Shown piece by piece: positions 1-64,000 of a DNA stretch of 64,000 bases; positions within the stretch are counted from its first letter, which is position 1; each line of letters begins with the position of its first letter. Below the pieces are notes generated by a model that saw nothing but the letters and a program-made list of their open reading frames with translations, was not told the DNA's origin and made no database searches. The translations under genes were made by a program, and so were the position numbers. This DNA is from Okamejei kenojei (taxonomy: Eukaryota). The DNA is taken from positions 21,576,001-21,640,000 of the forward strand of contig CM069140.1 of the NCBI GenBank assembly GCA_035221665.1, read 5' to 3'.

Positions 1-117
1 AATTTGAAATTAGAAATAGGATTTGAAGGGCAGTGCAAGAATTAGTTAATAACCTAAATGCAATCGATGGATGAATTTCAATGATACATTTAAAATGGCA
101 ATTTATCACTTTTTCAG

Positions 118-268
118 GTCAACCATACAATCAGTTGGCAATTCTGGCTTCCTCTAAAGGCGATCACCTTACTACCATTTTCTACTACTGCAGAAGTATT
201 GCTGTCAAATTTCCATTCCCAGCTGCTTCTACTAATCTGCAAAAAGCGCTTTCTAAGGCTTTGGAAAG
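118..268 (+). CDS. SMG7: SMG7 coding exon (first in window; TPR/14-3-3-like region)
   Basis: ttttcag acceptor, AG|gtaagc donor; encodes GQPYNQLAILASSKGDHLTTIFYYCRSIAVKFPFPAASTNLQKALSKALES, recognised as vertebrate SMG7. Confidence 0.97.
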
Positions 269-910
269 GTAAGCAAATTTGCTTCCAGAAGCAGCACAGT
301 TTACTGCAACTGGAGAACAATGCATGTAGTTTATTAGATTTTACTTTGCTTAATTTCCAATACCTTTCATACTTAATCACTGTAAGTAAAAGGATCAAGT
401 GCCTTGGCTCCCTCTATGGGACACATGGGACAGGACAACTATGGTGTGTGTCCATAACCAACGAGCAAAGGATTATTAATGCCAAGTGCAGAGTCATATC
501 TATGAAGTCAGTATAGTGAAATTCAATGCCAAATCAAGTGCCAAACACAAACAAAATAAAGATTAGGTTGTTAAGAGGGTTGGGAGCGACAAAAAAGGAA
601 AACAAATCTTGAACATTTTCTGTACTTTTCATTGTCGATCTTTTGGTCAGTAATTATTAAAGCATTCAAGTGTATGCATGTCAAGTCAATTCTGGGTAAT
701 TTCATTTCATTTACTTTAAAATATCTAATCTTCCATTATTTCTCGGAAGTAGATTTGTAGGCATTCTGGGGACTAGAAGTTACTAATAGGATTTATTTGT
801 TGGTATGTCTGTATGTATTCAATTTACTTAAGGTGTTAATAAATTGTATGCTTTTGGTTGTATTCCTCAAGAATGTAGACAAACCATTTGATTTTTATTT
901 TGTTATCTAG

Positions 911-1046
911 CCGTGATGATGTGAAGACTAAGTGGAATGTTTCTGACTTCATAAAGGCTTTTATTAAATTCCATGGTCATGTATATTTGGCTAAAAGTTT
1001 AGAGAAGTTGTGTATGCTGAGAGAAAAGCTGGAAGACCAGTTCAAG
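911..1046 (+). CDS. SMG7: SMG7 coding exon
   Basis: tctag acceptor, AAG|gtagga donor; RDDVKTKWNVSDFIKAFIKFHGHVYLAKSLEKLCMLREKLEDQFK; phase fits previous exon. Confidence 0.97.
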
Positions 1047-1876
1047 GTAGGACAAAGTTGCACTTTAGCAATAGATGTTACTTTTTACATCACTTAAACA
1101 TAAAATCACGGTTTAGAAATTGATTTGTATATTTTATTGCTCCTTTTGTTCCCCTTTTTGACAATCCAAGTCATGAAATTGTATATTGAGTTTAAAATAT
1201 TTGCAAATTGGAAAATTACCAATGGCTCATTTAAACACTTGAGGAGTAAGGGGCATCTAATATGCCTTGTTCAGACTGAAAAATTTAGGTTGAAAATGGT
1301 TTAGCTAAACTAAAGCGGATTTGACCTGCTTCTCAAGGTCCTCACCTGCCTGTTCTTATACAATATTTACAAGTTGATTGTTATATCTTGGAGGTGCCTG
1401 CCATCTACAGATTGAGAAGTTGGAGACAGCCAAAACCTCTCAAGACTTGATGTTTTGAATGCTCACATCTTTCTGGATTGGCTAAAATAGAAAATTGGCT
1501 AGTTATCCTAAATATGCCATTATGCATATGAAACTTATTTTGTTCCAATACAATGTTTTACAGGAGGTAAATACAGAGAGGTTTTGTGACCTTTTTATTT
1601 GTCTTAAGAGTACTTTATACTTTGATTTTGTGTTTCCTAGAAATATGGTAATTTTTATTGCACTGGCACTATATTCCAATTTTCCTCTTTTCGTATTTAG
1701 TTTGCTTGATAATTTTTCTTTGAAACAATGGTCCCTTAAGATTGCCAAATTTCTCTACTTTGTGGTTTGGAAAACACTCTTTTTGGGGGGCACAAGCAAT
1801 TGCAGTTGCTGATTTACAAAAAAAGACAAAGTGCTGGAGTAACTCAGCAGGTCAGACAGCATCTCCGGAAAACATA

Positions 1877-4800
1877 CAGTGGCTTGCAAAAGTTTTCATA
1901 CCCCTTGAACTTTTCCACATTTTGTCACGTTACAACCACAAACATAAATGTATTTTATTGGGATTTTATGTGATAGACCAACACAAAGTGGCGCATAATT
2001 GTGAAGTGAAAGGAAAATGATACATGGTTTTCAAATTTTTTTACAAATAAAAAACTGAAAAGACTTCCGGTGGCGCTCTGGAGTCCTAGAGCAAAAAGTA
2101 TTCCAGCCCCCTTTAACTCTTGACACCCCCTAAATAAAATCCAGTGCAAACCAAAATGCCATTCAGAAGTCACCTAATTAGTAAGTGAGTCCACTTGTGT
2201 GTAATCTAATCTCATGTAAATACAGCTGTTCTGTGAAGGCCCTTCAGAGTGTGTTAGAGAACATTAGTGAACAAACAGCATCAAGAAGCCCGAAGAACAC
2301 ACAAACCGGTCAGGATAAAGTTGTGGAGACGTTTAAAGCCTGGGTTAGGTAGTAAAAAAAAATCCCAAGCTTTTGAACATCTCACGGAGCCCTGTTTCAA
2401 TCCCTCATCCGAGAAATCGGAAACAGAGAATGGCACCAACCTGCAAACCTACCAAGACATGGCCGTCCACCTAAAACACTGACCAAGGGCAAGGAAGCAT
2501 TGATCAGAGAAGCAGCCAAGAGAAGTACAGAGAAGTTGGGGATGGTATCAAAAACAGGAAATTAGAAATGCGTGCGACAAAGCAAAACATTTATAATGGG
2601 TGACTTCAATCTACAGATAGATTGGGTTAAACAATCAAATTGGCAGGGTGCTGAGGAAGAGGATTTTTTGGAATGTAAATGGCGGGATAGTTATCTAAAT
2701 CAACATGTACAGGAACCCAACGTGAGAGCAGCTATTTTAGACTGGTTTTGATAATGAGGAAGGGGTAATTAGCCGTCTTGTTTACGTTGCCCCCTTGGCA
2801 AGTAGTGACCATAATATGTTGGAGTCTTTCATTAGGATGGAGAGTGACATTGTTAATTCAGAAAACAATGTTCATGAACTAAAGAAAGGTAACTTTGAGG
2901 TATGAGACGTGATTGGCCAAGATTGACTGGCAATTAATTCTAAAAGGTTTGACCGGTGATATACAATGGAAGACATTTAAAGACTGAATGGATGAACTAC
3001 AAAAAATTGTTCATCCCAGTTGGGTCAAAAGAATAAATCGGGAAGGTAGTGCATCCGTGATAACAAGGGAAATCAGGGATAGTACAAAGCAAAGGATGAA
3101 TGCGTACAAAGTAGCCAGAAAAAGCAGCATACCAGAGACTGGGAGAAATTCAGAGACCAGCAGAGGAGGACAAAGGGCTTAATTAGAAAGGAAAAATAGA
3201 TATGAAAGAAACTGTCATGTGAACATAAACTGACTGCAAAAGTTTTTTATAGATATGTGAAGAGAAAGAGGTTTAGTTAAAACAAATGTAGGTCCCTTGC
3301 AGTCAGAAACAGGTGAGTTGATTCATGGAACAAGGATATGGCGGACCAATGAAATAACTACTTGGTTCCGTCTTCACTAAGGAAGACAATAATAATCCTG
3401 CCTTGAATAGCAGGGACTGTGGGTCAAAGGAGGAATTGATGAAGATCCAGGTCTGTGCGGGAAGATGGTGGTTGGGTAAATGAATAGATTAAAGGCCGAT
3501 AAATCCCCAAAGGCCAGATAGGCTGCATCCCAGAGTACTTAAGAAGTACTCAGGAAATAGTGGATGCATTATTGAATAATCTTTCTAAACTCTTTAGACT
3601 TCTGAGTTAGTTCCTGATGAATTGGCGGGTACTAAGGTACCCCTCTTTTAAGAAGGGAGGAGAGAGAAAACGGGGAAATACCCAATTAAGTCTAACATCG
3701 GTAGTGGGGAAAACTGCTAGAATCAGTTATTAAAAGATGGGATAAGCAAGCCACACATTTGGAAGTGGTGAGATCATTGGACTAGTCCCCATGATTCACA
3801 AAAGGTTAATCATGTTCTGACGAATCTTCGTGGAATTTTTTAGAGGAATGTAACTAGAGCGTGGATAAGTAGAACAGTGGATTGGAATAAATCTGGACTC
3901 CAGAAGGCTTTCGACAAGGTCCCACAATAAGAGATATATACAAACTTAAAGCATAACGGTATTAGGGGTTCAGTATTGGATGTGGATAGAGAACTGCTGG
4001 GCAAACAGAACAAAGAGTAGGAGTTAAACGTCCTTTACACAATGGCAGTCAGTAACAATGGGTACCGCTGCGCTCATGCTGGGACCCCAGCTTATTTAGC
4101 CATATAATATTAATGATCTGGATAGGAATTGAAGCACTAATCTCCAGTTTTGGCGGAGATGACACTAAGCTGGGGTGCATGTTTCGCTGTGAAAAAAAGG
4201 AGGATGCTATGAGACTGCAAGGTGACTGGATAGCTGGGTGATGGGGCAAATTATGGCAGATGCAGTATACTGTGGAATAAATGTGAGGTTATCCACTTTG
4301 GTTGTGCAAAAACAAAAGCAGAGCTATTATTGTAAAATGGTTGCCGATTAGGAAAATGGGAGATGCATCGAGACCTGGGGTGACATGGTACACCAGTCAT
4401 TGAAAGTTAGTCAATGGCAGGAGCCAACAAGGCAGTTGAAAAAAGCGAATGTATGTTAGCTTTCATAGCAAAGGATTGAGTACAGGAGCAGGGAGGTTTA
4501 CTTCAGATTTGTTACCGGGTCTTGGTGAGTCCCACGACCTGAGTTATTGCGTGCAGTTTTGGTCTCCAATCTGAGGAAGGACATTATAGCCAGAGAGGGA
4601 GAGCCGAAGAAGGTTCACCAAACTGATTCCATGGGATTCACCTGTCCTTATGAGAAAGACAGATAACTTTCGGTTTAATACTCTCTGGATTTACGGAGAT
4701 TAAGAGGATCTTATAGAAACTTAACAAAATTCTTAGGGTTGGACAGCTAAATGCAGGAAGATTGTTCCCGATGCTGGGGAACTCCAGGACACAGGTGTCA

Positions 4801-6206
4801 CAGCTTAAGGATAAGGGGGAAATCCTTTAAGACCGAGATGAAAAGACTTTCTTTTTCTTCACAACAGAGAGTGTGGTGAGTTCTCTGAGAACAACTCTCT
4901 GCCACAGAGGTAATTGAGGGCAGTCATGGCTAATATTTAAGAGTGAGTTGTGTGGGCCCTTGTGGCTAAGGGGATCATAGGGTATGGAGAGAAGGCAGGT
5001 ACGATACTGATTTGGAGATCAGCCATGTTCATATTTAATGGCGTGGCAAGGGCTCGAATGGGCTGAAAATGGCCTACCCTGCAACCTAATTCTAGGTTTC
5101 TCTATGGTTCTATAGGCCTGGTACTGGAGGACTGCAGAGAATCTTTTCACTCAGGCTCAGATGGGAGGAAACTCCACCAAACAACTATTAGTTTGTGGCA
5201 CACCCCACAAATCGGGTCTTTTTATTGGGAAAGTGGTGGCAAAGAAGAGAGCCCTATTGTTTGAAACAAAGCCGATAAGAATCCCAGTTTCGCAGTTTGC
5301 TACTAAGCCCATGTGGGGACCACAGCAAAACATGTAGGAAGGTGCTCTTGTCCTGATGAGACTCACAAATTGAAGTTTTTGGCCTAAATGCAACACGCTA
5401 TGTGTGGTGGAAAACGAAACACTGCACACACACCCTGAAAACCACCATCACCCCTCTGTGAAAACATGGTGGTGGCAGCCAAATCATGCCTTGGGGATGC
5501 TTTCTTCACATTGCAGGAAGCTGCGTCAGAGTTGATGGAACCGCTGATGGACCTAAATTACAGGGTCAATCTTGGAAAGAACTGACCGTAGGAGGATCAT
5601 GCATCAGACTTGAGCCCACTGGGGCGGAGGCTTCACCTTTCCAGCAGAGACAACAACTACACCTAGACAAACATAAAAGTCAGTCGAGAGCTGCTACAAG
5701 GAATGGTTTAGATCAACGCCATATTCCCCATAACCTGCTGTTAGAATGGCCCAGTCTCTAGTCCAACCTAAAACCAATCGAGCATTCTCTGCAAGACGTT
5801 AAAATTGCTTGTTCGCAGACAATTAACGCTTCCATCCGATCTGACTGAACTTGAGATTATTTTGGCAAAAAGAATGCAAAATTTTCAGTCCTCTAGATGT
5901 GCAAAGTTGGTAGCAGGACTACATACCCCAAAAGACGGAGCTGTAACTTGCAAGCGAAGTGGTTCTTTCTAACAAAAGTATAGACACGGGTGCAGAATAC
6001 ATTTGCACGACTACAACTTTTTCAGTTTTTTTCCTTTGTAAATAAAATTTGGGAAACCATGTAATCATTTCCTTCCACTTCATAACCGACCACATTTGTG
6101 TTAGGTCTATCACATAAAATCCCAAATAAAATGCATTACGTTTGTTGGTTGTAACGTGACAAAATGGGAAAGGTTCAAGGGGTATGAAACTTTTGCAAGC
6201 CACTTG
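1877..6206 (+). mobile_element. Tc1/mariner transposon, split by a CR1 insertion
   Basis: TA|cagtggcttgcaaaagttttcatacccc ... ggggtatgaaacttttgcaagccacttg|TA, about 200-bp TIRs; transposase remnants VKHGGG..M.WGCF and LEWPS.SP.LN in 5450-5780. Confidence 0.9.
2523..5113 (+). mobile_element. 5'-truncated CR1 (HER1-like) LINE, indel-ridden
   Basis: colinear with the cleaner copies at 47140-48793 and 50178-51764 (GDFN, SDH, QKAFDKVPH, FADDTKL remnants); ends in tctatg-type tail. Confidence 0.9.
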
Positions 6207-6326
6207 TAGATTGTAAACTTCTGGTTGTAGGAATCTCTTCTTCAGACTGACTATAGGTAGCGAGGGAAAGGGTCCGAAAAGTGAGGAGAGAATGGAGCCT
6301 GCAAGTGGTGGGTGGATACAGCTGAG

Positions 6327-7242
6327 TAAGTAAGTAGTAAGTAATTTTTATTTATAATAGCACTTTTTAAAATCAAATCACGTTGAAGCCATAGTGCTCT
6401 TACCAGAGAAGAAATTTTAATTTTCCATACATACCGATAAACAGAAAAAAGAAAAAAAGAACACAGATACACTATAGGAATCAACATGAATCGTCCCCCC
6501 ACAGCAGAATCCACTGTGAGGGAAGGCAGCAAAAAGTCCAGTTCTCCTCCTCCTCAATAGTCCCACCCCGAGGTCCGGGGGCCCTAATTTGTGGCCTCCG
6601 CAGCCAGTCCGACTATTTGTAAGCCCTCTTGCCGAGAAGCTGGAACACTCCGCGTTGGTGAAACACTGCCTCTGTTGTTAGGAAATGTCTCTGAAGCTGG
6701 CCACCGCGCTCCTCCCCGCGAGGCTGCGGCGCCCGGAGTCCCTCGGGCTGGCGCTAGATTGGAGCTCCGACTTGGTGATCTCGGATCCCAGGCTCCTTCC
6801 GCGCGTGTTTAAATCCAGCATCGCCCGCCCTGCGCGGCTGTAATCGCCCCAGTCCCTCAGCTCCTCGACGTTGGAGTCAGCAGTCACTAGCACTCCAGAG
6901 CTTACCGCACAGCGACTCCACGGTAAGGCATTCGCTCGCTCCGTGTTTGGTTATGTCCCAGCACTGTGTGCGCGGCCGCCGAAGCAGTGGTCGTTCAGTA
7001 GGAAACGCCGCTCCAGCTCGATGGTAGGCCGCACGGAGAGGACGAAGATGCGATTCAGAGGAAAACCGCATCTCCAACCAGGTAGGAATGGGATTAATAC
7101 AGTATCCCCACACTGCCCCCCTCCCCCCCACCCACCCACCACCACATATAAAAAGATTAGACCTCCAAATAAAAGTTTTAGACACTAAAAAGGGTGAAAA
7201 GACGGACTGCAGGCAGGCTGTCACTCCTGCACATCCGCCAAA
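6327..7242 (-). mobile_element. GC-rich non-autonomous retroelement with (TTAC)n tail
   Basis: 7-bp TSD agctgag at 6320-6326 and 7243-7249; minus-strand 3' end aagtgctattataataaaaattacttac. Confidence 0.65.
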
Positions 7243-7736
7243 AGCTGAGGGTGGTTTTGATTGGCAGATGGTTGGATAAAGGTCAGTGATGAAAAGACAT
7301 AAGGTGGTGAGATGAGGAGAGAATTGGCAAGAAATGTGAAGTCAGAGGAAGGGGAAATGGATGCACATCCAGATGGGACACGGAAGAGGGGAGGTTAAAG
7401 GTGGGAGAGGAGGCATCCAAAGTGGAATACAATGTGCTGTTTCTTATCTCACCATCTTTTGCCTTTTCAACTCTAGCTTTTGTCCAACCATCTGCCAATC
7501 AACCCCCCACCCCTGTATCACTCGCCAGCTTTGCCTTGCCCCCACTGCTCTTCCACATTTATCCTTCCTGTTACAATCCTTCTATGGAAGGATCATTATC
7601 TGAAACACAACCTATTCATGTTCTCCAGAGATGCTTTATGACATGTTGAGTTACATCAGCACTTTGATTATTTTTTCTTATTTTTGGAAGTTATTTGTAC
7701 CAGTCATAATTCTGATTTAGATTTGGTTATTTTCAG

Positions 7737-7899
7737 AGACTTCTTCCTCAAAAGGCATTTAGTTCTCAGCAACTTGTTCACCTCACAGTTATTAATCTGT
7801 TTGAGTTACACCATCTGCGTGACGCCAGTACTGAACCTGATGACCATTGCTATAGTCAGGAAGAGCTATTGTGTTGGACACAACTCCTGGGTCTCTTCA
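7737..7899 (+). CDS. SMG7: SMG7 coding exon
   Basis: tttcag acceptor, gtaagt donor; RLLPQKAFSSQQLVHLTVINLFELHHLRD...LCWTQLLGLF. Confidence 0.95.
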
Positions 7900-8135
7900 G
7901 TAAGTGATTTCTTGACTTGGTTTTACTCTGAAAATTGAGAAAATGTATATAGCTTTTTATTTATTATCAGAGATTATGGAACAGCTGGACCATGCTCTAT
8001 CAATTTGAAGTAATTTCTTGCATCTATTTAGAAGTGATTGAAGATGTTTGATTATTTAAAAAGATACAGCATGCAATCGGGTAAATACTGCCAGAGGAAA
8101 GTATTTGTGAAAGTTGCTATTTTAATATTTTCTAG

Positions 8136-8292
8136 TGTCTTTTCTTGGCGTCATGTGCAAGTGTGCACTGCAGGATGAGAACCTTAAAGAAGCCTTGGGT
8201 GAATGCCCACTACCAGCTGTTAAAGTTTCAATGGACTGGCTGAAACTCAGACCCAATGTCTTTCAGGAGAGTGCATTGGAAGAGAGACAGCA
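8136..8292 (+). CDS. SMG7: SMG7 coding exon
   Basis: ttctag acceptor, gtaagt donor; MSFLGVMCKCALQ...PLPAVKVSMDWLKLRPNVFQESALEERQ. Confidence 0.95.
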
Positions 8293-8371
8293 GTAAGTAT
8301 TCCTTATTCAGATCTAACAAAGTAAATAAATTGATTAATATATCTTTTAAGTGATCCACAAATGTGGAATG

Positions 8372-8885
8372 CAGTAAACTCATGTTTCAACGGACATCTA
8401 TAATGGATTTCAGTTAAAGCACGCTGACCTGCAGACACCACAACCGGCACACACCGCCTTCCCGGCCACTTGCTCCCCACTCTAGTGCTGGTTCGCTAGG
8501 CCTCCGCGCCCACTTCCAGGCCACACCTGCTGCTGCTGCCACCTACCACACAGCTTCCTCAGATGCTTCCAGGCTGTGCCTGCCACCGGCAACCCTTGCG
8601 GCATTCCGGCAGCCTGTCCCACGAACATTGACTCCGCCTCCCCAGCAGGCTGGGGCCGTCAATTCACCTGGATTCTAGACTCGGTTCTAGACTGAGAGTC
8701 TGAAGCGGAGTCTCGAGCTGAAATGTCACCTGTCCATGTTCCCCAGAGATGTTGTCTGACCCGCTGAGCTACTCCAGCATTTTGTGTGCTTTTGTGTATC
8801 AACCAGCAACAGCAGTTGTATGTTTCTACTATTTGTACAATAATATTACCCTACTCGGTTATAGCGGACAATAACGGACACCATT
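8372..8885. mobile_element. truncated Tigger/pogo-like MITE containing a Penelope-derived fragment (8695-8830)
   Basis: cagtaaac start and ggttatagcgga motif shared with 58901-59258. Confidence 0.45.
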
Positions 8886-8887
8886 CT

Positions 8888-9105
8888 ATAAGATTCCCTC
8901 TCATTCTTCTAAATTCAAATTAATACAAACCCAGTCGACCCATTCCTTCATCATACGTCAGTCCCGGCATCCCGAGAATTAACCTGGTTATCCTACGCTG
9001 CACTCCCTCAATAACAATAATGTCCTTCCTCAAATTGGGAGACCAAAATTGCACATAATACTCCAGGTGTGGTCTCACAAGGGCCCTGTCCAACTGCAGT
9101 AGGAC
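8888..9105 (-). mobile_element. CR1 LINE fragment
   Basis: LVRPHLEYYVQFWSPNLRKDI. Confidence 0.85.
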
Positions 9106-9475
9106 CAAAACCACTCTAAATTGTGTAATTCATGCAAGTGTTTCTAGCATTTCAGTACAAGGAGCATCATATCTGAACTCTTGCTCACCATATTTCAGCT
9201 AATTTAATTGATGAAATAGTTTATTGCAATTTGTTGCGAACACCTGGCAGTGTTTGCTGCTTACACAGGGTCACTAAGGCATTCAGCATTGATGGTCTAA
9301 CAATTGATGAGTTTGATGACTTCTGCTTCCCCTTTGAATTCTTTACTTGGTCTTTCTCAAGCCGCACTAGTCAGGAAGATATCATTATTGCTGAACCATC
9401 ACTTATTGCTACAAAAAGATGTTCAGTGCCAGAATTGAAATTTGTCATACTTTATTTGTTTTCCTCTTCCCTCAG

Positions 9476-9546
9476 CATTTGGCCCTGGATTGTATCATTG
9501 CTGAACAGTTTTCATCCACAGGAAGATGACTTGTCCTGTTTTAATG
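9476..9546 (+). CDS. SMG7: SMG7 coding exon
   Basis: pyrimidine tract plus ctcag acceptor, G|gtaaga donor; IWPWIVSLLNSFHPQEDDLSCFN. Confidence 0.95.
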
Positions 9547-9725
9547 GTAAGAATGTTTGTTGATGGTAAAATTATCAATAATTATCAATTCATTTACAAT
9601 TGATTGCATAGTCTGTGGTTTTGTTTGTGAACAATTATGTCTGGGAAAAATATTACATGCACTCTAAATTTTGAGCTACACTCAGTTACCCTTTAGCTGT
9701 TTGCTCTAAAAAATCCCATTGGTAA

Positions 9726-10906
9726 TCTATATTACTAAAAGTCTGATCTTGACCACTTCCTGTTGTTCTGTGCATTTATTTTAGAAAAACGCTGCCACTT
9801 AGAGTCCCCCTCCGCTGCGCAGGACGAGGATTTTTCCCATGGATTAAAAATAAGAGTTATTAGTGTTTAAAAAATGTTGAGATTCTCTCTCCTGAAGGCC
9901 ACGCCCCTTCCGGAGGGACTATCAAACCCAGAAGTGTTGAGTGCCTCAGTCAGACTCTGCAAGATGGGGGAGCGAGAGGGTCACGTCTCTCAGTCTGAGC
10001 TGTGAATAACACTGAACACATGTTTACTAAACTGAGTGTGGTTTTACTGACCTTGAGTGCCCTTAATGTGGTTTGAAAATGAAAATGTGGTTAGTTTGAA
10101 ATAAAGCACAGCAAATGGTTGCTGTGGTTGGTTTGAAATAAAGCACAGCAAATAGTTGCTGGTGGTTGGTTTGAAATGGCAAATGATTAAAAGTTTAAAC
10201 TTGACAACTTCCTGTTTGCACTATATATTGATTTTAGATTAAAAAGCTACCACTTAGGGCTGTGATTTTTGGCCATCTTACTGAGCCCCCCTCCGCTCAT
10301 CAGGTGCAGAGGATTCTTCCCATCAATGAAAAATAAGTGTTATTAGTGTTTTAAAAATGTTGAGAATCGCTCTCCTGTCAATCACGCCATGGAAGCCATG
10401 AAATGGCATGAAACTGCACTTGAATTTGGTGGCCTTGCACCCTGCTTGAAGTGGCATGAAACTGCACTTGAATTTGGTGGACTTGCACCCTGCTTAAAGT
10501 GGCATGAAACTGCACTTGAATTTGGTGGCCTTGCACTCTGCTTGGTGGCATGAAACTGCACTTGAATTTGGTGGCCTTGCACCCTGCTTGGAGTGGTAAG
10601 AAACTGCACTTGAATTTGGTGGCCTTGCACCCTGCTTGAAGTGGTATGAAACTGCACTTGAATTTGGTGGCCTTGCACCCTGCTTGGTGGCATGAAACTG
10701 CACTTGAATTTGGTGGCCTTGCACCCTGCTTGAAGTGGTATGAAACTGCACTTGAATTTGGTGGCTTTGCACCCTGCTTGGAGTGGTAAGAAACTGCACT
10801 TGAATTTGGTGGCCTTGCACCCTGCTTGAAGTGGTCGGAAACTGCATTTGAATTTGGTGGCCTTGCACCCTGCTTGAAATGGAATTTCAAGGAATAGCTG
10901 TGTCAA
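9726..10906 (+). mobile_element. Helitron-like non-autonomous element (3' end not seen)
   Basis: A|TCTATATTACTAAAA start; internal diverged duplication (about 9747-9894 vs 10200-10377); short tandem repeats and minisatellite. Confidence 0.45.
10403..10878. repeat. minisatellite, 10 copies of a 46-48 bp unit
   Basis: unit gtggcatgaaactgcacttgaatttggtggccttgcaccctgcttgaa, head-to-tail. Confidence 0.97.
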
Positions 10907-10984
10907 ACTTCTTCCAAAATATACTGAAAGTCCCAATTTGATGAAATGGTATTAAAAAGTTTCAATTATATGTATTTTGACAGG

Positions 10985-11820
10985 AAATCATGTTGCAGTT
11001 TTATAGGACTTCAGTTAGGCTGCGTTGGAACTATTGTGTGCATTTCTGGTTGCCCCATTACAGGAAAGATGTAGAGGATTTTTAGATGATGCAGAAGATG
11101 TTAACGAGAATTTTGCCTGGATTAAAGGCTATTAGTTAAGAGGAGAGATTTGAAAAACTTGAATTGTTTTCTCTAGAGCATCAGAGGCTATGGCAAGACC
11201 TGATAGATATGTATACAATTATGAGAGGCATTAATAGGATAAACGGTCAGGCGGCATAACTGGTAGAGCTGTTGCCTCACAGCACCAGAGACTAGGTTCA
11301 GTCCTGACCTCGGGTGCTGTCTGTGTGCAGTTGACATGATCTTCCAGTGACTATGTGGGTTTCTTTTGGGTGCTCCAGTTTCCTCCCACATCTGAAACAC
11401 TTGGGTTTTTAGGTTAATTGGCTGCTGTAAATTGCCCTGACTGTGTCGGGAGTGGATGAGAAAGACGGATAACATAGATCTGATGTGAACGGGTGATTGA
11501 TAGCGTGGATTCGGTGGGCCGAAGGATCTGTTTCAATGCTGTATGTCTCTAAACTTCAACTTTTCCCAGGGTGGAAATGTCAAAGACTAGAGGGTATTGC
11601 TTATGGCGAGAGTGGCTAAGTTAAAAGGAGATGCGTGGTCAGATTTTTACAGAATGGTGGGTGCCTGTATTGTGCTGCCAGGGTTAGTGGTGGGGGCAGA
11701 CATGCTATTGGTATTTAAGAGGCATTCAATAGGTACATGGATATGCAGGACATGGATCACGTTCAGGCAAAGCTAATTAGTTTAACTTAGCATAAGGTCT
11801 TGCATAAACATTGTGGGGGC
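10985..11820 (+). mobile_element. old CR1 3' fragment interrupted by a SINE
   Basis: ttgcagttttataggact..ctattgtgtgcatttctgg..ccccattacaggaaagatgt motif. Confidence 0.7.
11265..11554 (+). mobile_element. HE1/V-SINE-type tRNA-derived SINE
   Basis: A/B-box-like head (ggtagagctg, ggttcagtcc), central tgggtttc..gggtgctccagtttcctcccaca, CR1-like tail gggccgaagg..ctgtttc. Confidence 0.8.
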
Positions 11821-11824
11821 GTAC

Positions 11825-12470
11825 CATTTTATGTTAGTGATATATTGGGGCCAGTTTGATGGAGATAACAGTGGATTAGACGCTGATCAATCCAGAATTT
11901 ATCAGTACCTGTGAAAATCCTAATCTCTCGCTTGGACATTGTTAGAATGTAAGAGATGCCAGTGCCTGGATTGAAATGTTGCCATGAGGTCTTGCAGCTT
12001 TGAATCAAGATATTATTGATGATGAAAAGATTGCACTTTAAGCATGTTATCAGAAAGAGGACTCCGTTGGAGTTAGCTTTCCCAACTCCCTCCTTGCTGA
12101 TCACAGCTTAGCATGAGGCATGCATCTGGACCCACCCTTGCATTGCAACTGTCCGGGAGAGTTGGTGTGCCTCCTCAAGAACACAAAGCGGGATTTAGTT
12201 TTCCTGAGGTCTGAATAGAAGTTTTCTTTAGTCCTATCCAGTGTGTAGGATTGGGGCATATGATATGACGATTTTAACATGTTGGTTCAGTGCTGGAGTG
12301 AGGCTGGAGACTCATGAGGCTTCCACTTATTCCGCAGTGGGAATTGCTGAGATGCCAGACCAGCAGGCTTGCTTGTCCATGGTCAACCACAGGTGTGCCA
12401 TTGCTGCAACAATTTCAGGTCTTTCTCAATGCAATACTGAGCCCTCTGCTACAGGACTAATGGGAAACTA
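11825..12470 (-). mobile_element. degenerate RTE-type LINE endonuclease fragment
   Basis: GVGKANSNGVLFLITC, KTSWQH and HRL-like remnants. Confidence 0.55.
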
Positions 12471-12861
12471 TTAATCTTATTCATCTCCTATTCCAAGTTG
12501 AGTTTAGTTCACTATGAGAGAGTCCACATTGTAGTTTAGTTGACCTTATGTAACCAAAATGGTAACAGTGGAAATTATTCTCTTGCCTAGCAGCAACTGA
12601 ATACCCATGTACAATATAATAAACAGCAAAAGGGTGGTATATTTGGAAAAATACACAAACAATAACGTATAGTGCAGAAAGACACAAAAGAGTGCCCCCA
12701 AGTTCCCATGTAGGGCTAGAGCTTATTTTGAAGGTGGTTGGTAGTTTATATAAATAAGCCTGATGGTTAATATACCTGAGTGTTGAGCTGCAAGTACCCA
12801 GGTTGATGATTGCGATTATGCACTTCAGAAGGGACAATTTTTGGGTGCCACCCCAAAAAAA

Positions 12862-13183
12862 ACGGTGGACACAGCGGTAGAGTTCTCCTTCCTTTACATG
12901 TGTTTACTATGCGCCAGAGATCCGGGCTCGATCCCGACTTCGGTGCTGGTCACTACAGAGTTGTACGTTCTTTTCCCTGTCTAAACGCATGGGGTTTTCT
13001 CGGAGATCTTCAGTTTCCTTCCACGTTCCCAAAATGTACAGGTTTGTAGGTTAATTGGCTTGGTATAAATATCAAATTGTCCCTAGATGTGTAGGATAAT
13101 GTGCGGGGATTGCTGGTTGGCGCGGACTCGGCAGGCAAAAGGGCCTGTTTCCACACTGCATCTCTAAACTAAACTAAACTAAA
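12862..13183 (+). mobile_element. HE1-type SINE
   Basis: cagcggtagagtt head, gggctcgatccc B-box, (taaac)n tail. Confidence 0.85.
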
Positions 13184-14822
13184 ATTGTCTCTGATGCATA
13201 CGAACGGGTGGGTCTTGCATTCAATATCCACTAATGAGGAAGTCTTGAACGAGGGCACATTGTTACAAAGAAAGAGTCATTTAAAATGCAGGTGTGTATG
13301 AGCTACTGCTTGCAGAGACTGGTGAATAGAGATTGGGCCTTGAAGTAAATGGCCCAAGTCAACAACGCAGGCATCTGTCAATAAAGGTTTGTGACAAAAC
13401 CTTGTAAAATGAGGACTGTTTCCCATATCTTGGGAGCCTTCTCTGTGAAGGCTGATATTGATAATGAAATTTGGTGCACCAATGTAGCCTTGTCCATCTA
13501 AGGAAAAATATATATTTGAAGACCTTGAGTGACCAAGAACCCAAACCTGACAAAAAATGAATGGTCTATGGGATAGCAGAGATCTCTACCCTTCTATGTT
13601 TTTGAGACTTGGATAAACTGCGGCAGTTGCCTCAAAGTAAAATACTCCATGTTTACTGGAAGGATAGCAAACCAAGTCAGATCGCGCGGACGGAGTGACC
13701 ATTATGTGTTTGATCTTTTCGTTTCTGAACAACTTGTGCCGGATCCCGCGCAACGCCTGGTGGATTACCCCCATTGCTAACGTCCGTTTTTTTCTCTTCT
13801 TCCATTCCAATACTGACCTTTTTTGTCAAATACTGACATTCCTCAATACTTGAACAACTAGCTCATGTTCTGCCTGGGTAACTTGCAACCCAACATTATG
13901 AACATTTGAATTCTCCAATTTTAGATAACTGCATAACCCTCCCCTCTTTTCTCTCGCCCGCATCCTCACCCCTCCCCCCCCCGGGTCCCACTTAGACATA
14001 TATTTTTCCCCTCGTCCTTCCCTTCCACCATCCCTGACATCCTATAATTTGCATAAAACCTTCTTAAACATGCAACTGACATCTGGCTGATAACTATTCA
14101 AAATAAAAGAGATGGTAAGGTCCTGAAGCCTGCCCTGCCATTCACTATGCTCCTGAATGGCCAATATGCTTCAACCCTTCGCTCGTCCTCTCTGCCATTT
14201 TTTGAAAGCTCTCAATTTGCCAGTCTTACAATAAAATGGCTACCTCAAATGGCTCTCTTAATCTAGCCTCCACAACCAACTAGGGTGGGGAATTATGAAT
14301 ATTCACCAGTCTCTGCAAGCAGTAGCTCATACACACCTGCATTTTAAATGACTCTTTCTTTGTAATCAAATGCCCTCGTTCAAGACATCCTCATTAGTTG
14401 AAGCATTGAAGCATCTCTACCCTGCTCGATGATTCTCAAAGGATCCTTTGATGTTTCAGTAAGATCATTCTTATTCTTGTTATATGTCAGAGCAGACTGA
14501 AGCTAGCACAAATAATGGAAGAACATACCACCACCAAAACTATCCAATCGACCAGCCTATCTGGGACCTACTGTCCCCAGTACATTTGTGGATAGCACAT
14601 GATCAATAATTTAAGTACCTACAGAACTGGGTGAAAGCATGTCATTTTCAATCTTGTGGGACCAGGTTGGAGAAGAGAAATTATGCTCAGTGTGGGAAAA
14701 ATAGCTAGGACTTAGATAATTTGGCAAGTATGTAAAGGAAGAAGTAATTACTAGTTTGTCAAATATTTTCTAAAATTAAATAATTAACTATAGTCTGATT
14801 ATTATTTATTTTTCCCCCTCAG

Positions 14823-14920
14823 CTACTCCTCTTACCTGAAAGAATTTGGAAATTTGCAAAGGGATTTCTTGCTCTTTCAAGGGGGGGGGGTGGGGGTGGG
14901 GGGGTGGGACCTTCACTAAG
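14823..14920 (+). CDS. SMG7: SMG7 coding exon, corrupted in this sequence (expected ATPLPEEFELQGFLALRPSLR)
   Basis: ccccctcag acceptor then ct act cct ctt..cct gaa..gaa ttt..ttg caa..ttt ctt gct ctt with extra bases, a G-rich burst (14881-14908), then ga cct tca cta ag and gtaaaa at 14922. Confidence 0.75.
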
Positions 14921-15918
14921 CGTAAAAAAAACAACGCTTGAAAAAAGAAAATCAAAAAAATGATTAGCAACATAAATTGATATTTGCAAACTTTTGAAGG
15001 AAATCTAACTTTGTATTGACCAGATCATCTTTATCTATCCATTTTATTTATATGTTTATTTGTTTATTTGTTTATATTGTATTTATAGAATAGACAAGAA
15101 GAATTAAAATTGCAACTTTAACCCATCGGATTTCCAATGTGCCAATTCTATACCGTCAGATAAATCTTACGCCCAAGAGCTTCAATTAATTATTTCGACG
15201 TGGGGGGAAAAGCACAGAGGACTAAAACATCGTGTATTTGTCCACGTGAGAAAATTGTAATATCTATGATGGCTCTGGACTGAGACTCGGTAGAGAAATT
15301 TACAATGCAGAAATAGTTTTCCACACTACTGTCTCTCTGAAAGGTCCAATTGCAATTTCAATATTTTTCTGTTATTTCTCCCAAACGTTTTGAATATTCT
15401 CAATGTTTTAATATATACTCTTATAACACTCTGCTCCCCATAATTTGTTTATAGTAACATTTACCCATGTGTTAGATTTACCTCTGTTTTTTTAATTTTG
15501 TTTTCGAGATTTTTAAATAATGGACATTTTAACTTTCTCAGCAAATACTTTAATTCCTCGGGCCTACCTCAGCAGTCTTGGAGTTCATGTGATCCAAGTA
15601 TTATAAGTTTTGGTGGCACCAAGATGTATTTCATTTCCAAACTAAACTAAAATAGAAGGATTTTGGAACGTAAGATTGATTGTTTTCTTAACCAATTTTT
15701 GAGCATGTTGCTGCCTTCTGGGTCAGCAACAAATCAGAACTAAATTATCCAGCAAAAGTTATAAAATTCTATGTTTCATTTTATCACTAATTTGTTTAGT
15801 TTTGTAGAAGAGAATTGTCTGCAAGCTGACACTTACATACAGTTGCTCGAAGCTATACTATTAGATTTGGCCACATATGCACTTTGTAAAGTTTCTATAT
15901 ATTTTGATTATCTAACTA

Positions 15919-17713
15919 CAGTGCCCTCCATAATGTTTGGGACATCATTTATTTATTTGCCTCTGTACTCCACAATTTGAGATTTTAATAGAAAAAAACA
16001 CGTGGGTTAAAAAGTGCACATTGTCCGATTTTATTTTTTTATGAACATTATTGGTTTCCACCATGTAGAAATTACAGCAGTGTTTAATACATAGTCCCCC
16101 CCCCCCCCCCCCCCCATCTCAGGCACACCATAATGTTTGGCTCAACAGGAAATGGCGTTAGTAATTGCTCAGGTGTTTAAATTGCCTCCTGGATGCAGGT
16201 ATAAGAGGGCTCGCTTCGCAGGCAACCCAGTCGTTTCCTCGCAGTCTTTCCACATCACAATTTGGAACTTTAATAATGCTGTTTAATCAACTTGAGGACC
16301 AAAAGTTGTGCCAACTGAAAGGTACAAAGAAGCCTCATTAATGAGACTGAGAAACAAGAATAAAAACTGTTAAAGAGATATCTAGCCAAACCTTAGGGTT
16401 ACCAAAATCAACTTGATTGGAACAGTTTATTAAGAAGAAAGAGAGCACCGGTGAGCTTACTAATCGCAAAGACTGACAGCCAAGGAAGGACCTGCCACAT
16501 CTGATGACAGAAGAATTTTGCTCTTACTAAAGAAGAATAAAACCCAACACACCTGTCCAGACAATCGAAACACACGTCACGGATCGGGTGTGGATTAGTC
16601 AATACCCACGGCCCGGAAGTAACAGCATGAACAGAAATATAGCGGCTAACTGCGAGACGTCAACACTACACTGTTAGCGGCCAAAAATAGATATGGCCGT
16701 GTTTACATTCTGCCAAGAAGAGCTTAAAAGAGAGAACTACAGTCTCTGGAGAAAAATCCTTTGTGGACCCAGATGAGATGAAGATGTAACTTAATCAGAG
16801 GATGATGAAGAGCAAAAGTTTTGAGGAGAGGAAAGGAACTGCCCAAGATTCCTAACGCATACCACCTCATCTGTGAAACACGTGTGGGGGTGTTATAAGC
16901 CTTGACATGTATTGCTGCTGCTGAATATACAGCCTCAAACTTATCTTCATTGCGATGAAACCACTGCAGATGGTAGTAGCATTATGAGATTACGAATGTA
17001 TCTAAGAACGACATCCTACTTACGCTGCTCACGTTCAATCTCAAATGCGCATTTAACAAATCCTTGGCTGGCGGTTCATTCTATCAGCTAAAACACATGA
17101 GAATCCCATACAAAATGTTTAAAGCAACTAGGAGTTTTTCAAATAGCGAAAAAAGATAAATTTCTTGAGTCTGGCGACGTCAATCACTAGAGCGATTGAA
17201 CCCAAGTGAGCGTAGCCTTTCATCGTTATCTGCTGAAAGGAGAAAAACTGAAAGGTACTAGCTCTCAACGGAGGAAACCAGGCATATAGCTAAATGATGG
17301 CCCTCAATACCAGGCTTGCAGAGCATCACCAAAGAAGTGATATCACAGCTGCGGATAATAACATGAACAGCAGCTTCAAAGGCAGTTTCTAACATTCGCG
17401 AAAGGCATATGCAAACATAAAATACTAGATAACATATCACTGACATTGCTCGGCGGACGTCAATCACATGATGTTGGGTGGCCTGAAATGGAGGGTTGAT
17501 GTATAAACTCGTGTAATTTCCACATGCGGTGAAACCAAACATGAATACAAAAACATGGCCTTTATTTTGTTAAAATCGGCGTTCGGAATGTTCTGCTCTT
17601 TAACCAATGTTGATTTATTTTTATTCTATATACTAATCTCAATTATGGATTTCAGAGCAACAAACATAAATGATGGGTATTTTGTCCCAAACTTTATTGG
17701 GGAGGGGGGCACG
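15919..17713 (+). mobile_element. Tc1/mariner transposon (second family), indel-ridden
   Basis: TA|cagtgccctccataatgtttgggaca ... tgtcccaaactttattggggaggggggcacg|TA; remnants of LW.DE.K and SSVKH. Confidence 0.85.
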
Positions 17714-20700
17714 TACAGTTACTCTCTCCCAACAGTGCATCTTGTAATCTAATGATATTAAAAACTCAAAATCCCCAAAAGATTGTATGTAATCTTTCAA
17801 GCTTGATTTTTACTACTCCTGTTTTACAGAGAATTGCTATATCTCTGCACCATTGACCTGCCTCCATTCGTTACCTCCGTTTTACCTATCGTGTGGTACT
17901 TAGAGCTAGACCCTAATCATGCTGGCTCATTAACTCACATTGAATATTGAGGAGGTTTTTCTTGGGTATACCTCTATTCTCTGCATATTTTGCAAACCTC
18001 AATTTCACCTAGTACCTAGGTTGACTAATACGTTGATTTGCCACCGCACAATCCGCCTCATTGAAATCTGATTCCTTTTGCAAATAATATTAATATGTGG
18101 ATCCACAAATCTTTCATTTCAAAACTTTTTGCACTTGGTTTAAATTCATAACTGGCTTGCCTGTCCTATTTACAGGTATAAATCTTCTTGCAGTCATCAG
18201 GTGGTTTGCGTGGCCGCTCTGGTTTGTTGATTTCGTAAAGCAGTCAATCTTTTCCCCTTTGGTTTGGTTAGTTGTAGTCTATTGTTCCAAACGCTGCTGT
18301 TTAGACTCCTCCTTGAGCTTCACTTTCCATTTTTTATATTTTTATTCCATCCATTTAAAAAAAAATCAAGAACTCGTAATTAAGTTAATATGAGACAACC
18401 GCTGTGGATTATTCTGTCAGTCAGTCATATGTAAGTGTTATTTTGAAAAGTCCTTTATTGACAGCTTAACAAAGGAGTCACCAAGGGCAGCGCTGGCTTG
18501 TGGACCTTAATAGTACTGAACAGTGATATTGACAATGCACTATCATGAAGTGCTTGGACAGAGACTGTCCCATGCCACACATCATCTCCAGTTCCCAGAC
18601 GGCTAGATTTCACTAAAATTCACCTGCGCCGTGGCAACAGGTCCTCGTCAGATTGCCAGCTCCTGGCCTTGCCCCATCCCTGAATATGTGGCTAACAATG
18701 ACATTCCTATTTATTTTGCTCTGTCCTTCACATATTTATATTGTAACTGACTGAATTTAATCTCCAAGTCCAGACCAGGATGGTAGCACTCACCTTCGCA
18801 ACTGTATACTTTACTTCCTCACCCATATGCACATAGTAAAGATCAAGAAAAGCAACACATCGAAGCCTCACTTCCTTAGAAGCTTTTTATTTAGGACGGT
18901 TTGGCATGTCCCAAACAAATCCTCACCAACATCCACAGATGAGCCATAGAGAACGCATTTTTATTGGGATGCATCACAGCTTGTGTGGGACATGATCCAA
19001 CCCAAGACAGCAAGAAATGCAGAAAATTGTCGATGTAACTGCAGACCATCACGTAAACTAAACCTCCTTACATGGACTCCATTACACCACTTTGCCTGCC
19101 TTGACGAGCCACACAATAATCAAGGACAGTCCCTCACTCCTAGGGGGCAGCTACTCCCTCTTCTCTTCCCCTCACAAACCTCCATTACAGCGTGGTGGGA
19201 TTGACTCTCTAACTTCGTAGCCCTTGCTTTTCCACTCGCTCTCCATGCCCCCCCATCCTATTTCTCTGACACTGACTGTCTCTGCTGCATGATTAAATTT
19301 TTTACATTGTAATGCCTCGTTATCATTTATTCCCCCACCTAGCTAACAATCTATTCGTACTATAATTTTCCTTGAACTTTATCCCCATTGAGATCTCTTG
19401 TTTTTCATCACCACCTTCATACCCCATTTATAATATATTACCCTTTCATATCTCTTGTTTTTTCTCCCCTCTCCCATTCTGACTCTTCGCATAGCTTGAA
19501 GAAGGTCCCTCGACCCAAAACGTCAGCCCCATCTCCTTCTATCACAAGCGATACTGCCTGTCCTGCTGAGTTACCAGTATTTTGTGTCTATTACCAGAAG
19601 TTTGAAAACGCACACCTCCAGATCAGGGACAGTTTCTCCAACTGTTATCAGGCAACTGAACCCCCGCGCTCTCACCCAGCCTAGAACACAGAGTCCATCT
19701 ACATCATTGTGAGACCTTTATGGAATTATCTTGTAATCGAGCTTTATCGTTCTTGCACTAAATGATTATAACCACTTTAATCGGGCTTGTGCATCTGTAT
19801 AACACTAGTGGACTGCTTGATTGTAATCATGTATTAGTTTTTTTTTAGTCATATGCGGGTACGTAATATAAAGAGGCAATAATCTTGGGGTGGGGGGGGG
19901 GAATGAATTAAGCTTTTCACTCCCATAGGTCTCTGAGGCGGGAGTTGCATGGTTATTTATACACGGTTTTTCAACTAATACCTCGGTATAGTAAATAATA
20001 AAACTAAGGATAGACAACACCACTTCCGTCACAATCATGTCAACGCCAATGTCCTGTACGTAGCTATTTCAGCCATTGCTATAAATACTTCCTGTTCACA
20101 CTCACAATTGGTGCATCCACAATTCTTCTCAAACTCCATTACAAAGTTTGAGATTGTACCATCGAGATTGAGTGGCCTCTTAAACACGATGATGAGATGA
20201 TGAATACTAGGAAGGAGAGAATAGGGATGTTAATCAAATGATGTCAAGGCAACACCTCTGCCATCCCTGTCGCAAAACTAAGGAGCAGGTTGTCAACTCA
20301 GGATGCGGTTGCAAACAGACCCGCCCAAATAGAGTCGATGATGTTAAAGAGGAGATATTTGAGCGCTTTTAGAGTTCGGTGGGTGTAAATATCACCCGAC
20401 AGTTTTGTGTCCTAAGTCCAACCATAATTGATGCTATGGCCAATAAAACACAATCAACACACTTTAACTTTCTCAGAAGTCTAAGTCTCATGTTTCCAAA
20501 GAAATCTTGCCAATTTTTATTATCAATGTGGCGCCGTATTGAAGGCATCGCAATAGGGACACATCACAGCTTGGTATGCAAACCTATCCGCCCAAAGACC
20601 ACAAAAAAGGGTTGTGAACACAACTCAGCGTGTATTACTAACCATCCTCCCTCACCACCCGCATCCTCCAATCCCTCCGGAAAATCCACGTACAATTGCA

Positions 20701-23297
20701 CAGCTGCCTCAAGAAGGTAGCCAACAAAGTCAAGACCACTGGGATCCCAGACAGTATGCTAAGCCCCCAGCTTTGCTTTCTTAAATATAAAAGACTTATA
20801 ATCCACAACATATGTTCAGGATTCCATAATGGATAACAAGGAACTGCAGATGCTGTTTACATGCTCCTGGATCTTCCCATTAATTCACTCTGCTCTCTGT
20901 GCTCCCTTTAACGTATGTCCTACTCCACACACTTCTAAACTCAGGGGACCTATTTCATGCTCTTAGAATATACAGTTGACGACTCTCCCACTTGTCATCA
21001 ATCCTTATTAACTCACCAGGGACCCTGCTCACATATCGCTTTCGTGTATAATCAACAGATTTTGTTTTGTTTCATTATCTTGCGGTTTGGCTGATAAATG
21101 TGATTATCTAGGTGTATAGCAGCTATGGAAAAGAAATGGGAATTAACATGGCCTTTGATACTTAAGTTGGAATAATCCCCTGTAATCTAGACGAATTTGG
21201 CATTCATTCTTTGCCAAACTCATGAGGTTCCGAGTTTATTTGTATTTTTACTATTTGTTGCATCAAACCATTGCCTTTCATTCCCGTACATATTATTGTA
21301 ATCAACATTGAAAACTAATTTTATTCACTATACAGAAAGGGAGCAATGGTATGCTAGTAGTCCGTGGCTGTTTCCACTCTGTCCATCCTGTCTTCTCATT
21401 TTAACAGTGGATCTGTCCTTTACACAATTCATAAGAGTAGATTAAATAAATATGTACCAAAGCAAACAGATTTTATTTGCATGGTAATCCACATATTTCC
21501 AGAGGCTGTACTTTGCGTAATAAGTTGTTTGCCGACTGTCAGATTAGTGTTCAAGCAAGAGAAGAGCAATAGTTTTATAGCATTTATTTAAATGCACACA
21601 GTCGTAAAATTCAAGATGGTACTTTGCTAACTAAAAGGACAAGATAATTTGTGACCAATGAAATAGAATACTTATAATTGTAATGGTATCCGAGGTATCA
21701 TTTGACCAGAATTAATGAATCCATATTTGAGATGGCATTATTTGGAAATGACACAAAGTAATTCTGATTCTGCTCCCTCCATGAGTTTAAGAAATGAAAG
21801 TAACTTATCCGTTACGTCAAACCATTTATCATTTATTAGGTACCCTTATCGCAACAATACTTCTCCCTGGCTATACTTTATATCTTAATTATCTTGCCGG
21901 ATAAAATGGAAGTAAACCAATCAGAATCTTTTGAGGGGGTAGAAGTAACTCATGCTTTTCCTCATTTTGCTATTCTGTCTGACATGCTTGCCTATATGGC
22001 AGTTTAATCTTTTAATTATTTTTCCCTTCACACAGAGGGTAATTGCTACTTATTCTTCGGATTTCTTGTATTGTTTTGAAATCTGCCTTAATTATATCAC
22101 ACTCATAGTTTTAAACAACAAGGATATAAAACCAACGTGTCTGCAATGCATTGCATTCATGTTTAACTATGTTGAAAATCAAAGCTTGCTTAGTGCAGTG
22201 ACCTAAAACTAACTAATATTACTTTCGTACTTTATGTGCAAACTTATCAAACTCTTTATAAATGTGAAATGTAAATGACAATTGAAAATTGATATAAAAG
22301 TATTGTTCAGTGGGATCCTGTAATTAATGTCTTACAAAACTGTTGATCTAGAATTTCTAATACTCGTTGCCCAATGTCTGGTGTGACGTCATTTTCTTTT
22401 CTCATTTCCAGCTGCTTTTTGAGAACATCTTGGTTTGTTTCTTTCTTGGTTCCCACTCATGATTGTGATACCTCAAATTAATTCATCCTGACTTCACATA
22501 TGTAATTGTTCTGTTATTCTGTAATCTTCTACTGAATGAACCATTTAACATTATCCTGCACACAATCTAAATAAACACTATCTTTTTCCACTTCAACCCA
22601 TATATTTAATGTCCCGTGTAGTAGAACACTAGTATGTTGCCGCTTGCCAATCAAAAAAGTGCTTGCCGTTTTAATTCACACTCCTACTCACTGTGCTTCC
22701 TAATTCCAATTGATTTCTTTATATATGTTGTCACCTTTGCTTTTTAAATTCCCTGTACAAAACAAGTAGCAAATCCTTCTAAGTACATTTCAGTTTTCTT
22801 ATGTTTTGATCGAAGTCCTGAAGCTAAGTTCACAGTGGTTCCTTCTTCCCTCCCTTCCAGGCCCCCTGGAGAGTTTGCTTTATTGGAGTCATTGCACAAC
22901 TCTTCTTAAATCTATAACATTAACTGTCACTTACCATTCGTTGAGATGATTGTGCACTCTGTGCTGTGATGCTTTAAACTGACTTTAGAAGGGGTTTGCA
23001 GCAAGCAGAGAAGTGTTTAAAATACAATTTCTTTAAAAATTAGGCAAGATATGCCCAACTTTGTTTCCTGCATGGCTTATGGCGTACCCCCACAATGCTT
23101 TTTCTTTCCACCTGAAACCATCTGATTGCTGTTCTTAGGTCTATTTATTTAAATTTTAGTTTTAAAATAATCCAATAATGTTTTATTTTAAATAATTCCA
23201 AGGATGTCCTTTTTTTTTTTACTTTACCATTGTTTCTGTTCTGTATAATAATCCTGTTCAAGATGCTCTATACGTTGATGTATTTCATTCTTTAAAG

Positions 23298-23430
23298 AAA
23301 TCAGGATTTCTCGACGAGTATCTATAGCCGCACCAAGGAATAGTGGGAGACAGGAAGGGCAGCACTCTAAGGACAAAAACGCCATCAGCGGAATGATTGC
23401 TTGGGAAAGTGGATACAGAAAATCATTCCA
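23298..23430 (+). CDS. SMG7: SMG7 coding exon, corrupted (N.DFS..HQGIVGDREGQ...RHQRMIALGKWI..NH)
   Basis: tttaaag acceptor; cac caa gga ata gtg gga gac and ttg gga aag tgg ata recognisable across several indels; correct position in exon order; boundaries approximate. Confidence 0.7.
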
Positions 23431-25181
23431 GTATATTTGCGTCAACTGAAATTAGGGTTTAAAATCACGATTTAAGATGAACAAATTACATTTGGCTGAC
23501 AAGTAGCTTACCAAGGAAAGATAATTTGAATCATTTTCATTTAAACTTTAATTTCATCTTAGAATTTTTCCCAAAAAACACAAACAAAACAATGACTTGC
23601 TTCTCTGATGACCAGCAGTTTTATCCAATGGGTCTGAGCCTTCAAACCAGAAGGGTTCTTAGTTTATCTCTGACTTGCATTGGCTATCTGCTGCCAATGC
23701 AGTATTATAATTGCCGCTGGTTTAATGTTTAATGTTCTACAGCAATTAGGTAATATATGGACAGACAGTATTGGCCTTGTTGCAGTTAAAGTATCTTTAG
23801 TATTTTTTGGAAAAGGGTAAAAATAAATTTGTGCAATTAAAGGACAGATTGATTTTTTTACACCTCCAGAAATCTATCAACACATTAGAAAGGAGGGTAG
23901 AGGAAGTAGGCAAATTTGATAATGTATAAGATGACCACTGTAATTTGTTGACATGGCCAAGCATAAAACTTACATACAGTAACTAATTACACTTATAATT
24001 GGTAGGTTTGTTAGTATTTATATGTTTGAAAACTTTAGTTTGTGCCTAAAAAATTAAATTTATATTCCTTAAATTGTGTGGTATTGACGCATTGCAATCT
24101 CTCACAGAATTGCAAATGAAAAAGCTATAAAAAGATTACTTAATATTCTCTGGACATGGTCTTATTTGGGCACTTTGCCCTTTTGAGGCAATGCAGTCGT
24201 AAGGTTTCTCCTTGTTAACCATCTTCTAACCCCTTTTTTCCCACAAAGACATGTTTAGTGGATCCAGATTCTAGCAGAAGAAGGGCTGGACAAGCTTCTC
24301 ACAAAAATATGCTTTCGCTCCATCCTGTCCGCTTAATATTGAAGCATTGATTTTTTTTACAATTTAGCCATGAGACTCATGGGAATAATTTGGCTCAAAA
24401 TCCATTATCTAATCTTGTGCAAGGAGCTAAAATAAAGACACTTAAAGAGAAGGTAAATATCATGTAGTTTGCTATTTATGACTGTTATTGGAACAAAAAT
24501 GCGAGATCTGAAATTTGAAACGAAGCATAATCAAACATCACATCAACACGGCCATGCAAGAAAGAAATCAACTGCAGTTTATCTTCTTTGGAATTTGAAG
24601 AATGAGGGAATATAAATTTATTTGATTGCACAGAGGAGACAGGGAAGAAAAAAACAATGGTTAAGAATGCTGTTGTCGACCACATTGCCAATAACTTCAT
24701 AAAACAATCGGTCAGAGACGATAAAGAAATCTGATTGAAACATAGTATCATACAACTTGGGTGAGGTTCAAACTTTATATTGGAGGGGGCGAGTGTGACA
24801 CATATCTCTGTTTTTTTAAGATGATGGCTTACCACGACACATTTCAACTACCAGGTACACTCTATCTCACACACACCACCCAGTTCAAGCCACACCAACA
24901 CTGCCCCTTTCTGCAACTTAAAGCATGTTTGGTTTTTCACGTTCCCACTTCTGAATGAAGGGGCCTTGACCTGAAATGTTGCTTAATCTCCGACAGATCT
25001 TTTGAACATCCTCACCAGTACTTTTGAAGAGTTGTGCTTGTTTCATTAGGAAAAAAGATAAATGCCTGCGCTGAGTACAGAAAACTCCAAGAAATGTATT
25101 CAAACATGTTAGGCTTGAAGATTTATTAAGAGATTGATTTACGGCTTCAATGCATTTTTAATTATTATAAATAAGACATAT

Positions 25182-25580
25182 GTTAAACATAGAATGAAAT
25201 AGGTGCAGGAGGAGGCCATGCGCCCTTCGAACCAGCACCGCCATTCCATTGCGATCATGCTGATCATCCCAATCAAATAACCCGTGCCTACCTTCCCCAA
25301 TATCCTTGATCCCACTAGCCCCTAGCTACTACTCTCGGCGATTAAATCCATCCAGTTGTATTTTGGCCTCCACTGGCCCTCCGTGGCAGAATTCCACAAA
25401 TTCACAACTCTCTGGTGAAAAAGTTTTTTCTCACCTCCAGTCTTAAGATGGATAGAGCCTCCCCTTTATTCTAAGACTGTGGGCCCCTGGGTACTGGGCT
25501 CGTCAACATTGGGAATATTTTTCCTGCAATCTAACTTGTCCAGATCCTTTTTAATTTTTATGTATCTAGAAGATCCCCCT
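25182..25580 (-). mobile_element. CR1 3' fragment
   Basis: aaacatagaa..ataggtgcaggaggaggcc tail as in 45267 and 47140 copies. Confidence 0.8.
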
Positions 25581-26365
25581 CTGGGTAGGTTAAGTCACTC
25601 AAATTATTATATCATTCAGTCCTAAAAAACTATTTACTCCAAGTAATCAGCTATAGTCGATTTGTCGTCAACTCCACTGCTACTTAGCTTAATTCAAATA
25701 TCCCTTGCAAATACAAAGCTAATCTATTTGGTCGCTGTTTTTTTAAATTTTCAAATAGATATTGGGAATGATGTTTCAGATTCTTCACATACCGTTAGTT
25801 TGACAATGAGCAGCAAACTAGCAATAGCTCTCTCTCAACCTCCCGTTTCAGAGGATAATGCCTCTTTGATCATTAATGTCAATTTAACTTTCCTTTCTCT
25901 GCTTATATAGAACTTCAATGCCCTTTAGTCTCCAAGCAATCAACAGTAGCCACGCTTTTTTGTGTGTAAAAGGGGAAGGGCGATGTGTGTTTATCACTAA
26001 TATATAAGTTATATTGAATCAAATAGAAGTATTTAAAGTTTGGTCTAATGCTTACTGAAGGAAAAAAATGGACAGCCCAGAATCTCCATGGAAAGTATTT
26101 CTTACTATTGCCCTGCCAGAATTTTTTATTTTTATGGTCACGTGCTTTGTTCTGGACTCTCCGAGGGGATGGGGGGATTAGAGCCATTCCTATTCATCTA
26201 TCTTACAAGTCACCGTCACTCATTCAACATATTTATATTAATCTTTGATTTACTATACCAAATGGAATCCAATGTTGTGAATGCAAACCATTATAATTTA
26301 ATCTGTTTGCTTCCGTTAAAGCAGGTTATGTGTGCATATTTTCTCACGAGTTGTTAATTTCCCAG

Positions 26366-26792
26366 ACTTATCCAGAGCAGAAATGAAGAAGGTAAACTAG
26401 TGTTCGTAACTGACATCCCGGAATTGGCTAACGAAGAGTCATCTGAAACAAAGGACAGCCTGATTTTACTGGAACCTCCCTTTTCAGAACCAACTAGTGT
26501 TGAGATTGGTCAAGGTTAAATCTGTTTGTCATCAGTCAAGACCACAGAGTAACAGTTTTCCGAAAGTGGAGAGAAACTGGTTACCTTCAAGGAGAATATT
26601 AAACCACGAGAACAGAATCGGAATCATCATCAGAAAGAAGGCATGAAAGAAAGATGGGACTATAACAAAGGAAATGATATTGCAAACAAAATGGATGTAA
26701 AAAGAGAGAGCAATAAAAGGAAGACTGAACCAAAGAAAAATAATCAGGACAAGAACCTGGAACATGCTCGGAAACAGAATGTGGCAGTGCAG
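26366..26792 (+). CDS. SMG7: SMG7 coding exon with local frameshift noise
   Basis: cccag acceptor, CAG|gtaggg donor; LIQSRNEEGKLVFVTDIPEL...EKLVTFKENIKPRE...KRKTEPKK...RKQNVAVQ; apparent TAA at 26517 and 26550 where GLKSVLS is expected. Confidence 0.9.
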
Positions 26793-27290
26793 GTAGGGAA
26801 CTGCCTTTTTCTTTGCATTGACATATGAAGTTTCTTGGAATAGAAATTCTTTCATTTAGAATGTATTGCATTTGAACTGGTGTGTCAACTGACTAGCAAT
26901 CGCCAGTCAGATTGTGGATTGAAAAAGTTTCATTAAAAAAAAACTTGAATATGAGTAACAAAACATTTTAGACTCACTGCATTTGATTATTGTCCTCGTA
27001 CCTTAATCATAAGTAACCGATAGTTTATGAACATTAAATCCAAGGCCTTTGTTACTGTCGAGGTAAGCACTAAAGATTCTGGCAAAAAGAAGTCTTTACA
27101 GTTGTCCTTGAAGGTCCCCCGACAAATGACATAAATTAATGGACCCGGCCAAGTATTTATTACTTCTTATAGCAATTCACTCGCAAAATTATAGCAATTT
27201 GGCTCGCTCTCGAAACGAAAACATTATGGAGTCATCTAAACTTTTGATCATTGCATACTATAAACTATGAAAAAACAGGCAGTACAACAT

Positions 27291-27540
27291 ATGTGTTTAA
27301 AGAAGGCACTGCAGATGGCTGAGAATCGAGTACACAAAAAAGCTGGAGAAACTCAGCGGGTGCAGCAGCACGTCTCTCACAAGGAGCGAAGGAGATAGGG
27401 CGATGTTTTCGGGTCGAGACCCTTCTTTCAGACCCTCCTTCAGTCTGAAGAAGAAAGGTCCTCGACCCTAACTCACCTTCTCCTTCGCTCCTTAGATGCT
27501 GCTGCAACCCGTCTGAGTTTCTCCAGCGTTTTGGTACCGT
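27291..27540. mobile_element. Penelope-derived palindromic element with TSD
   Basis: inverted arms gctggagaaactcagcgggtgcagcagc / gctgctgcaacccgtctgagtttctccagc; TSD gtacaacat at 27282-27290 and 27543-27551. Confidence 0.7.
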
Positions 27541-28832
27541 CGGTACAACATTTATCTTTTTATATTGGTTTTAATCTACACTACACTACAGTGCACATTT
27601 CAATCTATGTTGGTGGCAATCTCAAGTAATGTCACATTGTGCTGATTAAGCATTTAACTTCTTGCCTTTTCCCTTTTTGATATGTGATGTTAAGTCCCTT
27701 TTAGATGGTATTTTAAAAACATAAGTACTTTATACAAAAATGGGTCCATAGTGATGTGTAGCTAGATTATTATCAAAAAACAAGTATAGGTGCAATAAAA
27801 CTGATAAAAAATGCTGAGGTTTTAATATCTCGATTATTTAATGAAGGTCATCATGATTTAGTACAAAGGCACATGAGAAGGATAATAAAATGAAGCTTAA
27901 AAATATCCCAGGACCGTTTGTAACCACAATTTTGTTTTTTTACAATGCGGAAGAACTGCAAGATGCTGGTTTAAACACCGAAGATAGACAAAAAGCCGGA
28001 GTAACTTAGCGGACAGAGCTAGCATCTCGGGATAGAAGGAATGGGTGACCTTCTTTTCAGACTCTTCTCAGACATGACAGTCTGGAGCAAAGGGTGTTAG
28101 ACCCGAAACATCACTAATTCCTTCTATCCAGAGATGCTGCCTGTCCTTTTCTCTGGAGGCACTACATCATTTTTGTCTATTACCTGTTTTCTGCATCTCT
28201 TTAACGATGTGTGAAACAGAAAATAATATTAAACATGAATTTACTTCTTTAATCAAAGTTTGTTATAGCTACAAATTGTGTTGAGAACAACCAGTTTACT
28301 TTTAAAAAAAGAATTACTGAATACTGGCATTTTAAAAGGCTTGGGATTGGGGACCGACTATTAAACTGTTTTTTATTTGGTATCCTGGTCTAGAAAGCGA
28401 GTAGAGACCGATGCAACTTTTTAAAAAAACATGAAACATTAAGTTAGATTACCTTAATTACACAAAAAATAATGCCATGATATAATTGCAGTTGGGAGAA
28501 TGACACAGGATAATCAAGACTAGATGTTGAATGTCCAAGGGTGTCCAATCTTGCGCAAGGATATTCATAAGGGAAAAGTGTAGAAGTTGGAATGTTCTGT
28601 TACAGTTGTACAAGTCATTGGTGAGGCTGCATTTAGACTATTGTGTTCTGTTTTAGTCACCCTGCTAGAAGAAGGATGTCATTAATTTGGAAAGAATGCA
28701 AATAGGACTAGCTTCAATGGGAAATCTTGATTGGCATCAATGAGTTGTGCCGAAGGGCCTGTTTCTGTGCTGTATGTCTTTATGACTAAAATACATTTGC
28801 CCATAAAAGGCAGATGTAGAATCAGTCTAGAT

Positions 28833-29024
28833 TAGTGGTTTGTTAACCTGGCGGTCGTGCCCCCTATGGGGGTTGGTTGGGCTTTGCAGGGGGGTCGTGA
28901 AGGGGACACAAATAACATGTCAATTTGTTGAGCCCATGTTTAGGAACCTAACAAAGGTACATACCTTACACAGTATTTTGTTCATGTATGCGTGTACTGG
29001 TGCCAAAATGGTTACGAACCACTG
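28833..29024. mobile_element. hAT-Charlie-like MITE
   Basis: tagtggtt..aacc / ggtt..aaccactg termini; left flank gtctagat fits the NTCTAGAN target, right flank degenerate. Confidence 0.45.
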
Positions 29025-30927
29025 GAGATGGAGTTAAGAAGCATCTAAGGCAGTAGACATTGGTGGGAGTTGTCTATAGGGCTCCAGTCTGTCATATGAA
29101 GCGCAGGATGGCATCCAACGGGAAATTACAGATGGATGTAACATTGCAGTAATAATGGGTGATTCCAATCTACATTAAAAATTGTCTGAAACACATTAAT
29201 AATGCAGAGATGGGGGGAAAAAAGTTTTTTCCCATATGATTGAAACATAAGTACAACTGTGATTGTGGGGTGAGGTTAAAAACAATATGGTTAAATTATT
29301 GGGAGGGGGGAAGATGAGATTGAACTATTTAAGGTAACCATGACTGCACCTTATCTCATACACCACCTGTACTCACCCCCACTGCCCCTTCCTGCAACTT
29401 AAAACATGTTCCACTTCCAATGAAGTGGCTTTGACCTGAAATTTTTCATTTCATCTCACCCTGCTTTTTGACATCCTCACTGTTTGCAGAATTTTCTGTT
29501 TCGTACAGTTAACAATTTATTTTGGGTTCTGTGTGCTCTATAGACACACTTGCTTTCACTTAAATATATTATAATACTGAAGTGCAGGGAATTCTTATTC
29601 CTTATTTTATGTGCTTATAACTGATTGAGGATTTATTACAAAATTGATTTAAAGGCAATGCAATTAAATTGAATTGAAATAAATGTTATACCATAAATGT
29701 ATGCATTCAAGGTAATTTTGCCCTTGGTGCTTTGATTGCAAGGATAACAACATATAAACATAAATAATTAAAAATAAAATATTATAATTTAAACATGTGA
29801 AGAATAAAATAAAATACCAGTGCAAAAGGACGCTACAGACTTTTGGCTTTGAGTAGAGCTTACTGTTACGTGGAAAAAAGCTGATTTTTTTGTCTGGCTG
29901 TGACGGCTTTGACAGTCCGTAGTCGCCTCCCAGGGGGAAGTACTTCAGAGTTTGTGGCCAGGGTGAGAGGGGTCTGAGTTTATAACCAAGACCAACATTA
30001 AACAGGGGCAGGGTAGTTTGTTATTCAGCCTGAAGAATCTATTTCTCCAAGTAACTAGACCATGGTCAATTTGTATTTCAACTCTAACTGCATAGTTGGT
30101 TTCATAATCCTAGCCAAAGAAAAATCTATTGGAACTGTTATGAAATTTTTTAATGTGTTACCCAAAAATGTTTCATTTTGGGAATGAATGAAAAGAATGA
30201 GCAGGAATTCGACCTTTTCGAATTTAAAAGATGTATCCCTTGGCTGGAAGATGTTGACAGCAAGGGATCAATCTCAGGACATAGCACGACATTTATGACT
30301 GAGACAAGAAGAATTTATTTTCTCTCACAGGATCATGATCCTGTAGAATTGTCATACAGGAGGTGGTGGAGACCTCCTACTTTTAAAAGGGATCAATAGA
30401 GGCCTTGACATAAAATATATCAAGGTAGTCTTGAGATAGAAGATTGGCAGTGTTTGTATTGAATGCAAAACAGGCACATATGGCAGAAATGCCTCATTTT
30501 TTCTGTTTCCACATACAGTGAGTTGCAGGAAGATGATTCGTGACATGAAAACATATTCTCTCAAAACATATAATTTACTAATCTTAAAAGTATAAAGAAC
30601 TATATGTCTGTATTTAAATGGGCACTATGATGTTTGGTGCGCAGTTTGGAGTATTGTAATAGTATCTGAGTAGTGCTAACTACAAAATAATTATCCTCCT
30701 TTGATACATACTCCATTGAGCAATCAATAAAAAGTGGCATACGGGCAATTGAGTGAACATTTAATTTCTTAAAATTAAATGTTAATCACAATCGGCATTG
30801 GACTGTTGTGAAGAAACCTTTTCCCAACTATGTGTTTTAAAACATTATTGTCAGTAATTTGAAATGTGGCAAACTGTTAAATCATCATTCTGTAAACAGT
30901 AATGTGCTTGCAAAGTCATTGATGATG

Positions 30928-31999
30928 TAAGCCACCCAATAAGCGAGTTTGGTATTCCGACTGCGCATGCCCAGGTCACAGATCACTAGCTATAAAGTCT
31001 CGGCAACGGTGGTGCTGCATTGTGTGCAGGCTTGCGTTTCATTCGTGATCGGGGTCGGGGCCTGGTTCTCCGTGCCGGCGGGTGCTCTTGAGTTGCTGCT
31101 AGGCCGTCCCCGTCCCTCCCCGGTTCTCCCCGTCCCACATGCCAGAGGTGTCCGGGTGCCCTGGGCTGGCGGGGCGGCTCCTGACTTGCAGCCGCTGGCT
31201 CCAGCATCGGCTCTGTCTGTCCCCCGACGGGATGGTCGCAGCCATACCTCCACCCCCCTCCCCCTCAGTCCGACACCGCGATCCTGCTGAAGATGGGCAG
31301 CCGCTGGCTCCAGCTCGGCTCTGCCTGTCCCGCCGGGTTGGCTGGCAGCCCTCTACCTCCACCCCCCAGGCAGCAGCAACCTCCTCCCCCTCCCTTGCCC
31401 AGCCGCAAGCTCAGAGTCCGGATCAGCTCCAACTCCAGATCGGGGCTGAAGGCCGTCCGCAGCGCGGCCCAGTCTAGCGCCGGTCCGGAGGAGGCTGAGC
31501 CCAGTCTAGCGCTCTGACGCAGGCGAGGCCGGGGCCCTCGCTCCTTCTCGGGGTTGTGGATGAAGTGGCAGTGGGTACCTTAGGGGCAGAAACCGGTGGT
31601 GTGGAAGGTACGTCTTGTACTTGGGGTTGCGGCTTAGGGAGCGCAGCTCAGGCCATGGGCGAACTGGCACTTGTTGCCGTAGCGGCCCATCGGGGAGCGG
31701 GTTCCCCGAGTTGGATCGGGTGTGGCTGAAATTGCCCGCTGTATTGGTTCCTCCATGCTGGGCCTGGGGGCCGGTGTCCCGTTGGTCCCGGAGCTCCGCT
31801 GCCCCCCGGCTGGGATGAACACTTGGAGTGGGTGTGGAGGGGAACCGGTACGGTCCAGTGGCGGTTCAGCAAACTATACTCACTGAATCTACAGTGCTTC
31901 GTTCGATTTTTATTTTAACGTTCGACCTTTGACAAATCCCATATTGCTTGCGTTTTTTTGGAAATCCCGAACTCGCTAATCAATGGAATTTCTGGCTTA
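30928..31999. mobile_element. putative non-autonomous DNA transposon enclosing the ZFP36-like fragment
   Basis: taagcca..taagcgagtttggtattccga (30928-30960) is an imperfect inverted repeat of ttggaaatcccgaactcgctaa..tggctta (31958-31999); sharp GC transition; no clear TSD. Confidence 0.5.
31265..31875 (-). pseudogene. decayed tristetraprolin/ZFP36-family (tandem CCCH zinc finger) gene fragment
   Basis: minus strand RYGNKCQFAHG/ELRSLSRNPKYKT/TFHTTGFCP*GTHCHFIHN..RPRLRQS and C-terminal RLPIFSRIAVSD-stop; deletions in both fingers, frameshifts, in-frame TAA at 31580-31582. Confidence 0.9.
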
Positions 32000-34377
32000 T
32001 TAGAAATCGCAAAAGTCTTAGTCGTGCAGCATGGAAACAGGGTCCCCGTCGACACACCAGGCCATGCTGGCCAAGATGCCCCATCTACACAGTAACCCAC
32101 CTGCATGCACTTAGCACATTCTCGACTGTAATATGGACTGTCCTCAAGACATCTCTATTAACTGTCCTAAGTTCCCAGGCCCTTGTGTCTTTCTGCACAG
32201 TAAAAACTGAGAGAAATACTTATTGAGGACCTTGCCCATCTCCTGCAATTCCACACAGAGATGACCACTTTGGTTTCTAGAATAGGGGCCCTATTCTCTC
32301 TCTACCTGCCCTCTATCCCTTAATGTACTTCAAATCACTTTGGATTTTCCTCATTATCTGCCAGAGCTAGTTCCTGACATCTTCATGCCCTCCTGATTTT
32401 GGTTGTAAGATGTTATTATTTAGTATCTTGCCACGGCAGATGTGTCAGACCATCATGTAGAATAAAATTCTTGGAATTTATGTTCTTCAGTCATTAAATA
32501 ATCTTTTACACTTCAATACAATAAAGAAAAAGAAACGTGCTTTTTTGTAATAACGTCTGCCTGAACCAGTAGCGAGAAATTTGGTTTAATCTTACATCTA
32601 ATGTACATGTACAACATATTATCTTTTTTGCTCCAGTACTGCAGTTATCTCCAACAAGCTGCTTGCTGGAAAAAAAGGTAAACCTAAGGATGAGCCGAAC
32701 ATGTTTTCAACCTTTATGCGCACCATTCGAGAGACAAAGCATCCCAATCTGGTACTGATATACAAATCTGCAGTACTACAAAGTTACATCTTAAAAACGC
32801 AGTTCAATTCGGCTTGCGTTTGACTCAATTGTATGAGAATGTGGGTCCTTCCATTTAGACATTCAGAGACAAAGGTCCTCTCAGTAAAATTATTGCATTT
32901 TTGCCCTTGAAAGTTCAATTCACAGCAAGCATCGACAACATGGAATCAAAATTTAATTTGCTCAGGTGCTATATTTTGCCAAAGGTAGATATCATTACCA
33001 AAATTCACCACTGTCTGTGACTGAAGAGAAGAATTTTCAGAGATAAGCATTGAATATCCAGCGCAGAAGTGATCCCTGTGTAGACATGGGCAAAAGTACA
33101 GTAGGCACCATAAATATAGGGGAAGTATAACCAATGTATCCTCTGCAAAGTCCTTCAAGTGTACGATGAGCCACAGTGTCCACATCCCTGACGTGAGACT
33201 CCCAAAAAGAGCAACAAGATTTCCAGGAGAACAGAAAATATTTTAAGAATGGCTCTGAATCGCCCAACAATATTGTAACATCCTCACCCACTTATTATCA
33301 ACTCCAGTCCATGATCATTTAAATTGAAAGAGGAGCAACTGGAAAGGCATCTAACATTAGACAATCCACCCACCCACACATTCAAGCTGCACTTGTGTAT
33401 CGTATATTGGGATCAGTAGCCGATGCAGAATACATAGATGGAGAATGGAAGTACTCATCTTCATCCCTAAGGGAATGCTTACGATGAGAAGATTGAAGTG
33501 CTAGTCTATTTTGTGCTGAAATTCTAGGTTGAGTTTGAATCCACAATCTACTAAAACTCCATGTACTGATATTTTGTGGCATTAAATTTCTGCTGCTGCA
33601 ACTCAAAATATGTTCCTTGTTCCAAGCTAGATCAAATATATCTGTGGTATTACAGTAAAACTTTAATCTGCTATCGGACCATTTGAACATCCCAATGATT
33701 TGGCATCTGGTTTGCAAAGGACCTGGTTCCCACATCCTGGAAACTTGCCCCTTCACTGGAAAATGTATTTAGAATGTTGTTGTCTTTTTTTTAAATTATG
33801 AATGGATATTGTGTTGGAATATTATCATGAAACACACCGTCTTAAAATCTGAAAAATCAAAAAAACTGAAAGATTGTGGAAATCTAAAATAAAAACAAAA
33901 AGCTGGAAATATTCAGCAGATCCAGGCACTTCTTTAGGAATAGTTAACATTTCAGGTGGAAGAAGGTTTTAATGTATTCTCAAAAGAGAACTTGAACTTA
34001 AAAAAATATATAGGTTGTCAGACAGGATACTTGACTCTGCATGTCCATAGACACATTTACGCTTCAAACCAAGTCATGACCAGATCTATCTGGCGCACAA
34101 TGAAAGATAATCCTAGAAACTTGTGGAAGTATTTTTCCTTTCAGTTTTTTTTTTAAAGGAACTTTAATGAGCATTTGATTTAGAATTAGCTGTCAAAATG
34201 TTCGTTAGAAATTAATTTTGGGCATGAAGATTTTGTAGTTTACTTAATCTGTCGAAGTAGAGGGAAAATCTCAAGTTTGCAATATGTCTTGCCGATATAA
34301 GCAAGGATTGACTTTGGTCTGAATAAGATGTAATCTTTTTTGATATTATGCATTATAATGCTAAATTTGTTTATCAG

Positions 34378-34522
34378 GTAAAAGCTCAGTCTGAATTGCG
34401 AAAGACGCCTGTATCGGAGGCAAGGAAAACACCAGTGACTCAGTCACAAAACCAAACCAGCAACTCGCAGTTCATTCCCATTCACCATCCAGGAGCGTTT
34501 CCACCTCTTCCTAGCCGGCCGG
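34378..34522 (+). CDS. SMG7: SMG7 coding exon
   Basis: tatcag acceptor, G|gtgagt donor; VKAQSELRKTPVSEARKTPVTQ...SQFIPIHHPGAFPPLPSRPG. Confidence 0.97.
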
Positions 34523-35374
34523 GTGAGTGAACAGTTGTATGTTTCAATGTGGGATGTTATAAGTCAACTCAAGTTTATTATCATATGCACGGGACATGAT
34601 GAGGTACAGATGCAAATTTCTGCTTGCAGCACACAGGCAAATAGATAGAAACACAAAGCCATATTTTATACATAAATTACTCAAGTTCTGAAAGATGGTG
34701 AAAAAATAAATAACTGCAAAAAAAACCCCAAGACATTGGTGCAAACTACAATTCGAAATCAAATCCATGATTGTGCAAGAGGTCATTCCCAGTGGCAGGA
34801 TTGGGGTTGTGCAGGTTGGTAAGAAAGTAGCTGTGCCTGAAAACTGTGGACTTCAAGATCCTGTACCATCTCCCTGGCAGATAGCAGCAAGCTGTGCTAT
34901 TCCATGCAGTCATGGGTGTAAAGAGCAGAACGGGGCTAAGTGCACTGTCTTATAAATTCTTATTGTGCTTGACAGGATAGAGATAAGGTTAATGGCACAA
35001 CATAAGAGGTCAGCCATTAACACGGGCTCAAAACAAATCTTCATTCACTTTCTGTGAGGGCTGTGGAGGCTCAGTTGCTGAATGCATTAAAAACTGAAAA
35101 TTATAGATTTTTTAAATCACCAGGGATTCAAAGGAAATGGGTTAGTGCAGGAAAATAGCTGAGATAGGAAAAAATACCCGGTGACATGTGGAAAGGTCCT
35201 CTTTCTCCTTGGAATGAGTCTCCACAATTTTCAATTGTAAAACACCGAGAAAGGGTTGACGTTGTTACTGACCATTGCTAGGCCAACTTGTTTTATGGTG
35301 CCTTTCCATTGCACGCAATAGACTGGCATGTCTTATAATGACCAGTATTTCTGTCTTTTTGTGTTTAATTGTAG

Positions 35375-35730
35375 GGTTTTCCGCCACCTTCCCTACCTGG
35401 TGTCCGCCAACCAGTTACTTTCGCAGATGACTCCGTGCTAGTCATGCCACCTGGAGTGTCTATTACCTGGACCTTTCACCACTACTGCCACCCCACAAGC
35501 AGCAAACCAGGTACCAGGTGGGAAGCTCGCCCACCGTCCCTTACTGCCAGCACGTCCTTCTGGGCAAGGGCCAATAAACCAAGGGACTCCCAGCAACAAT
35601 CACATCAATCTCAGCAACAGCATCCAAGTCACTCCATCCAATCGAGCTTCAGTGCAGTTTGAACCAACATCGCCCACTAAGTCGGGGCGCAACAGTTGTG
35701 TGAAAGAATCAAACATCATCTACAGCCATG
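35375..35730 (+). CDS. SMG7: SMG7 Pro/Gln-rich exon with multiple frameshifts
   Basis: ttgtag acceptor, gtaagg donor; fragments GFPPPSY.., PPGVS, PGTF, PSGQGP, QQQSHQSQQQ, SPTK read in shifting frames. Confidence 0.8.
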
Positions 35731-36571
35731 GTAAGGAAAGTGTGGCAGATCGAATTGATAAAAACCCACTGCAATATAAGGCGAATAATTAACAGCTTTG
35801 TCAAATATCAATTTCTTAAGCAGAAAATTATTCTTTTTTTTCTGTCCTACGAGTAAAATATGGTTCATCCTTGCGAGAAATGTCAACACCATGTCATGAT
35901 ACAACCGTAATTCGAAATTATGTGTTACGTCTGTTTCGCATTATTGACACCACCATATATTTTTAAACAGAATTATCCAGATCGGTGAGCCAAATTGGTT
36001 ATATAAGATCAGAGATTAAATAATATAATGAATAGTATTGAGACAATAACAGATCTATGTACTGGCACAAATTGACATACTGTATTAATTCACATGGAAG
36101 ATCCATAATTGAAACGAAATTATATTCATGATATTTACCTATATGAAACTATTAATAAATCCCATGCTTTTGCTATCCCACAATACTGCATTGGTTTTTT
36201 GTTTATCATTCTCCCTCCTTTAAAACTGTTTGTGGTCCCCCCCCCCCTGCTATGGACATTGGATTAATGTCCTCATTCAGCGTATGGGACCTCAGCAAAA
36301 TGGCTTTTTACCGTTTGATATTGGAAATGGGAACTTTTGTTCATGTTTGGAGCTCAAAATGCTGAGGCCATGGAGAACTGACAAATATATGAGAGAGTTT
36401 TTCACATTATAAAATGCATAAACTGGTATTTTTCTTTTTCTTGTATGTGAAACCTTGATCAGATTTATTAATATGGAATTTGCTTATCTGATAGACGGTT
36501 CAAGGCCATGCTGTGAATAGGCAATCAATTTCTAGTTTCTTGCAATTAAAATCCTGTATTTTCTCAATGAG

Positions 36572-36830
36572 TATCTGCAGGCTGATCAGACTAACCAGCT
36601 TTGGAATCAACATCATCCTGTCTCCTCTCAACATCAGAAGAATTCCATCCAGATGTCTTTGAAGCAACAGCCCTATTACATGCATCAGGACCCATTAAAG
36701 CTGTTTGAAAAGTCACTACAACAATCACAGCAAGTCCAGATGGAAAAGAATTTGAAGGCTTTTGGTATGGAACCATTTAGCCAGAATCCTTCAGAGGTGC
36801 AAAAAATGCAAGACTTTGCATGGGACTATG
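36572..36830 (+). CDS. SMG7: SMG7 coding exon
   Basis: YLQADQTNQLWN...KQQPYYMHQDPLKLFE...MEPFSQNPSEV..DFAWDY; G|gtaagt donor; acceptor reads aatgag (atypical, possibly an error). Confidence 0.9.
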
Positions 36831-38563
36831 GTAAGTTAAATGTGCATGGGTATTCTTGTGTCACCTGCTTTTGATCTAGTGTGAAGTGTCTCAAAACATT
36901 TCTGATTTAAGCCATTAGAATTTCACATAAGATGGATCCTTGTTAAGTAAAACTGGTAGTAGGAAGACAACTTTTGCCTGGTGGTTTCTCTGGCTTAATT
37001 CACATCCACAACCATCCTTGCCTTTTTAAAAAAACCCTACCTCTACACCTCCAGAAACAACACATTTGTAAATTGCATTTTAGATATGGTTAGAATTTTA
37101 GTAACTTCTCACTTCGGTCATGCTATTACCTTGCAGTTTTAAAACCCATTGAATTATTGTTAAAACAGAACCCAAATGAAACTGGCTTCCTGGTGCAACA
37201 CAAAAAAATGCGACATCATGTTTACAGTCCCACGTCCACGAAAGGAATAAATTTGTTCACTTGCGAGACTGCTAGAGCATGGTGCATTGGTCTTCTCGGA
37301 GGTCAGAAAATCATTGAAGCATTTCATATAGTTTGTCTAACACTTCTGGCAAATTTTCCATCAGTTAAGGGAATAGAAATTCCTGTTATTCTTGATTCTA
37401 ACCTATAACTCTTGTCCTTCAACAACATTATCGCTTATTTTTACATAGTTTATTTGCATTATATTAATCATTAAATTTACATAACCTCATTTTAGGCAGG
37501 ACAATGTTTTGTTCTTCTTTTCAATTGACAAAATCCTTTATATCCCAACGTTTTTTATTTATTGCTATACTGCTGCTTTTTATACTAAATAAATCTAACC
37601 AGATGTCCTTCCACTAAATCCACCTTGTATTCAAAAGCAATACGGGACCTAGACCTCCTTCGATAAGCGGTTACCAATAAAGACAATGACACTAAGGAAT
37701 GAATTGATAGTCCACATCTATTATGTTTTCAGTTTTCTGTTCCCGAGCTGCACTTCTCCTGGCCCGAACTGTGGATAATGTAAGACTACCATGCATCAAC
37801 ACACAAATTTATGTCAAGCAAACAGACCTTCCTTGACACCACTTAAGAGGGACTCTGGTGTAAATCCTCGAATTTACCAACGCCATAATTAATATGCAGT
37901 TGACATTTGATATGTAGATTTGCACACAGTCCAAAGGGTGACAAGGACTTTGTTCACTGTTTTTTTTTAATCAAGGTGATCTTGTATATGCTGAAGGGGC
38001 AGGTGATTATCATTTCATAAACAGTAAAGAAGCTTTTTAATATTTTTTCTATTATAGATTTCCTGATCACATCTATGTCCCAATTAGCATGCTTAAATTG
38101 TTGTTTGGTTTTATCCAGGTGTGATATTTTAAATGTTACTGTATTAGGATACTCTCTTCTATTTGGGTCATCACAAAAGGTTTATTGGAGAATATCATTT
38201 GAACACGTTGTCTACTTAATATATTGAGTAGAAAAAGTGCTGCACTAATTGTAGCCCATATACATTGTCTGCTTTCCTAATTTAACACATCAATTCCCCA
38301 ATAATTAAAACGCCATTTGAAGATTTCAAAAGGAAAAGGAATTACCATTAATCCAGGTGATTTTTCTTTCAACCATATGAAATGGTGTAAGAGGAAGAAA
38401 TCAAGAAAATCTTGATGATTGTAAGTTAGATAAGCTATCAGGTTGGGCTTGAGAATTGGATCTTAATTGTGGAAATAATTGAGATTGCACGTGTGTTTAA
38501 TGTATGAATTGACACAAACCTAAATTGCTTTTCACGCCATTAAAATGTTTGTTCTTCTGTCAG

Positions 38564-38673
38564 ACATGCGACATATGATGGGACATCAGCTGACTAACGA
38601 TCATATGGTGAAACGGCACCAAGGAGTTTTTCGAACAGATCAGGATAATATGACTAGAATGCAGTCATACGAG
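38564..38673 (+). CDS. SMG7: SMG7 coding exon
   Basis: ttctgtcag acceptor, GAG|gtaaga donor; DMRHMMGHQLTNDHMVKRHQGVFRTDQDNMTRMQSYE; phases match both neighbours. Confidence 0.88.
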
Positions 38674-39359
38674 GTAAGATGTAAATAGAAATAGTTTGCA
38701 TTTAGTATGACATGAACAAATAATTGTGTGCATTTAAATTAGTTGAACTTGTATTTCAGTTCTGAGGTTTTTTAATTTTGTCAGGGAAAAAAACATTAAT
38801 TTTACCATTTAGTTTAAGATTTTAAATCCATTCTGTTGTCTAACATCTTTTGGGGAGTAACCTGTTCAATGCAAAGAACCTTTGATAATGAAACTAAAAT
38901 CATTGAAGGCATGAGAAGAAATAGCAGATTAATTCTGAGTTTAACATTTGTTACATTTTTCTTTGAGTTTCATTAATATGAGGATTTGAGAAAATAACCT
39001 TGTTTAGCGTTGGAGTTTAGAATTGGAGTTTAAAGAGAATGCTTTTCACTAGCTAGAGTTCTGTCTTGCATTGGAAAAACATGATAGTAGTTTGAGATCA
39101 ATCGCCGCATATCCAGGGCATCACTGCTGTAGACCTCGCCATTGTCTGTTTTAGTGATGACCTTTCCTCTGTAATATGGTCACAAGTGGATTGTTAAACA
39201 ACAATTACATTGGGTTTAGTTTATTCGCTACCTGCAATTCTTTGCCTTTATTAAACAGTCCATTCATGAATGCAGCAAGAACTAGGAATCATTTAGGCAT
39301 TGGCTAGTTTGCCACATCTCGTTTATGCACTGAAAGTCATTCCAATTAAAGAGAGAGGT

Positions 39360-40690
39360 ATGACAGATCAAAAGAGAGAATTTGACAACCTACCATTGAC
39401 ATTATCATCTAAGAGTTTGCCATGATCAATGTTTTTGGTTCATCATAAACTTAACTGGAGAAGCAAAGAACAATGCCAAGGCTATGGCACAAAACAATAC
39501 TAGCTATAGTACTAAAGATCTGCTGTCCAGTACAGCAGTGCCCCCAGTCAAGCTGTTCCAGTACAGTTACAGGTAGCTGCACAATAATGTGGAACATTTC
39601 CCAGGTGTGTCCCATTCGCAAAAAGCAAATTAAATCTAATCCTGTTTAATTACTAGCTAATCAAACAGTCACCAGTAAAGTGATGGAAGGGGTCATCGAC
39701 AAACAGTGCTATGTGCTGTTTGAGATTTGTGAGGAACACTTGGTTCCAGACCATATCACAGCCTTGGTGAAAACATGGATGTGAGAGCTGAATTCTAGAG
39801 GTGAGGGAAGTGTCCAACCTCATTTGACATGAAGGCAGTATTTGACCACGTGGCATTAAAGCAATTGGCAAAACTGAAGTCATAAACAACAGAGAAAACA
39901 GTGCACTGGTGGGAGTCATAAGTCTGAAGAAGGGTCTTGACCCGAAATCTCCCCCTTTCCTACTCTCCAGAGATGCTGCGTATCCCATTGAGTTACTCCA
40001 GGTTTTAGTGCAAACATCTATAAAAGCTTATTTTGTCAATTATCCCAGTTCCAGGCCTGTCCTAGGCCTAACAATCTTCAGGTTCCATCAGTGACCTTCC
40101 TTAATAGTCATAAATGGGAAATTTGTAGATGATTGCATATTGTTCACTTCTAGTTGCAGCTTCTCAGTAAATGAAGCAACCAATGTCTGCATGCATCAAG
40201 ACCCAAACAACATTAAGGCAAAAGAGAGCCTAACCACGTACAGTTGACATTTAATAAGTGACATTACCTTCACTGAGCTCCCCAGCATCAGTGTCCTGAG
40301 AGTCAGCATTAACCAGAAACCTAACTACATAATACAGTGGTTTTGAGCAGATCAGAGATTGGGTACCCTGCAGCCAGTGAGCCATCATCTAATGCTGCAA
40401 AGCCTTTCTACTATCCACAGGGTATAGGTTGGGACTGTGATGGAACACATCTTTTTTCCTGAATGAGTCCAGCACCAACATCTCTGAAGATGCTAAACCC
40501 AGGACAAAACATCTCGATTGACACACCATCAACCATGCTAAATTTTCATTTCCCCCACCAACACTGCACAGTAATTGTCCTTTGTAGCATGTGCTCCATG
40601 CACAGCAGTTCCTCATCCATGTTAATCCCACACCATCAACCTCTGCTATTAAGGCATGTGGGAGCACTCCTACATGCCGGTTTCCACCTG
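39360..40690 (+). mobile_element. old degenerate non-LTR retrotransposon RT region
   Basis: remnants such as tttgacatgaaggcagtatttgaccacgtggcat (D.K.AFD.VWH) and tttgtagatgat (F.DD). Confidence 0.5.
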
Positions 40691-42170
40691 ACCCAATGGG
40701 AGATTAATTACCCACAATGTTGCTCAAGATTAAAGATATCATAGGTGACTTGATGGGCATGTGTAAGCTGCATGGGTATGAGGAAATAACGATAGGAGGA
40801 ATGGGACAAATCTGAATGGTCTGTTGGGAATCGGCATGGAGCCGGAAGACCGAATGGTTGTCTCCTGTTTTAAGTATTCCACACTACCCTTTGTCTTTGC
40901 TAGGTTACAGTTATGGTTCTCCCTATTTGAGAGTGCTGTGGAAATAATCTTTCAAAAAGTACAGGACCAGTTCAACAGGGTGGATTATTACATGGGTAAT
41001 AAATGTTTCCCTTGCCAGCAGAGGCCCAGAGCCTTGAAAATGAGCAGGAAGGGGGAGGGGAGAAGAAAATTATCAATTTTGAAAATGATCAAAATTCCAA
41101 AACCGGCATCCTCTTTTGATCAGAAACAAAAATAGGGACAGATGCATCAGAATAGATTGCCTGCAAAGTTCCACTCCAAATTGCACACTGTTTTCACTTG
41201 GAATCACCATTTCTTTGACATTGGTTGTGAATCCTGGGTCCTAAGAGCAATGTTGGACCATCCCATCCTTCTCTCCCTACCCTACCCCCCCCCCCCCCCC
41301 CCCCGCCAAAGAGTTAGTCAATTTAAGAAGGTGGCTCATCGTCAGTGGTAGTTGGAGATGGCTAATAAATGCTTGTCGCAGTTAAAACATGATAAATATC
41401 TTACAACTGAGTTGATACAGAATTGCACATTTTCAAGACCATTTTGTAATGTAGAGGAATCTTCAAGCAGCTTCCTTGATTATCTTTAGCTCATTCCGTA
41501 TCTGTTCTATTCTCTGATCTATGTCGCACAATTGCCTTTAATGTTCAGCAATCAATAAATCTTGTTACATTTTCAGTTTGTGCATTTCAATTTTTAATTG
41601 TTTCTAATCACTAATACATTACACTAACTAATCCTGTTCATTGGTTTGGGTCTTATGCCTGCACCAACTCTATTTAAAGTGTTTCATGGCTATTAATATT
41701 ATTTAATTATAAAAGCATAATTATTTACATGTGGAATTGTATAGGATTCTTGCAAATTGAGGCTACGAGCTAGAATGGCAGGTGACTTAAACTGTAAGAG
41801 GACATAAAAATTCATCAAAACTAAATTGTTTACTTGTATCTAAAAAGACTATATATTTCGTTATTTTTTACTATACAATAAGGATGGGCTTTAGCAATCC
41901 ATTTGGAAATTCTGTGATTTATAATATTTAACAACTTACCTAGTTTTTTTACTGGTTGAACTTGGGCCTTTGCTTCTAAGCACTTTATTTCCTTCAAGTT
42001 AACTTATTGAATAAATTATGATGATTAGACTCTTACACTTTGGCAGAGACCTCTTTGTTAATTAACACATTTTCATTTTTTTCACATCTAAGACCAGATC
42101 TGAAACTTTGTTTATTTTTGATTCCTCTCTCTGAGTATGCTTTCTTCCTCTGTTCTTCTTCTGACTATAG

Positions 42171-42320
42171 GATGCCAAGAGCTCACCTCTGTTGCCTCCT
42201 GATTTGTTAAAAAGTATTGCTGACTTTGAGGAGGAGGAAGAGCTGGCTTTTTCCAAACCCCATGATTTCTACCAGGCCTTGGCTGGCCCTCTTGGCAGTT
42301 CTTCGGGGCGTAGTTTCTTT
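42171..42320 (+). CDS. SMG7: SMG7 150-nt symmetric (phase 0/0) exon
   Basis: ctatag acceptor, gtatgt donor; DAKSSPLLPPDLLKSIADFEEEEELAFSKPHDFYQALAGPLGSSSGRSFF. Confidence 0.95.
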
Positions 42321-45266
42321 GTATGTACTTCTTTGATCTTCTGCTTTCTGTCTTACATTTCTGTTCTTGATAAGTGCTTTTAAGTTATTGGTATTGTAGT
42401 TATTCATAGCTGCAATGACAGTAAATTACTTTATTCTGCCACCTGCGTTTTTTAATTTAAAATAATTATTCCACTCAAGTGACACATGACAATTTGATTT
42501 ATTTTAATCCTCCAAATACTTACACATTTATTTGCAGCTGGGCATCTTTTAGGATTAGCATCATGAACAAATTTGATGTGAACATTAAACTGTTTATTAG
42601 ATTTATTAGTTTACAAAAAAAGGCCTGATGATGGATCTCGAGGGAAGGAATAAAGTATAAGAATCAAAATAGAGGACTAGCTGGAAAGGATGGCAAGTGT
42701 ACATAGAATAAAAAGATGAAGAAAAATTGGTCAATATTATAAAAACAGATGCTGAGACATGCACTTGTGAAAGGAGGGCAACACAAATTCCAGAAGTAGA
42801 ATTCAATACCTCTTCTGAAATATTGTTGGGATGTAAATTTGTGTAATGTGTGCATTACAGAACAAGTGTTATGACAAAAACGTTCTGGCTTCTGCGTAGC
42901 AATTTTTTATTGTGCCATTCCATCTGTTCTGAAGGCCCGGAGACGCAAGAAACTGCAGATGCTGAAATCTGAAGTAAAAAACAAACTGCTGGCGGGACCC
43001 TTTTTCATCGGCCTGTTTGGTTCCACAAATGTTGCCTGCACGATTGAGTTCCTCTAGCAGTTTGTTTTTATGCTGAAGGCTTTATTTGATGTACAGCTTA
43101 ATTGGTTTTTATTGGTGACCGTTAGGCCGACAGGAAATCTATGATAGTGATTTGCCAGTAAATGCCTTTTATATTACTATTGCCATCAGCACCACCAGCC
43201 TCTGCTTCCCTTTTTCTCCCTTTTATTTTTTTTCTTCTTCCTTCGTTCTCCCTCACCCATATCTCTGCATCTGTTGTCTTTTCATCTTTAGTTTCACTGG
43301 AAACATGGACAAATTGCTTCTCGCACTCTAATGGGTTCCCTTGATAATTGTTTAATAAAGTTGCACAAAATATTTCATTTTGGGGTAGAATTTACCTGTT
43401 TTCTTATTGAGAAAGTAAAACCTTATTCTGATTCACATATTTATTCTAGACTAAATAGCTATTCAGTTGTAAATGCTGCATACTTCTCAGAAATGTTGCT
43501 GTTTTCGATAATGTACTTGAAATATTTGCGTTGAATTTATTTGAAATTTCCATTGATCTCAGGCGCTGAGTTACTAGCTGTAATATAATCCCTATATGAG
43601 AAACATAAAATGATTTACCATGATATAACCCATTCTTTAAAACTATGGGCATTGCCATTGGAGATTGGTTGGACGTTAAAATATTATTACTCATGTTGTA
43701 CAAATATTAAATACCAATCATGAGCATTGAGCAAGAGAATTTGTGATGACTGAAAATGGCAAACATAGCAGATGGGAAAATCTGTATTTGAAAGAATAGT
43801 TCATAATTGTTTATCAGTACAATAGGTCATTGTAATGCCTGACATTGTATTAAGTCTTATCCATTATGATTTATCCTGGTTACAAAATTGAAAAGTATGT
43901 ACATTTTCACTATTCATGAAAATGTTGCTTTTGCTATAGAATAAATGCTACTTTGGATTCCATTATTTTTCCTCCTGATGATTGCACAGGATTTGGCCAA
44001 GTTGTCTACAAATATGACTATTTATTTTCCTTTAGCTCCTCTCCCAAATGTTTTCCAATAATACTATCGGCGTAACCCTTCACTTTGATGCTCACCGCAA
44101 CCCATCCATGTGACATTCTCCTCATTCTTTGCTAAAGTTTCTCCAAAATCTCATTTTGCATTTCTTGGTGATTATTTTTTTAATCTAGACATGCTATTCC
44201 CTGTAAGGTGAAACATTATCTTTGTATCCACTGTATCAAAGCCCATTATAGGTCTCTAATAATTCAGACTATTTCAGCTGCCTTTTCTCAAGAGAAGATA
44301 GAGCCAGTCTGTTCATCTTTTCTTGAACTTTTCATTTCTAGTCTCATCTTTGAACCTTCATCAGTACATTAAAAAAATGGAGATTAAGAGATGAACTGTA
44401 TGCTGTACTCTAAACTAAGGGTTGATACAGGTTTAGCACCCTTTGCCTACTTTTCAATTCTGCCCCTCTAAAAATAAATCATGGTTTGTTTTTATAATGG
44501 CCTTGTTAATGTGCAGTGTAATCTACAATGTATTCAATATCCCTTTATTCCTCTATTCCATCTAAACAAATCCTCCATATATTGTAACCACTCTATTCAC
44601 CTTAACAAAATATGTATATTTGTGTTAATGTGTTTTTGGTTTGCTTTCAGATTTAGGTTCTTCCACTTCTCTATTTTTATTTAGCACTAGAAACACATTG
44701 AAATTATCTGTCTAGGCCTCAAATCAGGTATGACAATGTAAGATTTTAAATCATATGAGATATCAAATTTATGCCTAGCATTCTGCGGTGCTCTGTATAC
44801 TTTAAAATAAGGGACACGTTAATTCCCTCAATTTGTTTCATCTCGAGGTCAAGTTCAGTGACAAGATAGTTAATCAGCCTTGTTAGTTAATGGACCACAA
44901 GATGTGGCTGCAGGTAAAATTACATCTTGTAATGTTTTGTAGACAAGTTGTGATTATGGAGAAAGTTTAGAAGAAATGTTGTATTTGATGTTGTAAAATT
45001 ATGTTGGTGACTGCCTGCGTATTATGATGGGACTTTAAAAATGGTGAGGTTGGCAAGCTGCATGCATGCACAGCATAGCCCCATACTACCCCTGGCCCCA
45101 ATCTGTTGAAGTGAGCTATCAACTTTAGTAGTATGTTAATGACTAAATTGCTGAAGTATTAATCTGCCTGAAGAAGGCCTGAAATGTTAACTATAATTCA
45201 GATTCCAGTATTTTCCATTTTGTTTTCCCCCGCATTAACACGCCGTTTGTTGGGTCCAGAGAGGGT

Positions 45267-45678
45267 AGAAACATAGAAACATAGACAATAGGTGCAGGAG
45301 GAGGCCATTCGGCCCTTCGAGCCTGCACCGCCATTCAATATGATCATAGCTGATCATCCAACTCAGTATCCCGTACCTGCCTTCTCTCCATACCCTCTGA
45401 TCCCCTTAGCCACAAGGGCCACATCCAACTCACTCTTAAATATAGCCAATGAACTGGCCTCAACTACCTCTGTGGCAGAGAGTTCCAGAGACTCACCACT
45501 CTCTGTGTGAAGAAAGTCTTTCTCATCTCGGTCTTAAAGGATTTCCCCCTTATCCTTAAGCTGTGACCCCTTGTCCTGGACTTCCCCAACATCGGGAACA
45601 ATCTTCCTGCATCTAGCCTGTCCAACCCCTTAAGAATTTTGTAAGTTTCTATAAGATCCCCTCTTAATCTCCTAAATT
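45267..45678 (-). mobile_element. young CR1 3' fragment
   Basis: near identical to 47140-47555; (agaaacat)n tail; possible TSD agggt. Confidence 0.92.
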
Positions 45679-46373
45679 AAGGGTGCCCAGGCTTCCTGAA
45701 AAACTTCCTTTGACACAATAGAACATTTGAACCTGAGTACTGTATTTAAAACAAAAAAAATCTGACCGCTTGTAGTTCAGTTCTGTTGGACTGTGCCATT
45801 TGTCCAGACTTGACGATTAAGCTTTATTTTGAGAAATAGGAACTACATACTATCTGCATTTTCTAAACTATTTGCAAGTACTTTGTCTTATCAAGTTCTA
45901 TGGTATTGAGTTTTAGTGACTATTTTAAAGTGTTAGTCTTCCCCTAGTTTCATTGTTTCTTTGATACCCAACTCCAGCTCAAAGATACCATTATTTTCTT
46001 CAGTACATACAGTTTGTTTCTTGCCTTCTAGTGGGGAACTGTCCATTTGCAGTTCTTTTGCTGAGCGGTTACTTGAGCGTGTAAAAGGTTTATTGCTTCA
46101 CGGAAGCATAGATTCTGCTTACGCTGCCATAGAATGGATGTGAGATGGGGACATATAGTAAAGGGCTTGTTGAAGTTGAGTACCAATGGAGATCCCGGTA
46201 AACACTGAGGTAGTAGTGAACTACTATGTGGTATAGGAGCATGTCAGAGGAAATGGGGTTGTGAATTGATTGCTATTGTACACAGCGTCGTGATATGTTT
46301 ATTCAGTAAAATACCTTCTGCTTTGACTCTAAGTTCAGCACCATGCTCCTAGACATGTTGCCATGTCCACTAT

Positions 46374-46482
46374 GGTACACAAAAGGCTGGAGAAACTCAG
46401 CGGGTGCACCCGCTGAGTTTCTCCAGCCTTTTGTGTACCCTCGATTCTCCAGCATCTGCAGTTCCTTCTTTAACACAAACGT
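46374..46482. mobile_element. Penelope-derived insertion containing a perfect 66-bp palindrome
   Basis: TSD catgtccactat at 46362-46373 and 46483-46494; palindrome 46374-46439. Confidence 0.85.
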
Positions 46483-47139
46483 CATGTCCACTATTGCTGA
46501 TTGGACAGAACATTTGGATGTACAATTCTAGCTAACTATAAAAGAAACTTGATAAAACGTATCCCCTTGTACTCCAAATTCTTGCAAGCTATCTGAAAAT
46601 AGGAGGCAGGAATTCCCAACACACAATCCAGTTCCCATTTGTTCACAAGAGTTCTCTACTCCTGGAAGTCTGGAAATTTGACACTGCCAAATTAAGTGTA
46701 CTATTGCCTTATTGGATTAAGATATAAATAACTGCAATCAAAATGTTTTGGTTGTAGGTTAAAAAATCAATTACGTTAATCCAGGGTGGGGGGGGGGGGG
46801 AGATGGGAAAACGTGACTGTTCATTATAGTGTCATCTTTATCTTTTTTTTCTGAGTAAGCCCAATTGTTCAGCTGACAGAATAAGCATTGCCATGTTTGG
46901 CAAAAATTCTGTTGATGTTTGTACATTTTCGAATTGATCAAAGTAGGCTGAGTGTCTTTATTTCTTGCTTTCCCTTTTTTACCTCTGCTAATTCAATGTT
47001 AAATGTACCACCAATGCAGCAATCAACATTTAGCAAATGCCTGCATAAAACTAAAGAGAATGAGTGTTTATAACTTCCTAGTCGCACAAAATAGGAGTAA
47101 CTGATTTGATTGTGTAATCGGAAAAAAATAAGTATGATG

Positions 47140-48793
47140 ATAGAAACATAGAAACATAGAAATTAGGTGCAGGAGTAGGCCATTCAGCCCTTCGAGCCTG
47201 CACCGCCATTCAATATGATCATGGCTGATCATCCAACTCAGTATCCCGTACCTGCCTTCTCTCCATACCCTCTGATCCCCTTAGCCACAAGGGCCACATC
47301 CAACTCACTCTTAAATATAGCCAATGAACTGGCCTCAACTACCCTCTGTGGCAGAGAGTTCCAGAGACTCACCACTCTCTGTGTGAAAAAAGTCTTTCTC
47401 ATCACGGTCTTAAAGGATTTCCCCCTTATCCTTAAGCTGTGACCCCTTGTCCTGGACTTCCCCAACATCGGGAACAATCTTCCTGCATCTAGCCTGTCCA
47501 ACCCCTTAAGAATTTTGTAAGTTTCTATAAGATCCACTCTCAATCTCCTAAATTCCAGAGAGTATAAACCGAGTCTACCCAGTCTTTCTTCATAAGACAG
47601 TCCTGAAATCCCAGGAATCAGTCTGGTGAACCTTCTCTGCACTCCCTCTATGGCAATAATGTCCTTCCTCAGATTTGGAGACCAAAACTGTACGCAATAC
47701 TCCAGGTGTGGTCTCACCAAGACCCTGTACAACTGAAGTAGAACCTCCCTGCTCCTGTACTCAAATCCTTTTGCTATGAAAGCTAACATACCATTCGCTT
47801 TTTTCACTGCCTGCTGCAACTGCATGCCTACTTTCAATGACTGGTGTACCATGACACCCAGGTCTCGCTGCATCTCCCCTTTTCCTAATCGGCCACCATT
47901 TAAATAATAGTCTGCTTTCCTGTTTTTTGCCACCAAAGTGGATAACCTCACATTTATCCACATTATACTGCATCTGCCAAACATTTGCCCACTCACCCAG
48001 CCTATCCAAGTCACCTTGCAGTCTCCTAGCATCCTCCTCACAGCTAACACTGCCCCCCAGCTTAGTGTCATCCGCAAACTTGGAGATATTGCCTTCAATT
48101 CCCTCATCCAGATCATTAATATATATTGTAAAAAGCTGGGGTCCCAGCACTGAGCCCTGCGGTACCCCACTAGTCACTGCCTGCCATTGTGAAAAGGATC
48201 CGTTTACTCCTACTCTTTGCTTCCTGTTTGCCAGCCAGTTCTCTATCCACATCAATACTGAACCCCTAATACCGTATGCTTTAAGTTTGTATACTAATCT
48301 CTTATGTGGGACCTTGTCGAAAGCCTTCTGGAAGTCCAGATATACCACATCCACTGGTTCTCCCCTTATCCACGCTACTAGTTACATCCTCGAAAAATTC
48401 CACAAGATTCGTCAGACATGATTTACCTTTCGTAAATCCATGCTGACTTTGTCCAATGATTTCACCACTTTCCAAATGTGCTGCTATCCCATCTTTAATA
48501 ACTAGCAGTTTCCCCACTACCGATGTTAGACTAACTGGTCTGTAATTCCCCGTTTTCTCTCTCCCTCCCTTCTTAAAAAGAGGGGTTACATTTGCTACCC
48601 GCCAATCCTCAGGAACTACTCCAGAATCTAAAGAGTTTTGAAAGATTATCACTAATGCATCCACTATTTCCTGAGCTACTTCCTTAAGTACTCTGGGATG
48701 CAGCCTATCTGGCCCTGGGGATTTATCGGCCTTTAATCTATTCAATTTACCCAACACCACTTCCCGACTGACCTGGATTTCACTCAATTCCTC
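47140..48793 (-). mobile_element. young 5'-truncated CR1 LINE with RT domain (about two frameshifts)
   Basis: KSPGPD, NYRPVSLTS, YLDFQKAFDKVPH, GVPQGSVLGP, FADDTKL, LVRPHLEYCVQFWSP; (agaaacat)n tail. Confidence 0.97.
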
Positions 48794-48887
48794 AATTTAA
48801 AGAGGCCAATGAACTTACAAACTGGCACGTCTTTGGGATGCTATTTAAAAGTAAGCGATGGCAATTTAAAATAAAGACAACCTCAAG

Positions 48888-49180
48888 CTTGGTGCAGTGG
48901 TAGAGTTGCTTCCTTACCGCAGCAAAGACTTTGGTTTGATCCTGACTATGGGTGTTGTCGGTACAGAGTGTACATTCTCTCTGTGACCGCATAGGTTTTC
49001 CTCTGGGTGCTCCAGTTTCTTCCCACACTACAAAGACATACAGATTTGTAGGTTAATTGGCTTTGGTAAAATTGTGAATTGTCCCTAGTGTGTAGGATAG
49101 TGTTAGTGTATGGGTTAATCGCTGGTCAGCACAGACTATGTGGGCTGTAGCGCCTTTTTTAGCACTAACTAAAGTCTAAA
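48888..49180 (+). mobile_element. HE1-type SINE
   Basis: ggtgcagtggtagagttg head, central core, gtaggttaattggc motif. Confidence 0.8.
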
Positions 49181-50177
49181 TGGTAGTATCAGCAGAGTTT
49201 TTTGAGAATATTTTTCAGATCGAGGTAGATGGATATGTGCTAAGCAAGGCATGAAAGACTATTGGAGTAACTCTGCAGGACAGGCAGCATCTCTGCAGAG
49301 AAAGAATGGGTGACATTTCGGCTTTAGACCCTTCTTCAGACTCCAGAGATGCTGCCTGTCCTGCTGAGTGACTCCAGCATTTGGTGTTTATCTTCAGTGT
49401 AAACCAGCATCCACAGTTCCTTCTTACAAAATGAAAGATTATTGTTGGTGAATGGTAATGTGGATTTGAGTTGGCAATCAGATCTGTTGTGTATTATTAA
49501 ATGACAGAGAAAGGCTGGAGGGACTGAGTGATATATTCTTGCTCCTAATCTCTAGGTTTGTTTTTGTATATATTCAATTGACGTGATTTTATTAAATTGT
49601 ACTTCTATCCTTGAACTTAGCCGATATTCAGTAGTATGAAACGAGTTGACCACTGGTATATAAAGCATTTTTGACGTTTGGAGGTCACAGTTACTCGGGC
49701 TACCATTCTGGCATTGTGGAAGTTTCATTGGCATCTTGCATCTGTTTTCTGAAACTGGAATGGAGAGATTTGAATGCCATAATTTTCAATTTCCTTTTTT
49801 AATGGCATATACTGAATTTTGCCAAATATCCAAATTATACATTCTGCATGCATTTCTTATTGCTCGGTCTTTAACAAAGGGGAAATAGAAAATTTGTCTC
49901 CATGTGAATGGCCTTACGAAAAGCACTTCCAACCAAATGAAATGCTGCTAAAGTGTAGTCACTGCTGTACTGTATGTATGTGACCCATTATATCTTTCTG
50001 AATAAGTAAGCAAGTTTGAAATAGAGAGCAAGTTTTAAATAGAGTGGTTACTAATTTATTGTTTCATTTGGCTAATGTAAAGCATTTTATGGGGTTGCAT
50101 AGGTAGAATTGGGGAGAAGTTGCATGAATATGGCTGTATAATTGTTTTATAAATAGTTCCTAAACATAGTTCAGGTT

Positions 50178-51764
50178 AGTTACCTGGATCAGTGGAACCT
50201 CTTTTGGGGAAGGAGTGACCTGTATAAAAAGGACGGGTTGCACTTGAACCCGAGGGGGACCAGTATCCTGGCAGGGAAATTTGCAAAGGCTACTGGGGGG
50301 ACTTTAAACTAGAACGGTTGGGGGGAGGGACTCGAATAGAGAAAGCTAGTAGGCAGGAGGCAGAGAAGGGAAGCACTCAGACCCAACATGTAGGGGGGAA
50401 AGAAGAAAAAAATAATAAACAGAGAATAAAAGGTGGTGGGTTTCCAGGGCAAAAATCAAAAGGGGCCACTTGTCAACGTAATTGTATAAGGAGTAAGAGT
50501 GTTGTAAAAACAAGCCTGAAGGCTTTGTGTCTCAATGCGAGGAGCATTCGTAATAAGGTGGACGAGTTGAATATGCAGATAGCTATTAATGACTATGCTA
50601 TAGTTGGGATCACGGAGACATGGCTCCAGCAGGACCAAGGCTGGGAGCTGAACATCCAGGGATATTCAATATTCAGGAGGGATAGACATAAAGGAAAACG
50701 CGGTGGGGTAGCGTTGCTGGTGAGAGAGGAGATTAATGCAATAGAAAGGAAAGACATTAGCTTGGAGGATGTGGAATCGATATGGGTAGAGCTGCGAAAC
50801 TCTAAGGGGCAGAAAACACTAGTGGGTTGTGTACAGGCCACATAACAGTAGTAGTGGAGTTGGGGATGGCATCAAACAGGAAATTAGAAATGCGTGCAAC
50901 AAGGGTAAAACAGTTATAATGGGTGACTTCAATCTACATATAGATTGGGTAAATCAAATGGGCAGGGGTGCTGAGGAAGAGGATTTCTTTGAATGTATGC
51001 GGGATAATTTTCTAAACCAACATGTAGAGGAACCAACGAGAGAACAGGCTATTCTAGACTGGGTATTGAGTAAAGAGGAAGGGTTAGTTAGCAATCTTGT
51101 TGTGCGTGGCCCCTTGGACAATAGTGACCATAATATGGTTGAGTTCTTTGTTAGGATGGAGAGTGATATAATTAAGTCAGAAACAAGGGTTCTGATGACC
51201 ACACCTGGGGTATTGCTTACAGTTTTAGTCTCCAAATCTGAGGAAAGACATTCTTGCCATAGAGGGGGTACAGAGAAGGTTCACCAGACTGATTCCTGGG
51301 ATGTCAGTACTTTCATATGAGGAAAGACTGGATAGACTTGGCTTGTACTCGCTAGAATTTAGAAGACTGAGGGGGGATCTTAGAGAAACTTACAAAATTC
51401 TTAAGGGGTTGGATGGGCTAGATGCAGGAAGATTGTTCCCGATGTTGGGGAGGTCCAGAACAAGGGGTCACAGTCTAAGGATAAGGGGGAATTCCTTTAG
51501 GACCGAGATGAGGAAAACATTTTTCACACAGAGAGTGGTGATTCTCTGGAATTCTCTGCCACAGAAGGTAGTTGAGGCCAGTTCATTGGCTATATTTAAG
51601 AGGGAGTTAGATGTGGCCCTTGTGGCTAAAGGGATCAGGGGGTATGGAGAGAAGGCAGGTACAGGATACTGAGTTGGATGATCAGCCATGATCATATTGA
51701 ATGGTGGTGCAGGCTCGAACGGCCGAATGGCCTACTCCTGCACCTATTTTCTATGTTCCTATGT
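50178..51764 (+). mobile_element. CR1 LINE with ORF1 end, APE endonuclease and an internal deletion removing RT
   Basis: ORF1 esterase-like DGLHLN; ORF2 CLNARSI, GITETWL, GDFN, SDHN; jump at about 51193 to the PHL.Y C-terminal region; tctatgttcctatg tail. Confidence 0.95.
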
Positions 51765-52619
51765 GACAAAATCACCGTGGTATTTCACGGCTTCCACAGC
51801 AGTCGGCTGACATTGTAAAATTTAAGCGAGGAATTCCTCACAGGATACTCGTGCATTTTGGAGGATGAGGGGATGTTGTGTTCATGGAAAGACACGCTGG
51901 ATCAGAATTTTCCATAATGTGAAGCTGCGTAATATGTGCAGGCATCGAGTAATGAGAGCTGAAAAAAATGGTGTGGTTTAATTTTCATTTAAATTCCATG
52001 AGAATTAATCTAATTTCATTTGCGCATCTTCACATTTATTTTGGTTAATTACGACTGAGATGCTATAAGTATCAAATGTAGTCCTTTCCATGTTGATTAT
52101 CCTCAGTGTAATCTTAACTTTTCAAATACCTATAGATCATATCTCTCCAAATCTCTTCTGGTAACTTGCAGACCACACTTATGTTAGGCTCTCTGATCTA
52201 TAGTTCATTGGGTTTTCCTGGCAGCCTTTCATAGATAGTGGCACAACATTGGCCACCCTCCAGTCTTCTGGCACTTCACCTGCGGCCATCATTGATACAT
52301 ATATCACTGCTAGGGGTTCTGCAATTTCTTCCCTAGCTTCCTACAGTATCCTAGAATACACTTGATCAGATCCCAAGGATTTGCCCGCCATGATATGGTG
52401 TAAAATCTTCAGTACCTATTATTCTGCAATGCGGGCTCTCTTCAAGACATCTCAATTAACTTCCCCGAATTCCATCATATTTATGTGTTTCTCCACAGTA
52501 AATATAGATGAGAAATCATCATTTAATACCTCGCCCATCTCCTGTTCCTCGGCACATAGATCTTGCTTGTAGCAGCATTATGGCACGTAGACTCAGACTA
52601 CACACAAAAACATTAATCT

Positions 52620-52990
52620 TGCCTAGATTTCACAAATTTGACAAGACAGTGAAAAGAAAATGACTGCAATTAACAACGCAATAGTGCAAAAATGCAATAA
52701 AAAAAGAAACCAGTCCATGGTGGTGTGAGAGATGGGCTATGGTGTTCTGTTGCTGAGGTAAGATTACAGTTATGCTGGCCAGTGCAAGAACTTGATGCTT
52801 ATAGGAACGTTCTTGAAATTGGTGGTGTGGGACTTCAAACTTCTGTATCTCCTGCCTGATGGTAGCAGTGAGAAAAAGGTGTGGCCCAGATGGTGGGGAT
52901 CCTTGATGATAGATGCCACCTCCTTGAGGAAGTGCCTCGTATAGATACTTTCCATGTGGAGAGGGCTGTGCCTAGGATGACCACACATGT
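52620..52990 (-). mobile_element. Rex1/Babar-like LINE 3' fragment
   Basis: IIKDPHHLGHTFFSLLPSGRRYRSL; related fragments near 18900-19850, 34560-34950 and 59290-59560. Confidence 0.65.
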
Positions 52991-53129
52991 GAGCCACAGA
53001 AAACTTCCAGTAAATTAATAATTGTATTATGAGTTAATTCAAATTTATTGTTGTAATTTAATATTAAGCAGTAGACACTGTAAAATTGCTTTTGATTTTT
53101 GTAATGACTTTTCCTTTCTATTCATGTAG

Positions 53130-53216
53130 ATGCCAAATCGTTCTCGGCTGGAGAGACCATCTGAGCTGATTACCTCTTCATCCTTATTGTCCTTGCCACC
53201 TTTTCCTCTTAATCAG
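53130..53216 (+). CDS. SMG7: SMG7 coding exon
   Basis: catgtag acceptor, CAG|gtatgt donor; MPNRSRLERPSELITSSSLLSLPPFPLNQ. Confidence 0.88.
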
Positions 53217-53254
53217 GTATGTTTAGTAAAATAAATCCTATTTCTATAAATTAA

Positions 53255-53970
53255 CAATGAATGGCAGGGCTCTGGGTAGTTTTGAAGATCAGAGCGACCT
53301 AGGAGTGTAGGTACATAGTTACTTGAAAATGGCATCACAAGTAGATAGGGTGGTCAAGAAGGCTCTCTGCCCATTGGCCTTCATCACTCAGAATATAGAA
53401 ATTGGGATGTCATGTTAGGATCTCACAAAACATTGGTGAGGCCACATTTAGAGTATTGTGTTCAAATTTGTTTACCATGTTATACCTATATGTTATAGGA
53501 AAGATGGTGTTAAGATGTCAAGGGTGCAGAAAAGATAACAAGGATGTTACTTGGTCTCGAGGGCCTCAGCTATAGGGAGAGGTTGAGCAGGTTAGGACTT
53601 TATTCCTTGGAGCGCAGGAGGGTGATCTCATGGAGATGTACAAGATCACGAGAGGAATAGATAGGGTAAATGCAGTGTCTTTTACCTAGCATATGGGAAT
53701 CTAGAACATAGGTTTAAGGTGAGGGGGGGGTAGATTTGAGCCTGAGGGGCAGCGTTTTTACACAAAGGGTGGTAGGTGTATGGAACGAGTTGTCGGAGGA
53801 GGCAGTTGAAGCAGGTAATATAACAGCATTTAAAAGACATGTTCAGAACGATTTAGGCAGAATAGGATAGGTTTAGAGGGATATAGGCCGAATGCATGCA
53901 GGTGGGACTAATGTTGGTTGGTTGGTGTGGGCAAGTTAGGCCAAAGGGTCTGTTTCTACACCGTATGATT
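53255..53970 (+). mobile_element. older CR1 3' fragment
   Basis: ttggtgaggccacatttagagtattgtg, gagcgcaggagg, gggccaaagggtctgtttc-type tail. Confidence 0.8.
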
Positions 53971-55114
53971 AACAAATGTTTTTTGGTGTTATTAGCATTG
54001 TTACCTGAACACGCAGATGAACAACTACTAACAACACTTAAATATACTTTATATTTTGTTATTTTACTTAAGACGCCAATGAAGTAATCATCCAGATATT
54101 ATGGTATTGTTTAGATAAGTCACTGAAGACATTTGTCGTCAACGTCTGGAAGAGTAAAAATTGTACCGGGCAAATTCTATGTTTCTTACGCGAGGTGTGT
54201 TTCACTGATACAGAACCTCACCTTAAACAGATTACCTGCCCTTTGTTCAACATGTATTGTTCAGCGTCCAACTTATTTACTCTGGTTTTTGCTATTGTCA
54301 CCTAATCTTGGTGAGTTGACAGAAAAAAAAAGACACCCTGGAAATAAAGGAAATACTTTCAATATCTGTGAATGTGGGGAGAATAAAAAATAGGATTAAT
54401 ACAGGATTAGTGCAAATGGGTTGGTCAGATTTGATGGACCAAAGTACCTGTTACCATGCTGTATCTCTCTATACCTCTGAATTTCACTGTGTATCCTCAT
54501 CAATAACAAAAAAATTAGCTCAACATTAATTTCATTTGGCCGTTGCAAATTGAATGTTAAATTTTCCGCCAGAAAGTGTGCATTAAAAACGTATTCCAAT
54601 CAGGGACTCCTCAGCAGGTCAGGCAGATCAGCGACAAAAGATATACAACAACAAAAAAGTGCTTTGAAAATCTGAATGCTTTGGAAGGTCTAAATATTTT
54701 GACGAGCAACGAAAGTGCACATTGTTTTAAGCCCTTCAGTACTTGTGCTTCCCTAAGCCCTTTCATATGGTCACTGATGCGTTATACTGACCATATTATT
54801 TTAAAAAAAGGGTAATTATTAACCCAGTGTCAAATGGGCTCTTCAGCCCAACGAGCCCATGCCAACCATCAATCACCTGTTTACACCAGTTCCACGTTCT
54901 CCCACTTTCTCATCCGCTCTCTAGAAGCCAAGGGCACTTTACAGTGGCCAAAAGTTCTAATGTGGTTGTAATGTATTGTTTATTCTTATTATTTATATTT
55001 TTTTTTTATCCTGGAGCACAGAATAGAAGTGGAATAAACGTAAGTTTCTGGAGTAATCATTGTGGAAAAGGGCACAGACAAATCTTGTCATGTGTTCCAA
55101 ATGGATTAGTCTGA

Positions 55115-55372
55115 ATGTGTGGGAAGGAACTATAGATGTTGGTTTAAACTGAAGATAGACACAAAATGCTGGAGTAACTCAGTGGGACAGGCAGCACCTA
55201 TAGTTTTGATGATGTTTCGGGTCGAGACCCTTCAGACTAGAGTCGGGAGCTCTAGTCTGCCTCTAGTCTGCCTCTAGTCTGAAAAGGGGTCTCGTCTCGA
55301 AACATCGGCCATTCCGTCTCTCCAGATATGCTGCCTGTCCCGCTGGGTTACTCCAACATTTTGTGTATCTTT
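55115..55372. mobile_element. Penelope-derived palindromic element
   Basis: inverted arms acacaaaatgctggagtaactcag / ctgggttactccaacattttgtgt; centre carries tandem ctctagtctg copies. Confidence 0.7.
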
Positions 55373-55495
55373 TTCTGAATCATGCTTTGTTTAAACTAAA
55401 TATGAACAAATCTTGTGGTGGTTCCCAAATATACCATTGGAAAGAATTTAGCTTCTATGTAGGTCCATCAGTTTTTCATGCTTTTTTTGTTTCAG

Positions 55496-55655
55496 GAGAA
55501 CCCTCAGAATAACAGCATTTTCAGTGAGGTTTATGGCAAAAATCTGGCACCAAGTGGCAAATCAGAGAATGCACTCCCACAAGCATTCCATGAGACCTCC
55601 TGTTACTCATTATTTGATGGAAACCCTTGGTCCCCATCACTTCCTGCCAGCTCTG
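55496..55655 (+). CDS. SMG7: SMG7 coding exon
   Basis: tttcag acceptor, G|gttagt donor; ENPQNNSIFSEVYGKN...ETSCYSLFDGNPWSPSLPASS. Confidence 0.95.
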
Positions 55656-55899
55656 GTTAGTGTTTTTTTAATTCAGTCTTTGCTAATAAAAATAATGATT
55701 CATCAAGGCAATCGATTACTGAAGATGTTCTTTTACGGGTACTATATAGCTGCACAGTTTTCAGTATAAATGTTACTTTTCAGCATACAGATGTGCTTAG
55801 GATTATTTAATGTAGCATGAAAACCCCTTTCCAAACATTTTATACACCCACACGCGACTTAGACATAAATGAAATGGGTTGGTTAGTAAGTTTACAAAC

Positions 55900-56725
55900 A
55901 ATACCAAAATGGAGTTCCGGACAGCAAGGAAGGTTGTCAAAGTATACAGTTGGATATAGATTAGCTCCAGAAACGGTCAAGAAATAGCAGATGAGGTTTA
56001 ATCCAAGTATGAGGTGTTGCACATTAAAGGTTGAATGTAAGGGGGAACGTATATAGTTAACAGCAAAACCCTGAACAGCATTGATGTACTGAGGGATCTA
56101 GGGGTCCAAGTCCACAGTTTCCATAAAGTGGCAACGACAATAGATAGAGTGGTAAAGAAGGTGAATAGTGTGCTTGTCTTCATACGTCAGGGTCAAGAAG
56201 TCGTGTTGCAGCTTTATAGGACTTTGGTTAAACCTCATTTGCAGTATTGTGTGCAGTTCAGGTCGTTCCATTGCAGGAACGATGTGCAGGCTTTGGACAG
56301 GGTGCAGAAGACGTTTACCACGATGCTGGATTAGAGGGTATCAGCAATAAGGAGGTTGTACAAACTTGAATTGTTTTGGCTGGAGCATCAATGGTTGAAG
56401 GGAGACCTGAGAGGAATATATAAAGATTATCCCAGAGAGAAAAAGTCAACGACTAAAGGGCTTAGCTTTAAGGTGAGAGGGATAAAGTTTAAAGAAGATG
56501 TGTGGGACAAGTTTTTTTTAATGTTATGGTGGGTGCCTGGAACATGCTGCCATGGGTGGTGGTGAAAGTAGATATATTGATACTTGAGAGGATTTTAGAT
56601 AGGCACTTGGAGATGCAGGGAACGGAGGGATATTGATCATGTGGGTACAGAAGAGATTGGCACATGTTCGGTGTGGATATTGTGGGCCAAAGGGTCTGTT
56701 TCTATGTTGTACTCTTCTATGATTT
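55900..56725 (+). mobile_element. older CR1 3' fragment
   Basis: VVLQLYRTLVKPHLQYCVQF..RNDVQALDRVQK. Confidence 0.82.
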
Positions 56726-56935
56726 GTGTTAATTGATGTGCCCTTTGCATGTCTTTGTGGAATCCATATTGGTGGCAAAATGTGAACTCCTTTCACCTGT
56801 GAGATCTGATTCAAATCAATAGATCGCTAGGCTAATCTGAGGGGATGACAGACATTTCCTTTATTGAACTTGCACCGAAGTAAAGGACCTCACTTAAAAT
56901 GTTTTTTCCTCCTTCCCATGCGCTTCAAATAATAG

Positions 56936-57109
56936 ACCACTCGACACCAGCAAGCCAGTCTCCTCACTCCTCTAATCCCAGCAGCTTGCCAAGTTCTCCA
57001 CCAACTCACAACCAAAACTCATTCGCTGGCTTTGGACCGATTGGAACACCTGACAACGGTGAGAGAAGACTGACTGATCGGTGGAACATGAAACGTACGG
57101 ACAAGCCAG
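56936..57109 (+). CDS. SMG7: SMG7 coding exon
   Basis: aatag acceptor, CAG|gtagag donor; DHSTPASQSPHSSNPSSLPSSPPTHNQNSFAGFGPIGTPDN...DRW..TDKP. Confidence 0.96.
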
Positions 57110-57642
57110 GTAGAGTATTTGTTTCTGTTTCATGTATACAAGTTTAACTTTAAGGGAATAATTGTTGTAAGGTATCTGCAAAACATTAGTATCTTTGTGT
57201 ACATCCGGCATTCATGATTTGCTTTCCATAACATTCGTATCTTTTTGATCCATGAAGTGAGAAATGGTGAAATCATTCAGGTGATGAATGTACCTAACTT
57301 GTATCCTATGTCAGGCTCAGTGTTTTCAGAAGACGGATGCCCTACAGATCAAAATCATTTTAAAATGACCAAATGTAGAAAAAAACGTTTTTTTATTTTG
57401 GAAAGAAGGGTAATTCTGTACGGACCACTAAAAAAAAAAATCAGCAAAAGTAAAATGTTTTTGTGGACTATAGCAATACTGAAAACATATGTGATTATAT
57501 CTTCTGTCACAGAAAACTGCTCTAGTTTTTGTAATTAGATAAATTAAAATTATGAAAACTAACTGAACTTGTTTCAACTTTTTTTTTTTAATGTGCATTA
57601 AAAACAATCTGTTTTTCTTTTGGGGAAAATAAAAAACTGTAG

Positions 57643-57791
57643 TAATGAGTGGATTTGGCCTGGACTATCTACCTGCTGCATCCTCGTCTTCAGACATCAC
57701 CTGGCATCAGGTCAATGCTCCGAACAACACGTGGGCTGCCCCAGACACCACACTGGATGACTCGTCCACACTGCTCATGGACAGTTTCAAG
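57643..57791 (+). CDS. SMG7: SMG7 coding exon
   Basis: ctgtag acceptor, AAG|gtatga donor; VMSGFGLDYLPAASSSSDITWHQ...DDSSTLLMDSFK. Confidence 0.93.
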
Positions 57792-57839
57792 GTATGATGA
57801 TTCATCGATTTCTACACCCCTGTCACTGCCCAGTTCCTA

Positions 57840-58275
57840 TTTTAGTTTTAGAGATACAATGCAGAAAACGGCCCTTTGGCCCCCCCATCCCTTACCGAGC
57901 AGCGATCCCCGCACATTAACAATATCTGAAGACGAAGTCTCAACCTGAAACGTCACCCATTCGTTCTCCACAGATGCTGCCTGCCCTGCTGAGTTATTCC
58001 AGCTTTTTGTGTCCATCTTCAGTTTAAACCAGCATCTTCAGTTTCTACCTATCTTACCTACACACACTAGGGACAATTTACACGTATACCAAGCCAATTA
58101 ACCTACAAACCTGGACATCTTTGGATTGTGGGAGGTGACCAAAGATATCTGATAAAACCCACGCGATAACGGGGAGAGCGTACAAACATCTTACACTCGG
58201 CACCCGTAGTCGGGATTTAACCTGGGTCTCCGGCACTGTAAGGCAGCAACTCTACCGCTGCACCACCGTGCCGCA
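57840..58275 (-). mobile_element. HE1-type SINE with inserted Penelope-derived fragment (57925-58050)
   Basis: minus-strand head gcggcacggtggtgcagcggtagagttgctgcc; (ctaaa) tail. Confidence 0.85.
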
Positions 58276-58900
58276 CTGATTTCTTCCCTTGGCTCCCCTG
58301 TTCTGCAGATTCATGTTAATATGTGGTTGGAAACAGATGGAAATAGATAATTTACTTAGCAGTTATTCTCAAAACTCGATGAAAAAGGTTTTGTGATAAG
58401 TTGGTGGGAGCTCACAACGTCCAGATCCCCGTTTCCAGAATGCAGCACTGGACAACAAACAGGAGCGAGTCTATTTCTAGATTTTCAAATGTGTTTTGAT
58501 GTAGGGATACTGAGGATAGTTACATGAAAACTGTAAATTGATCCTACATTAATTAGCACATGACAAGAATTAATACTCGAAGGAACATGGAATAAAACAA
58601 AATGTGCACAAAGTATTCCAACAAATGTTTGACAAACATACTGAATATGAACGATTTTCTTCTGATTGTTTCATATTTCAAGTTTGAGATTATGAATGGA
58701 CACATCCCCCAGAAACTGCCTCGTGGTTCTCGCTAGGAATTGAGATTCAGATTAGTTTATTGCCATAAAAACAAGCATGCAATCTAATTTGTAGTAGGCA
58801 TGAAGATCACGGTGAAAGCAATAAATACAATAAGCACAAGCAATACAGTGACAAATGCAAAACAGCAGAATGATGCAAAGATTGTATGCAATCTGAAGTA

Positions 58901-59258
58901 CAGTAAACCATCGCAATGACAGACCTTTATGTAGCGGATTTCAGTTATAGTGGACCGAGGCTCCTGTTGCACCAAATCTTTCCCCCCACCTCCATTTCCG
59001 CCAGTTTCCGAGTGAGCAGTTGCCACGTTGCATACTTCTGGTTACGAAAGCGGAGAGAGCGAGCAGCATGGTGGTAGCATGAGTACAGGGCTCATCTCAG
59101 CGTGTGGGGCCTGGGTTGGCCTGTGAATACCCTCTTGTTTAACCCCCCCCCCCACGTCACATTTTGTCCCCCACAATTGGTTATAGCGGATGATCAGCAA
59201 TAGACATTACTCTTTACCCCCCTCCCCCACCATGATCCGTTCTCGCGAGGGTTTACTG
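58901..59258. mobile_element. Tigger/pogo-like MITE
   Basis: TA|cagtaaaccatcgc ... gcgagggtttactg|TG; about 25-bp imperfect TIR. Confidence 0.65.
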
Positions 59259-61049
59259 TGGTGCAAAAAAAAGTATAAGAAAGGACTATCAGAATGAGGT
59301 TTTTATTGAGAGTACATTGCAGCACCTTCGGGAAGGGAGTGATTCGTTGGGAAGTTTGATAGCTGTGGGGAAGTAGCTGTTATTAAGCCCAGATGTTCCA
59401 ACTTTCATGCTTCTGTATTTTCTCGGAGAAGATATAAGAGCAAAGGAAACGACCAGGGTTGCAGCCTTCCTAATGCAACACACCATATAGATGGACTTGA
59501 TGGAAGGATGGTGACAAGCCTGTGTTGGACTGGCTGTGTTGACCACTTTCTGCAGGTTCACAGGCAGTCAAAAGCAAAACAGTTGCCATGCCAGGCTGAG
59601 GTGCATCACATCAAATGGCTCTGAATGTTCGCAAATGTCTACAAGAGTAAATATGTTGGTATGCTTTCTTGATCACCACTAGTTAGGTTAATGATATGGT
59701 AATTCTTGGTGCTAATTATATGGTAAGGTGCAAAGAGCCTGCTATTTACCATGTATTTTATATTGCAGAAAAGAGTAAAAGAGTGTTTTTACTCCTTAAA
59801 GTGTGTTTTAAGGAGACTATTGATATGGAGATGTTGGAGTTGCTAGCTTTTTCCTGCATGATGCTAAACATTGGCAGAGTTGACCAGGAAATGTGTCCTA
59901 ATGGCACTTGATCTAGTACAGCCAGATCTGGTGATCAGTGGCAGCATTAGCTGTTTGTAGCTTGGAAAAAAAGGTTCTCCCTCCTAGACTTGGTGCAAAG
60001 GTGAAGACCATCGCTAAGCTATGACAGGGATAGGAAAGAGAAAAGATTTTACTCTGGGCAAGCTGAATGAGTTGACAGCTTTGATTATTATTGTAAATGG
60101 CAACCAAAATTCTAGTTGGTTGTTTGAACGTCCCACTGTAAATGACTTGGGAAGCTTTTAAAAACATGTGCAATAAAAATTGGGGTTGTAAGAGAGTCTG
60201 TCTGATATATGTGAGATAGAATTCACCTTGAAAGCAGAAAGTTAAAGTTTTGTTTCTTATTCTATGGATTGAACCTGTAACAACTTGATACGAAGTAATT
60301 CCCCATTAAAATCCATTAATTCCTCTTAGTACTAGGTCAGGAAACCATGGTACAATTTTGCTTTGGATGTCCAGTGACAATGAATTTGCTACTCTTTCTA
60401 ACCCAAAACCTTGTCTTTTCATAAAAGTAATTGGCAATAATTCCAAATTGTTGTGAGTATAAGTATCACAACTAATATTTATTCCTCAGCGAAGCACACT
60501 AATCCAGATGATCTTCTCCTTTATCTAATTAAATGTTATTTTGGTAATTTTATACGCCATATTTTAAAGTTGTTTTTTAATTTTAATGCAATTATATGGT
60601 AGATGCTACTTGGCCAATTGAGGGAATTATATCAAATCTCGTTGTGGCTGAGAAATTCAGTTCAGCTTTTACATTAAAATTTAGAAATACATCACTGACC
60701 AATTAGATTATCCAAAAACTACCAATTCGGTAATGCCCTTTGAGGGAAGTAAGCTATTTTTCCTTGTATTTAGCCTGGGTGGAATTCTAATCACACATCC
60801 AAGATGTTGACTTTCAATTGTTCGCTGATGTGGCCTTGGTGACAGTTCCCGCAACTCAATGTATTTTTAAATATTGCATTGCAGTTAAACTAAACACATA
60901 AATGGTTTCAAATGGTCTGCTTCTGTGTGATGATATTTATGAGAATGTGGACCATTTCTTAAATATTCTAATTTAAAAAATTCTGATTTAGAATACTACG
61001 ATAAACCATCAGTGTTGGAGAAAGTCACTAGAGATGTTGTGGCTTGATA

Positions 61050-61530
61050 TTCAGAGCCACACATTGTGGAAACAGATCTCTGGACCCAACTTGCCCATGC
61101 TGACCAACAAGCCCCATCTATAATAGTCCCACCTGTCTGGTTTTGGTCTATATTCCATTAAACCTACCCTAGCCATGTACTTATCTGAAAGTTTCTTAAA
61201 AGTTGCGATAGTACCTGCCTCAACTACGTCTCTGGCAGCTTGTTCCATACACCCACCACCCTTTGTGTAAAAAAAAAATAATTATCCCTCGGATTCCCAT
61301 TAAATCTTTCCCCCCCCCCCCCCCCCCCTCACCTTAAACCCCTCTGTTTCTCAATTCCTCTACTCTGGGCTAAAGATTCTGTGTGTTTACATGATCTATT
61401 CCCCTCATGATTTTGTGCACCTCAATAAAGATCATCCCTCATCCTCCTGTGCTATCAAGGAATAAACCCCTACCCTGCTCAATCTCTCCCAATAGCTCAG
61501 TCCTTAAGGTCCTGGCAACATCTCTGAACT
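61050..61530 (-). mobile_element. CR1 3' fragment
   Basis: VVEAGTIATFKK; same family as 53255-53970. Confidence 0.8.
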
Positions 61531-62009
61531 CTTTCAAGCATGCCGACATTTCAATATAACTTGCACTGTTAAGTAAATATTTCATTAAATAATATTTAGT
61601 TGTTAAATATTTGGAACTAAAACCATTCCCAGCAGAAGAGTTAATTTGGAGCAAATATTGTACTTGCAAATTAATGTGAATACTTCCTTTGAATCCTTAT
61701 CTCCTTTGAATGCTTTGCTAATAGTGAGTGTTAAAATCATATTGTTTTTTTTTGTATTCCTTTCAAGTAAGGATAAATGCTAATACAGTGATTAGTTATG
61801 ATGATACAATGAAGAATCATTATTGACCCTCCCATCTTTATAAATTTGAGGTATAAGATTAGTCTCAGGTTTGTCACAAGAAAGGAAATTATGATTTTAG
61901 GGGTAAGATTTGTCTGTGCATTGTCCATGTCTATACTGAAGATATTTTCTTTAAAGGCTGTTGAATTACCATAATGTGAGGATTTTTTCTGTCTTCCCCT
62001 CATCTTCAG

Positions 62010-62123
62010 TCAATCTGGTCAGGTTCAATGATGCATCCTGGACCCTCTGCACTGGAGCAGCTGCTAATGCAGCAGAAACAAAAGCAACAGCGAGGACTCG
62101 GCACACTGAACCCACCACACTGA
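62010..62123 (+). CDS. SMG7: SMG7 terminal coding exon (to TGA)
   Basis: catcttcag acceptor; SIWSGSMMHPGPSALEQLLMQQKQKQQRGLGTLNPPH-stop. Confidence 0.97.
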   Translation, partial: SIWSGSMMHPGPSALEQLLMQQKQKQQRGLGTLNPPH

Positions 62124-64000
62124 GAGGCACAATGGCATGACCGGTGAATCCAGGTTACACAACTCCAAGGCATGTTGGGTTTGCATTACAACCCACGGTC
62201 CCCTGCAGGTGGCAGCCCTCTCTTCTCTGTGTTTTCTTGCTGTAGAGAGGGTGTAAGCACTCCACCAGTGCTGCGTCTGCACAAAGCTGCTGCTGAGGAA
62301 AAAACAAAAAGAACATTACATGCTTCCTGTCACTTCCAGAGGATGGTCCATCACTCGCCTCACTCAATTATCTCCTAACCACTTGATTCTACTGAAAGAT
62401 GTCCTATGTTCTTCTCTGATTTGTACATCTCTAATATGGTTGGGTAATGAAAGGAGGTGAAATGGGAAGAAATCCCAAGTGGATTGAAGTAGTGTTAAAC
62501 AAAATACGAGGAGAATCAGCTAATGAATGCTCTGCTAGTGAGGATGTGGTTAAGTTTTTTTAATCCTCTTTCATCTTGGTTTTTGAGAGTGATCATTTTC
62601 AGCTCTGTTAAGGAACAGGTGTGCTTGTAATCTCTAAATGTAGTGACACTGGCCCATTCGTCAGCTTTCCTCAAACCTATTACATAAGGATGTGGAGGCA
62701 TTCTGTTAGTAAATTTATATGAAGGCAACTTTTCAGACAAGCAAAGGTCTGTGTGTTTGAAAGCAGCTTCACATCACTGCACCTTTAGCTGATAGATTTT
62801 TTAAAAGGAAAAACTAGTTGTTAATGTAATAGCTGCAGTAGTAATTACAATATTAAATACTTGTGATACTGTTCTGTAGCAATCCTAGCTAAAATATTGG
62901 TAAGACGTACAGCAGAGAGCTCTGCTTAAAACAAAAAAAAGCAGTAATTGCTAAGGATTTTAAATTAGTGGTTTTTGATCATAACAGTAGCTATAAATTT
63001 TACTATAGCATACCAACCTTGAAAGGGGTTAATTTATCTATTTAGTTCTAGTTCTGGCTTCTTTTAATTATTAGATAAAAACAGCTTTTGTCAGCTTCTG
63101 TCTGATGGTAATTTTTATTCCTGATTTGGCAGTGTCTTTCAAAGTGGAAAAAGGGTCCAGCAATGCTGCTGGTTCAGCAAAACGGGGCACAAAGCAGGTA
63201 TGTGAGTGAGTAAGTGGGCCACTTGTACTTGTGGGTGTTTGTTACTGCATGTGGCCACCTGCTACTCCCATTTACAATTTAAAAGAGAAAATATATGAAA
63301 AGCATGGGTTATACACTGTGGTCATCTTATCAGTAGGTTTCAGGCTCTTGAATGTAACAAACATTTGTCCTTTTATTGAGCTTTGTGGAAAGATCTGAAT
63401 GTATTGTAAGCAGACTCGCGTGAAAATGTCTGTTAAAATCATTCTTCAGCAATGGAAAAAGTACTTGCAGTAGAAACTATTTCAGTTGAATTCCTAATGG
63501 CAAAAGCTGATGTAATTGCAGGAAAACAAATGTTTTCTGGTATTTTGCAATTGAAGAGTTACATTGTCTGAGTTACTGAGAGCTGTTCAAAATCAATATC
63601 TCATGCTTGTGGGGGAGAAGTACAGTGCTCAGGTGCAGGTTAGGCCACGTTGGTAAGATGTGCAACACTAGAAAGGAGAGGTATAGAAAAGGAATTGTTT
63701 TTTTTTGAGAAATGATATTTAACAACTTCTTCACAGTATGAAGACCTAAAAAAACTAAGGCAACCTCCACACCCTATTTTTCTTAACACAAAAAATGTAA
63801 TCCAACAGTACTTTGTGCCAGTTAAAGGTATAGCTCCACAGTCAACCCACTGAAACATTCCACCATTCTGCTCTGGTCACCTAAATCTAAAGCAATTCTG
63901 GTACTGAATCACCTCGCCCTTGGGTGTACTCACTGAGCTGACGAGTCCCAGAAGGTCAGCAGAAGTGCCAGGGCATGAATTCACAACCTGCATGCATGTA
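62124..64000 (+). other. SMG7: SMG7 3'UTR (probably continues past the window)
   Basis: follows the stop codon; no recognisable TE; no AATAAA noticed, one ATTAAA near 62852. Confidence 0.7.

Follow-up and report, generated by a model that had tools for sequence, protein, structure and literature searches.

The window analysed in this study, a stretch of 64,000 nucleotides from the skate Okamejei kenojei, holds SMG7 on its plus strand, which tblastn with three skate SMG7 proteins resolved into 16 coding segments. Fourteen of these 16 segments are about 88-100% identical to skate SMG7 and one merged match is 67% identical, and the exon at 36539-36850 matches SMG7 of cartilaginous fishes, with the best matches in skates (25 hits among 45 candidates). 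An insert bearing a piece of a ZFP36 gene sits antisense in a 7.6-kb SMG7 intron, between the exons at 26364-26795 and 34375-34524. The original prediction had placed it antisense inside SMG7, and this position is borne out: the host gene is on the plus strand, the cargo is on the minus strand and the site is intronic. The island rich in GC and CpG that had been described at the same place is also found, with 62% GC and a CpG observed/expected ratio of 0.71 over 30928-31999, against 0.39 for the window. The exons on either side of the insert are:

26364..26795, plus strand: SMG7 exon 5' of the insert, residues 472-615, 88-92% identical to skate SMG7, 4.1 kb away.
34375..34524, plus strand: SMG7 exon 3' of the insert, residues 614-663, 98-100% identical to skate SMG7, 2.4 kb away.

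Parts of the stretch were found in 20 of 24 public runs, the five runs of organism A holding 0.48-0.61 of its words; no RNA run appeared among these 20, which has no bearing on expression. Four DNA runs were compared at 80% likeness, one each from organisms A, C, E and F (X1, X7, X16 and X19; X16 is the run of organism E). The depth of the unique flank was 20 in X1, 88 in X7, 43-52 in X16 and 11 in X19, and the contig evidence rests on the 15 of 356 joints, 24 of 2192 loose ends and 32 of 19745 pieces that were listed.

Several other features of the window were observed. The SMG7 exons at 23331-23444 and 35375-35728 carry many frameshifts, and tblastn did not find the exon for residues 413-439; the frameshifts are likely patches of assembly error rather than gene decay. 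A second island rich in GC and CpG (57-61% GC), which is unlike the ZFP36 element, lies at 6501-7250 in an SMG7 intron and is probably another repeat insertion. A tandem array at 10378-10951 yields long repetitive open frames on the minus strand. Endonuclease- and reverse-transcriptase-like frames, in both orientations, occur at 47238-48796 and 50228-51672 within one SMG7 intron and resemble parts of CR1-type LINEs. The right flank of the insert, 32002-32370, is an old repeat of very high copy number (bin depth 8613-29101 in X1 over 32006-32297), presumably the tail of a LINE-related repeat.

Read along the plus strand, the insert consists of the following parts, with depths given as multiples of the flank:

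30928..30937, no strand: outer TAAGCCA motif, the earlier left end; inverted match to 31993-31999; outside the end common to most members.
30938..31058, no strand: left arm, with the family terminus, the inverted-repeat arm 30938-30959 and an imperfect palindrome at 30959-30977; summed depth 357-4124 times flank.
31059..31187, no strand: variable GC-rich spacer; few copies at 80% likeness, skipped by several joints.
31188..31258, minus strand: segment 3' of the ZFP36 stop codon, 85% identical to 31297-31367.
31265..31303, minus strand: C-terminal motif RLPIFSRIAVSD and stop, 11 of 12 residues as in skate parents.
31297..31367, minus strand: local duplicate of the post-stop segment, in place of the His/Ser-rich linker (parent residues 229-277).
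31370..31687, minus strand: captured coding piece of ZFP36 exon 2 (tblastn and frameshift-aware alignment).
31688..31690, minus strand: non-parental ATG, in frame with the captured half of finger 1 (frameshift-aware alignment).
31691..31859, no strand: segment upstream of the cargo, low copy in three organisms and strongly amplified in organism E.
31860..32001, no strand: right arm, with the repeated segment 31860-31945, the inverted-repeat arm 31960-31981 and the outer motif (depth and inverted-repeat alignment).

The spacer at 31059-31187, with point depths of 66-280 in X1 against a flank of 20, may come from parental 3' sequence or from the element, and 31188-31258 is likely the start of the parental 3' UTR. 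An N-terminal ZFP36 origin of 31691-31860 was considered and dropped, as frameshift-aware alignment gave no convincing match.

The imperfect inverted repeats that had been proposed to bound the island are real in the sense that their score was reached by none of 2000 dinucleotide shuffles and by 9 of about 5000 window pairs, a chance estimate to be read with the fact that the stretches were picked after the repeat had been seen. The left boundary had been set at 30928 and has to be moved, since the end of the family lies at 30937/30938, ten bases further in. The right end would be at 32001, as judged from the matching pair AATAAGC/GCTTATT. Short subterminal inverted repeats (30943-30959 and 31960-31976) are placed 5 nt from the left end and about 25 nt from the right end, and a weak hairpin at 31987-32007 (-2.4 kcal/mol), the right half of which overlaps the neighbouring old repeat, may be due to chance. 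Both ends are two-tiered (30928-30959 and 31960-32001), with an outer TAAGCCA and an inner TAAGCGAG-like motif. A flank contig of X16 stops exactly 30 bases past 30928, and given this stop there could be a small subfamily that shares the outer end at 30928.

No target site duplication (TSD) was found at 30928/31999, at 30938/32001 or at neighbouring pairs in this one old copy, for which erosion or assembly error is possible; the scan gave a single 4-mer within the arms and, at a boundary other than that of the family, two 7-8-mers that overlap and contain a mismatch. The predicted lack of a poly(A) tail and of an AU-rich 3' UTR is upheld, as ATTTA, AATAAA and ATTAAA are all absent downstream of the stop and no tandem tail is present. 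Within the 64-kb window, self-BLAST and a pattern search gave no second copy of the ends, and searches for the end motifs in viral, metagenome and prokaryote collections gave 1, 2, 0, 0 and 1 loci, all of them isolated chance matches of 19-21 bases. The three Rfam matches (E 1.9-4.7) are all far below the gathering score, and Pfam on the six frames gave zf-CCCH matches only, weak and below the cut-off.

The cargo itself is recognisable. Remnants of both CCCH fingers, as had been claimed, align to skate ZFP36-family proteins with E values of 1e-31 to 1e-40. The captured piece starts at 31687, after the second Cys of finger 1, and runs along the parent to a Gly/Cys run at 31370, so that the remnant of finger 1 is without its first two Cys; finger 2 is without its first Cys and is interrupted by a stop. 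Frameshift-aware alignment showed deletions of 4 and 11 nt and a stop at 31582. Eleven of 116 aligned codons are changed relative to both parents tested, and the other 105 keep the residue of at least one parent. In place of 49 residues of the parental linker stand 22 codons that derive from a duplicate (71 bp, 85% identical) of the sequence behind the stop, after which RLPIFSRIAVSD and its stop resume in frame. Therefore, the 104-codon frame at 31579-31265 on the minus strand, which is present, stop-free and ends in RLPIFSRIAVSD-stop as had been described, is a by-product of this rearrangement, is chimeric and has no Met. Among 984 candidates, its best relatives are four batoid-type ZFP36-family proteins, with a Rhinoraja protein at the top (E 3e-34). 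The C-terminal motif of the TTP family binds NOT1.

In a quick tree of 77 rows, the cargo nests with skate proteins (SH-aLRT 99), and together they fall inside a clade of 16 chondrichthyan rows (support 100), apart from the L1, the L2 and the C3H-4-like rows, the last being four-finger proteins. The nesting of the cargo among skate proteins indicates that the capture likely took place in the skate line. The 77-row tree left the link between the parent clade and TTP open, and in a 32-row quick tree (LG+G4) the parent clade joins the TTP-side group at a support of 96, 'TTP' being the analyst's own label, anchored on one row (P0205) that resembles PDB 1M9O. In the 32-row tree, a union of the parent clade with L1 was rejected (p-AU 0.004), as was a union with L2 (p-AU 0.001), with rows for L1 and L2 that are all from outside the chondrichthyans. 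The database names of the proteins in the parent clade are inconsistent. A closer relation to ZFP36/TTP than to ZFP36L1/L2 had been proposed, and the AU tests speak for it; the reason given from RIAVSD does not hold, since the A is a change in the SMG7-intron copy and all skate parents read RISVSD.

The source of the cargo is thus the chondrichthyan ZFP36/TTP paralog (XP_078287002.1, XP_055519735.1 and XP_032870229.1), compared with which the cargo lacks the N-terminus, three finger Cys and 49 linker residues and has an internal stop. The parent is on contigs of 12.4-16.7 Mb in three skates and SMG7 is on contigs of 61-62 Mb in two of these. Therefore, the element likely acquired its cargo from a different chromosome. 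In vertebrates, zfp36 comprises two exons, the second of which encodes the fingers (PMC3546996, in excerpt). Since the captured part lies within one exon, as judged from that gene structure, capture from DNA and capture from RNA are inseparable by intron loss.

The prediction of many dispersed copies with the same end is confirmed by 124-304 junction contigs per run, which have unrelated flanks, and the cargo is multicopy too. Among the rows listed, the loose ends before 30937/30938 comprise 122 and 182 contigs in X1, 95 and 157 in X7 and 114 and 157 in X19, and in X16 at least 124 contigs (one row listed). The end is sharp, and the flanks beyond it agree with their consensus at 0.33-0.36, that is, they are unrelated, and they are AT-rich; 3' transduction by the neighbouring old repeat is ruled out by these many unrelated flanks. 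Record 11 of X16 represents another locus, with 450 letters of unrelated flank followed by 30936-31116. No loose ends were seen at the right end among the 24 of 2192 rows listed, and in X1 the depth at the left end exceeds that of the right arm about 27-fold.

Across the four bins that cover the coding part of ZFP36 (31422-31713), 14 of the 16 values, one per run and bin, put the summed depth at 60-433 times flank; the remaining two, both from X16, put it at 2433 and 7375 times flank. Summed contig depth is not a copy number, since overlapping short contigs inflate it, and more weight is therefore placed on contig counts. Many distinct cargo pieces of 160-330 nt occur at single-copy depth in all four runs, and the 19 pieces listed all differ from the window by 12-18% (median 14%). 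The stretch 31466-31554 lies in five distinct X1 contigs with depths of 9-21, close to the single-copy value of 20, and at most one of these contigs can be the parental locus. The right arm at 31915 has 59-106 times the flank depth, with contigs that share an insertion and are each at about single-copy depth. Among the joints listed, those from 31040-31059 to 31297-31304 show that in other copies the left arm is linked with the 3' end of ZFP36, and those from 31364-31367 back to 31261 show that other copies keep the stop and then the downstream segment; beyond 31369-31373 other copies are unlike the window. A fair estimate is that about 100 or more cargo-bearing copies are present per genome.

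The segment 31714-31859 has a depth of 1-14 times flank in X1, X7 and X19 as against 72-1385 times in X16, and over the whole of 31568-31859 summed depth is 72-7375 times flank in X16 (organism E) against 1-265 times in the other three runs. The amplification of the finger-1 and upstream piece is specific to the lineage of organism E, perhaps as a subfamily burst or a derived satellite.

With regard to the SMG7-intron copy, contigs from the unique flank enter the left arm in X1 (to 30964), X7 (to 30963) and X16 (to 30957), which is 20-27 letters past 30938, below the bridging rule of 31 letters but an overlap that chance would rarely produce; X1 possibly comes from the very sample that was assembled and does not count as independent support. 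The left junction recurs in two further organisms, and the insertion is therefore old. Orthologous flanks differ by 0.5-7% between organisms as against the 12-18% between copies, and therefore the burst likely preceded the split of the four organisms. No piece spanning the element or the right junction was found among the pieces listed, and no flank-to-flank joint, as expected of an empty site, among the 15 of 356 joints listed; X19 is without cover at 30692-30910 and is uninformative. All X1 contigs differ from the letter of the window at 31228, 31245, 31729-31748, 31803-31818 and 32018. Because of these mismatches and the frameshifted SMG7 exons, fine detail of the copy may include assembly errors. 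The cargo at 31609-31370 aligns to P0001 over 240 nt without a gap, and it is therefore unlike an assembly error patch.

Taken together, the insert is a decayed copy of a dispersed skate repeat family that carries a ZFP36-side fragment, and it is fairly probable that it was spread as a non-autonomous DNA transposon, the short inverted ends of which would have been recognised by an enzyme encoded elsewhere and acting in trans. That a non-autonomous mobile element had captured the fragment, and that the insert is no ordinary retrocopy, had been proposed from the sequence alone and is supported by the dispersed copies with the same end, the multicopy cargo and the missing poly(A); of the usual marks of a processed retrocopy, neither a poly(A) tail nor a TSD is seen, and the sequence is not single-copy. 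The history of the family can be outlined in the following way. In an ancestral skate, a founder element would have acquired a colinear part of ZFP36 exon 2 that runs from the middle of finger 1 beyond the stop codon. The parental gene, on another chromosome, would probably have been copied by template switching or gap repair, according to models set out in PMC8277862 (in excerpt). The loaded element then multiplied to roughly 100 copies or more, a number estimated here from diverged copies that are seen with unrelated flanks, alongside relatives with the same left arm that are cargo-less or differently loaded. The SMG7-intron copy sits antisense and has decayed by the two deletions, the stop, the codon changes and the linker-replacing duplication that are seen in it, and it may now be carried neutrally, removed by splicing together with the intron.

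The further claim, that the carrier is an element with terminal inverted repeats (TIRs), stands in part: the inverted ends are above chance, but cut-and-paste transposition is not established, no TSD was found, no autonomous partner turned up in the sequences searched and the ends are uneven. That the enzyme was a cut-and-paste DDE transposase is possible rather than probable. The insert shares with Pack-TIRs a host-derived interior with a parent, short imperfect inverted repeats (the right terminus by inference) and a dispersed left end in common, and it is not filed as a cut-and-paste Pack-TIR because the TSD test failed. Such capture had been called rarely described in vertebrates, which is overstated, since 370 Pack-TIRs, 81 of them vertebrate, are reported from 100 animal genomes (PMC8277862, in excerpt). 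Animal Pack-TIRs likewise have host sequence between transposon arms with inverted ends, and the multicopy cases lie far from the parent, as inferred for the skate element (PMC8277862, in excerpt). They differ in that their carrier is a known TIR family, by the same excerpt, whereas the carrier here is unclassified and no TSD is seen. Moreover, nearly all of them are single-copy: among non-redundant Pack-TIRs of reference genomes, four (1.4%) are multicopy, three from frog and one from alligator, with an example of three transpositions, whereas the skate cargo is present in about 100 or more copies in four organisms (PMC8277862, in excerpt). Plant Pack-MULEs also hold fragments that were captured in trans, re-transposed and decayed in coding capacity, but the skate element has neither their long TIRs nor their 9-10 bp TSD (PMC8277862, in excerpt).

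Among the alternatives for the carrier, a non-autonomous Helitron2/Helentron (HLE2), moved by rolling-circle transposition, is unlikely and yet shares several features with the insert. Members such as DINE-1 and HINE have the same short asymmetric subterminal inverted repeats, internal repeats and no TSD, the inverted repeats being of 12-16 nt and accompanied by a stem-loop (PMC11417382 and PMC4067079, in excerpt); here the short repeats are asymmetric, a weak stem-loop lies past the right one, no TSD is found, one end is the more abundant, and an internal duplication and variable deletions are present. Bat Helitrons, moreover, amplified gene pieces to up to a thousand copies (PMC4224331, in excerpt). 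However, HLE2 insert between T and T (PMC11417382 and PMC4067079, in excerpt), and such a site is not seen in the skate element. About 40% of junction contigs have a C immediately before the shared end, G is the commonest base among the rest, and the SMG7-intron copy has CCC, provided that the end is at 30937/30938, as this test assumes; the true end could be 1-2 bases further out. The terminal hairpin is weak, its right half overlaps the old repeat, and it may be a matter of chance.

A non-autonomous element of the Crypton type, which a tyrosine recombinase would have integrated without forming a TSD, seems quite unlikely. The sharp end with a biased adjacent base and the missing TSD agree with it, and the end of the element may resemble the ends of fish CryptonA. 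Animal Cryptons are described as without TSDs and with abundant non-autonomous derivatives (PMC3212892 and PMC13465315, in excerpt), but also as without terminal repeats (PMC3212892, in excerpt), whereas the skate element has inverted arms.

Spread through RNA, as a SINE-like or other non-autonomous retroelement with its 3' end at 30938 on the minus strand (the ZFP36 sense), is rather doubtful. The most abundant end is indeed the 3' end in the ZFP36 sense, as in 5'-truncated retroposons, and the cargo has no intron. However, the end is sharp to one base without a poly(A) or tandem tail, no RNA head was found in Rfam, and inverted repeats are present at both ends. The far arm, at 59-106 times flank, is of the same order as the cargo, the excess being confined to the last 120 bp; since the far arm is as repeated as the cargo, the excess in depth does not follow a gradient of truncation. 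A single decayed retrocopy or duplicated fragment between unrelated repeats, with its depth inflated by GC-rich cross-matches, or a misassembly, to which the missing spanning piece, the likeness of 80 and the frameshift patches in SMG7 might point, is very improbable in view of the many cargo pieces at single-copy depth in four runs, the arm-to-cargo joints elsewhere and the left-junction contigs in three of four runs.

Returning to the preferred reading, a captured fragment amplified by a non-autonomous DNA transposon, a parallel in copy number is found in bats, where Helitrons such as HelibatN3/NUBPL are non-autonomous DNA elements that carry host gene pieces at tens to a thousand copies (PMC4224331, in excerpt). 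Bat Helitrons have TC...CTRR ends and are inserted between A and T (PMC11417382, in excerpt), but neither skate end fits and inverted arms are present; the 5' TC, the 3' hairpin with CTRR and the A-T insertion given there for Helitron1 are not seen at the ends of the element. No report of ZFP36-carrying repeats in skates was found among the top-ranked papers listed or in a skate genome preprint (10.1101/2025.06.08.657570, in excerpt), and the family may exist unclassified in Repbase or Dfam. Gene capture itself is known in vertebrates, and the unusual part is the copy number of a captured coding fragment.

A further sequence bears on the ATG at the start of the captured piece. P0292, a Logan contig of 1385 nt with 180 residues, has a Met-Gly start that aligns with the ATG of the window at 31690, where the parent has Phe-Cys, and it is open from Met-Gly to RISVSD. 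The same non-parental Met-Gly start suggests that the junction and the ATG are ancestral to the family. The body of P0292 has 174 identities and 3 mismatches with P0293 and shares a derived residue with Leucoraja; since it is near-identical to the modern parent, P0292 is maybe a chimeric contig or a product of gene conversion rather than an intact old copy. It is either an open element copy or a chimeric contig. It is conceivable, although rather improbable, that the ATG of the founder made a mobile mini-gene of truncated tristetraprolin, with one intact finger and the NOT1-binding tail, which spread to hundreds of copies across skates by a route without TSDs (Helitron2 or Crypton type) and of which at least one copy, for example the source of P0292, is open, expressed and damps or retargets ARE-mediated decay.

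A meaning in the pairing of an ARE-decay fragment with an NMD gene is not supported. This end is inserted at hundreds of sites or more, of which SMG7 is one, and its position is likely incidental, one landing site among many. That the SMG7-intron copy was kept for such a link, for example through antisense RNA from SMG7 pre-mRNA acting on ZFP36, can hardly be credited: the antisense position, the left junction in three organisms and the CpG richness agree with it, but the copy is one of hundreds of sites, lies 2.4-4.1 kb from the exons and shows decay that looks unselected, and close relatives would be expected to share any insertion that is old and fixed.

High-copy captured coding sequence has so far been reported mainly from bat Helitrons, and a piece of an mRNA-decay regulator multiplied about a hundredfold across skates would be a clear case from cartilaginous fishes. 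With so many copies, the capture junctions could be mapped and the carrier classified. Annotation of skate ZFP36 and read mapping are open to confusion by copies of the element, and copies that lie antisense in introns could give rise to small RNAs directed at the parent.
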